DNA of 64,000 bases from Eledone cirrhosa. Its lineage: Eukaryota. Under the pieces are notes generated by a model. That model was not told the DNA's origin. It saw only the letters and a list, made by a program, of their open reading frames with translations, and ran no database searches. The stretch spans positions 21,390,001-21,454,000 of the forward strand of contig OZ024745.1 of NCBI GenBank assembly GCA_964016885.1, in the 5' to 3' direction. The position numbers were made by a program, and so were the translations under genes. Below are positions 1 to 64,000 of this stretch, piece after piece (the stretch's first letter is position 1; every line of letters starts with the position of its first letter).

Positions 1-3000
1 TGACAAGACAGTACTTGAAGGAAAGGTCTGTTCTGAGGGTATTGACAAGACAGTATTTGACCATAGGTCTCTTGTAAGGGTATTGACAAGACAGTAATTG
101 ACCAAAGGTCTGTTGTGAGGGTATTGACAAGACAGTATTTGACCACAGGTCTGTTGTGAGCCTATTGACAAGACAGTACTTGACCATAGGTCTGTTGTGA
201 GGGTATTGACAAGACAGTATTTGACCAAAGGTCTGTTGTGAGGGTATTGACAAAACAGTATCTGACAACAGGTCTGTTGTGAGGGTATTGACAAGACAGT
301 ATTTGACCAAAGGTCTGTTGTGAGGGTATTGACAAGATAGTATTTGACCATAGGTCTGCTGTGAGGGCATTGACAAGATAGTATTTGACCACAGGTCTGT
401 TGTGAGGGTATTGGCAAGACAGTATTTGACCATAGGTCTGTTGTGAGGGTATTGACAAGACAGTATTTGACCATAGATCTGTTGTGACGGTATTGACAAG
501 ACAGTATTTGACCGTAGGTCTGTTGTGAGCGTATTGACAAGATAGTATTTGACAATAGGTCTGTTGTGAGGGTATTGACACGATAGTATTTGACTAAAGT
601 TCTGTTGTGAGGGTATTGACAAGACGGTACTTGATCATAGGTCTGTTGTGAGGGAATTGACAAGACAGTACTTGATCATAGGTCTGTTGTGAGGGTATTG
701 ACAAGACAGTACTTGACTATAGGTCTTTTGTGAGGGTATTGACAATATAGTATTTGAACAAAGGTCTGTTGTGAGGGTATTGAAAAGACAGTATTTCACC
801 ATAGGTCTGTTGTGAGGATATTGACAAGACAGTATTTGACTAAAGGTCTGTTGTGAGGGTATTGACAAGAGAGTATTTGACAAGAGGTCTGTTGTGAGGG
901 TATTGACAAGACAGTATTTGACCAAAGATCTGTTGTGAGCGTATTGACAAGACAGTACTTGACCACAGGTCTGTTGTGAGGGTATTGACAAGACAGTATT
1001 TGACCAAAGGTCTGTTGTGAGGGTATTGACAAGACAGTACTTGACCATACGTCTGTTGTGAGGTTATAGATAAGACAGTATTTGACCAAAGGTCTGTTGT
1101 GAGGGTATTGACAAGACAGTACTTGACCATGGGTCTGTTGTGAGTGTATTGACAAGATAGTATTTGATAATAGGTCTGTTGTGAGGGTATTGACAAGACA
1201 GTATTTGACCAAAGGTCCGTTCTGAGGGTATTGGCAAGACAGTATTTGGCCATTGATCTGTTGTGAGGGTATTGACAAGATAGTATTTGACCATAGGTCA
1301 GTTGTGAGGGTATTGACAAGACAGTATTTGACCAAAGGTCTGTTGTGAGGGTATTGACAAGACAGTATTTGACCAAAGGTCTGTTGTGAGGGTATTGACA
1401 AGACAGTATTTGATCATAGGTCTGTTGTGAGGGTATTGACAAGATAGTATTTGACCATAGGTCAGTTGTGAGGGTATTGACAAGACAGTATTTGACCATA
1501 GGTCTGTTGTGAGGGTATTGACAAGACAGTATTTGACCAAAGGTCTGTTGTGAGGGTATTGACAAGACAGTATTTGACCAAAGGTCTGTTGTGAGGGTAT
1601 TGACAAGACAGTATTTGATCATAGGTCTGTTGTGAGGGTATTGACAAGACAGTATTTGATCATAGGTCTGTTGTGGGGGTATTGACGAGACAGTATTTGA
1701 CCAAAGCTCTGTTGTGAGGGTATTGACAAGACAATATTTGACCAAAGGTCTGTTGTGAGGGTATTGACAAGACAGTATTTGACCAAAGTCTGTTGTGAGG
1801 GTATTGACAAGAGAGTATTTGATCATAGGTCTGTTGTGAGAGTATTGACAAACAGTATTTGACCAAAGGTCTGTTGTGAGGGTATTGAGAAGACAGTATT
1901 TGACCAAAGGTCTGTTGTGTGGGTATTGACAAGACAGTACTTGACCATAGGTCTGTTGTGAGGGTATTGACAAGACAGTATTTGACCATAGGTCTGTTGT
2001 GAGGGTATTGACAAGATAGTATTTGACCATAGGTCTTTTGTGAGGGTATTGACAAGATAGTATTTGACCATAGGTCTGTTGTTAGGGTATTGACAAGACA
2101 GTATTTGACCAAAGATCTGTTGTGAGCGTATTGACAAGACAGTACTTGACCACAGGTCTGTTGTGAGGGTATTGACAAGACAGTATTTGACCAAAGGTCT
2201 GTTGTGAGGGTATTGACAAGACAGTACTTGACCATAAGTCTGTTGTGAGGTTATAGATAAGACAGTATTTGACCAAAGGTCTGTTGTGAGGGTATTGACA
2301 AGACAGTACTTGACCATGGGTCTGTTGTGAGTGTATTGACAAGATAGTATTTGATAATAGGTCTGTTGTGAGGGTATTGACAAGACAGTATTTGACCAAA
2401 GGTCCGTTCTGAGGGTATTGGCAAGACAGTATTTGGCCATTGATCTGTTGTGAGGGTATTGACAAGATAGTATTTGACCATAGTTCAGTTGTGAGGGTAT
2501 TGACAAGACAGTATTTGACCATAGGTCTGTTGTGACGGTATTGACAAGACAGTATTTGACCAAAGGTCTGTTGTGAGGGTATTGACAAGACAGTATTTGA
2601 CCAAAGGTCTGTTGTGAGGGTATTGACAAGAGAGTATTTGATCATAGGTCTGTTGTGAGGGTATTGACAAGACAGTATTTGATCATAGGTCTGTTGTGAG
2701 GGTATTGACGAGACAGTATTTGACCAAAGCTCTGTTGTGAGGGTATTGACAAGACAGTATTTGACCAAAGGTCTGTTGTGAGGGTATTGACAAGACAGTA
2801 TTTGACCAAAGGTCTGTTGTGAGGGTATTGACAAGACAGTATTTGATCATAGGTCTGTTGCGTGGGTATTGACAAGATATTATTTGACCATAGGTCTGTT
2901 GTGAGGGTATTGACAAGACAGTATTTGACCATAGGTCTGTTGTGAGGTTATTGACAAGATAGTATTTGACCATAGGTCTGTTGTGAGGGTATTGAAAAGA

Positions 3001-6000
3001 TAGTATTTAACCATAGGTCTGTTGTGAGGGTATTGACAAGACAGTATTTGACCATAGGTCTGTTGTGAGGGTATTGACAAGACAGTATTTGACCATAGGT
3101 CTGTTGTGAGGATATTGACAAGACAGTATTTGATCATAGGTCTGTTGTGAGGGTGTTGACAAGACAGTATTTGACCATAGGTCTGTTGTTAGGGTATTGA
3201 CAAGACAGTATTTGACCGTAGGTCTGTTGTGAGGGTATTGACAAGACAGTATTTGACCAAAGGTCAGTTGTGGGGGTATTGACAAGAGAGTATTTGATCA
3301 TAGGTCTGTTGTGAGGGTATTGACAAGACAGTATTTGAGGTCTGTTGTGAGGGTATTGACAAGACAGTATTTGACCAAAAGTCTGTTGTGAGGGTATTCA
3401 CAAGACAGTATTTGACCAGACGTCTGTTGTGAGGGTATTGACAATACAGTATTTGACCATAGGTCTGTTGTGAGGGTATTGACAAGACAGTATTTGACCA
3501 TAGGTCTGTTGTGAGGATATTGACAAGACAGTATTTGATTATAGGTCTGTTGTGAGGGTATTGACAAGATAGTATTTGACCATAGGTCTGTTGTGAGGGT
3601 ATTGACAAGACAGTATTTGAAGGAAAGGTCTGTTCTGAGGGTATTGACAAGACAGTATTTGACCATAGGTCTTTTGTAAGGGTATTGACAAGACAGTATT
3701 TGACCAAAGGTCTGTTGTGAGGGTATTGACAAGACAGTATTTGACCACAGGTCTGTTGTGAGCCTATTGACAAGACAGTACTTGACCATAGGTCTGTTGT
3801 GAGGGTATTGACAAGACAGTATTTGACTAAAGGTCTGTTGTGAGGGTATTGACAAAACAGTATTTGACAACAGGTCTATTGTGAGGGTATTGACAAGACA
3901 GTATTTGACCAACGGTCTGTTGTGAGGGTATTGACAAGATAGTATTTGACCATAGGTCTGCTGTGAGGGCATTGACAAGATAGTATTTGACCATAGGTCT
4001 GTTGTGAGGGTATTGGCAAGACAGTATTTGACCATAGGTCTGTTGTGAGGGTATTGACAAGACAGTATTTGACCATAGATCTGTTGTGACGGTATTGACA
4101 AGACAGTATTTGACCGTAGGTCTGTTGTGAGCGTATTGACAAGATAGTATTTGACAATAGGTCTGTTGTGAGGGTATTTAAAGATAGTATTTGACTAAAG
4201 TTCTGTTGTGAGGGTATTGACAAGACGGTACTTGATCATAGGTCTGTTGTGAGGGAATTGACAAGACAGTACTTGATCATAGGTCTGTTGTGAGGGTATT
4301 GACAAGACAGTACTTGACTATAGGTCTTTTGTGAGGGTATTGACAATATAGTATTTGAACAAAGGTCTGTTGTGAGGGTATTGAAAAGACAGTATTTCAC
4401 CATAGGTCTGTTGTGAGGATATTGACAAGACAGTATTTGACTAAAGGTCTGTTGTGAGGGTATTGACAAGAGAGTATTTGACAAGAGGTCTGTTGTGAGG
4501 GTATTGACAAGACAGTATTTGACCAAAGATCTGTTGTGAGCGTATTGACAAGACAGTACTTGACCACAGGTCTGTTGTGAGGGTATTGACAAGACAGTAT
4601 TTGACCAAAGGTCTGTTGTGAGGGTATTGACAAGACAGTACTTGACCATACGTCTGTTGTGAGGTTATAGATAAGACAGTATTTGACCAAAGGTCTGTTG
4701 TGAGGTATTGACAAGACAGTACTTGACCATGGGTCTGTTGTGAGTGTATTGACAAGATAGTATTTGATAATAGGTCTGTTGTGAGGGTATTGACAAGACA
4801 GTATTTGACCAAAGGTCCGTTCTGAGGGTATTGGCAAGACAGTATTTGGCCATTGATCTGTTGTGAGGGTATTGACAAGATAGTATTTGACCATAGGTCA
4901 GTTGTGAGGGTATTGACAAGACAGTATTTGACCATAGGTCTGTTGTGACGGTATTGACAAGACAGTATTTGACCAAAGGTCTGTTGTGAGGGTATTGACA
5001 AGACAGTATTTGACCAAAGGTCTGTTGTGAGGGTATTGACAAGAGAGTATTTGATCATAGGTCTGTTGTGAGGGTATTGACAAGACAGTATTTGATCATA
5101 GGTCTGTTGTGAGGGTATTGACGAGACAGCATTTGACCAAAGCTCTGTTGTGAGGGTATTGACAAGACAGTATTTGACCAAAGGTCTGTTGTGAGGGTAT
5201 TGACAAGACAGTATTTGACCAAAGGTCTGTTGTGAGGGTATTGACAAGACAGTATTTGATCATAGGTCTGTTGTGAGGGTATTGACGAGACAGTATTTGA
5301 CCAAAGGTCTGTTGTGAGGGTATTGATAAGACAGTATTTGACCAAAGGTCTGTTGTGAGGGTATTGACAAGACAGTATTTGACCAAAGGTCTGTTGTGAG
5401 GGTATTGACAAGACAGTATTTGATCATAGGTCTGTTGTGAGGGTATTGACAAGACAGTACTTGACCATACGTCTGTTGTGAGGTTATAGATAAGACAGTA
5501 TTTGACCAAAGGTCTGTTGTGAGGTATTGACAAGACAGTACTTGACCATGGGTCTGTTGTGAGTGTATTGACAAGATAGTATTTGATAATAGGTCTGTTG
5601 TGAGGGTATTGACAAGACAGTATTTGACCAAAGGTCCGTTCTGAGGGTATTGGCAAGACAGTATTTGATCATAGGTCTGTTGTGAGGGTATTGACAAGAT
5701 AGTATTTGACCATAGGTCTGTTGTGAGGGTATTGACAAGACAGTACTTGACCATAGGTCTGTTGTGAGTGTGTTGACAAGATAGTATTTGATAATAGGTC
5801 TGTTGTGAGGGTATTGACAAGACAGTATTTGACCAAAGGTCCGTTCTGAGGGTATTGGCAAGACAGTATTTGATCATAGGTCTGTTGTGAGGGTATTGAC
5901 AAGACAGTATTTGACCAAAGGTCCGTTGTGAGGGTATTGGCAAGACAGTATTTGGCCATTGATCTGTTGTGAGGGTATTGACAAGATAGTATTTGACCAT

Positions 6001-9000
6001 AGGTCAGTTGTGAGGGTATTGACAAGACAGTATTTGACCATAGGTCTGTTGTGACGGTATTGACAAGACAGTATTTGACCAAAGGTCTGTTGTGAGGGTA
6101 TTGACAAGACAGTATTTGACCAAAGGTCTGTTGTGAGGGTATTGACAAGACAGTATTTGATCATAGGTCTGTTGTGACGGTATTGACAAGACAGTATTTG
6201 ATCATAGGTCTGTTGTGAGGGTATTGACGAGACAGTATTTGACCAAAGCTCTGTTGTGAGGGTATTGACAAGACAGTATTTGACCAAAGGTCTGTTGTGA
6301 GGGTATTGACAAGACAGTATTTGACCAAAGGTCTGTTGTGAGGGTATTGACAAGAGAGTATTTGATCATAGGTCTGTTGTGAGGGTATTGACAAACAGTA
6401 TTTGACCAAAGGTCTGTTGTGAGGGTATTGACAAGACAGTATTTGACCAAAGGTCTGTTGTGAGGGTATTGACAAGACAGTACTTGACCATAGGTCTGTT
6501 GTGAGGGTATTGACAAGACAGTATTTGACCATAGGTCTGTTGTGAGGGTATTGACAAGATAGTATTTGACCATAGGTCTTTTGTGAGGGTATTGACAAGA
6601 TAGTATTTGACCATAGGTCTGTTGTTAGGGTATTGACAAGACAGTATTTGGCCATAGATCTGTTGTGAGGGTATTGACAAGACAGTATTTGACCATAGGT
6701 CGGTTGTGAGGGTATTGACAAGACAGTATTTGACCATAGATCGGTTGTGAGGGTAGTGACAAGACAGTATTTGACCAAAGGTCCATTCTGAGGGTATTGG
6801 CAAGACAGTATTTGACCATGGGTCTGTTGTGAGGGTATTGGCAAGACAGTATTTGACCATGGTTCTGTTGTGAGGGTATTGACAAGACAGTATTTGACCA
6901 TAGGTCGACTGTGAGGGTAGTGACAAGACAGTATTTGACCAAAGGTCCATGCTGAGGGTATTGGCAAGACAGTATTTGACCATGGGTCTGTTGTGAGTGT
7001 ATTGGCAAGACAGTATTTGACCATGGTTCTGTTGTGAGGGTATTGACAAGACAGTATTTGACCATAGGTCGATTGTGAGGGTAGTGACAAGACAGTATTT
7101 GACCAAAGTTCCATTCTGAGGGTATTGGCAAGACAGTATTTCACCATGGGTCTGTTCTGAGGGTATTGGCAAGACAGTATTCGACCATGGGTCTGTTGTG
7201 AGGGTATTGGCAAGACAGTATTTGACCATAGGTCTGTTGTGAGGGTATTGACAAGACAGTATTTGACCATAGGTCGGTCGTGAGGGTAGTGACAAGACAT
7301 TATTTGACCAAAGGTCCATTCTGAGGGTATTGGCAAGACAGTATTTGACCATGGGTCTGTTGTGAGGGTATTGGCGAGATAGTACTTGACCATAGGTCTG
7401 TTGTGAGGGTATTGGCGAGATAGTATTTGACCATAGGTCTGTTGTGAGGGTATTGACAAGACGGTATTTGACCATAGGTCTGTTGTGAAGGTATTGACAA
7501 GATAGTATTTAACCATAGGTCTGTTGTGAGGGTATTGACAAGATATTATTTGACCATAGGTCTGTTGTGAGGGTATTGACAAGACAGTATTTGACCATAG
7601 GTCTGTTGTGAGGTTATTGACAAGATAGTATTTGACCATAGGTCTGTTGTGAGGGTATTGACAAGATAGTATTTAACCATAGGTCTGTTGTGAGGGTATT
7701 GACAAGACAGTATTTGACCATAGGTCTGTTGTGAGGGTATTGACAAGACAGTATTTGACCATAGGTCTGTTGTGAAGGTATTGACAAGATAGTATTTGAT
7801 CATAGGTCTGTTGTGAGGGTATTGACAAGACAGTATTTGACCATAGGTCTGTTGTTAGGGTATTGACAAGACGGTATTTGACCATAGGTCTGTTGTGAAG
7901 GTATTGACAAGATAGTATTTAACCATAGGTCTGTTGTGAGGGTATTGACAAGATATTATTTGACCATAGGTCTGTTGTGAGGGTATTGACAAGACAGTAT
8001 TTGACCATAGGTCTGTTGTGAGGTTATTGACAAGATATTATTTGACCATAGGTCTGTTGTGAGGGTATTGACAAGATAGTATTTAACCATAGGTCTGTTG
8101 TGAGGGTATTGACAAGACAGTATTTGACCATAGGTCTGTTGTGAGGGTATTGACAAGACAGTATTTGATCATAGGTCTGTTGTTAGGGTATTGACAAGAC
8201 AGTATTTGACCATAGGTCTGTTGTTAGGGTATTGACAAGACAGTATTTGACAGTAGGTCTGTTGTGAGGGTATTGACAAGATAGTATTTGACCAGACGTC
8301 TGTTGTGAGGGTATTGACAAGACAGTATTTGACCATAGGTCTGTTGTGAGGATATTGACAAGACAGTATTTGATTATAGGTCTGTTGTGAGGGTATTGAC
8401 AAGACAGTATTTGACCATAGGTCTGTTGTGAGGGTATTGACAAGACAGTATTTGACCATAGGTCTGTTGTGAGGATATTGACAAGACAGTATTTGATCAT
8501 AGGTCTGTTGTGAGGGTATTGACAAGACAGTATTTGACCATAGGTCTGTTGTTAGGGTATTGACAAGACAGTATTTGACAGTAGGTCTGTTGTGAGGGTA
8601 TTGACAAGATAGTATTTGACCAGACGTCTGTTGTGAGGGTATTGACAAGACAGTATTTGACCATAGGTCTGTTGTGAGGATATTGACAAGACAGTATTTG
8701 ATTATAGGTCTGTTGTGAGGGTATTGACAAGACAGTATTTGACCATAGGTCTGTTGTGAGGGTATTGACAAGACAGTATTTGACCATAGGTCTGTTGTGA
8801 GGATATTGACAAGACAGTATTTGACCATAGGTCTGTTGTGAGGGTATTGACAAGACAGTATTTGACCAAAGTTCTGTTGTGAGGGTATTGAAAAGACATT
8901 ACTTGATCATAGATCTGTTGTGAGGGTATTGACAAGACAGTACTTGACCATAGGTCTGCTGTGAGGGTATTGACAAGACAGTATTTGACCATAGGTCTGT

Positions 9001-12000
9001 TGTGAGGGTATTGACAAGACAGTATTTGACCAAAAGTCTGTTGTGAGGGTATTGACAAGACAGTATTTGACCAGACGTCTGTTGTGAGGGTATTGACAAG
9101 ACAGTATTTGACCATAGGTCTGTTGTGAGGATATTGACAAGACAGTATTTGCTTATAGGTCTGTTGTGAGGGTATTGACAAGACAGTATTTGACCATAGG
9201 TCTGTTGTGAGGGTATTGACAAGACAGTATTTGACCATAGGTCTGTTGTGAGGATATTGACAAGACAGTATTTGACCAAAGGTCTGTTGTGAGGGTATTG
9301 ACAAGACCGTATTTGACCATAGGTCTGTTGTGAGGGTATTGAAAAGACATTACTTGATCATAGGTCTGTTGTGAGGGTATTGACAAGACAGTACTTGACC
9401 ATAGGTCTGCTGTGAGGGTATTGACAAGACAGTATTTGACCATAGGTCTGTTGTAAGGGTATTGACAAGACAGTATTTGACTAAAGGTCTGTTGTGAGGG
9501 TATTGACAAAACAGTATTTGACAACAGGTCTGTTGTGAGGGTATTGACAAGACAGTATTTGACCAAAGGTCTGTTGTGAGGGTATTCACAAGAAAGTATT
9601 TGACCATAGGTCTGTTGTGAGGGTATTGACAAGATAGTATTTGACCATAGGTCTGTTGTGAGGGTATTGGCAAGACAGTATTTGACCATAGGTCTGTTGT
9701 GAGGGTATTGACAAGACAGTATTTGACCATAGATCTGTCGTGACGGTATTGACAAGACAGTATTTGACCGTAGGTCTGTTGTGAGCGTATTGACAAGATA
9801 GTATTTGACAATAGGTCTGTTGTGAGGGTATTGAAAAGATAGTATTTGACTAAAGTTCTGTTGTGAGGGTATTGACAAGACGGTACTTGATCATAGGTCT
9901 GTTGTGAGGGTATTGACAAGACAGTACTTGATCATAGGTCTGTTGTGAGGGTATTGACAAGACAGTACTTGAACATATGTCTTTTGTGAGGGTATTGACA
10001 ATACAGTATTTGACCAAAGGTCTGTTGTGAGGGTATTGAAAAGACAGTATTTCACCATAGGTCTGTTGTGAGGATATTGAAAAGACAGTATTTGACTAAA
10101 GGTCTGTTGTGAGGGTATTGACAAGAGAGTATTTGACCAAAGGTCTGTTGTGAGGGTATTGACAAGACAGTATTTGACCAAAGATCTGTTGTGAGCGTAT
10201 TGACAAGACAGTACTTGACCATAGGTCTGTTGTGAGGGTATTGACAAGACAGTATTTGACCAAAGGTCTGTTGTGAGGGTATTGACAAGACAGTACTTGA
10301 CCATAGGTCTGTTGTGAGGTTATAGATAAGACAGTATTTGACCAAAGGTCTGTTGTGAGGGTATTGACAAGACAGTACTTGACCATAGGTCTGTTGTGAG
10401 TGTATTGACAAGATAGTATTTGATAATAGGTCTGTTGTGAGGGTATTGACAAGACAGTATTTGACCAAAGGTCTGTTCTGAGGGTATTGGCGAGACAGTA
10501 TTTGGCCATTGATCTGTTGTGAGGGTATTGACAAGATAGTATTTGACCATAGGTCAGTTGTAAGGGTATTGACAAGACAGTATTTGACCATAGGTCTGTT
10601 GTGACGGTATTGACAAGACAGTATTTGACCAAAGGTCTGTTGTGAGGGTATTGACAAGACAGTATTTGACCAAAGGTCTGTTGTGAGGGTATTGACAAGA
10701 CAGTATTTGATCATAGGTCTGTTGTGAGGGTATTGACAAGACAGTATTTGATCATAGGTCTGTTGTGAGGGTATTGACGAGACAGTATTTGACCAAAACT
10801 CTGTTGTGAGGGTATTGACAAGACAGTATTTGGCCAAAGGTCTGTTGTGAGGGTATTGACAAGACAGTATTTGACCAAAGGTCTGTTGTGAGGGTATTGA
10901 CAAGACAGTATTTGATCATAGGTCTGTTGTGAGGGTATTGACAAGACAGTATTTGACCAAAGGTCTGTTGTGAGGTATTGACAAGACAGTATTTGACCAA
11001 AGGTCTGTTGTGAGGGTATTGACAAGACAGTATTTGATCATAGGTCTGTTGTGAGGGTATTGACAAGACAGTATTTGACCATAGGTCTGTTGTTAGGGTA
11101 TTGACAAGACAGTATTTGACCGTAGATCTGTTGTGAGGGTATTGACAAGATAGTATTTGACTAATGGTCTGTTGTGAGGGTATTGACAAGACAGTATTTG
11201 ACCATAGGTCTGTTGTGAGGGTATTGACAAGACAGTATTTGACCAAAAGTCTGTTGTGAGGGTATTGACAAGACAGTATTTGACCAGACGTCTGTTGTGA
11301 GGGTATTGACAATACAGTATTTGACCATAGGTCTGTTGTGAGGGTATTGACAAGACAGCATTTGACCATAGGTCTGTTGTGAGGATATTGACAAGACAGT
11401 ATTTGATTATAGGTCTGTTGTGAGGGTATTGACAAGATAGTATTTGACCATAGGTCTGTTGTGAGGGTATTGACAAGACAGTATTTGACCAAAGTTCTGT
11501 TGTGAGGGTATTGAAAAGACATTACTATTACTTGATGATAGGTCTGTTGTGAGGGTATTGACAAGACAGTACTTGACCATAGGTCTGCTGTGAGGGTATT
11601 GACAAGACAGTATTTGACGAAAGGTCTGTTGTGAGGGTATTGACAAGACAGTATTTGACCATAGGTCTGTTGTAAGGCTATTAACAAGACAGTATTTGAC
11701 CAAAGGTCTGTTGTGAGGGTATTGACAAGATAGTATTTGACCATAGGTCTGTTGTGAGGGTATTGACAAGATAGTATTTGACCATAGGTCTGTTGTGAGG
11801 CTATTGGCAAGACAGTATTTGAGCGTAGGTCTGTTGTGAGGGTATTGACAAGACCGTATTTGACCATAGATCTGTTGTGACGGTATTGACAAGACAGTAT
11901 TTGACCGTAGGTCTGTTGTGAGCGTATTGACAAGATAGTATTTGACAATAGGTCTGTTGTGAGGGTATTGACAAGATAGTATTTGACTAAAGTTCTGTTG

Positions 12001-15000
12001 TGAGGGTATTGACAAGACGGTACTTGATCATAGGTGTGTTGTGAGGGTATTGACAAGACAGTACTTGATCATAGGTCTGTTGTGAGGGTATTGAGAAGAC
12101 AGTACTTGCCTATAGGTCTTTTGTGAGGGTATTGACAATATAGTATTTGAACAAAGGTCTGTTGTGAGGGTATTGAAAAGACAGTATTTCACCATAGGTC
12201 TGTTGTGGGGATATTGACAAGACAGTATTTGACTAGAGGTCTGTTGTGAGGGTATTGACAAGAGAGTATTTGACCAAAGGTCTGTTGTGAGGGTATTGAC
12301 AAGACAGTATTTGACCAAAGATCTGTTGTGAGCGTACTGACAAGACAGTACTTGACCATAGGTCTGTTGTGAGGGTATTGACAAGACAGTATTTGACCAA
12401 ATGTCTGTTGTGAGGGTATTGACAAGACAGTACTTGAACATACGTCTGTTGTGAGGTTATAGATAAGACAGTATTTGACCAAAGGTCTGTTGTGAGGGTA
12501 TTGACAAGACAGTACTTGACCATAGGTCTGTTGTGAGTGTATTCACAAGATAGTATTTGATAATAGGTCTGTTGTGAGGGTATTGACAAGACAGTATTTG
12601 ACCAAAGGTCTGTTGTGAGGGTATTGACATGACAGTATTTGATCATAGGTCTGTTGTGAGGGTATTGACAAGACAGTATTTGACCAAAGGTCTGTTGTGA
12701 GGGTATTGACAAGACAGTATTTGACCAAAGGTCTGTTGTGAGGGTATTGACAAGACAGTATTTGACCAAAGGTCAGTTGTGAGGGTATTGACAAGACAGT
12801 ATTTGATCATAGGTCTGTTGTGAGGGTATTGACAAGACAGTATTTGACTAAAGGTCCGTTCTGAGGGTATTGGCAAGACAGTATTTGGCCATTGATCTGT
12901 TGTGAGGGTATTGACAAGATAGTATTTGACCATAGGTCTGTTGTGAGGGTATTGACAAGACAGTATTTGACCATAGGTCTGTTGTGACGGTATTGACAAG
13001 ACAGTATTTGACCAAAGGTCAGTTGTGAGGGTATTGACAAGACAGTATTTGACCATAGGTCTGTTGTGAGGGTATTGACAAGACAGTATTTGACCATAGG
13101 TCTGTTGTGAGGGTATTGACAAGACAGTATTTGACCATAGATCTGTTGTGAGAGTATTGACAAGATAGTATTTGACCATAGGTCTGTTGTGAGGGTATTG
13201 ACAAGACAGTATTTGACCAAAGGTCTGTTGTGAGGGTATTGATAAGACAGTATTTGACCAAAGGTCTGTAGTGAGGGTATTGACAAGACAGTATTTGATC
13301 ATAGGTCTGTTGTGAGGGTATTGACAAGACAGTATTTGATCATAGGTCTGTTGTGAGGGTATTGACAAGACAGTATTTGACCAAAGCTCTGTTGTGAGGG
13401 TATTGACAAGACAGTATTTGACCAAAGGTCTGTTGTGAGGGTATTGGCAAGACAGTATTTGACCAAAGGTCTGTTGTGAGGGTATTGACAAGACAGTATT
13501 TGATCATAGGTCTGTTGTGAGGGTATTGACAAGACAGTATTTGACCAAAGGTCTGTTGTGAGGGTATTGACAAGACAGTATTTGACCAAAGGTCTGTTGT
13601 GAGGGTATTGACTAGACAGTATTTGATCATAGGTCTGTTGTGAGGGTATTGACAAGACAGTATTTGATCATAGGTCTGTTGGGAGGGTATTGACAAGACA
13701 GTATTTGACCATAGGTCCGTTGTTAGAGTATTGACAAGACAGTATTTGACCATAGGTCTGTTGTGAGGGTATTGGCAAGACAGTATTTGACCATAGATCT
13801 ATTGTGAGGGTATTGACAAGATAGTATTTGAGCATAGGTCCGTTGAGAGGGTATTGATAAGACAGTATTTGACCATAGGTCTGTTGTGAGGGTATTGACA
13901 AGACAGTATTTGACCATAGATCTGACTTGAGGGTATTGGAAAGACAGTATTTGACCATAGGTCTGTTGTGAGGGTATTGACAAGACAGTTTTGACCATAG
14001 GTCTGTTGTGAGGTTATTGACAACATAGTATTTGACCATAGTTCTGTTGTGAGGGTATTGACAAGATAGTATTTGACAATAGTTCTGTTGTGAGGGTATT
14101 GACAAGACAGTATTTGACCAAAGGTCTGTTGTGAGGGTATTGACAAGACAGTATTTGATCATAGGTCTGTTGTGAGGGTATTGACAAGACAGTATTTGAC
14201 CATAGGTCTGTTGTTAGGGTATTGACAAGACAGTATTTGACCGTAGATCTGTTGTGAGGGTATTGACAAGATAGTATTTGACTAATGGTCTGTTGTGAGG
14301 GTATTGACAAGACAGTATTTGACCATAGGTCTGTTGTGAGGGTATTGACAAGACAGTATTTGACCAAAAGTCTGTTGTGAGGGTATTGACAAGACAGTAT
14401 TTGCCCAGACGTCTGTCGTGAGGGTATTGACAATACAGTATTTGACCATAGGTCTGTTGTGAGGGTATTGACAAGACAGCATTTGACCATAGGTCTGTTG
14501 TGAGGATATTGACAAGACAGTATTTGATTATAGGTCTGTTGTGAGGGTATTGACAAGATAGTATTTGACCATAGGTCTGTTGTGAGGGTATTGACAAGAC
14601 AGTATATGACCAAAGTTCTGTTGTGAGGGTATTGAAAAGACATTACTATTACTTGATGATAGGTCTGTTGTGAGGGTATTGACAAGACAGTACTTGACCA
14701 TAGGTCTGCTGTGAGGGTATTGACAAGACAGTATTTGACGAAAGGTCTGTTGTGAGGGTATTGACAAGACAGTATTTGACCATAGGTCTGTTGTAAGGCT
14801 ATTGACAAGACAGTATTTGACCAAAGGTCTGTTGTGAGGGTATTGACAAGATAGTATTTGACCATAGGTCTGTTGTGAGGGTATTGACAAGATAGTATTT
14901 GACCATAGGTCTGTTGTGAGGGTATTGGCAAGACAGTATTTGAGCGTAGGTCTGTTGTGAGGGTATTGACAAGACCGTATTTGACCATAGATCTGTTGTG

Positions 15001-18000
15001 ACGGTATTGACAAGACAGTATTTGACCGTAGGTCTGTTGTGAGCGTATTGACAAGATAGTATTTGACAATAGGTCTGTTGTGAGGGTATTGACAAGATAG
15101 TATTTGACTAAAGTTCTGTTGTGAGGGTATTGACAAGACGGTACTTGATCATAGGTGTGTTGTGAGGGTATTGACAAGACAGTACTTGATCATAGGTCTG
15201 TTGTGAGGGTATTGAGAAGACAGTACTTGCCTATAGGTCTTTTGTGAGGGTATTGACAATATAGTATTTGAACAAAGGTCTGTTGTGAGGGTATTGAAAA
15301 GACAGTATTTCACCATAGGTCTGTTGTGGGGATATTGACAAGACAGTATTTGACTAGAGGTCTGTTGTGAGGGTATTGACAAGAGAGTATTTGACCAAAG
15401 GTCTGTTGTGAGGGTATTGACAAGACAGTATTTGACCAAAGATCTGTTGTGAGCGTATTGACAAGACAGTACTTGACCATAGGTCTGTTGTGAGGGTATT
15501 GACAAGACAGTATTTGACCAAAGGTCTGTTGTGAGGGTATTGACAAGACAGTACTTGACCATACGTCTGTTGTGAGGTTATAGATAAGACAGTATTTGAC
15601 CAAAGGTCTGTTGTGAGGGTATTGACAAGACAGTACTTGACCATAGGTCTGTTGTGAGTGTATTCACAAGATAGTATTTGATAATAGGTCTGTTGTGAGG
15701 GTATTGACAAGACAGTATTTGACCAATGGTCTGTTGTGAGGGTATTGACATGACAGTATTTGATCATAGGTCTGTTGTGAGGGTATTGACAAGACAGTAT
15801 TTGACCAAAGGTCTGTTGTGAGGGTATTGACAAGACAGTATTTGACCAAAGGTCTGTTGTGAGGGTATTGACAAGACAGTATTTGACCAAAGGTCAGTTG
15901 TGAGGGTATTGACAAGACAGTATTTGATCATAGGTCTGTTGTGAGGGTATTGACAAGACAGTATTTGACTAAAGGTCCGTTCTGAGGGTATTGGCAAGAC
16001 AGTATTTGGCCATTGATCTGTTGTGAGGGTATTGACAAGATAGTATTTGACCATAGGTCTGTTGTGAGGGTATTGACAAGACAGTATTTGACCATAGGTC
16101 TGTTGTGACGGTATTGACAAGACAGTATTTGACCAAAGGTCAGTTGTGAGGGTATTGACAAGACAGTATTTGACCATAGGTCTGTTGTGAGGGTATTGAC
16201 AAGACAGTATTTGACCATAGGTCTGTTGTGAGGGTATTGACAAGACAGTATTTGACCATAGATCTGTTGTGAGAGTATTGACAAGATAGTATTTGACCAT
16301 AGGTCTGTTGTGAGGGTATTGACAAGACAGTATTTGACCAAAGGTCTGTTGTGAGGGTATTGATAAGACAGTATTTGACCAAAGGTCTGTAGTGAGGGTA
16401 TTGACAAGACAGTATTTGATCATAGGTCTGTTGTGAGGGTATTGACAAGACAGTATTTGATCATAGGTCTGTTGTGAGGGTATTGACAAGACAGTATTTG
16501 ACCAAAGCTCTGTTGTGAGGGTATTGACAAGACAGTATTTGACCAAAGGTCTGTTGTGAGGGTATTGGCAAGACAGTATTTGACCAAAGGTCTGTTGTGA
16601 GGGTATTGACAAGACAGTATTTGATCATAGGTCTGTTGTGAGGGTATTGACAAGACAGTATTTGACCAAAGGTCTGTTGTGAGGGTATTGACAAGACAGT
16701 ATTTGACCAAAGGTCTGTTGTGAGGGTATTGACTAGACAGTATTTGATCATAGGTCTGTTGTGAGGGTATTGACAAGACAGTATTTGATCATAGGTCTGT
16801 TGGGAGGGTATTGACAAGAGAGTATTTGCCCATAGGTCTGTTGTGAGGGTATTGACAAGACAGTTTTGACCATAGGTCTGTTGGAGCATATTGACAAGAT
16901 AGTATTTGACCATAGGTCTGTTGTGAGGGTATTGACAAGACAGTACTTGATCATAGGTCTCTTGTGAGGGTATTGACAAGACAGTATTTGATCATAGCTC
17001 TGTTGTGAGGGTATTGACATGACAGTATTTGACCAAAGGTCTATTGTGAGGGTATTGACAAGACAGTATTTGACCATAGGTCTGTTGTGAGGGTATTGGC
17101 AAGACAGTATTTGATCATAGGTCTATTGTGAGGGTATTGACAAGACAGTATTTGACCATAGGTCCGTTGTTAGGGTATTGACAAGACAGTATTTGACCAT
17201 AGGTCTGTTGTGAGGGTATTGACAAGACAGTACTTGGTCATAGGTCTCTTGTGATGGTATTGACAAGAGAGTATTTGACCATAGGTCTGTTGTGAGGTTA
17301 TTGACAACACAGTATTTGACAAGAAGTCTGTTGTGAGGGTATTGACAAGACACTATTTGCCATAGGTCTGTAGTGAGGGTATTGACAAGACAGTATTTGA
17401 CCAGAAGTCTGTTGTGAGGGTATTGACAAGACAGTATTTGACCAAAGGTCTGTTGTGAGGGTATTGACAAGACAGTATTTGATCATAGCTCTGTTGTGAG
17501 GTTATTGACAAGATAGTATTTGACCATAGGTCTGTTGTGAGGGTATTGACAAGACAGTATTTGACCAAAGGTCTTTTGTGAGGGTATTGACAAGACAGTA
17601 TTTGACCAAAGGTCTGTTGTGAGGGTATTGACAAGAAAGTTTTGACCATAGGTCTGTTGTGAGGGTATTGACAAGACAGTATTTGATCATAGGTCTGTTG
17701 TGAGGGTATTGACAAGACAATATTTGCCCATAGGTCTGTTGTGAGGGTATTGACAAGACAATATTTGCCCATAGGTCTGTTGTGAGGGTATTGACTATAG
17801 GTCTTTTGTGAGGGTATTGACAATATAGTATTTGAACAAAGGTCTGTTGTGAGGGTATTGAAAAGACAGTATTTCACCATAGGTCTGTTGTGAGGATATT
17901 GACAAGACAGTATTTGACTAAAGGTCTGTTGTGAGGGTATTGACAAGAGAGTATTTGACCAAAGGTCTGTTGTGAGGGTATTAACAAGACAGTATTTGAC

Positions 18001-21000
18001 CAAAGATCTGTTGTGAGCGTATTGACAAGACAGTACTTGACTATAGGTCTGTTGTGAGGGTATTGACAAGACAGTATTTGACCAAAGGTCTGTTGTGAGG
18101 GTATTGACAAGACAGTACTTGACCATACGTCTGTTGTGAGGTTATAGATAAGACAGTATTTGACCAAAGGTCTGTTGTGAGGGTATTGACAAGACAGTAC
18201 TTGACCATAGGTCTGTTGTGAGTGTATTCACAAGATAGTATTTGATAATAGGTCTGTTGTGAGGGTATTGACAAGACAGTATTTGACCAAAGGTCTGTTG
18301 TGAGGGTATTGACAAGACAGTATTTGATCATAGGTCTGTTGTGAGGGTATTGACAAGACAGTATTTGACCAAAGGTCTGTTTTGAGGGTATTGACAAGAC
18401 AGTAGTTGACCAAAGGTCTGTTGTGAGGGTATTGACAAGACAGTATTTGACCAAAGGTCTGTTGTGAGGGTATTGACAAGACAGTATTTCATCATAGGTC
18501 TGTTGTGAGGGTATTGACAAGACAGTATTTGACTAAAGGTCCGTTCTGAGGGTATTGGCAAGACAGTATTTGGCCATTGATCTGTTGTGAGGGTATTGAC
18601 AAGATAGTATTTGACCATAGGTCTGTTGTGAGGGTATTGACAATACAGTATTTGACCATAGGTCTGTTGTGACGGTATTGACAAGACAGTATTTGACCAA
18701 AGGTCAGTTGTGAGGGTATTGACAAGACAGTATTTGACCATAGGTCTGTTGTGAGGGTATTGACAAGACAGTATTTGACCATAGGTCTGTTGTGAGGGTA
18801 TTGACAAGACAGTATTTGACCATAGATCTGTTGTGAGAGTATTGACAAGATAGTATTTGACCATAGGTCTGTTGTGAGGGTATTGACAAGACAGTATTTG
18901 ACCAAAGGTCTATTGTGAGGGTATTGACAAGACAGTATTTGACCATGGATCTGACGTGAGGGTATTGGAAAGACAGTATTTGACCATAGGTCTGTTGTGA
19001 GGGTATTGACAAGACAGTTTTGACCATAGGTCTGTTGTGAGGTTATTGACAAGATAGTATTTGACCATAGTTCTGTTGTGAGGGTATTGACAAGATAGTA
19101 TTTGACAATAGTTCTGTTGTGAGGGTATTGACAAGATAGTATTTGCCCATAGGTCTGTTGTGAGGGTATTGACAAGACAGTTTTGACCATAGGTCTGTTG
19201 GAGCATATTGACAAGATAGTATTTGACCATAGGTCTGTTGTGAGGGTATTGACAAGACAGTACTTGATCATAGGTCTCTTGTGAGGGTATTGACAAGACA
19301 GTATTTGATCATAGCTCTGTTGTGAGGGTATTGACATGACAGTATTTGACCAAAGGTCTATTGTGAGGGTATTAACAAGACAGTATTTGACCATAGGTCT
19401 GTTGTGAGGGTATTGGCAAGACAGTATTTGATCATAGGTCTGTTGTGAGGGTATTGACAAGACAGTATTTGACCATAGGTCCGTTGTTAGGGTATTGACA
19501 AGACAGTATTTGACCATAGGTCTGTTGTGAGGGTATTGACAAGACAGTACTTGGTGATAGGTCTCTTGTGAGGGTATTGACAAGACAGTATTTGATCATA
19601 GCTCTGTTGTGAGGTTATTGACAAGATAGTATTTGACCATAGGTCTGTTGTGAGGGTATTGACAAGACAGTATTTGACCAAAGGTCTGTTGTGAGTGTAT
19701 TGACAAGACAGTATTTGACCAAAGGTCTGTTGTGAGGGTATTGACAAGACAGTTTTGACCATAGGTCTGTTGTGAGGGTATTGACAAGACAGTATTTGAT
19801 CATAGGTCTGTTGTGAGGGTATTGACAAGACAGTATTTGCCCATAGGTCTGTTGTGAGGGTATTGACAAGACAGTATTTGACCTTAGGTCTGTGGTGAGG
19901 GTATTGACATGACAGTATTTGATCATAGCTCTGTTGTGAGGGTATTGCCAAGACAGTATTTGACCATAGGTCTGTTGTGATGGTATTGACAAGAGAGTAT
20001 TTGACCATAGGTCTGTTGTGAGGTTATTGACAACACAGTATTTGACCAGAAGTCTGTTGTGAGGGTATTGACAAGACAGTATTTGACCAAAGGTCTGTTG
20101 TGAGGGTATTGACAAGACAGTATTTGATCATAGCTCTGTTGTGAGGGTATTGGCAAGACAGTATTTGACCAGAAGTCTGTTGTGAGGGTATTGACAAGAC
20201 AGTATTTGACCAAAGGTCTGTTGTGAGGGTATTGACAAGACAGTATTTGATCATAGGTCTGTTGTGAGGGTATTGGCAAGACAGTATTTGATCATAGGTC
20301 TATTGTGAGGGTATTGACAAGACAGTATTTGACCATAGGTCCGTTGTTAGGGTATTGACAAGACAGTATTTGACCATAGGTCTGTTGTGAGGGTATTGAC
20401 AAGACAGTACTTGGTCATAGGTCTCTTGTGATGGTATTGACAAGAGAGTATTTGACCATAGGTCTGTTGTGAGGTTATTGACAACACAGTATTTGACAAG
20501 AAGTCTGTTGTGAGGGTATTGACAAGACACTATTTGCCATAGGTCTGTAGTGAGGGTATTGACAAGACAGTATTTGACCAGAAGTCTGTTGTGAGGGTAT
20601 TGACAAGACAGTATTTGACCAAAGGTCTGTTGTGAGGGTATTGACAAGACAGTATTTGATCATAGCTCTGTTGTGAGGTTATTGACAAGATAGTATTTGA
20701 CCATAGGTCTGTTGTGAGGGTATTGACAAGACAGTATTTGACCAAAGGTCTGTTGTGAGGGTATTGACAAGAAAGTTTTGACCATAGGTCTGTTGTGAGG
20801 GTATTGACAAGACAGTATTTGATCATAGGTCTGTTGTGAGGGTATTGACAAGACAATATTTGCCCATAGGTCTGTTGTGAGGGTATTGACAAGACAATAT
20901 TTGCCCATAGGTCTGTTGTGAGGGTATTGACTATAGGTCTTTTGTGAGGGTATTGACAATATAGTATTTGAACAAAGGTCTGTTGTGAGGGTATTGAAAA

Positions 21001-24000
21001 GACAGTATTTCACCATAGGTCTGTTGTGAGGATATTGACAAGACAGTATTTGACTAAAGGTCTGTTGTGAGGGTATTGACAAGAGAGTATTTGACCAAAG
21101 GTCTGTTGTGAGGGTATTAACAAGACAGTATTTGACCAAAGATCTGTTGTGAGCGTATTGACAAGACAGTACTTGACTATAGGTCTGTTGTGAGGGTATT
21201 GACAAGACAGTATTTGACCAAAGGTCTGTTGTGAGGGTATTGACAAGACAGTACTTGACCATACGTCTGTTGTGAGGTTATAGATAAGACAGTATTTGAC
21301 CAAAGGTCTGTTGTGAGGGTATTGACAAGACAGTACTTGACCATAGGTCTGTTGTGAGTGTATTCACAAGATAGTATTTGATAATAGGTCTGTTGTGAGG
21401 GTATTGACAAGACAGTATTTGACCAAAGGTCTGTTGTGAGGGTATTGACAAGACAGTATTTGATCATAGGTCTGTTGTGAGGGTATTGACAAGACAGTAT
21501 TTGACCAAAGGTCTGTTTTGAGGGTATTGACAAGACAGTAGTTGACCAAAGGTCTGTTGTGAGGGTATTGACAAGACAGTATTTGACCAAAGGTCTGTTG
21601 TGAGGGTATTGACAAGACAGTATTTCATCATAGGTCTGTTGTGAGGGTATTGACAAGACAGTATTTGACTAAAGGTCCGTTCTGAGGGTATTGGCAAGAC
21701 AGTATTTGGCCATTGATCTGTTGTGAGGGTATTGACAAGATAGTATTTGACCATAGGTCTGTTGTGAGGGTATTGACAATACAGTATTTGACCATAGGTC
21801 TGTTGTGACGGTATTGACAAGACAGTATTTGACCAAAGGTCAGTTGTGAGGGTATTGACAAGACAGTATTTGACCATAGGTCTGTTGTGAGGGTATTGAC
21901 AAGACAGTATTTGACCATAGGTCTGTTGTGAGGGTATTGACAAGACAGTATTTGACCATAGATCTGTTGTGAGAGTATTGACAAGATAGTATTTGACCAT
22001 AGGTCTGTTGTGAGGGTATTGACAAGACAGTATTTGACCAAAGGTCTGTTGTGAGGGTATTGATAAGACAGTATTTGACCAAAGGTCTGTTGTGAGGGTA
22101 TTGACAAGACAGTATTTGATCATAGGTCTGTTGTGAGGGTATTGACAAGACAGTATTTGATCATAGGTCTGTTGTGAGGGTATTGACAAGACAGTATTTG
22201 ACCAAAGCTCTGTTGTGAGGGTATTGACAAGACAGTATTTGACCAAAGGTCTGTTGTGAGGGTATTGACAAGACAGTATTTGACCAAAGGTCTGTTGTGA
22301 GGGTATTGACAAGACAGTATTTGATCATAGGTCTGTTGTGAGGGTATTGACAAGACAGTATTTGACCAAAGGTCTGTTGTGAGGGTATTGACAAGACAGT
22401 ATTTGACCAAAGGTCTGTTGTGAGGGTATTGACAAGACAGTATTTGATCATAGGTCTGTTGTGAGGGTATTGACAAGACAGTATTTGATCATAGGTCTGT
22501 TGGGAGGGTATTCACAAGACAGTATTTGACCAAAGGCTTGTTGTGAGGGTATTGACAAGACAGTATTTGATCATAGGTCTGTTGTGAGGGTATTGACAAG
22601 ACAGTATTTGACCATAGGTCCGTTGTTAGAGTATTGACAAGACAGTATTTCACCATAGGTCTGTTGTGAGGGTATTGGCAAGACAGTATTTGACCATAGA
22701 TCTATTGTGAGGGTATTGACAAGATAGTATTTGACCATAGGTCCGTTGAGAGGGTATTGATAAGACAGTATTTGACCATAGGTCTGTTGTGAGGGTATTG
22801 ACAAGACAGTATTTGACCATGGATCTGACGTGAGGGTATTGGAAAGACAGTATTTGACCATAGGTCTGTTGTGAGGGTATTGACAAGACAGTTTTGACCA
22901 TAGGTCTGTTGTGAGGTTATTGACAAGATAGTATTTGACCATAGTTCTGTTGTGAGGGTATTGACAAGATAGTATTTGACAATAGTTCTGTTGTGAGGGT
23001 ATTGACAAGATAGTATTTGCCCATAGGTCTGTTGTGAGGGTATTGACAAGACAGTTTTGACCATAGGTCTGTTGGAGCATATTGACAAGATAGTATTTGA
23101 CCATAGGTCTGTTGTGAGGGTATTGACAAGACAGTACTTGATCATAGGTCTCTTGTGAGGGTATTGACAAGACAGTATTTGATCATAGCTCTGTTGTGAG
23201 GGTATTGACATGACAGTATTTGACCAAAGGTCTATTGTGAGGGTATTAACAAGACAGTATTTGACCATAGGTCTGTTGTGAGGGTATTGGCAAGACAGTA
23301 TTTGATCATAGGTCTGTTGTGAGGGTATTGACAAGACAGTATTTGACCATAGGTCCGTTGTTAGGGTATTGACAAGACAGTATTTGACCATAGGTCTGTT
23401 GTGAGGGTATTGACAAGACAGTACTTGGTGATAGGTCTCTTGTGAGGGTATTGACAAGACAGTATTTGATCATAGCTCTGTTGTGAGGTTATTGACAAGA
23501 TAGTATTTGACCATAGGTCTGTTGTGAGGGTATTGACAAGACAGTATTTGACCAAAGGTCTGTTGTGAGGGTATTGACAAGACAGTATTTGACCATAGAT
23601 CTGTTGTGAGAGTATTGACAAGATAGTATTTGACCATAGGTCTGTTGTGAGGGTATTGACAAGACAGTATTTGACCAAAGGTCTGTTGTGAGGGTATTGA
23701 TAAGACAGTATTTGACCAAAGGTCTGTTGTGAGGGTATTGACAAGAGAGTATTTGATCATAGGTCTGTTGTGAGGGTATTGACAAGACAGTATTTGATCA
23801 TAGGTCTGTTGTGAGGGTATAGACAAGACAGTATTTGACCAAAGCTCTGTTGTGAGGGTATTGACAAGACAGTATTTGACCAAAGGTCTGTTGTGAGGGT
23901 ATTGACAAGACAGTATTTGACCAAAGGTCTGTTGTGAGGGTATTGACAAGACAGTATTTGATCATAGGTCTGTTGTGAGGGTATTGACAAGACAGTATTT

Positions 24001-27000
24001 GACCAAAGGTCTGTTGTGAGGGTATTGACAAGACAGTATTTGACCAAAGGTCTGTTGTGAGGGTATTGACAAGACAGTATTTGATCATAGGTCTGTTGTG
24101 AGGGTATTGACAAGACAGTATTTGATCATAGGTCTGTTGGGAGGGTATTCACAAGACAGTATTTGACCAAAGGCTTGTTGTGAGGGTATTGACAAGACAG
24201 TATTTGATCATAGGTCTGTTGTGAGGGTATTGACAAGACAGTATTTGACCATAGGTCCGTTGTTAGAGTATTGACAAGACAGTATTTCACCATAGGTCTG
24301 TTGTGAGGGTATTGGCAAGACAGTATTTGACCATAGATCTATTGTGAGGGTATTGACAAGATAGTATTTGACCATAGGTCCGTTGAGAGGGTATTGATAA
24401 GACAGTATTTGACCATAGGTCTGTTGTGAGGGTATTGACAAGACAGTATTTGACCATGGATCTGACGTGAGGGTATTGGAAAGACAGTATTTGACCATAG
24501 GTCTGTTGTGAGGGTATTGACAAGACAGTTTTGACCATAGGTCTGTTGTGAGGTTATTGACAAGATAGTATTTGACCATAGTTCTGTTGTGAGGGTATTG
24601 ACAAGATAGTATTTGACAATAGTTCTGTTGTGAGGGTATTGACAAGATAGTATTTGCCCATAGGTCTGTTGTGAGGGTATTGACAAGACAGTTTTGACCA
24701 TAGGTCTGTTGGAGCATATTGACAAGATAGTATTTGACCATAGGTCTGTTGTGAGGGTATTGACAAGACAGTACTTGATCATAGGTCTCTTGTGAGGGTA
24801 TTGACAAGACAGTATTTGATCATAGCTCTGTTGTGAGGGTATTGACATGACAGTATTTGACCAAAGGTCTATTGTGAGGGTATTAACAAGACAGTATTTG
24901 ACCATAGGTCTGTTGTGAGGGTATTGGCAAGACAGTATTTGATCATAGGTCTGTTGTGAGGGTATTGACAAGACAGTATTTGACCATAGGTCCGTTGTTA
25001 GGGTATTGACAAGACAGTATTTGACCATAGGTCTGTTGTGAGGGTATTGACAAGACAGTACTTGGTGATAGGTCTCTTGTGAGGGTATTGACAAGACAGT
25101 ATTTGATCATAGCTCTGTTGTGAGGTTATTGACAAGATAGTATTTGACCATAGGTCTGTTGTGAGGGTATTGACAAGACAGTATTTGACCAAAGGTCTGT
25201 TGTGAGTGTATTGACAAGACAGTATTTGACCAAAGGTCTGTTGTGAGGGTATTGACAAGACAGTTTTGACCATAGGTCTGTTGTGAGGGTATTGACAAGA
25301 CAGTATTTGATCATAGGTCTGTTGTGAGGGTATTGACAAGACAGTATTTGCCCATAGGTCTGTTGTGAGGGTATTGACAAGACAGTATTTGACCTTAGGT
25401 CTGTGGTGAGGGTATTGACAAGACAGTATTTGATCATAGCTCTGTTGTGAGGGTATTGACAAGACAGTATTTGACCATAGGTCTGTTGTGATGGTATTGA
25501 CAAGAGAGTATTTGACCATAGGTCTGTTGTGAGGTTATTGACAACACAGTATTTGACCAGAAGTCTGTTGTGAGGGTATTGACAAGACACTATTTGCCAT
25601 AGGTCTGTAGTGAGGGTATTGACAAGACAGTATTTGACCAGAAGTCTGTTGTGAGGGTATTGACAAGACAGTATTTGACCAAAGGTCTGTTGTGAGGGTA
25701 TTGACAAGACAGTATTTGATCATAGCTCTGTTGTGAGGTTATTGACAAGATAGTATTTTACCATAGGTCTGTTGTGAGGGTATTGACAAGACAGTATTTG
25801 ACCAAAGGTCTGTTGTGAGGGTATTGACAAGACAGTATTTGACCAAAGGTCTGTTGTGAGGGTATTGACAAGACAGTTTTGACCATAGGTCTGTTGCGAG
25901 GGTATTGACAAGACAGTATTTGATCATAGGTCTGTTGTGAGGGTATTGACAAGACAATATTTGCCCATAGGTTTGTTGTGAGGGTATTGACAAGAGGTCT
26001 GTGGTGAGGGTATTAACAAGACAGTATTTGATCATAGCTCTGTTGTGAGGGTATTGACAAGACAGTATTTGACCATAGGTCTGTTGTGAGGGTATTGACA
26101 AGAGAGTATTTGACCATATGTCTGTTGTGAGGTTATTGACAACACAGTATTTGACCAGAAGTCTGTTGTGAGGGTATTGACAAGACACTATTTGACCATA
26201 GGTCTGTAGTGAGGGTATTGACAAGACAGTATTTGACCAGAAGTCTGTTGTGAGGGTATTGACAAGACAGTATTTGACCAAAGGTCTGTTGTGAGGGTAT
26301 TGACAAGACAGTACTTGATCATAGGTCTGTTGTGAGGGTATTGACAAGACAGTATTTGACAATAGGTCTGTTGCGAGGGTATTGACAAGACAGTATTTGA
26401 CCAATGTTCTGTTGTGAGGGTATTTACAAGAGAGTACTTGATCATAGGTCTGTTGTGAGAGTATTGACAAGACAGTACTTGACCATAGGTCTGTTGTGAG
26501 GGTATTGACAAGACAGTATTTGACCAATGGTCTGTTGTGAGGGTATTGACAAGACAGTATTTGACCAAAGGTCTGTTGTGAGGGTATTGACAAGACAGTA
26601 TTTGACCAAAGGTCTGTTGTGAGGGTATTGACAAGACAGTATTTGACCAAAGGTCTGTTGTGAGGGTATTGACAAGACAGTATTTGACCAAAGGTCTGTT
26701 GTGAGGGTATTGACAAGACAGTATTTGACCAAAGGTCTGTTGTGAGGGTATTGACAAGACAGTATTTGATCATAGGTCTGTTGTGAGGGTATTGGCAAGA
26801 CAGTATTTGACCATAGGTCTGTTGTGAGGGTATTGACAAGACAGTATTTGACCATAGGTCTGTGGTGAGGGTATTGACAAGACAGTAATTGATCATAGCT
26901 CTGTTGTGACGGTATTGACAAGACAGTATTTGACCTGAAGTCTGTTGTGAGGGTATTGACAACACAGTATTTGATCAGAAGTCTGTTGTGAGGGTATTGA

Positions 27001-30000
27001 CAAGACAGTATTTGACCATAGGTCTGTAGTGAGGGTATTGACAAGACAGTATTTGACCAGAAGTCTGTTGTGAGGGTATTGACAACACAGTATTTGACCA
27101 TAGGTCTGTTCTGAGGGTATTGCCAAGACAGGATTTGACCATAGGTCTGTTATGAGGGTATTGACAAGACAGTATTTGACCATAGGTCTGTAGTGAGTGT
27201 ATTGACAAGACAGTATTTGACCATAGGTCTGTTGTGAGGGTATTGACAAGACAGTATTTGACCAAAGGTATGTTGTGAGGGTATTGACAAGACCGTATTT
27301 GACCATAGGTCTGTTGTGAGGGTATTGACAAGACTGTATTTGACCAAAGGTCTGTTGTGAGGGTATTGACAACACAGTATTTGACCAGAAGTCTGTTGTG
27401 AGGGTATTGACAAGACACTATTTGCCATAGGTCTGTAGTGAGGGTTTTGACAAGACAGTATTTGACCAGAAGTCTGTTGTGAGGGTATTGACAAGACAGT
27501 ATTTGACCAAAGGTCTGTTGTGAGGCTATTGACAAGACAGTATTTGATCATAGCTCTGTTGTGAGGGTATTGACAGACAGTATTTGACCAAAGGTCTGTT
27601 GTGAGGGTATTGACAAGACAGTATTTGACCAAAGGTCTGTTGTGAGGGTATTGACAAGACAGTTTTGACCATAGGTCTGTTGTGAGGGTATTGACAAGAC
27701 AGTATTTGATCATAGGTCTGTTGTGAGTGTATTGACAAGACAGTATTTGCCCATAGGTCTGTTGTGAGGGTATTGACAAGACAGTATTTGACCATAGGTC
27801 TGTGGTGAGGGTATTAACAAGACAGTATTTGATCATAGCTCTGTTGTGAGGGTATTGACAAGACAGTATTTGACCATAGGTCTGTTGTGAGGGTATTGAC
27901 AAGAGAGTATTTGACCATAGGTCTGTTGTGAGGTTATTGACAACACAGTATTTGACCAGAAGTTTGTTGTGAGGGTATTGACAAGACACTATTTGACCAT
28001 AGGTCTGTAGTGAGGGTATTGACAAGACAGTATTTGACCAGAAGTCTGTTGTGAGGGTATTGACAAGACAGTATTTGACCAAAGGTCTGTTGTGAGGGTA
28101 TTGACAAGACAGTACTTGATCATAGGTCTGTTGTGAGGGTATTGACAAGACAGTATTTGACAATAGGTCTGTTGCGAGGGTATTGACAAGACAGTATTTG
28201 ACCAATGTTCTGTTGTGAGGGTATTAACAAGACAGTACTTGATCATAGGTCTGTTGTGAGATTATTGACAAGACAGTACTTGACCACAGGTCTGTTGTGA
28301 GGGTATTGACAAGACAGTATTTGACCAATGGTCTGTTGTGAGGGTATTGACAAGACAGTATTTGACGAAAGGTCTGTTGTGAGGGTATTGACAAGACAGT
28401 ATTTGACCATAGGTCTGTTGTGAGGGTATTGACAAGACAGTATTTGACCAAAGGTCTGTTGTGAGGGTATTGACAAGACAGTATTTGACCAAAGGTCTGT
28501 TGTGAGTGTATTGACAAGACAGTATTTGATCATAGGTCTGTTGTGAGATTATTGGCAAGACAGTATTTGACCATAGATCTATTGTGAGGGTATTGACAAG
28601 ATAGTATTTGAGCATAGGTCCGTTGAGAGGGTATTGATAAGACAGTATTTGACCATAGGTCTGTTGTGAGGGTATTGACAAGACAGTATTTGACCATAGA
28701 TCTGACGTGAGGGTATTGGAAAGACAGTATTTGACCATAGGTCTGTTGTGAGGGTATTGACAAGACAGTTTTGACCATAGGTCTGTTGTGAGGTTATTGA
28801 CAAGATAGTATTTGACCATAGTTCTGTTGTGAGGGTATTGACAAGATAGTATTTGACAATAGTTCTGTTGTGAGGGTATTGACAAGATAGTATTTGCCCA
28901 TAGGTCTGTTGTGAGGGTATTGACAAGACAGTTTTGACCATAGGTCTGTTGGAGCATATTGACAAGATAGTATTTGACCATAGGTCTGTTGTGAGGGTAT
29001 TGACAAGACAGTACTTGATCATAGGTCTCTTGTGAGGGTATTGACAAGACAGTATTTGATCATAGCTCTGTTGTGAGGGTATTGACATGACAGTATTTGA
29101 CCAAAGGTCTATTGTGAGGGTATTGACAAGACAGTATTTGACCATAGGTCTGTTGTGAGGGTATTGGCAAGACAGTATTTGATCATAGGTCTATTGTGAG
29201 GGTATTGACAAGACAGTATTTGACCATAGGTCCGTTGTTAGGGTATTGACAAGACAGTATTTGACCATAGGTCTGTTGTGAGGGTATTGACAAGACAGTA
29301 CTTGGTCATAGGTCTCTTGTGATGGTATTGACAAGAGAGTATTTGACCATAGGTCTGTTGTGAGGTTATTGACAACACAGTATTTGACAAGAAGTCTGTT
29401 GTGAGGGTATTGACAAGACACTATTTGCCATAGGTCTGTAGTGAGGGTATTGACAAGACAGTATTTGACCAGAAGTCTGTTGTGAGGGTATTGACAAGAC
29501 AGTATTTGACCAAAGTTCTGTTGTGAGGGTATTGACAAGACAGTATTTGATCATAGCTCTGTTGTGAGGTTATTGACAAGATAGTATTTGACCATAGGTC
29601 TGTTGTGAGGGTATTGACAAGACAGTATTTGACCAAAGGTCTTTTGTGAGGGTATTGACAAGACAGTATTTGACCAAAGGTCTGTTGTGAGGGTATTGAC
29701 AAGAAAGTTTTGACCATAGGTCTGTTGTGAGGGTATTGACAAGACAGTATTTGATCATAGGTCTGTTGTGAGGGTATTGACAAGACAATATTTGCCCATA
29801 GGTCTGTTGTGAGGGTATTGACAAGACAATATTTGCCCATAGGTCTGTTGTGAGGGTATTGACTATAGGTCTTTTGTGAGGGTATTGACAATATAGTATT
29901 TGAACAAAGGTCTGTTGTGAGGGTATTGAAAAGACAGTATTTCACCATAGGTCTGTTGTGAGGATATTGACAAGACAGTATTTGACTAAAGGTCTGTTGT

Positions 30001-33000
30001 GAGGGTATTGACAAGAGAGTATTTGACCAAAGGTCTGTTGTGAGGGTATTAACAAGACAGTATTTGACCAAAGATCTGTTGTGAGCGTATTGACAAGACA
30101 GTACTTGACTATAGGTCTGTTGTGAGGGTATTGACAAGACAGTATTTGACCAAAGGTCTGTTGTGAGGGTATTGACAAGACAGTACTTGACCATACGTCT
30201 GTTGTGAGGTTATAGATAAGACAGTATTTGACCAAAGGTCTGTTGTGAGGGTATTGACAAGACAGTACTTGACCATAGGTCTGTTGTGAGTGTATTCACA
30301 AGATAGTATTTGATAATAGGTCTGTTGTGAGGGTATTGACAAGACAGTATTTGACCAAAGGTCTGTTGTGAGGGTATTGACAAGACAGTATTTGATCATA
30401 GGTCTGTTGTGAGGGTATTGACAAGACAGTATTTGACCAAAGGTCTGTTTTGAGGGTATTGACAAGACAGTAGTTGACCAAAGGTCTGTTGTGAGGGTAT
30501 TGACAAGACAGTATTTGACCAAAGGTCTGTTGTGAGGGTATTGACAAGACAGTATTTCATCATAGGTCTGTTGTGAGGGTATTGACAAGACAGTATTTGA
30601 CTAAAGGTCCGTTCTGAGGGTATTGGCAAGACAGTATTTGGCCATTGATCTGTTGTGAGGGTATTGACAAGATAGTATTTGACCATAGGTCTGTTGTGAG
30701 GGTATTGACAATACAGTATTTGACCATAGGTCTGTTGTGACGGTATTGACAAGACAGTATTTGACCAAAGGTCAGTTGTGAGGGTATTGACAAGACAGTA
30801 TTTGACCATAGGTCTGTTGTGAGGGTATTGACAAGACAGTATTTGACCATAGGTCTGTTGTGAGGGTATTGACAAGACAGTATTTGACCATAGATCTGTT
30901 GTGAGAGTATTGACAAGATAGTATTTGACCATAGGTCTGTTGTGAGGGTATTGACAAGACAGTATTTGACCAAAGGTCTATTGTGAGGGTATTGACAAGA
31001 CAGTATTTGACCATGGATCTGACGTGAGGGTATTGGAAAGACAGTATTTGACCATAGGTCTGTTGTGAGGGTATTGACAAGACAGTTTTGACCATAGGTC
31101 TGTTGTGAGGTTATTGACAAGATAGTATTTGACCATAGTTCTGTTGTGAGGGTATTGACAAGATAGTATTTGACAATAGTTCTGTTGTGAGGGTATTGAC
31201 AAGATAGTATTTGCCCATAGGTCTGTTGTGAGGGTATTGACAAGACAGTTTTGACCATAGGTCTGTTGGAGCATATTGACAAGATAGTATTTGACCATAG
31301 GTCTGTTGTGAGGGTATTGACAAGACAGTACTTGATCATAGGTCTCTTGTGAGGGTATTGACAAGACAGTATTTGATCATAGCTCTGTTGTGAGGGTATT
31401 GACATGACAGTATTTGACCAAAGGTCTATTGTGAGGGTATTAACAAGACAGTATTTGACCATAGGTCTGTTGTGAGGGTATTGGCAAGACAGTATTTGAT
31501 CATAGGTCTGTTGTGAGGGTATTGACAAGACAGTATTTGACCATAGGTCCGTTGTTAGGGTATTGACAAGACAGTATTTGACCATAGGTCTGTTGTGAGG
31601 GTATTGACAAGACAGTACTTGGTGATAGGTCTCTTGTGAGGGTATTGACAAGACAGTATTTGATCATAGCTCTGTTGTGAGGTTATTGACAAGATAGTAT
31701 TTGACCATAGGTCTGTTGTGAGGGTATTGACAAGACAGTATTTGACCAAAGGTCTGTTGTGAGTGTATTGACAAGACAGTATTTGACCAAAGGTCTGTTG
31801 TGAGGGTATTGACAAGACAGTTTTGACCATAGGTCTGTTGTGAGGGTATTGACAAGACAGTATTTGATCATAGGTCTGTTGTGAGGGTATTGACAAGACA
31901 GTATTTGCCCATAGGTCTGTTGTGAGGGTATTGACAAGACAGTATTTGACCTTAGGTCTGTGGTGAGGGTATTGACATGACAGTATTTGATCATAGCTCT
32001 GTTGTGAGGGTATTGACAAGACAGTATTTGACCATAGGTCTGTTGTGATGGTATTGACAAGAGAGTATTTGACCATAGGTCTGTTGTGAGGTTATTGACA
32101 ACACAGTATTTGACCAGAAGTCTGTTGTGAGGGTATTGACAAGACAGTATTTGACCAAAGGTCTGTTGTGAGGGTATTGACAAGACAGTATTTGATCATA
32201 GCTCTGTTGTGAGGGTATTGGCAAGACAGTATTTGACCAGAAGTCTGTTGTGAGGGTATTGACAAGACAGTATTTGACCAAAGGTCTGTTGTGAGGGTAA
32301 TGACAAGACAGTATTTGATCATAGGTCTGTTGTGAGGGTATTGGCAAGACAGTATTTGATCATAGGTCTATTGTGAGGGTATTGACAAGACAGTATTTGA
32401 CCATAGGTCCGTTGTTAGGGTATTGACAAGACAGTATTTGACCATAGGTCTGTTGTGAGGGTATTGACAAGACAGTACTTGGTCATAGGTCTCTTGTGAT
32501 GGTATTGACAAGAGAGTATTTGACCATAGGTCTGTTGTGAGGTTATTGACAACACAGTATTTGACAAGAAGTCTGTTGTGAGGGTATTGACAAGACACTA
32601 TTTGCCATAGGTCTGTAGTGAGGGTATTGACAAGACAGTATTTGACCAGAAGTCTGTTGTGAGGGTATTGACAAGACAGTATTTGACCAAAGGTCTGTTG
32701 TGAGGGTATTGACAAGACAGTATTTGATCATAGCTCTGTTGTGAGGTTATTGACAAGATAGTATTTGACCATAGGTCTGTTGTGAGGGTATTGACAAGAC
32801 AGTATTTGACCAAAGGTCTTTTGTGAGGGTATTGACAAGACAGTATTTGACCAAAGGTCTGTTGTGAGGGTATTGACAAGAAAGTTTTGACCATAGGTCT
32901 GTTGTGAGGGTATTGACAAGACAGTATTTGATCATAGGTCTGTTGTGAGGGTATTGACAAGACAATATTTGCCCATAGGTCTGTTGTGAGGGTATTGACA

Positions 33001-36000
33001 AGACAATATTTGCCCATAGGTCTGTTGTGAGGGTATTGACTATAGGTCTTTTGTGAGCGTATTGACAATATAGTATTTGAACAAAGGTCTGTTGTGAGGG
33101 TATTGAAAAGACAGTATTTCACCATAGGTCTGTTGTGAGGATATTGACAAGACAGTATTTGACTAAAGGTCTGTTGTGAGGGTATTGACAAGAGAGTATT
33201 TGACCAAAGGTCTGTTGTGAGGGTATTAACAAGACAGTATTTGACCAAAGATCTGTTGTGAGCGTATTGACAAGACAGTACTTGACTATAGGTCTGTTGT
33301 GAGGGTATTGACAAGACAGTATTTGACCAAAGGTCTGTTGTGAGGGTATTGACAAGACAGTATTTCATCATAGGTCTGTTGTGAGGGTATTGACAAGACA
33401 GTATTTGACTAAAGGTCCGTTCTGAGGGTATTGGCAAGACAGTATTTGGCCATTGATCTGTTGTGAGGGTATTGACAAGATAGTATTTGACCATAGGTCT
33501 GTTGTGAGGGTATTGACAATACAGTATTTGACCATAGGTCTGTTGTGACGGTATTGACAAGACAGTATTTGACCAAAGGTCAGTTGTGAGGGTATTGACA
33601 AGACAGTATTTGACCATAGGTCTGTTGTGAGGGTATTGACAAGACAGTATTTGACCATAGGTCTGTTGTGAGGGTATTGACAAGACAGTATTTGACCATA
33701 GATCTGTTGTGAGAGTATTGACAAGATAGTATTTGACCATAGGTCTGTTGTGAGGGTATTGACAAGACAGTATTTGACCAAAGGTCTATTGTGAGGGTAT
33801 TGACAAGACAGTATTTGACCATGGATTTGACGTGAGGGTATTGGAAAGACAGTATTTGACCATAGGTCTGTTGTGAGGGTATTGACAAGACAGTTTTGAC
33901 CATAGTTCTGTTGTGAGGGTATTGACAAGATAGTATTTGACAATAGTTCTGTTGTGAGGGTATTGACAAGATAGTATTTGCCCATAGGTCTGTTGTGAGG
34001 GTATTGACAAGACAGTTTTGACCATAGGTCTGTTGGAGCATATTGACAAGATAGTATTTGACCATAGGTCTGTTGTGAGGGTATTGACAAGACAGTACTT
34101 GATCATAGGTCTCTTGTGAGGGTATTGACAAGACAGTATTTGATCATAGCTCTGTTGTGAGGGTATTGACATGACAGTATTTGACCAAAGGTCTATTGTG
34201 AGGGTATTAACAAGACATTATTTGACCATAGGTCTGTTGTGAGGGTATTGGCAAGACAGTATTTGATCATAGGTCTGTTGTGAGGGTATTGACAAGACAG
34301 TATTTGACCATAGGTCCGTTGTTAGGGTATTGACAAGACAGTATTTGACCATAGGTCTGTTGTGAGGGTATTGACAAGACAGTACTTGGTGATAGGTCTC
34401 TTGTGAGGATATTGACAAGACAGTATTTGATCATAGCTCTGTTGTGAGGTTATTGACAAGATAGTATTTGACCATAGGTCTGTTGTGAGGGTATTGACAA
34501 GACAGTATTTGACCAAAGGTCTGTTGTGAGTGTATTGACAAGACAGTATTTGACCAAAGGTCTGTTGTGAGGGTATTGACAAGACAGTTTTGACCATAGG
34601 TCTGTTGTGAGGGTATTGACAAGACAGTATTTGCCCATAGGTCTGTTGTGAGGGTATTGACAAGACAGTATTTGACCTTAGGTCTGTGGTGAGGGTATTG
34701 ACATGACAGTATTTGATCATAGCTCTGTTGTGAGGGTATTGACAAGACAGTATTTGACCATAGGTCTGTTGTGATGGTATTGACAAGAGAGTATTTGACC
34801 ATAGGTCTGTTGTGAGGTTATTGACAACACAGTATTTGACCAGAAGTCTGTTGTGAGGGTATTGACAAGACAGTATTTGACCAAAGGTCTGTTGTGAGGG
34901 TATTGACAAGACAGTATTTGATCATAGCTCTGTTGTGAGGGTATTGGCAAGACAGTATTTGACCAGAAGTCTGTTGTGAGGGTATTGACAAGACAGTATT
35001 TGACCAAAGGTCTGTTGTGAGGGTATTGACAAGACAGTATTTGATCATAGGTCTGTTGTGAGGGTATTGGCAAGACAGTATTTGATCATAGGTCTATTGT
35101 GAGGGTATTGACAAGACAGTATTTGACCATAGGTCCGTTGTTAGGGTATTGACAAGACAGTATTTGACCATAGGTCTGTTGTGAGGGTATTGACAAGACA
35201 GTACTTGGTCATAGGTCTCTTGTGATGGTATTGACAAGAGAGTATTTGACCATAGGTCTGTTGTGAGGTTATTGACAACACAGTATTTGACAAGAAGTCT
35301 GTTGTGAGGGTATTGACAAGACACTATTTGCCATAGGTCTGTAGTGAGGGTATTGACAAGACAGTATTTGACCAGAAGTCTGTTGTGAGGGTATTGACAA
35401 GACAGTATTTGACCAAAGGTCTGTTGTGAGGGTATTGACAAGACAGTATTTGATCATAGCTCTGTTGTGAGGTTATTGACAAGATAGTATTTGACCATAG
35501 GTCTGTTGTGAGGGTATTGACAAGACAGTATTTGACCAAAGGTCTTTTGTGAGGGTATTGACAAGACAGTATTTGACCAAAGGTCTGTTGTGAGGGTATT
35601 GACAAGAAAGTTTTGACCATAGGTCTGTTGTGAGGGTATTGACAAGACAGTATTTGATCATAGGTCTGTTGTGAGGGTATTGACAAGACAATATTTGCCC
35701 ATAGGTCTGTTGTGAGGGTATTGACAAGACAATATTTGCCCATAGGTCTGTTGTGAGGGTATTGACTATAGGTCTTTTGTGAGGGTATTGACAATATAGT
35801 ATTTGAACAAAGGTCTGTTGTGAGGGTATTGAAAAGACAGTATTTCACCATAGGTCTGTTGTGAGGATATTGACAAGACAGTATTTGACTAAAGGTCTGT
35901 TGTGAGGGTATTGACAAGAGAGTATTTGACCAAAGGTCTGTTGTGAGGGTATTAACAAGACAGTATTTGACCAAAGATCTGTTGTGAGCGTATTGACAAG

Positions 36001-39000
36001 ACAGTACTTGACTATAGGTCTGTTGTGAGGGTATTGACAAGACAGTATTTGACCAAAGGTCTGTTGTGAGGGTATTGACAAGACAGTACTTGACCATACG
36101 TCTGTTGTGAGGTTATAGATAAGACAGTATTTGACCAAAGGTCTGTTGTGAGGGTATTGACAAGACAGTACTTGACCATAGGTCTGTTGTGAGTGTATTC
36201 ACAAGATAGTATTTGATAATAGGTCTGTTGTGAGGGTATTGACAAGACAGTATTTGACCAAAGGTCTGTTGTGAGGGTATTGACAAGACAGTATTTGATC
36301 ATAGGTCTGTTGTGAGGGTATTGACAAGACAGTATTTGACCAAAGGTCTGTTTTGAGGGTATTGACAAGACAGTAGTTGACCAAAGGTCTGTTGTGAGGG
36401 TATTGACAAGACAGTATTTGACCAAAGGTCTGTTGTGAGGGTATTGACAAGACAGTATTTCATCATAGGTCTGTTGTGAGGGTATTGACAAGACAGTATT
36501 TGACTAAAGGTCCGTTCTGAGGGTATTGGCAAGACAGTATTTGGCCATTGATCTGTTGTGAGGGTATTGACAAGATAGTATTTGACCATAGGTCTGTTGT
36601 GAGGGTATTGACAATACAGTATTTGACCATAGGTCTGTTGTGACGGTATTGACAAGACAGTATTTGACCAAAGGTCAGTTGTGAGGGTATTGACAAGACA
36701 GTATTTGACCATAGGTCTGTTGTGAGGGTATTGACAAGACAGTATTTGACCATAGGTCTGTTGTGAGGGTATTGACAAGACAGTATTTGACCATAGATCT
36801 GTTGTGAGAGTATTGACAAGATAGTATTTGACCATAGGTCTGTTGTGAGGGTATTGACAAGACAGTATTTGACCAAAGGTCTGTTGTGAGGGTATTGATA
36901 AGACAGTATTTGACCAAAGGTCTGTTGTGAGGGTATTGACAAGACAGTATTTGATCATAGGTCTGTTGTGAGGGTATTGACAAGACAGTATTTGATCATA
37001 GGTCTGTTGTGAGGGTATTGACAAGACAGTATTTGACCAAAGCTCTGTTGTGAGGGTATTGACAAGACAGTATTTGACCAAAGGTCTGTTGTGAGGGTAT
37101 TGACAAGACAGTATTTGATCATAGGTCTGTTGTGAGGGTATTGACAAGACAGTATTTGACCAAAGGTCTGTTGTGAGGGTATTGACAAGACAGTATTTGA
37201 CCAAAGGTCTGTTGTGAGGGTATTGACAAGACAGTATTTGATCATAGGTCTGTTGTGAGGGTATTGACAAGACAGTATTTGATCATAGGTCTGTTGGGAG
37301 GGTATTCACAAGACAGTATTTGACCAAAGGCTTGTTGTGAGGGTATTGACAAGACAGTATTTGATCATAGGTCTGTTGTGAGGGTATTGACAAGACAGTA
37401 TTTGACCATAGGTCCGTTGTTAGAGTATTGACAAGACAGTATTTCACCATAGGTCTGTTGTGAGGGTATTGGCAAGACAGTATTTGACCATAGATCTATT
37501 GTGAGGGTATTGACAAGATAGTATTTGACCATAGGTCCGTTGAGAGGGTATTGATAAGACAGTATTTGACCATAGGTCTGTTGTGAGGGTATTGACAAGA
37601 CAGTATTTGACCATGGATCTGACGTGAGGGTATTGGAAAGACAGTATTTGACCATAGGTCTGTTGTGAGGGTATTGACAAGACAGTTTTGACCATAGGTC
37701 TGTTGTGAGGTTATTGACAAGATAGTATTTGACCATAGTTCTGTTGTGAGGGTATTGACAAGATAGTATTTGACAATAGTTCTGTTGTGAGGGTATTGAC
37801 AAGATAGTATTTGCCCATAGGTCTGTTGTGAGGGTATTGACAAGACAGTTTTGACCATAGGTCTGTTGGAGCATATTGACAAGATAGTATTTGACCATAG
37901 GTCTGTTGTGAGGGTATTGACAAGACAGTACTTGATCATAGGTCTCTTGTGAGGGTATTGACAAGACAGTATTTGATCATAGCTCTGTTGTGAGGGTATT
38001 GACATGACAGTATTTGACCAAAGGTCTATTGTGAGGGTATTAACAAGACAGTATTTGACCATAGGTCTGTTGTGAGGGTATTGGCAAGACAGTATTTGAT
38101 CATAGGTCTGTTGTGAGGGTATTGACAAGACAGTATTTGACCATAGGTCCGTTGTTAGGGTATTGACAAGACAGTATTTGACCATAGGTCTGTTGTGAGG
38201 GTATTGACAAGACAGTACTTGGTGATAGGTCTCTTGTGAGGGTATTGACAAGACAGTATTTGATCATAGCTCTGTTGTGAGGTTATTGACAAGATAGTAT
38301 TTGACCATAGGTCTGTTGTGAGGGTATTGACAAGACAGTATTTGACCAAAGGTCTGTTGTGAGTGTATTGACAAGACAGTATTTGACCAAAGGTCTGTTG
38401 TGAGGGTATTGACAAGACAGTTTTGACCATAGGTCTGTTGTGAGGGTATTGACAAGACAGTATTTGATCATAGGTCTGTTGTGAGGGTATTGACAAGACA
38501 GTATTTGCCCATAGGTCTGTTGTGAGGGTATTGACAAGACAGTATTTGACCTTAGGTCTGTGGTGAGGGTATTGACAAGACAGTATTTGATCATAGCTCT
38601 GTTGTGAGGGTATTGACAAGACAGTATTTGACCATAGGTCTGTTGTGATGGTATTGACAAGAGAGTATTTGACCATAGGTCTGTTGTGAGGTTATTGACA
38701 ACACAGTATTTGACCAGAAGTCTGTTGTGAGGGTATTGACAAGACACTATTTGCCATAGGTCTGTAGTGAGGGTATTGACAAGACAGTATTTGACCAGAA
38801 GTCTGTTGTGAGGGTATTGACAAGACAGTATTTGACCAAAGGTCTGTTGTGAGGGTATTGACAAGACAGTATTTGATCATAGCTCTGTTGTGAGGTTATT
38901 GACAAGATAGTATTTTACCATAGGTCTGTTGTGAGGGTATTGACAAGACAGTATTTGACCAAAGGTCTGTTGTGAGGGTATTGACAAGACAGTATTTGAC

Positions 39001-42000
39001 CAAAGGTCTGTTGTGAGGGTATTGACAAGACAGTTTTGACCATAGGTCTGTTGCGAGGGTATTGACAAGACAGTATTTGATCATAGGTCTGTTGTGAGGG
39101 TATTGACAAGACAATATTTGCCCATAGGTTTGTTGTGAGGGTATTGACAAGAGGTCTGTGGTGAGGGTATTAACAAGACAGTATTTGATCATAGCTCTGT
39201 TGTGAGGGTATTGACAAGACAGTATTTGACCATAGGTCTGTTGTGAGGGTATTGACAAGAGAGTATTTGACCATATGTCTGTTGTGAGGTTATTGACAAC
39301 ACAGTATTTGACCAGAAGTCTGTTGTGAGGGTATTGACAAGACACTATTTGACCATAGGTCTGTAGTGAGGGTATTGACAAGACAGTATTTGACCAGAAG
39401 TCTGTTGTGAGGGTATTGACAAGACAGTATTTGACCAAAGGTCTGTTGTGAGGGTATTGACAAGACAGTACTTGATCATAGGTCTGTTGTGAGGGTATTG
39501 ACAAGACAGTATTTGACAATAGGTCTGTTGCGAGGGTATTGACAAGACAGTATTTGACCAATGTTCTGTTGTGAGGGTATTTACAAGAGAGTACTTGATC
39601 ATAGGTCTGTTGTGAGAGTATTGACAAGACAGTACTTGACCATAGGTCTGTTGTGAGGGTATTGACAAGACAGTATTTGACCAATGGTCTGTTGTGAGGG
39701 TATTGACAAGACAGTATTTGACCAAAGGTCTGTTGTGAGGGTATTGACAAGACAGTATTTGACCAAAGGTCTGTTGTGAGGGTATTGACAAGACAGTATT
39801 TGACCAAAGGTCTGTTGTGAGGGTATTGACAAGACAGTATTTGACCAAAGGTCTGTTGTGAGGGTATTGACAAGACAGTATTTGACCAAAGGTCTGTTGT
39901 GAGGGTATTGACAAGACAGTATTTGATCATAGGTCTGTTGTGAGGGTATTGGCAAGACAGTATTTGACCATAGGTCTGTTGTGAGGGTATTGACAAGACA
40001 GTATTTGACCATAGGTCTGTGGTGAGGGTATTGACAAGACAGTAATTGATCATAGCTCTGTTGTGACGGTATTGACAAGACAGTATTTGACCTGAAGTCT
40101 GTTGTGAGGGTATTGACAACACAGTATTTGATCAGAAGTCTGTTGTGAGGGTATTGACAAGACAGTATTTGACCATAGGTCTGTAGTGAGGGTATTGACA
40201 AGACAGTATTTGACCAGAAGTCTGTTGTGAGGGTATTGACAACACAGTATTTGACCATAGGTCTGTTCTGAGGGTATTGCCAAGACAGGATTTGACCACA
40301 GGTCTGTTATGAGGGTATTGACAAGACAGTATTTGACCATAGGTCTGTAGTGAGTGTATTTACAAGACAGTATTTGACCATAGGTCTGTTGTGAGGGTAT
40401 TGACAAGACAGTATTTGACCAAAGGTATGTTGTGAGGGTATTGACAAGACCGTATTTGACCATAGGTCTGTTGTGAGGGTATTGACAAGACTGTATTTGA
40501 CCAAAGGTCTGTTGTGAGGGTATTGACAACACAGTATTTGACCAGAAGTCTGTTGTGAGGGTATTGACAAGACACTATTTGCCATAGGTCTGTAGTGAGG
40601 GTTTTGACAAGACAGTATTTGACCAGAAGTCTGTTGTGAGGGTATTGACAAGACAGTATTTGACCAAAGGTCTGTTGTGAGGCTATTGACAAGACAGTAT
40701 TTGATCATAGCTCTGTTGTGAGGGTATTGACAGACAGTATTTGACCAAAGGTCTGTTGTGAGGGTATTGACAAGACAGTATTTGACCAAAGGTCTGTTGT
40801 GAGGGTATTGACAAGACAGTTTTGACCATAGGTCTGTTGTGAGGGTATTGACAAGACAGTATTTGATCATAGGTCTGTTGTGAGTGTATTGACAAGACAG
40901 TATTTGCCCATAGGTCTGTTGTGAGGGTATTGACAAGACAGTATTTGACCATAGGTCTGTGGTGAGGGTATTAACAAGACAGTATTTGATCATAGCTCTG
41001 TTGTGAGGGTATTGACAAGACAGTATTTGACCATAGGTCTGTTGTGAGGGTATTGACAAGAGAGTATTTGACCATAGGTCTGTTGTGAGGTTATTGACAA
41101 CACAGTATTTGACCAGAAGTCTGTTGTGAGGGTATTGACAAGACACTATTTGACCATAGGTCTGTAGTGAGGGTATTGACAAGACAGTATTTGACCAGAA
41201 GTCTGTTGTGAGGGTATTGACAAGACAGTATTTGACCAAAGGTCTGTTGTGAGGGTATTGACAAGACAGTACTTGATCATAGGTCTGTTGTGAGGGTATT
41301 GACAAGACAGTATTTGACAATAGGTCTGTTGCGAGGGTATTGACAAGACAGTATTTGACCAATGTTCTGTTGTGAGGGTATTAACAAGACAGTACTTGAT
41401 CATAGGTCTGTTGTGAGATTATTGAGAAGACAGTACTTGACCACATGTCTGTTGTGAGGGTATTGACAAGACAGTATTTGACCAATGGTCTGTTGTGAGG
41501 GTATTGACAAGACAGTATTTGACGAAAGGTCTGTTGTGAGGGTATTGACAAGACAGTATTTGACCATAGGTCTGTTGTGAGGGTATTGACAAGACAGTAT
41601 TTGACCAAAGGTCTGTTGTGAGGGTATTGACAAGACAGTATTTGACCAAAGGTCTGTTGTGAGTGTATTGACAAGACAGTATTTGATCATAGGTCTGTTG
41701 TGAGATTATTGGCAAGACAGTATTTGACCATAGGTCTGTTTTGAGGGTATTGACAAGACAGTATTTGACCATAGGTCTGTGGTGAGGGTATTGACAAGAC
41801 AGTAATTGATCATAGCTCTGTTGTGACGGTATTGACAAGACAGTATTTGACCTGAAGTCTGTTGTGAGGGTATTGACAACACAGTATTTGACCAGAAGTC
41901 TGTTGTGAGGGTATTGACAAGACAGTATTTGACCATAGGTCTGTAGTGAGGGTATTGACAAGACAGTATTTGACCAGAAGTCTGTTGTGAGGGTATTGAC

Positions 42001-44502
42001 AACACAGTATTTGACCATAGGTCTGTTCTGAGGTTATTGCCAAGACAGTATTTGACCATAGGTCTGTTATGAGGGTATTGACAAGACAGTATTTTATAAT
42101 AGGTCTGTAGTGAGGGTATTGACAAGACAGTATTTGACCATAGGTCTGTTGTGAGGGTATTGACAAGACAGTATTTGACCAAAGGTCTGTTGTGAGGGTA
42201 TTGACAAGACCGTATTTGACCATAGGTCTGTTGTGAGGGTATTGACAAGACAGTATTTGACCAAAGGTCTGTTGTGAGGGTATTGACAAGACAGTATTTG
42301 ACCAAAGGTCTGTTGTGAGGGTATTGACAAGACAGTATTTGATCATAGGTCTGTTGTGAGGGTATTGACAAGACAGTATTTGACCATAGGTCTGTTGTGA
42401 GGGTATTGACAAGACAGTATTTGACCATAGGTCTGTGGTGAGGGTATTGACAAGACAGTAATTGATCATAGCTCTGTTATGAGGGTATTGACAAGACAGT
42501 ATTTGACCAAAGGTCTGTTGTGAGGGTATTGACAAGACAGTATTTGACCAAAGGACTGTTGTGAGCGTATTGACAAGACAGTATTTGATCATAGGTCTGT
42601 TGTGACGGTATTGACAAGACAGTATTTGACCATAGATCTGTTGTGAGGGTATTGACAAGACAGTACTTGATCATAGGTCTGTTGTGAGATTATTGACAAG
42701 ACAGTACTTGACCATAGGTCTGTTGTGAGGGTATTGACAAGACAGTATTTGACCAATGGTCTGTTGTGAGGGTATTGACAAGACAGTATTTGACGAAAGT
42801 TCTGTTGTGAGGGTATTGACAAGACAGTATTTGACCATAGGTCTGTTGTGAGGGTATTGACAAGACAGTATTTGACCAAAGGTCTGTTGTGAGGGTATTG
42901 ACAAGACAGTATTTGACCAAAGGTCTGTTGTGAGTGTATTGACAAGACAGTATTTGATCATAGGTCTGTTGTGAGGGTATTGGCAAGACAGTATTTGACC
43001 ATAGGTCTGTTGTGAGGGTATTGACAAGACAGTATTTGACCATAGGTCTGTGGTGAGGGTATTGACAAGACAGTAATTGATCATAGCTCTGTTGTGACGG
43101 TATTGACAAGACAGTATTTGACCTGAAGTCTGTTGTGAGGGTATTGACAACACAGTATTTGACCAGAAGTCTGTTGTGAGGGTATTGACAAGACAGTATT
43201 TGACCATAGGTCTGTAGTGAGGGTCTTGACAAGACAGTATTTGACCAGAAGTCTGTTGTGAGGGTATTGACAACACAGTATTTGACCATAGGTCTGTTCT
43301 GAGGGTATTGCCAAGACAGTATTTGACCATAGGTCTGTTATGAGGGTATTGACAAGACAGTATTTTACCATAGGTCTGTAGTGAGGGTATTGACAAGACA
43401 GTATTTGACCATAGGTCTGTTGTGAGGGTATTGACAAGACAGTATTTGACCAAAGGTCTGTTGTGAGGGTATTGACAAGACCGTATTTGACCATAGGTCT
43501 GTTGTGAGGGTATTGACAAGACAGTATTTGACCAAAGGTCTGTTGTGAGGGTATTGACAAGACAGTATTTGACCAAAGGTCTGTTGTGAGGGTATTGACA
43601 AGACAGTATTTGATCATAGGTCTGTTGTGAGGGTATTGACAAGACAGTATTTGACCATAGGTCTGTTGTGAGGGTATTGACAAGACAGTATTTGACCATA
43701 GGTCTGTGGTGAGGGTATTGACAAGACAGTATTTGATCATAGGTCTGTTGTGAGGGTATTGACAAGACAGTATTTGACCATAGGTCTGTTGTGAGGGTAT
43801 TGACAAGACAGTATTTGACCATAGGTCTGTGGTGAGGGTATTGACAAGACAGTAATTGATCATAGCTCTGTTATGAGGGTATTGACAAGACAGTATTTGA
43901 CCAAAGGTCTGTTGTGAGGGTATTGACAAGACAGTATTTGATCATAGGTCTGTTGTGAGGGTATTGACAAGACAGTATTTGACCATAGGTCTGTTGTGAG
44001 GGTATTGACAAGACAGTATTTGACCATAGGTCTGTGGTGAGGGTATTGACAAGACAGTAATTGATCATAGCTCTGTTATGAGGGTATTGACAAGACAGTA
44101 TTTGACCAAAGGTCTGTTGTGAGGGTATTGACAAGACAGTATTTGACCAAAGGACTGTTGTGAGCGTATTGACAAGACAGTATTTGATCATAGGTCTGTT
44201 GTGACGGTATTGACAAGACAGTATTTGACCATAGATCTGTTGTGAGGGTATTGACAAGACAGTATTTGACCAAAGGTCTGTTGTGAGCGTATTGACAAGA
44301 CAGTACTTGACCATAGGTCTGTAGTGAGGGTATTGACAAGACAGTATTTGACCAGAAGTCTGTTGTGAGGGCATTGACAAGACAGTATTTGACCATAGGT
44401 CTGTTGTGAGGGTATTGACAAGACAGTATTTGACCATAGGTCTGTTATGAGGGTATTGACAAGACAGTATTTGACCATAGGTCTGTAGTGAGGGTATTGA
44501 CA
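1..44502. repeat. 41-bp tandem satellite array (about 1,085 monomers; continues beyond window start)
   Basis: Head-to-tail copies of GAGGGTATTGACAAGACAGTATTTGACCATAGGTCTGTTGT, mostly with few substitutions and rare short indels. No spacers or inversions seen. Ends abruptly at ...GGGTATTGACA|TAAGC near 44502. Confidence 0.99.
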
Positions 44503-44546
44503 TAAGCAATAAGAAGAACAACGATTTAGGATAAAGTCCATGAAAC

Positions 44547-44771
44547 AATTGTTTCTAACATAGACACAACGCCAGTAACTTATTATGCGGGAGTGGGGGG
44601 ATTCGATTACGTAAATCACCACCAGTATTATATTGGTACCTTTATTTTGTCGACCCTGAAAGTTAGAATGGTAAATCTGACCTCAGTATGTTTAAAGTTT
44701 GAGAGTAAAATGCCGTAACTAAATGCTAAAAAGCAGTTTGTTCGACGCTCTGAGTTTGCTAATTCACCGCC
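44547..44771 (-). mobile_element. tRNA-derived SINE, older and diverged copy
   Basis: Degenerate match to the neighbouring copies (AATTGTTTCTA...GGTACCTTTATTTTGTCGACCCTGAAAG...GACCTC...CACCGCC). Confidence 0.7.
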
Positions 44772-44787
44772 CTAACTGGATGAAAAA

Positions 44788-44967
44788 AATGTTTCTACAT
44801 TTTGCACAAGGCCAGCAATTGCCAGTGTATTACTGGTACTTTATTCTATCGACCCCGTAAGGATGAAAGGCAAAGTTGACCTCGGCAGGATTTGAATTCA
44901 GACTGTAACGGGCCGTAACTCTATGCTGCAAAGTATGGCGTCCGAGCCTCTACCGATACTGCCAATC
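44788..44967 (-). mobile_element. tRNA-derived SINE
   Basis: Core ACTGGTACTTTATTCTATCGACCCCGTAAGGATGAAAGGCAAAGTTGACCTCGGCAGGATTTGAA is shared with five other copies. Minus strand shows box A-like TGGCAGTATCGG and box B-like GAATTCAAATCC. Confidence 0.85.
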
Positions 44968-44977
44968 AATACTTAAT

Positions 44978-45159
44978 AATTGTTTTGGCACAAGGCCAGC
45001 AATTACCCAGTGTATTACTGGTACTTTATTTTATCGACCCCGTAAGGAGGAAAGGCAAAGTTAACCTCGGCGGGATTTGAACTCAAACAGTAAAGGGACG
45101 TATTTCTATGCTTCAATGCATGGCGTCCGACTCTCTACCGATACTGCCAATCCACCGCC
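44978..45159 (-). mobile_element. tRNA-derived SINE
   Basis: Minus strand begins GGCGGTGGATTGGCAGTATCGG (box A-like) and contains GAGTTCAAATCC (box B-like). CACCGCCCTAACTGGATG occurs at both 44765-44782 and 45153-45170, a possible target duplication. Confidence 0.85.
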
Positions 45160-45519
45160 CTAACTGGATGGAATAGTAATCAATGAAACTAGAAATATTA
45201 AGTATTGAACTGAGGACATCAACAATTACACCGCACTTTGTCACTTGAATACTCAGGAGAAGAAACAGTGAAGAAATAAAGTTGTAGAATGTAGTGTGAC
45301 AAGATCCGCCATATTCTGTCAAATCTCCTCAGTCTTTTTCTCTACACGTTTCCCAAAGAAAGGATTTTTGTTCATTTTACAGCTTACATCATTTCGATTT
45401 CAGAAAAGAAAAAAGAAAATAAGACGAAAATATAAAACTTAAAAACAAAAACTATTAAAAATACATAATAAAACAATAAAAAAATTGAGCATCTGTAAAT
45501 AAGAGAACAAAACAAATAC

Positions 45520-46346
45520 ACGAAATACACATATACATTCACATACATATTCATAACACACACATACAAAAACACACATATTCAAACACACACATATACA
45601 AATACACACATATTTAAACACATACATATTCATAACACACACATATACAAATACACACATATTTAAACACATACATATTCATAACACACACATATACAAA
45701 TACACAGATATTTAAACACATACATATACAAATACACACATATTTAAACACATACATATTCATAACACACACATATACAAATACAGACATATTTAAACAC
45801 ATACATATTCATAACACACACATATACAAATACACACATATTTAAACATATTTAAGCACACATATTCAAAATACACACATGTATAAACGCATACATATTC
45901 ATAACACACACATTCATACATACACATATTTAAGCATCACATATTCAAACATACACACATTCATATATATATATATATATTCAAACAGACACATATACAA
46001 ACACACACATATTCAAATACACACATATACATACATACACATATACATACAAACACATATTCAAATAAACAATTATTCAAACACACACATATTCAAACAC
46101 ACACATATTCAAACACACATATATTCAAACACACACATATACAAATACACACATATACAAAACACACATATTCAAACACACACATATACAAATACACACA
46201 TATTCAAACACGCACATATTCAAACACACACATATTCAAACATACACATATTCAAACATACACATATTCAAACACACATATTCAAACACACACATATTCA
46301 AACACACCCATATTCAAACACACACATATTCAAACATACACATATT
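45520..46346. repeat. AC/AT-rich minisatellite and low-complexity tract
   Basis: Roughly 50-bp units (TATTTAAACACATACATATTCATAACACACACATATACAAATACACACA) grading into TATTCAAACACACACA units. Confidence 0.9.
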
Positions 46347-46499
46347 TAAATAAACAGGTGCACACCCACACCCAAACGTAAACACACACATGCACACATA
46401 CATGAACACACACATACACACGCACACACCTTTAGAATGCATATGTACTCAGGAAAAGAAAGAAAAAAAACACTAAACAGGCATACACATAGTAGAACT

Positions 46500-46740
46500 A
46501 GAGAAACAGAGAGAAAAAGCACAAGAAAGAGATAAGAAGAGTGTGAGAGGAAGGAAAAGAGAGGAGAAAGAGAAGGAAGAAAGAGAGAGAAGAAAGAGAG
46601 AGAAGAAAGAGAGAGAAGAAAGACAATAGAGAGGGAGAGGGATGAGAGTGAAAGTGAGAGAGAAGAAAAAGAGGGAAGAAAGAGAAAGAAAGGGAGAGAA
46701 GAAAGAGAGAGAGAGGGAGAGAGAGTGAGAGAGAGAGAGA

Positions 46741-46779
<39 letters not shown>

Positions 46780-46800
46780 GATAGAAAAGGGAAGAGAGAG
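46500..46800. repeat. (GA)n / polypurine tract
   Basis: Purine-rich GA repeats read directly from the sequence. Confidence 0.9.
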
Positions 46801-47487
46801 AAATCGGAAGGAAGCAGCTTGTGTGTTTAAAAGACAAACAGTCTAAGAAACGTTGCAGTTAAACAAGACTAAATAGACAGACAGATGGAAATCTAAAACA
46901 TCGCCATCAACACGACCGCAGAAAAATGACAAATTGAGCTAAAAAACAACAAAACATAACAAAACAAATACCCCCCACCCCCACCCACACAAAAATCAAA
47001 TAAGAAATATGTAAATAAATAAAACAAAATAAATAATGAAAATAAAAATTATAAAGAACCTAAATAAAGAAAATATAAAGATAATATAAAGAAAATATAA
47101 ATATAAAGAAAATATATTAAACCAAAAAGATGTCAAAGTGAAAAACGAGAAAATTGAAAAAAAAAATAAAATAAATGAAATAAAAATGGTTAAAAGAAAG
47201 ATAATCCAGTAAATGAAAGTAAAATCTGAACGTAAGTTATGTACCATATATATATATATATATATATATATACAAATTTTAGTACAGCATTAACGAAGCT
47301 TTAGGTTGCGGCCAAGCTAACGAATGCAAATTCGGTATGTTGCTTTAGCACTCGATAGGAAATAGTACCCTAGAGTAATAACAATACCTTTAGACAGCTT
47401 TGCAAATCAAATATAGCGATCGGCAGTCCAGCCGCATTACCATAGCAGCGAAAATGGTTGGACTCAAAAAAGATTTTAGACTGACCT

Positions 47488-47536
<49 letters not shown>

Positions 47537-47642
47537 TGTATATATAGTGTATACTTAATTAAAAACATTTTGAAGACCTTACGCTATTGTTTTAAAGTAG
47601 TGACAATGTCACTTACTTCAATTTTCAGCAAAGAAGGGTAGA

Positions 47643-47691
47643 TAAGCTGACAGAGCTCTGTTTCGTACTTGTTGGTACTTATCAAAGCTCA
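47643..47691 (-). ncRNA. Minimal type I hammerhead ribozyme motif (U3-A8 core variant)
   Basis: Minus strand reads TGAGCT-TTGATAA-GTAC-CAACAA-GTAC-GAAA-CAGAGCTCTG-TC-AGCTTA: stem I, core, stem II, GAAA, palindromic stem III, GUC cleavage triplet, stem I partner. Confidence 0.8.
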
Positions 47692-47946
47692 GTACTCCTC
47701 CTGTCTGCTGAAAATTATGAATGTTGGATTCTTATAGAATTCCAGTAATAATCAGGAACTGATTATACGGAGCGGTTGCCGGTCCAGCAAAAATTGAAAA
47801 TTAGAATTGGTGCTCTGAAATAGCGATATATATATGAATGTATATATAGTGTATTTTGCAATACACTGTATGCTTAATTACAATGATTATTACTGGAATT
47901 CTATAAGAATCCAACATTCATAATTTTCAGCAGACAGGATGAGTGC

Positions 47947-47995
47947 TGAGCTTTGATAAGTACCAACAAGTACGAAACAGAGCTCTGTCAGCTTA
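47947..47995 (+). ncRNA. Minimal type I hammerhead ribozyme motif (U3-A8 core variant)
   Basis: Plus strand has the identical 49-nt motif TGAGCT-TTGATAA-GTAC-CAACAA-GTAC-GAAA-CAGAGCTCTG-TC-AGCTTA. Predicted cleavage is after C47989. Confidence 0.8.
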
Positions 47996-48150
47996 TCTCC
48001 TCTTGTTTGCTGAAAATCGAAGTAAATGACATTGTCACTACTTTAAAACAATAGCATATGGTCTTCAAAATGCTTTTAATTAAGCATACAGTGTATTGCA
48101 AAATACACTGTATATACATTCATATATATATCGCTATTTCAGAGCACCAA

Positions 48151-48155
<5 letters not shown>

Positions 48156-48232
<77 letters not shown>

Positions 48233-48266
48233 CACATATGCATATATATATATACACATATATACG

Positions 48267-48305
<39 letters not shown>

Positions 48306-48400
48306 TTATACATACATATGTGTATATGTATATGCATATATATACATGTATGTACACACACACATACACACACACATATATATGTGTGTGTGTGTGTGTT
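48156..48400. repeat. (TA)n/(CA)n/(TG)n microsatellite
   Basis: Read directly. Similar (TA)n tracts lie at about 47246-47272, 47490-47533, 48944-49166, 49234-49272, 49426-49504, 49683-49760, 50672-50733, 52199-52492, 52906-53300, 55425-55477, 55668-55783, 55936-56038 and 56203-56405. Confidence 0.95.
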
Positions 48401-48566
48401 TGCATGTGTCTTTGTGAGTGTACTTTTATAGAGACATCATATCTCTGCGTCCGTCCCAGCAAATGACTGATGAGAACCGCTAGGCGGCAGCTGTCTTGCT
48501 ATTTACATATCTGTTGCTTCATATCACCAGTTCGAATATCACAAACATCGCATTTTATGGGCTGTT

Positions 48567-48696
48567 TTCTTCTTCTTCTTCTTCTTCTTCTTCTTCTTCT
48601 TCTTCTTCTTCTTCTTCTTCTTCTTCTTCTTCTTCTTCTTCTTCTTCTTCTTCTTCTTCTTCTTCTTCTTCTTCTTCTTCTTCTTCTTCTTCTTCT
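48567..48696. repeat. (TTC)n microsatellite, about 43 units
   Basis: Perfect TTC run read directly. Confidence 0.98.
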
Positions 48697-48994
48697 CCAT
48701 GATGGGAGACACTACATGAAGCCGCAGTGCACCACTTATGCCTATTCAGTGTTATTCCAGTGACGTAGGTCTATGTGTTGTACCGTTACTTTATGCACTC
48801 TGTACCTCCATGTGCAATTCGCAGCTGCCACCACGCCTGGGTTTTGAATCCCTAGGTACCACAATATATATTAGGTGTGTAAAACATAAGTTAGCTACAT
48901 AGGGCAATCAGTTTTTCTTCCTTCTCACGGACATTTTTTCTCCATATACATATATACACACACACACATATATATTATATATATAAATATATAC

Positions 48995-49075
<81 letters not shown>

Positions 49076-49230
49076 ATATATACATATATATATATATATA
49101 TATACATATAAATATATATATATATACATATAATATATATATATTCATATATATATATATATATATGAAAAAAAAAGATTTTAAATCACTTTTAATTCCT
49201 TACACATGTTTCAAGAGAGTTGTACATCAA

Positions 49231-49275
<45 letters not shown>

Positions 49276-49346
49276 AAAAAAAGATGAAATCGAAAATGCA
49301 ACTGGAGTCTTATTTTTTAAAAAATATATATATATTTATTTGGTTC

Positions 49347-49382
49347 CTTTACCGATTTCGCAGTTCTTCTGCTTTTCAAAAG
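49347..49382 (-). ncRNA. Minimal hammerhead motif (U3-A8), one mismatch in stem III
   Basis: Minus strand reads CTT-TTGAAAA-GCAG-AAGAA-CTGC-GAAA-TCGG-TA-AAG. Confidence 0.55.
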
Positions 49383-49422
49383 TAGATTTGAGATGGAGGG
49401 TCTGTGGTTTTTCTCACATCTC

Positions 49423-49507
<85 letters not shown>

Positions 49508-49528
49508 CAATTCTCCATCTCAAATCTA

Positions 49529-49564
49529 CTTTAGAAAAGCAGAAGAACTGCGAAACCGGTAAAG
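49529..49564 (+). ncRNA. Minimal hammerhead motif (U3-A8), U4 mutated
   Basis: Plus strand reads CTT-TAGAAAA-GCAG-AAGAA-CTGC-GAAA-CCGG-TA-AAG, with palindromic stem III ACCGGT and a GUA triplet. Confidence 0.5.
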
Positions 49565-49690
49565 GAACCAAATAAATATATATATTTTTAAAAAAATAAG
49601 ACTCCAGTTGCATTTTCGATTTCATCTGTTTTTCTTTATACTTTCACTCATGTAGGACACCTCGGTTATTTTTCATTTTCTAATATATAC

Positions 49691-49733
<43 letters not shown>

Positions 49734-49904
49734 TATATATATATATGTATATATATACATTTCCCGACAGAGCTATTCTGTTGGAGAACGGGTCGCATGT
49801 GGCGGATACCAATACTTTAACCATATGATGGTTAATTATGGCGATATAACATATACATAGTGTTGAGGGTTTACGTACGAAATGAACAAGGAATGAGAAA
49901 TAAT

Positions 49905-50089
49905 TGTTTCTACTTTTGGCACAAGGCCAGTAATTACCCAGTACATTACTGGTACTTTATTTTATCGACCCCGTAAGGATGAAATGCAAAGTTAACCTCG
50001 ACGGGATTTGAACTCAGAATGGCAAGAGCCGTAACTCTATGCGTCAAAGCATGGCGTCCGACCCTCTACCGATACTGCCAATCCACCGC
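49905..50089 (-). mobile_element. tRNA-derived SINE, near full length, with TSD
   Basis: Same family core with box A-like and box B-like motifs. 10-bp direct repeat GAGAAATAAT at 49895-49904 and 50090-50099. Confidence 0.9.
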
Positions 50090-50334
50090 GAGAAATAATA
50101 TAATTTTAAATGGTATGAAATGTGCCAAATAGATACATATCTATGAAAGTTTGTTCATGTAACTACACATATCCCGGATTGACTTTGGTGCCAAAACCCC
50201 TACAGATACTGGCTGGCTGTTGACCCAATCAGTGCGAGACATGCGGTGATATTTCTTCTCATCTCGTACAAGTGGTAATCTCCTTATAATATATAACCAG
50301 CAATTTCTCTGTTTGTCTGTCCGTCCGACAGTGG

Positions 50335-50580
50335 AAACACGTGCGCGCGTGCGAATGTTTTTTGCGCACGCGTAGAGAGAGAGTGAGAGTGAAAGAAAGA
50401 GACAGACTACGAGAGGAAGATAGCGGGAGGGAGAGAGGGAGAGAGAGAGAGTGAATAGACGCTAAAACACGTGCGCGCGTGCGAATGTTTTTTTGCGCAC
50501 GCGTAGAGAGAGAGAGTGAGAGTGAAAGAAAGAGACAGACGACAAGAGGGGGATAGCGGGAGGGAGAGAGGGGGGAATAG
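50335..50580. repeat. About 130-bp tandem duplication (CpG-rich head plus GA tract)
   Basis: AAACACGTGCGCGCGTGCGAATGTTTTTTGCGCACGCGTAGAGAG... occurs twice. Confidence 0.9.
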
Positions 50581-50669
50581 AGGAGTGCTACAGAAACATA
50601 TATACATTTCTGTGTGTGTCTAATATATATATATATACACACAGAAATATATATACATTTCTGTGTGTG

Positions 50670-50742
<73 letters not shown>

Positions 50743-50837
50743 GTAATATATATATATTTCCGTGTGTGTGTATATATATATATATATATATTACACACAC
50801 AGAAATGTATATATATTTCTGTGTGTATATATATATA

Positions 50838-51060
50838 CACACTTTGATTACCTGTACAGGCAATATATATATTTGAATGGTGTATACATTTTAGGGACCC
50901 CGGTATATATATATATATGGTGTCCCCGAAAAATGTATACACACTTTGATTACCTGTACAGGCAATATATATATTAAAATGGTGTATACATTTTTAGGGA
51001 CACCGTTATATATATATATATATGGTGTCCCTATATGTATACACACTTTGATTACCTGTA
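50838..51060. repeat. About 103-bp tandem repeat (2.2 copies) with internal fold-back
   Basis: CACACTTTGATTACCTGTAC at about 50838, 50940 and 51042. Each unit contains TGTATACATTTT..GGGAC.CC (TA)n GGTGTCCC..ATGTATACA. Confidence 0.85.
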
Positions 51061-51099
51061 CTAGACTACTCGTGACCCAACGGGTCACGAGTAGTCTAG

Positions 51100-51768
51100 T
51101 CTTTATATATAAAACTGAGGATGTCTGTCTGTGAGTGTGTGAGTTTGAATCCTTAAAACTAGAGAAGCACCCAACCGACTGTTTTCAAACTTTACACATG
51201 AAATATTTATGCTTCAGGGAGTGTTCTGAACCAAAAAGAATTTCAAATTTTCAATGCCCTAGGGACCGCATTGGGCGATTAACGATCTCTCTCTATCATT
51301 CTTAGTCTTTCTCTTTTTAGATAGATATATACATATAATGTCGCGCCCTTATAATATCTGTCTGTATGTCTGGCTGTCTGCATTACGTCACTTCCTACAA
51401 TTTGCTCTGCGTCCAGAACGTGCCCTTATAATATCTGTCTGTATGTCTGGCTGTCTGCATTACGTCACTTCCTACAATTTGCTCTGCGTCCAGAACGTGC
51501 CCTTATAATAGCTGTCTGTATGTCTGGATGTCTGCTGCCTCCGGTTATTCCGCCACCCTTGCTCAATACAAATCTCACTCTCATTCCTCAAACAGTTGGT
51601 AAGTGCACACAACTTCTTCCTCACGTTTTAAGCCACAGTGTTGCTTACTTACCTACCACCAGACCCTTACTTCTTTGCCAGCCGTGGTTGTGGAAATACT
51701 AAGCTTAGCTAAGGCGGTTATATATTTCACAATACCTTATCCGGTGCAACGCAGGGTACCATTGCTAG
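51100..51768 (+). mobile_element. Probable non-autonomous Helitron-like element B
   Basis: Starts TCTTTATATATAAAACT...GTCTGTCTGT and ends with an imperfect hairpin (ATCCGGTGCAACGCAGGGT) followed by ACCATTGCTAG. Contains a 77-bp tandem repeat starting at 51345, 51422 and 51499. Confidence 0.6.
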
Positions 51769-52209
51769 GGGAAGATATTTCTGAGGGGTTTAGCCAAAGA
51801 GGAGGAAAGTTTTTGTCTCAGTCACTTGAATGTCACTAAGGGTATTCAAGAACCAGGAATCTTTGACTCACCTGGAGTTATAGTAGAATAGACATACTCA
51901 ATGTTTCACGACAAGAAATAGAACCCGAGATTCGAGGAAGTGACAACCACACTTGACTAAAAACATTAAATTTATATTGGCTGATACTGAGATTAATCAT
52001 ATATTTCCTGTGGATTTGCTAAGAATTCTGCTACAATATATAGAACATTCAATAGAAAATATAAAGTAACTGCTATTACCAGAATTTGTATTCACACTGC
52101 TTACTCTAAACTATACGTTGGAGTTATAATTCCTTAGAAAAAAATGTTTCCCTCCAACACATATTGTAAAATCTGCACCACCTGATGTTTTATTCCCGAT
52201 ATATATCAT

Positions 52210-52280
<71 letters not shown>

Positions 52281-52387
52281 CACACACACATATATATATA
52301 CACACACATATATATATATATATATAATATATATATAATATATATATATATAAGAGTGTTGAAGTTTGCTATATATATTTATATAAT

Positions 52388-52442
<55 letters not shown>

Positions 52443-52910
52443 TATAAATATACATATTATATATATATATATATATATCTATATATATATATCAAAACCG
52501 AGCATGCGTGGTTGTGACTTAAGAGAATATTAAAAGAACCATTATACACACTCACGCACATACACATACGCACACATACACGCACACACACTCACATATA
52601 CATACATATATAGTGTACCGAGAGAGGTACAGAAAGATGTGGTATGAATATTTGTGACTTAATATGCCAATCAAGATACGGTTGTGGTGGGAACGGAATG
52701 TAGGCAATATTATATATGCAAACGTCTAAATAACTAGACCATTAAATACATAGCATGGTATGATATAGTCGTCCCAGACGATATATCTACGAGCTTCACT
52801 GGGCACAAAGATTGCTATCTCGCCTTCGTGTCCTCTGAAGTTTATAGGTATGTATTGGGATGCCTATGAGATATCAGAGTATGGATTTTATGGTTTAGTT
52901 TCCTGTATAT

Positions 52911-52977
<67 letters not shown>

Positions 52978-53128
52978 TATATATATAATATATATATATA
53001 TATACACAGGAAACTAAACCATAAAATCCATACTATATATATATATATATGTATGCACGTATATATATATATATACGTATGCACGCATGCACACACACAC
53101 ATATATATATATTTTGCATATATGTATT

Positions 53129-53164
<36 letters not shown>

Positions 53165-53257
53165 TATATGTGTTTGTGTATATATATATATGTATATATA
53201 TATATATTCATATATATATATTTATATATATATATATATATACATACATATATATAT

Positions 53258-53302
<45 letters not shown>

Positions 53303-53627
53303 ATTATATTTATGCGTTTGTTCATGTATATATGTATGGTTGTATGAATGAAAGAATGTATGTATGTAAGTATGTATGTATGTATGAATATATATATATA
53401 TATGTATAATTCTATGGTTGTTATGTTTATATGTAACAGGTATATCTTTATTTCTAATGGTGTGCCATAGAATATTCCAGATAGATATCAACTGCTATCT
53501 TCTTCTGCAACTATGACTCAACAATTACCCGCTAGAAAATTCTGCTATCTTGCTGCATCAATTATTTCACCAAATTGTCATAGTTATTTTTTCAACGTGA
53601 CGATAATTCCAGCATTTTTACGTTGTA

Positions 53628-53946
53628 CAGTGGAGCCTCGGTTCACGACTTAAACTGTTTTTGAATGTCATACAACACTCGAATTGTTCGTAAGCCAAAA
53701 CCTATCTTTCACATACGAAATATTTAGAGAGAAATACCTTGAAAAAGAGAGACTGTTAGATATCATCTTAGTAACTAACTGCTCAGCAAGCGACGTTTCA
53801 TGCCGATACTCTTAGCTTGTTGTTGCCGGTATGCGTGTTCGTTCCTCGAGACACCGTTTGTAACCCGAGACATTTTATGTTCAGAAAAATTCTTCGTTAA
53901 TTGATTTATTCGTGATGAGTGGTGTTCGTGAACCGAGGTTCCACTG
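53628..53946. mobile_element. Tc1/mariner (pogo/Tigger-type) MITE
   Basis: TIRs CAGTGGAGCCTCGGTTCACGA and TCGTGAACCGAGGTTCCACTG (20/21 match). TA on both sides (53626-27, 53947-48). No ORF. Confidence 0.9.
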
Positions 53947-54039
53947 TATACGTATATTCTTTACAATTTCTCATAAAACTAGGAATTGTGGTCGTTGACA
54001 TAAATTGTTAGAACTATAGACATTAACTTAAAAGCCTCT

Positions 54040-54156
54040 GAGTTCAAATCCCACCGTGGTTAACTTTGCCTTTCATCATTACGGGGTCGATAAAATAAAG
54101 TACCAGTAATGTACTGAGAAATTGCTGGCCTTGTGCCAAAAGTAGAAACAATCAAT
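54040..54156 (+). mobile_element. 5'-truncated tRNA-derived SINE with TSD
   Basis: GAGTTCAAATCC...GGGGTCGATAAAATAAAGTACCAGT...GGCCTTGTGCCAAAAGTAGAAACAAT, flanked by TTAAAAGCCTCT (54028-39) and TTAGAAGCCTCT (54157-68). Confidence 0.88.
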
Positions 54157-55416
54157 TTAGAAGCCTCTAACCACGTAGATAATAACAACGAAAGTTAACA
54201 TAAGCAACGGAAGATGATTGCATATATTGTTGTCGTTAGAGTAGCCTCTCTTTGTCTCGGGCAATGGCAATCGTTGAAAGTTGCTCCTGTCGAATCCTTT
54301 CCTCTTTTGTATACCTAAGATTGCATTGTGTCAAATGCCCTTCCATTTTTAATATGCGACGGTTATGATTTAAGAAGATGTGGCTGTTGTTTCTAGAAGG
54401 TTAACTATATAGAGATTTCACTAACATTTTCTCTGAGTAATTAACCATAGTAATTAATTTCTTAAGATATCTTAGCTTCTCACTTATATTTGTGTACAAT
54501 ATTGGGCATCTACTTAGTGGATCTCTTATCCTAGCTTCAGCTAATATAGCGAGGATCACCTTCATAATATAAAGTATTAAAAGATGTCCGATGTTGTCGC
54601 CAATACTTACCGAATTTATTGAGCTTATTTAGTGTTTTCCTCATCACATAATTATTAGTAATTAGATGTATGATGAGTACTACTTTACGTATTCTAAAGT
54701 TACCTCAATTATTTTTCTCAAACACACATAGTCTCCAACTTGTATTTTCTAGAGCAATTACAACAATTTGTGACTTTTTGAACTAAAAAAATGCACCACT
54801 CCATCTGCATTCTTCTCGGTGCATATATTTCAACTCCTTTATCTTACTGTCCAAAACAAATTCCTCCATCTTCTCTGCTAACATCTGGCACATCGACATC
54901 ATCCATATTTTTATTGCAGACTTCGGCCAAAGGATTTTCAAGATGAGCGTCAACCATATCTTATGATCTCTTCACTACCTATAAATGTCATGTTACTTTC
55001 GGTGAGAATTATTGTCAGAAGCACAACTAATCGAGTATTTCTTGTTTCCCTGTCAATATAAGAAGACTCCCTTCGTTGAAGATTGAACATGACCTTGGGT
55101 TTGTTCACGAGTTTTCAGATTTGTCTCTAGAATTGATGGTCTTCAAGCAAACTAAATTTTAATACAACACGATGGACACTTAACAACCATTTTGTGCAAC
55201 ATAGAAGTGATAAAGCAGAAGAGTGAAAAACAAACAAACAAAAGAACCCTTTGCATAGTTTTCTTACATCCTCTTCCCATTTGTCAAAACATCAATATTC
55301 TGAGATAAGTAGTAATTGTTGTCAATATATATTTATATAAACATGCATACGGACAGACACACATTTATATATATATACATGCATTCAAACGCACACACAC
55401 ACATACATACACACAC

Positions 55417-55479
<63 letters not shown>

Positions 55480-55665
55480 AAAATAGTCAGGACCCCGACG
55501 GCAGAGCTCAAGCCGTTTCGACGGCTTGTCCAGAAATACCCAATGAAACGGCTTGAGCTCTGCCGTCGGGGTCCTGACTCTTTTCCTATTACCCACTCTA
55601 CTACCCAAGGTATCGAGTACTCTGGTGCGTTATGGTCCACCAGGTTCCTTACCACACTTCCTTCG

Positions 55666-55788
<123 letters not shown>

Positions 55789-55932
55789 CAGTTCGTCTCC
55801 GTTGATTTATTATTTTAAATCGATATGGACAAACTGTAGTATAATAATTAGTATACTTCAATCTGGCTAAATTTTTCTTTTGCAATATATATACAGATGT
55901 GTTGGTATCTGTGTTTCATCACATACATATTA

Positions 55933-56038
<106 letters not shown>

Positions 56039-56200
56039 TGTTATACTTTGGGAGGGTTATGTTGCCAATAATAATAAATTGAAGTGAAAGCAACTGGTGC
56101 GTGTGTTTCTTATTGGCAACATGACCCTCCCAAAGTATAGCAATATCGGTTTCAACACACGATTTCAGATAAAGAATCTTGCTAAACAAATTCAGAAACG

Positions 56201-56263
<63 letters not shown>

Positions 56264-56279
56264 TATACATATAAATATA

Positions 56280-56348
<69 letters not shown>

Positions 56349-56366
56349 TATATATATATATATACA

Positions 56367-56410
<44 letters not shown>

Positions 56411-56714
56411 CTCTTGTGAAGGGTGATAGGGCAAGTGGGCCAATCGCATTGTGGAGAGTGGAGCAGTGGAGCCTTACGCCCCGGAAAATTATTCGGCCTC
56501 CTCATCTGTGAGTGTGATATGAACTAATTTGAATGTAACAAAATGCACTTCTACAAACAGACCGTGCTTCACGTTTGATACCTCTCTTCACTGCATTTGA
56601 TGCCCTCCAACCCTATTTGTAACAACCTGGCCGCGGGCCTTCCATGATGACCGTTATTGGTTACGAAATAAATTTGAGAAAATAAAACCTAACATAATGA
56701 GATATTTAAATTTA

Positions 56715-57200
56715 TTTGTTAATCAATTCAATTCTTCATTTCTTATTTAGCAAATTCCTCGATCTCTTTGCTATAAAATGTATGGTGCACCATACTTTAC
56801 TTTCATTTTCTTCAAAAGGTCTTTCTTGATGGAAATAAAAATCAAATTACCCAATCTCCCTTCACTTTGAGAACGCCTCATATAATTGTATACTCTATTT
56901 AATGAAGAAAACGATCCGTCACATGAAGAAGATGTGGCAGGTATGGTCAGAATCGCGGTCCGTTGATTGTTTTCAGAGCAATTACGGAATTTAGGTTGTT
57001 CTTAGATATTTTGTGTCTTGTCAAAGCTGTAATGAAATTGTTCAAATCTCAGTAGCTGGTAGTTGTTCAGGTGTTCTTATGTTAACAAAACAATAGACAT
57101 GGGAAAGAGAAGAATTTCTTCAGAATCTTGTCATCCACTCATGCTGTCCATGCCACTTAATTTTCAGTTCAAGCTTTGGCTTCTATCTTCCAAGAATAAT
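56715..57200 (-). pseudogene. Decayed, internally deleted hAT-superfamily transposase remnant
   Basis: Manual minus-strand translation from 56953 gives ILTIPATSSSCDGSFSSLNRVYNYMRRSQSEGRLGNLIFISIKKDLLKKMK, which fits the hAT C-terminal dimerisation motif (xLTIPATSAxxERSFSxL). Upstream fragments WHGQHEWM and KFFSFPCLCF resemble a TTF-type zinc finger. Confidence 0.75.
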
Positions 57201-57644
57201 AATATTCTTCTTCTATTCGAAGCTTCTCGTTGCATAGTGTCGGAAAAGTAGAGAGAAAACTGAACTAGTACTGGGTAATAAACTTTTTCAATGAATCAAA
57301 GCTTTATTCTAAGAAAAGATTTAATTACTAATTTACTTTATTATGTAACTTTTTTTTAAAATAATTTCAAATTGTATTTTAAAGCAATGGAATGGATAGA
57401 CGGATGAAAGCTTTAAATTTTTAATCACAAAAAATAAACTTTGGCAGTGGCTCCTTTTCGCCCCTGGTGTGAACTGGTCAAGAAGAAAATTCTGAGTGGT
57501 GGTCACATGAGTGAATCTGGGTGTTGAGTACCAAATAATCGTACGAAATAAACCAGAATAATTAATAAAACAAACAAACAAATTGACTGAATAATCATTT
57601 TGCGTCTAAATCTGTTCGAAAGTTTTAAGTCCTTTGAATAGACT

Positions 57645-57748
57645 TTGCAGCATATAGTTACGGCCCTTTACATTATGCGTTCGAATCACACCGATGTCAC
57701 CTTTGCCTTTCATCCTTATGAGGGTCGATAAAATAAAGTCAAGTACTG
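57645..57748 (+). mobile_element. Degenerate SINE fragment
   Basis: GCGTTCGAATC (box B-like)...CTTTGCCTTTCATCCTTATGAGGGTCGATAAAATAAAGT matches the family core. Confidence 0.7.
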
Positions 57749-58259
57749 ATGTCTATATAACCGATTTTGAGAACATTGAATAGCGCTTTGTATTTCCTAT
57801 TTTCTATTTCTATTGCAACCGAAACCCTTAGGGGCGTCTCACCAGACGACCGACATACATACACATATTTATATATTTATATAGCCGTCTGTTTATCGCA
57901 GGGTTATATGTGATAAACAGGCGAAACTACAGAGTAACAAGTCTCACTGTTTAGCCTTAATAAAATGAATATATATATATATATATATAAACAAATAGTA
58001 GAGAGGAAAAACAATTTTTCAGTAGAAAATGTTGAAGATATTTTTTCTGTGAAATTTCAAAACATTAATTTATTTACATTACCGGTTTCAGCATTATATG
58101 CATTGTCAATTGCGGATATGCAGAATATTGTTAAGTTGCATATTTGTACAAATACTAGCAGAGAAGGATGGACAGAGAAATGAACTCTCTTCTATGAATG
58201 AACATGTATGTGAAAATAAATTTTTCTTCCCCTTTCTATTTTTATAATTATTATTATTA

Positions 58260-61043
58260 CAGTTGCATTTATCTTGCTTTATGTTCATACGAGTTATCAC
58301 CAAGTCACAACCAGTGACCTCAAGAGACAACAAGGTCCGCCATGTTCAAGAAAGAACATACATACTCACACATGCATCTTTAGTGTTTAGACTTGTGATG
58401 TACTTATATTGACAGAATCTTCCTTAGTATATGGGCAGTTCCCATTAGTACTATCTTTTGTATTTCTCCTATACGCGGGTTTCCTGGGATTTGCGATAAG
58501 TAATCATTAGACCCCTTAGGTATCATTCCCAGAGCGCCTACAACCACTGGTATTGTTTTAGTTCTCAATTTCCACATTTTTCCAATTTCTATCTCCAGGT
58601 CCGTATACTTGCTCAATTTTTCAAATGTTTTTATAGATACATTCTTGTCTATTGGAACAGACATATCAATTAGCAGGCATACCCTCTTTTTAAAGTCCTT
58701 CAATATTATATCAGGTCTATTTGCATCTATTTTTCGGTCTGTTTGGATGCTAAAGTTCCACAAGATTGAGATGTGATCTTTTTCAAGTATGGGAGGTGGT
58801 TGATGCTCCCACCAATTCTTTTGATGGGGCAGGTCAAAATGCTTACACATTATCCAATGTATGTATTGTGCAGCTCTGTCATGCCTGTTTAGGTATTCGG
58901 TTGGAGCTATAGGACTGCACATTGAAATTATATGGTGAATGGTCTCTGGTTGTTTTTTTGCATACACGGCATAATGGGCTGCATCCATTTTTTATTATGT
59001 TGGCTTGGTAATTTTGTGTTGGCAGACACTGATCTTGTGCTGATATAATCAGTCCTTCAGTCTCCGATTTCAGTCCAGAGGATGCCAACCACTGATGGGT
59101 TAAAGTTTTGTCAACATCAGGATTGTTAGCTCGCTCTGGGTATTTTCCATACAGAGGCTTTTCTTGCCATTTCTTAGCCAGTTTCTGTAGCAGTTCTTTC
59201 TTTGCAGTTACTTTTACCTGCTTTGCTTTTTCTGTGTTTTCCATTTCAGCAGTAAATGGGACTTCTGAAATTTGTAGTCCATTACTGTATCTTTGTGCAT
59301 CTTTTGTAATGGAATATGATCTTTTGATGCTTTCGTGTTTCAAAACGAGTTTGATCATCCAATCATGTGACTCCCTTAGATATGTAGATAATCCAATTGT
59401 TGCAGTTTTCAACGCAATGTCTAACTGGATTAACCCACGTCCTCCTTCTTTCCTAGGGAGATATATTCTATCTATATCTGCCTTAGGGTGATGCATTCTG
59501 TGCATGGTTAAGAATTTTCTAATTTTTGTATCGAGCCTACGGATCTCTGTGCTTGACCAGTTGATGACATTGTAACTGTAGGTTACTACTGGTATGGCAA
59601 GCGTGTTTATGGCATCGATCCTATTCCTTGCATTCAATTCCGTTCTTAAGATTGCTCTTTCTCTGCGGTAACATTCCTTCCTTATCCTTTCCCTCATTCC
59701 CTCGAGTGCTTGATTCCGTCTCCTTCACAAACACCTAGATATTTGTAAGTTTTTTCTTGATCAAGTTCTCTTATCACGTTCCCCCCGATCAAGATTAATG
59801 TCTGAACTCCTCAGCAGCTTTCCTCTGGTGAACGTTGCTTTGGCGCATTTATCTAGTCCAAACTCCATTTTAATGTCATCACTGAACTGCTCCACAGTGG
59901 TAAATAGCCCTTGCAATTGTTCATCATTTTTTGCAAATAGTTTCAGGTCATCCATGTAGAACAAGTGATTAATGGTTTTGTCATAGACTTTATATCCGTG
60001 TTTTGTTTCATTGAGCATTTTACTTAATGGTATAAGTGCGATGCAGAATAAAAGCGGTGATAAAGAGTCACCCTGAAAAATTCCACAATTAATATTAACT
60101 TCTCCAGCTTCCAGTGATTTTGTTTCACTATTCAAAAGGAGTGTCGTTTTCCATGTCTTCATACTGAATGACAAAAACCTCCTGACAACGGGGGATATTT
60201 TGAAAATCTCTAAACATTTTTCAATCCAACTGTGTGGCAAACTATCGAATGCTTTTTTATAATCTATCCAAGCAATCGATAGATTTTTGTGTCTATTATG
60301 ACAATCTTCCAGTATCATTTTGTTAACCAGAAGCTGATCCTTACAGCCATATGAGCCTCGTTTACACCCTTTCTGCTCAATGGGAAATAGGTCATTTGTT
60401 ATCAGGTGGTCATATGTGTATTCAGTTAGGACTGATGTTAACATTTTATACATTGTGGTCAAGCAAGTTATCGGTCTGTAATTTTTGGGATTGTTTGTCT
60501 CATCATTCTTCGGAAGCAGGAATGTAATGCCGTTAACTAGCCATGATGGTATCTTTTCTGGCTCCTTAACAATTTCATTGTAAAGTTGGGCTAACAGCTC
60601 ATGAGACTCTGTGAAGACATTTATCCAAAAAATTTGTATTTTGTCTTTTCCTGGGGATTTCCATTTGCTGGTTTTTCTTAGAGCCAAGCGCAACTGTTCA
60701 ACTGTTATATTTTCCCATATTTGTTCCTCAAGGTGAGCTGTATCTTTCATTTGTCTGTCTATCCATGGGGCATGTATGTTATGAACTTTTTCTTCGGCCC
60801 AGATCTTTTCCCAGAATTCTTGCACTTCCTCCTTGGGTGGTATTGATTTAGCAGTTATTGTTGACTTAGCAATTTTTCTGTAGAAGTTTCTTTGGTTGTT
60901 TTTGAACATATTATTGTCCTTATAGAATCTAGATCGTTTTACAAAGCGCCTTATACGAGCAGCTTTGGCCGACACTTTTTGCTTGATTATTTCTATCAGC
61001 ATGCCTATGTCACTTGTTGGTTTTATACTGTACTTTCTTTTCA

Positions 61044-61045
<2 letters not shown>
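58260..61045 (-). mobile_element. 5'-truncated non-LTR retrotransposon with restriction-like endonuclease, R4/Dong-like
   Basis: Encodes RT, CCHC knuckle and RLE in that order, then a short 3' UTR. On the element strand, (TAA)n lies at both the 3' end (58248-58259) and the 5' junction (61046-61101). Confidence 0.88.
58404..61044 (-). pseudogene. Reverse transcriptase / zinc knuckle / RLE polyprotein, frameshifted
   Basis: Motifs KSPGKD, NYRPITCL, WIDYKKAFD, GIFQGDSLSP, FYMDDLKLF, YKYLG (in a shifted frame near 59735-59750), GGRGL, AQDQ, CRVC..ETIHHIISMC, RHD, NRPDII..LIDMSVP..K. Frameshifts at about 59781-86, 59700 and 58953-59. Confidence 0.93.

Positions 61046-61101
<56 letters not shown>
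61046..61101. repeat. (ATT)n microsatellite between the two LINEs
   Basis: About 18 perfect units read directly. Confidence 0.97.
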
Positions 61102-61314
61102 GGCGACCTACGTAGTAAATCGTATCATCGTGAGCTCCGCAAAGGTTTGTTATTTCCGTTTGTTAAAAATTGCCATTTATAGAAAATGTTTATTGTTAAC
61201 TATATATAAGCGCACATACATTGTTTTCCGAAAAGGACACCCAAAAAGATTGGGGCCTTGTGCCCAAAATTTAAACTTTTATGATTATCAAAAAATTTCT
61301 TTGAAAAAGAAACA

Positions 61315-63181
61315 ATGGCTAATTCACCACTGCACTAAGCAGCTGAAAGCCTTTCTCACAAATTAACACCTCACACCGACACCACCATTGTAAATAATAT
61401 TACGTCTGCCAACACAGACAATTTAAGCACTAGCAATATTTTAAATTTGTATCAGGCAGACATTCATTTCCCACCATTACCAATGACTGCAGGTGTTAAA
61501 GCCGCCACCACCACCACCACCGCGACAACCACCACCACCACCACCACCGCCACCGCGACAACAGAAACAAAAGGAAAAAATAAATCAACTCGTGATGTCG
61601 AAATATTTTCAAAAATGGACTCTCCCAAACAGAATTTCACTGACGTCACCACCACCACAACTGAAACTAAAATTAATAATAACAAAAATAACGATAGCAA
61701 CAACAACAACAATGACATTAAAAAAACCACCCTCAGTTTTGCCAGAGTAGCAAAACAGTTCGAAGCATTTACGGTACCTCAGGAGGATTTAGAAAATGCC
61801 AAACAAATGGTAAAGAAAGATGGGTACAGGGTCAGCCTCACCCCACCACCTAATAAAATGGAGCATCGGCGCCTATGCACTGTGTCGTATCGAACAATAA
61901 ATGTAAAATCGCGCCGAGTGGAACGGGCATCCGAGTCCCAAATCCAAAAAGCTTTGGGACATGTGTGGGCAAGAAAAACCCACATCAGACGTGGGCAGAA
62001 GCATGGAACCGTGGACGTGTTCTTTGAAACACCAGAGGAGGCTAGAGAACACTCCATGGCCCCATTAAGAAGTGACGACTTCACACTCGTCCCAAGCTAT
62101 TGTGGCCAGAGACTCGTAAAGATCAGGGTGACCCACGTTCCACCGTCCATCGAAATTCCCTGGCTAATAGCGGCCGTCCTCGCCGGCATCGAAGCCAACA
62201 CAAAAATAATAGCAATAGCAAAGGAAAAGCAGGAGAACTGGTCCGGATCTGGGATGGAGCTCCTGATCCAAGCGGACCAAAAAAGCATTGAGGAGATCCC
62301 AGAGGTAATAGACCTCACTGACGGCAGCCACCTCACGGTAATTGTCGAGGGCAGAAGATCTAGATGTGTCGTTTGTGGTGAAGGAACCCACCTAAGGGCT
62401 TTCTACACTCAGGCTAAAAGGTTGAGGCCACCTCTCCTACCCACCCCAGTGACACAACCATCAACACCACCAGTAGCAGAGATGGCAGCAACAACTGTAG
62501 CAGCAACAACAGAAGCAACTATAACAGCAACAACCCCAGCAACAGTAGCAAAACCAACACCACCACCACCCAACGCTTCAGAACTAGCACCAGCGCCTAG
62601 ACCATCCACCGCGCCACAACCAAAACTAACGCCTGTGGAGGATTTTCCACTCCCCGGCCTATCACAACTGGAGACAGATTGTGACGACGAGGAGTGGGAA
62701 ACGGTATCAGGAAAAAAAGAAGAAACCAAAAAAGAAAATATTCTATTCCTCCCCCCCCCCCCCCCAAAAAAAAATACAGAGGGAAACAAATAAATTAAGA
62801 AACAAAAAAGTTAGGACAGATATGCCACCATCCACACCAGCATCACCAACCCCATCAACCCAAACACCAACACCATCACCATCATTAACCCCAACACCAC
62901 CATCACCTACACCACAAAAGTCACCAAAATGCGAAACAGAAACAAACCCACAACAAACGCAAACAAAACAAAACAACCAAAACGATACACACTACACAGC
63001 ATTAAATTTGAACAACAAGCAATTATTACACTACATCCAACACAACACCAGCATCACAGAAAAAGACTACACAACAACCCCAAAATTCACACCAACTCCA
63101 CACATACAAATCACTCGCATCACACAGAAAACGTACATGACACTAAAACAAAAATTCCCCAAAGACATCGGAGACTTCTGA
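61315..63181 (+). pseudogene. LINE ORF1 (nucleic-acid binding), disrupted
   Basis: ATG at 61315 is in frame with the 448-aa ORF but is followed by TAA at 61336-38. RRM-like region (GTVDVFF) and CVVCGEGTHLRAFY (CX2CX4HX4C with last C changed to Y). Pro/Thr-rich tail and EEWETVSGKK. Frame changes near homopolymers at about 62712-62775. Confidence 0.75.
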
Positions 63182-63317
63182 CAAGCACTCTCCAGGAGGA
63201 TTTATAAGGACATCCTTCCTGAGGAGGCCACAAGCAGTGAAAAGGATGGAAAAACCGTCCTTCCCCTACGAGAAGTAAGGTAAGTGGTCTTTCCCATCAT
63301 TTCCACTCCTTTTCAAC

Positions 63318-64000
63318 ATGACCTCACTCTGAATAGGCAGCATAAATGCGCGTGGCTTGGCGTCGTCATGGAAGCAGGGCCACCTGCTCAACGACCTCAG
63401 GTCACTAAACATAGATGTAGTGGCCATCAGCGAGACCAGAATCTCCGAAGCACGGGCCTTCGCACCGATCTTCGGCGGCTACGATGTGTACGCATCTCCC
63501 AGCCGTCCGGGATCGGGGGGAGGAGTTGCTGTGCTTTTTCGGAGAGGTTTGGATCTTGCCATACGGGCCATCTTCCTGGACCCAGAAGGTAAGTTGGTGG
63601 TGCTGGACGTGACCAGCGGAGACGGGCAAGCTTTCAGGTTAGTGGCCGTCTATGCCCCGACAGGAGCAGGGCGGCCTGATTTCTTCCGGCGTCTGGAGAC
63701 CTTTCTTGGAACGTCTCGCTCTTTAGTGTTAGTGGGCGACTGGAACAGGATCTTAGATGCACGCTGGGATTGTGTGGGATTAGTGGATAGGGAAGGAGGG
63801 TGCAAGAGTCTCACCAACCTGCTCAGACGTTTTGAACTGTCTGACAGGTACCGAATGGATTTGCCGAATGTACCAATGTGGACTTGGACAAATCGCATAG
63901 GGTCATCCAGATCATATTTAGATAGAGTATTTTGTAGGGAAATAGATAGGTCTAGCATAGGCTGTCCACAATTCAAGATAGTCAGCTACACGGACCACAA
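63318..64000 (+). pseudogene. LINE ORF2 N-terminal APE-like endonuclease (partial; absent from the ORF track)
   Basis: Manual translation: MTSL*IGSINARGL...DVVAISETR...GGGVAVLF...DPEGKLVV...VAVYAP...LVGDWN...WTW...SYLDRVF...YTDH. One TGA at codon 5 (63330-32), otherwise open to the window end. Confidence 0.92.

What the first reader, a model, noticed from the sequence alone, without database searches (positions are those of the whole stretch)
47524..48157. 319-nt hammerhead ribozyme unit in tandem-plus-inverted form: candidate retrozyme or circular-RNA retroelement
Seen: two identical 49-nt motifs (minus 47643-47691, plus 47947-47995) fold as minimal type I hammerheads with core UUGAUAA...GAAA, a 4-bp stem II, a fully palindromic stem III (ACAGAGCTCTGT) and a GUC site. 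The motifs are identical although adjacent arm sequence has several mismatches. The minus strand reads tail (47880-47800), linker (47799-47755), body, then tail again, so it exceeds one period of a 319-nt unit (CTTAATTA ends at 47561 and 47880). A further copy is joined in inverted orientation. Known: minimal hammerheads with palindromic stem III that act as dimers, including C3-G8 to U3-A8 covariants, occur in Penelope-like elements, and metazoan non-LTR retrozymes are short tandem hammerhead units that form circular RNAs. Inference: a non-coding, self-cleaving element copied from a multimeric or circular RNA and inserted at (TA)n. I do not know whether this family has been described.
Basis: partly seen in the sequence, partly recalled or inferred. 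Interest (0 to 1): 0.75.

Follow-up and report, generated by a model that had tools for sequence, protein, structure and literature searches.

The report
Hammerhead retrozyme with Penelope-type ends
This is one of thousands of copies of a short non-coding jumping repeat that carries a hammerhead motif predicted to cut its own RNA, and its mirror-image insertions, one of them fused to a Penelope-type retrotransposon, suggest which enzyme likely copies such ribozyme repeats into the genome.

Summary
47533-48157 is one insertion of a 319-nt non-coding unit with a type I hammerhead (U3-A8 core). The family is dispersed: 3,333 exact matches to its 26-nt end motif in the 3-Gb genome, several subfamilies, one 17-unit array. 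The hammerhead and a long stem beneath it keep their pairs through compensatory changes. Insertions are two 5'-truncated arms joined head to head in (TA)n. One arm stops at a short end, the other about 34 nt further (61 of 64 and 25 of 25 classifiable pairs): the Penelope-like (PLE) tail signature. The unit was never found as the terminal repeat of an ORF (0 of 240 loci), so it is a non-autonomous, non-LTR retrozyme, a known kind. One locus fuses a retrozyme arm mid-ORF to an RT/GIY-YIG PLE and a second abuts the same PLE family, naming a candidate helper. Cleavage, dimer dependence, expression and a circular RNA are untested; no RNA run was listed. The scan already reported this architecture for other units (310, 311, 422 nt) in this genome, but not this sequence.

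The parts
47533..47883 (-). Left arm: unit positions u317/1-319 plus a second lap to the short end (u45-47), with a 17-nt deletion in that lap; 5'-truncated at the central junction
   Evidence: short end placed from subfamily B
47884..48157 (+). Right arm: u127-319 plus u1-81, ending at the tail end
47643..47691 (-). Type I hammerhead motif, U3-A8 core; predicted cut after 47649 (u232)
47947..47995 (+). Type I hammerhead motif, U3-A8 core; predicted cut after 47989
47924..48016 (+). Long basal stem (47924-47936 with 48004-48016) closing the hammerhead domain; 4 of 13 pairs change on both sides between subfamilies
48086..48113 (+). Hairpin just upstream of both end sites; one pair swaps G-C/A-T between subfamilies; candidate recognition element (inferred); mostly deleted in the left arm's last lap
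48124..48157 (+). [quoted passage not shown]
47491..47532 (.). (TA)n target tract, left
48158..48344 (.). (TA)n target tract, right

Best explanation
This is a two-armed insertion of a high-copy, non-coding 319-nt hammerhead repeat (a non-LTR retrozyme) that was likely pasted into a (TA)n tract by the enzyme of a Penelope-like retrotransposon. Shown: dispersed family, conserved and covarying hammerhead fold, no ORF attached, head-to-head 5'-truncated arms, one short end plus one tail end about 34 nt apart, (TA)n flanks, arms longer than one unit. Inferred steps: (1) a more-than-unit copy or array is transcribed; (2) the hammerhead cuts out monomers, which a host ligase would close into circles, as shown for coral, mussel and axolotl retrozymes (PMC7229834); (3) a PLE GIY-YIG endonuclease breaks a (TA)n tract; (4) each broken end primes reverse transcription at its own fixed site (u45-47 or u81) on the same or a sister RNA, and the enzyme runs a variable distance, often past one full unit; (5) the two cDNAs are joined head to head with a few bases of overlap or filler. 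The candidate helper is the RT/GIY-YIG family of L161/L202. I put the non-autonomous PLE-driven reading at 0.8 and, within it, a circular rather than linear multimeric template at about 0.55.
For: Copy number: 103 exact matches to the 36-nt core, 273 to a looser core pattern, 3,333 to the 26-nt end motif, 0 in each reversed control. Fold: 47 chosen sequences from five subfamilies, 92% of cells paired, 10 of 27 pairs change on both sides, position 3-8 is U-A in 31 and C-G in 16 with no exception, slid controls 35-47% paired. In 64 loci chosen by the end motif, the nine invariant core sites match the majority base in 657 of 687 cells (95.6%) against 85.5% for the unit outside the end region. Ends: of 88 head-to-head insertions, 61 have one short and one tail end, 3 two short, 0 two tails, 24 an unclassified end (p = 5e-15 for 61 of 64); second sample 25 of 25 classifiable among 35. 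176 of 216 classified ends have (AT)3 or more within 16 nt, background 512 of 5,000. This matches the PLE pattern of inverted 5'-truncated copy, 30-40-bp tail at one end and (TA)n targets (PMC8557442, passages). Template longer than a unit: 90 of 245 arms exceed 349 nt, 25 of 245 read through two or three hammerhead sites. One template per insertion: the two arms are closer to each other than to other copies in 69 of 77 insertions (median 4.8% against 7.8%), successive laps in 47 of 57 arms. No ORF: 0 of 240 family loci have the unit as terminal repeat of a coding region; 16 have some PLE-like coding hit nearby, 4 of them upstream on the same strand, 3 of those across a microsatellite. Helper: in L202 a short-end retrozyme arm is joined, with about 3 nt of microhomology and no TA, to the middle of a PLE ORF; the opposite arm is that PLE's 3' part ending at its own tail end, and the jump point lies 60 nt from where the opposite arm stops. 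The family encodes RVT_1 and GIY-YIG and itself forms short-plus-tail head-to-head insertions (5 of 14 extended loci, two of them probably one duplicated event). L322 joins the same PLE family directly to a short-end arm of the same retrozyme subfamily.
Against: No RNA evidence at all. 5' ends do not pile up at the predicted cut site: 3 of 82 arms start at u229-240 in the end-motif sample; in the larger set the peak is at u249-254, at the base of the long stem, with other peaks at self-complementary spots. The predicted lowest-energy monomer fold is not the active hammerhead: the 5' strand of stem I pairs with the palindrome. Only 51 of 68 fully covered hammerheads in the unbiased sample keep an intact core. 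The unit shares no sequence with any of the 50 PLE loci examined, nor with the candidate helper, and their tails differ in length (about 34 against about 40-44 nt). L202 is 1 of 240 loci and could be two separate insertions followed by a deletion; L322 can be a later insertion into the TA tract beside a PLE end. Closer arms within an insertion could also come from gene conversion between inverted repeats. The covariation counts rest on few evolutionary events (five subfamilies), chosen by me, and two of five measures did not beat the shuffle control.
Confidence: 0.8

Rival explanations
1. The unit is the pseudo-LTR of an autonomous PLE that I did not sample; the copies are ordinary 5'-truncated ends of that element.
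For: All insertion features are PLE features; the genome has 10,597 GIY-YIG candidates of which only 50 loci were examined; Xenopus retrozymes are homologous to pLTRs (bioRxiv 10.64898/2026.07.22.740005).
Against: Arms run on into further laps of the unit, never into a shared upstream sequence: no common ORF-type flank among 69 single arms, 0 of 240 loci with the unit as terminal repeat; all 64 end-motif loci belong to the 319-nt family. Descent from an extinct pLTR remains possible and is compatible with the best explanation.
Confidence: 0.08
2. Same non-autonomous, PLE-driven element, but the template is a linear read-through transcript of tandem arrays or of earlier multi-lap insertions; the hammerhead cuts rarely and no circle is needed. 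(A variant inside the best explanation for step 2; listed for its own odds.)
For: A 17-unit array exists (L203, 18 hammerheads); arms cross the cut site intact; metazoan PLE hammerheads cleave poorly in vitro (PMC4209133) and 8 of 9 Xenopus dimers did not cleave.
Against: Laps within an arm are closer than unrelated copies in 47 of 57 arms, whereas units of L203 are now only 83-95% alike; the core is kept across subfamilies; the monomer is highly self-paired (z = -7.8 linear, -7.6 circular), as circular retrozyme RNAs are.
Confidence: 0.35
3. A DNA-level repeat (foldback or MITE-like element, or satellite) in which the hammerhead is a chance or dead feature.
For: The locus looks like an inverted repeat; Rfam scores are below threshold.
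Against: The outer ends are unequal and fixed, the inner junction is variable, the opposite of a terminal-inverted-repeat element; single-strand structure covaries, including the 3-8 core pair.
Confidence: 0.03

Closest known systems
Metazoan non-LTR retrozymes (coral, mussel, axolotl: PMC7229834, abstract passage, search passages and section 14 read; Xenopus and others: bioRxiv 10.64898/2026.07.22.740005, parts 1-3 of 5 read; supplements not seen)
   Same: Non-coding monomer within 170-400 nt, one type I hammerhead per unit, low GC, strong self-pairing, tandem copies, co-existence with autonomous PLEs, which both papers propose as the mobilising partner.
   Different: Mostly dispersed 1-2.5-unit arms in head-to-head pairs with two fixed unequal ends in (TA)n; the word 'inverted' does not occur in the main text of PMC7229834 and the parts of the preprint I read do not describe such ends. 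U3-A8 core. No RNA or cleavage data here.
Penelope-like elements with C-terminal GIY-YIG and their pseudo-LTR hammerheads (PMC8557442, passages; PMC4209133, parts 1-2 of 4; supplements not seen)
   Same: 5' truncation, partial tandems, inverted 5'-truncated copy, 30-40-bp tail at one end, (TA)n targets, type I hammerhead with palindromic helix III, U3-A8 covariant, hammerheads 100-700 bp apart on opposite strands.
   Different: No ORF; unit not found as a pLTR; hammerhead has a 4-bp helix II and a 4-bp helix III rather than the min-HHR layout.
LINE-1 twin priming (recalled, from no call)
   Same: Both ends of the break prime cDNA and the products are joined, giving an inversion; the L202 fusion has this geometry.
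   Different: Here both primers start near the same 3' site of the unit, at two fixed points, and there is no poly(A) tail.

Membership tests
Non-LTR retrozyme | Type I hammerhead in every repeat unit | tested here: met
   18 motifs in the 17-unit array; 51 of 68 cores intact in an unbiased sample
Non-LTR retrozyme | Short (about 170-400 nt), low-GC, non-coding monomer without LTR, PBS or PPT layout | tested here: met
   319-nt period; no attached ORF; PBS and PPT were not searched for separately
Non-LTR retrozyme | Tandem organisation (at least two consecutive hammerhead units somewhere in the family) | tested here: met
   25 of 245 arms hold two or three sites; L203 array. This locus itself has one hammerhead per arm.
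Non-LTR retrozyme | Self-cleavage of the RNA | not testable with these tools
   needs in vitro transcription; no pile-up of 5' ends at the cut site
Non-LTR retrozyme | Expressed as linear and circular monomer RNA | not testable with these tools
   no RNA holder listed
Autonomous Penelope-like element | ORF with RT and GIY-YIG flanked by the repeat | tested here: not met
   0 of 240 family loci; 0 of 50 PLE loci have the unit as terminal repeat; sample, not whole genome
Penelope-type insertion (works like) | Inverted 5'-truncated copy joined at the 5' end | tested here: met
   88 of 171 insertions; 35 of 64
Penelope-type insertion (works like) | 30-40-bp tail at one end only | tested here: met
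   short end u45-47, tail end u81; 61 of 64 and 25 of 25 pairs
Penelope-type insertion (works like) | (TA)n target bias | tested here: met
   176 of 216 ends against 512 of 5,000 background windows
Minimal dimer-only hammerhead of metazoan PLEs (min-HHR) | Helix III absent or 1-2 bp, longer helix II, unpaired base between positions 9 and 10.1 | tested here: not met
   4-bp helix II and 4-bp helix III, no unpaired base in subfamily A; definition from PMC4209133
Minimal dimer-only hammerhead of metazoan PLEs (min-HHR) | Cleaves only as a dimer through a palindromic helix III | tested here: inconclusive
   12-nt palindrome forms a -20 kcal/mol duplex and the monomer's predicted fold is inactive, but the perfect palindrome is lost in subfamilies B, D and E

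The most novel reading that the evidence does not exclude
A 319-nt RNA circle is loaded into the same integration complex as the mRNA of one particular Penelope-like family; both ends of a (TA)n break prime on it at two fixed sites, and the enzyme can jump from the circle onto its own mRNA. L202 is the fossil of such an event and names the helper enzyme for an animal retrozyme, a partnership so far argued from co-occurrence and pLTR homology only, here without any shared sequence.
Probability: 0.35. Interest if true: 0.72.

Novelty: new member of a known kind. Interest (0 to 1): 0.5.

Why it matters
Animal retrozymes are known to make abundant circular RNAs, but which enzyme puts them back into the genome, and how, is a proposal (PMC7229834 Discussion passage; bioRxiv 10.64898/2026.07.22.740005). 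This family carries the full Penelope-type insertion signature while sharing no detected sequence with any PLE examined, and one fused insertion points to a specific RT/GIY-YIG family. That gives a defined RNA, two defined priming sites and a candidate enzyme for a direct assay, and bears on the unexplained origin of the PLE tail and inverted repeat. As a sequence it is one more family among many hammerhead repeats in this genome.

Tried and rejected
Expression: no RNA holder listed; three coded contig sets of one sample and one study were laid and show only that the repeat is present; depth is no copy number and contigs show no ends, so nothing was drawn from them. In vivo cleavage from 5'-end positions: no pile-up at u233; an early impression of clustering came from the u249-254 peak. 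Search for a parent PLE with this unit as pLTR: none in 50 GIY-YIG loci; the one hit, L122, is a subfamily-B insertion in the TA tract after an unrelated PLE end. Shared 5' flanks of 69 single arms: 7 pairs, 5 of them unit sequence of subfamily B missed by the strict alignment, 2 other repeats not identified. Rfam miRNA hits around 48200-48400 are microsatellite matches below gathering score. A recalled Pfam accession was not in the library. The energy given for the active monomer fold (-22.8 against -41.1 kcal/mol) leaves out optional pairs and overstates the gap. Paper searches; none listed a paper on this family or on retrozyme-PLE fusion insertions, but the library lacks most subscription papers and Repbase/Dfam could not be checked, so the family may be catalogued as an unclassified or Penelope repeat. 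Lunse et al. 2017 on dimeric PLE hammerheads is recalled only. Rows dropped: L203 was left out of the insertion counts; duplicates of one insertion were merged; 6 of 70 loci were duplicates; multi-piece insertions (14 of 171) were not scored for ends; the 47 aligned sequences were picked by hand from 175.

Full report
Conventions. The unit U is the reverse complement of window 47562-47880 (319 nt); u-numbers count in it. The predicted cut follows u232. G000 is a 3.0-Gb animal genome in 1,796 contigs; the window is C5:21,390,001-21,454,000. That it is a cephalopod is my guess from recalled features and the wording of earlier scan notes, not a tool result.

Observation. The two 49-nt motifs are identical and sit in inverted arms of 213 nt with 13 mismatches. 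Each reads as a type I hammerhead with a U3-A8 core, 4-bp helix II, a 12-nt palindrome as helix III and a GUC site ending at 47989 on the plus arm and 47649 on the minus arm. Rfam finds both as weak Hammerhead_HH9 matches below threshold. The left arm runs on the minus strand from the junction at about 47883 through a whole unit and into a second lap; the right arm runs from u127 to u81 of the next lap. The identity of the two motifs alone is weak evidence (P 0.02 at that place, 0.29 anywhere).

A dispersed family. The right arm finds 2,913 candidates, of which 40 were scored, at 92-97% identity for the full-length matches. Exact patterns give 103 (36-nt core), 273 (looser core) and 3,333 (26-nt end motif) matches, with 0 in the reversed controls; the last counts internal laps too, so it is not an insertion count. 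Subfamilies differ by up to about 20%: A (this locus), C, D, E with other helix II pairs, and B with a C3-G8 core; more core variants appear in the unbiased sample. One array of 17 full units lies at C1:82.39 Mb; its units are 83-95% alike.

The RNA structure is real. On 47 sequences picked from 175 across five subfamilies, 92% of cells pair, 10 of 27 pairs change on both sides, and slid controls pair at 35-47%. The 3-8 pair is U-A in 31 and C-G in 16, never mixed in this set (1 mixed in all 175). Three of four helix II pairs and four of thirteen pairs of a long basal stem are compensated. Helix III does not covary; it is simply kept. Two of the five whole-structure measures did not beat the shuffles, and the changes are few events inherited by many copies. 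In 64 loci chosen by the end motif, the invariant core sites are more conserved than the rest of the unit (657 of 687 against 19,297 of 22,569 cells) and 51 of 68 hammerheads keep an intact core. The monomer folds far better than shuffles (z -7.8). The predicted monomer fold hides the active hammerhead by pairing stem I with the palindrome, so activity may need a dimer or a transient fold; the perfect palindrome is not kept in B, D and E, so the dimer is not established.

The insertion signature is Penelope-like. Among 171 distinct insertions, 88 are two arms joined at their truncated 5' ends, 69 are single arms and 14 are more complex. 3' ends fall in two classes. Subfamily B, whose unit has no TA run at the first site, shows that the short end lies at u45-47 and the other at u81, a tail of about 34 nt. 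Of the 88 pairs, 61 have one end of each kind, 3 two short ends, none two tails and 24 an unclassified end; an independent sample gave 25 of 25 among 35 pairs (this sample was chosen by the tail motif, which can also lie inside an arm). Ends abut (TA)n in 176 of 216 cases against 10% background. Craig et al. (PMC8557442, passages) list exactly these marks for PLEs: partial tandems, an inverted 5'-truncated copy, a 30-40-bp tail at one end and (TA)n targets.

The template exceeds one unit. 90 of 245 arms are longer than 349 nt, the longest 1,000 nt; 25 read through two or three cut sites. The two arms of one insertion are closer than unrelated copies in 69 of 77 cases, and successive laps in 47 of 57. 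This fits one RNA, a circle or a uniform multimer, per insertion, though gene conversion could contribute. In this locus the arms differ at 11 of 250 sites against a median of 6.1% between copies. 5' ends show no excess at the cut site, so the genome gives no sign of linear cleaved ends.

Non-autonomous. The genome is rich in PLEs (10,597 GIY-YIG candidates; long ORFs with RT and GIY-YIG) and in other hammerhead families. None of 50 PLE loci has U as terminal repeat, no ORF-type flank is shared among 69 single arms, and none of 240 family loci has U after an ORF end. These are samples, not a census.

A candidate helper. In L202 (C1:81.32 Mb) a subfamily-D arm with a short end is joined at u97, with about 3 nt of microhomology and no TA, to the middle of a PLE ORF; that PLE stretch runs 1.8 kb to a head-to-head junction, and the opposite arm is the PLE's 3' part ending in its own tail end and (TA)n. 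The inverted PLE stretch stops at L161 nt 4738 and the direct arm starts at 4798, and no remainder of the unit lies on the far side. The simplest reading is one event: one break end primed on the PLE mRNA, the other on the retrozyme and then jumped to the mRNA near where the first had stopped, keeping the one-short-one-tail rule across two RNAs. Two insertions and a deletion cannot be excluded. The family encodes RVT_1 and GIY-YIG and makes short-plus-tail pairs itself, with a tail of about 40-44 nt. One of 25 loci found with its 3' end (L307, extended as L322) is joined directly to another subfamily-D short-end arm starting at u238, six bases after the cut site; a later insertion into the neighbouring TA tract explains this one equally well. 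No sequence is shared between the unit and this PLE.

Comparison and verdict. The unit meets the sequence-testable definition of a metazoan non-LTR retrozyme (PMC7229834; bioRxiv 10.64898/2026.07.22.740005), both of which propose PLEs as the mobilising partner; U3-A8 cores and opposite-strand hammerhead pairs were noted in PMC4209133. Five paper searches listed nothing on this family; supplements of these papers were not seen and may hold related cephalopod motifs. Earlier scan notes report the same two-armed architecture for 310-, 311- and 422-nt units in this genome and nothing for this sequence; I did not check their data. Verdict: real, a new member of a known kind, with good genomic evidence for PLE-type integration and a single-locus lead to the helper; cleavage and circle untested. 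Interest 0.5.

Noticed in passing
window 1-44502: 41-bp satellite array filling 44.5 kb, with a 123-bp higher-order unit and recurring 67/108-bp breaks.
   Followed up: no
window 47274-47490: A second high-copy repeat between two (TA)n tracts just left of the finding; 2,003 candidates, 93-96% identity, tandem spacing about 631-633 nt at some loci; here truncated. No hammerhead seen in this piece.
   Followed up: partly
window 44800-45152: 185-bp repeat in 1.9 copies that looks like a SINE (label recalled).
   Followed up: no
L203:3456-8957 (G000:C1:82.39 Mb): 17-unit tandem array of subfamily C, units 83-95% alike, ends not in (TA)n and flanked on one side by a short inverted repeat of other DNA; possible source locus.
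   Followed up: partly
L122:2700-2745 and L121, L124, L132, L168 3' regions: Subfamily B and an unrelated PLE family both have a U-U mismatch at 10.1-11.1 where canonical hammerheads have G-C.
   Followed up: no
L151:3309-6122, L153:1775-5062: [quoted passage not shown]
   Followed up: partly
L061:300-2300, L090:950-3100: Other tandem hammerhead repeats with periods of 467 and about 519 nt near family loci.
   Followed up: no
L266 (G000:C1:56,078,495-56,078,846): A 163-nt deletion derivative of the unit repeated in tandem, with the end motif but no hammerhead found.
   Followed up: no
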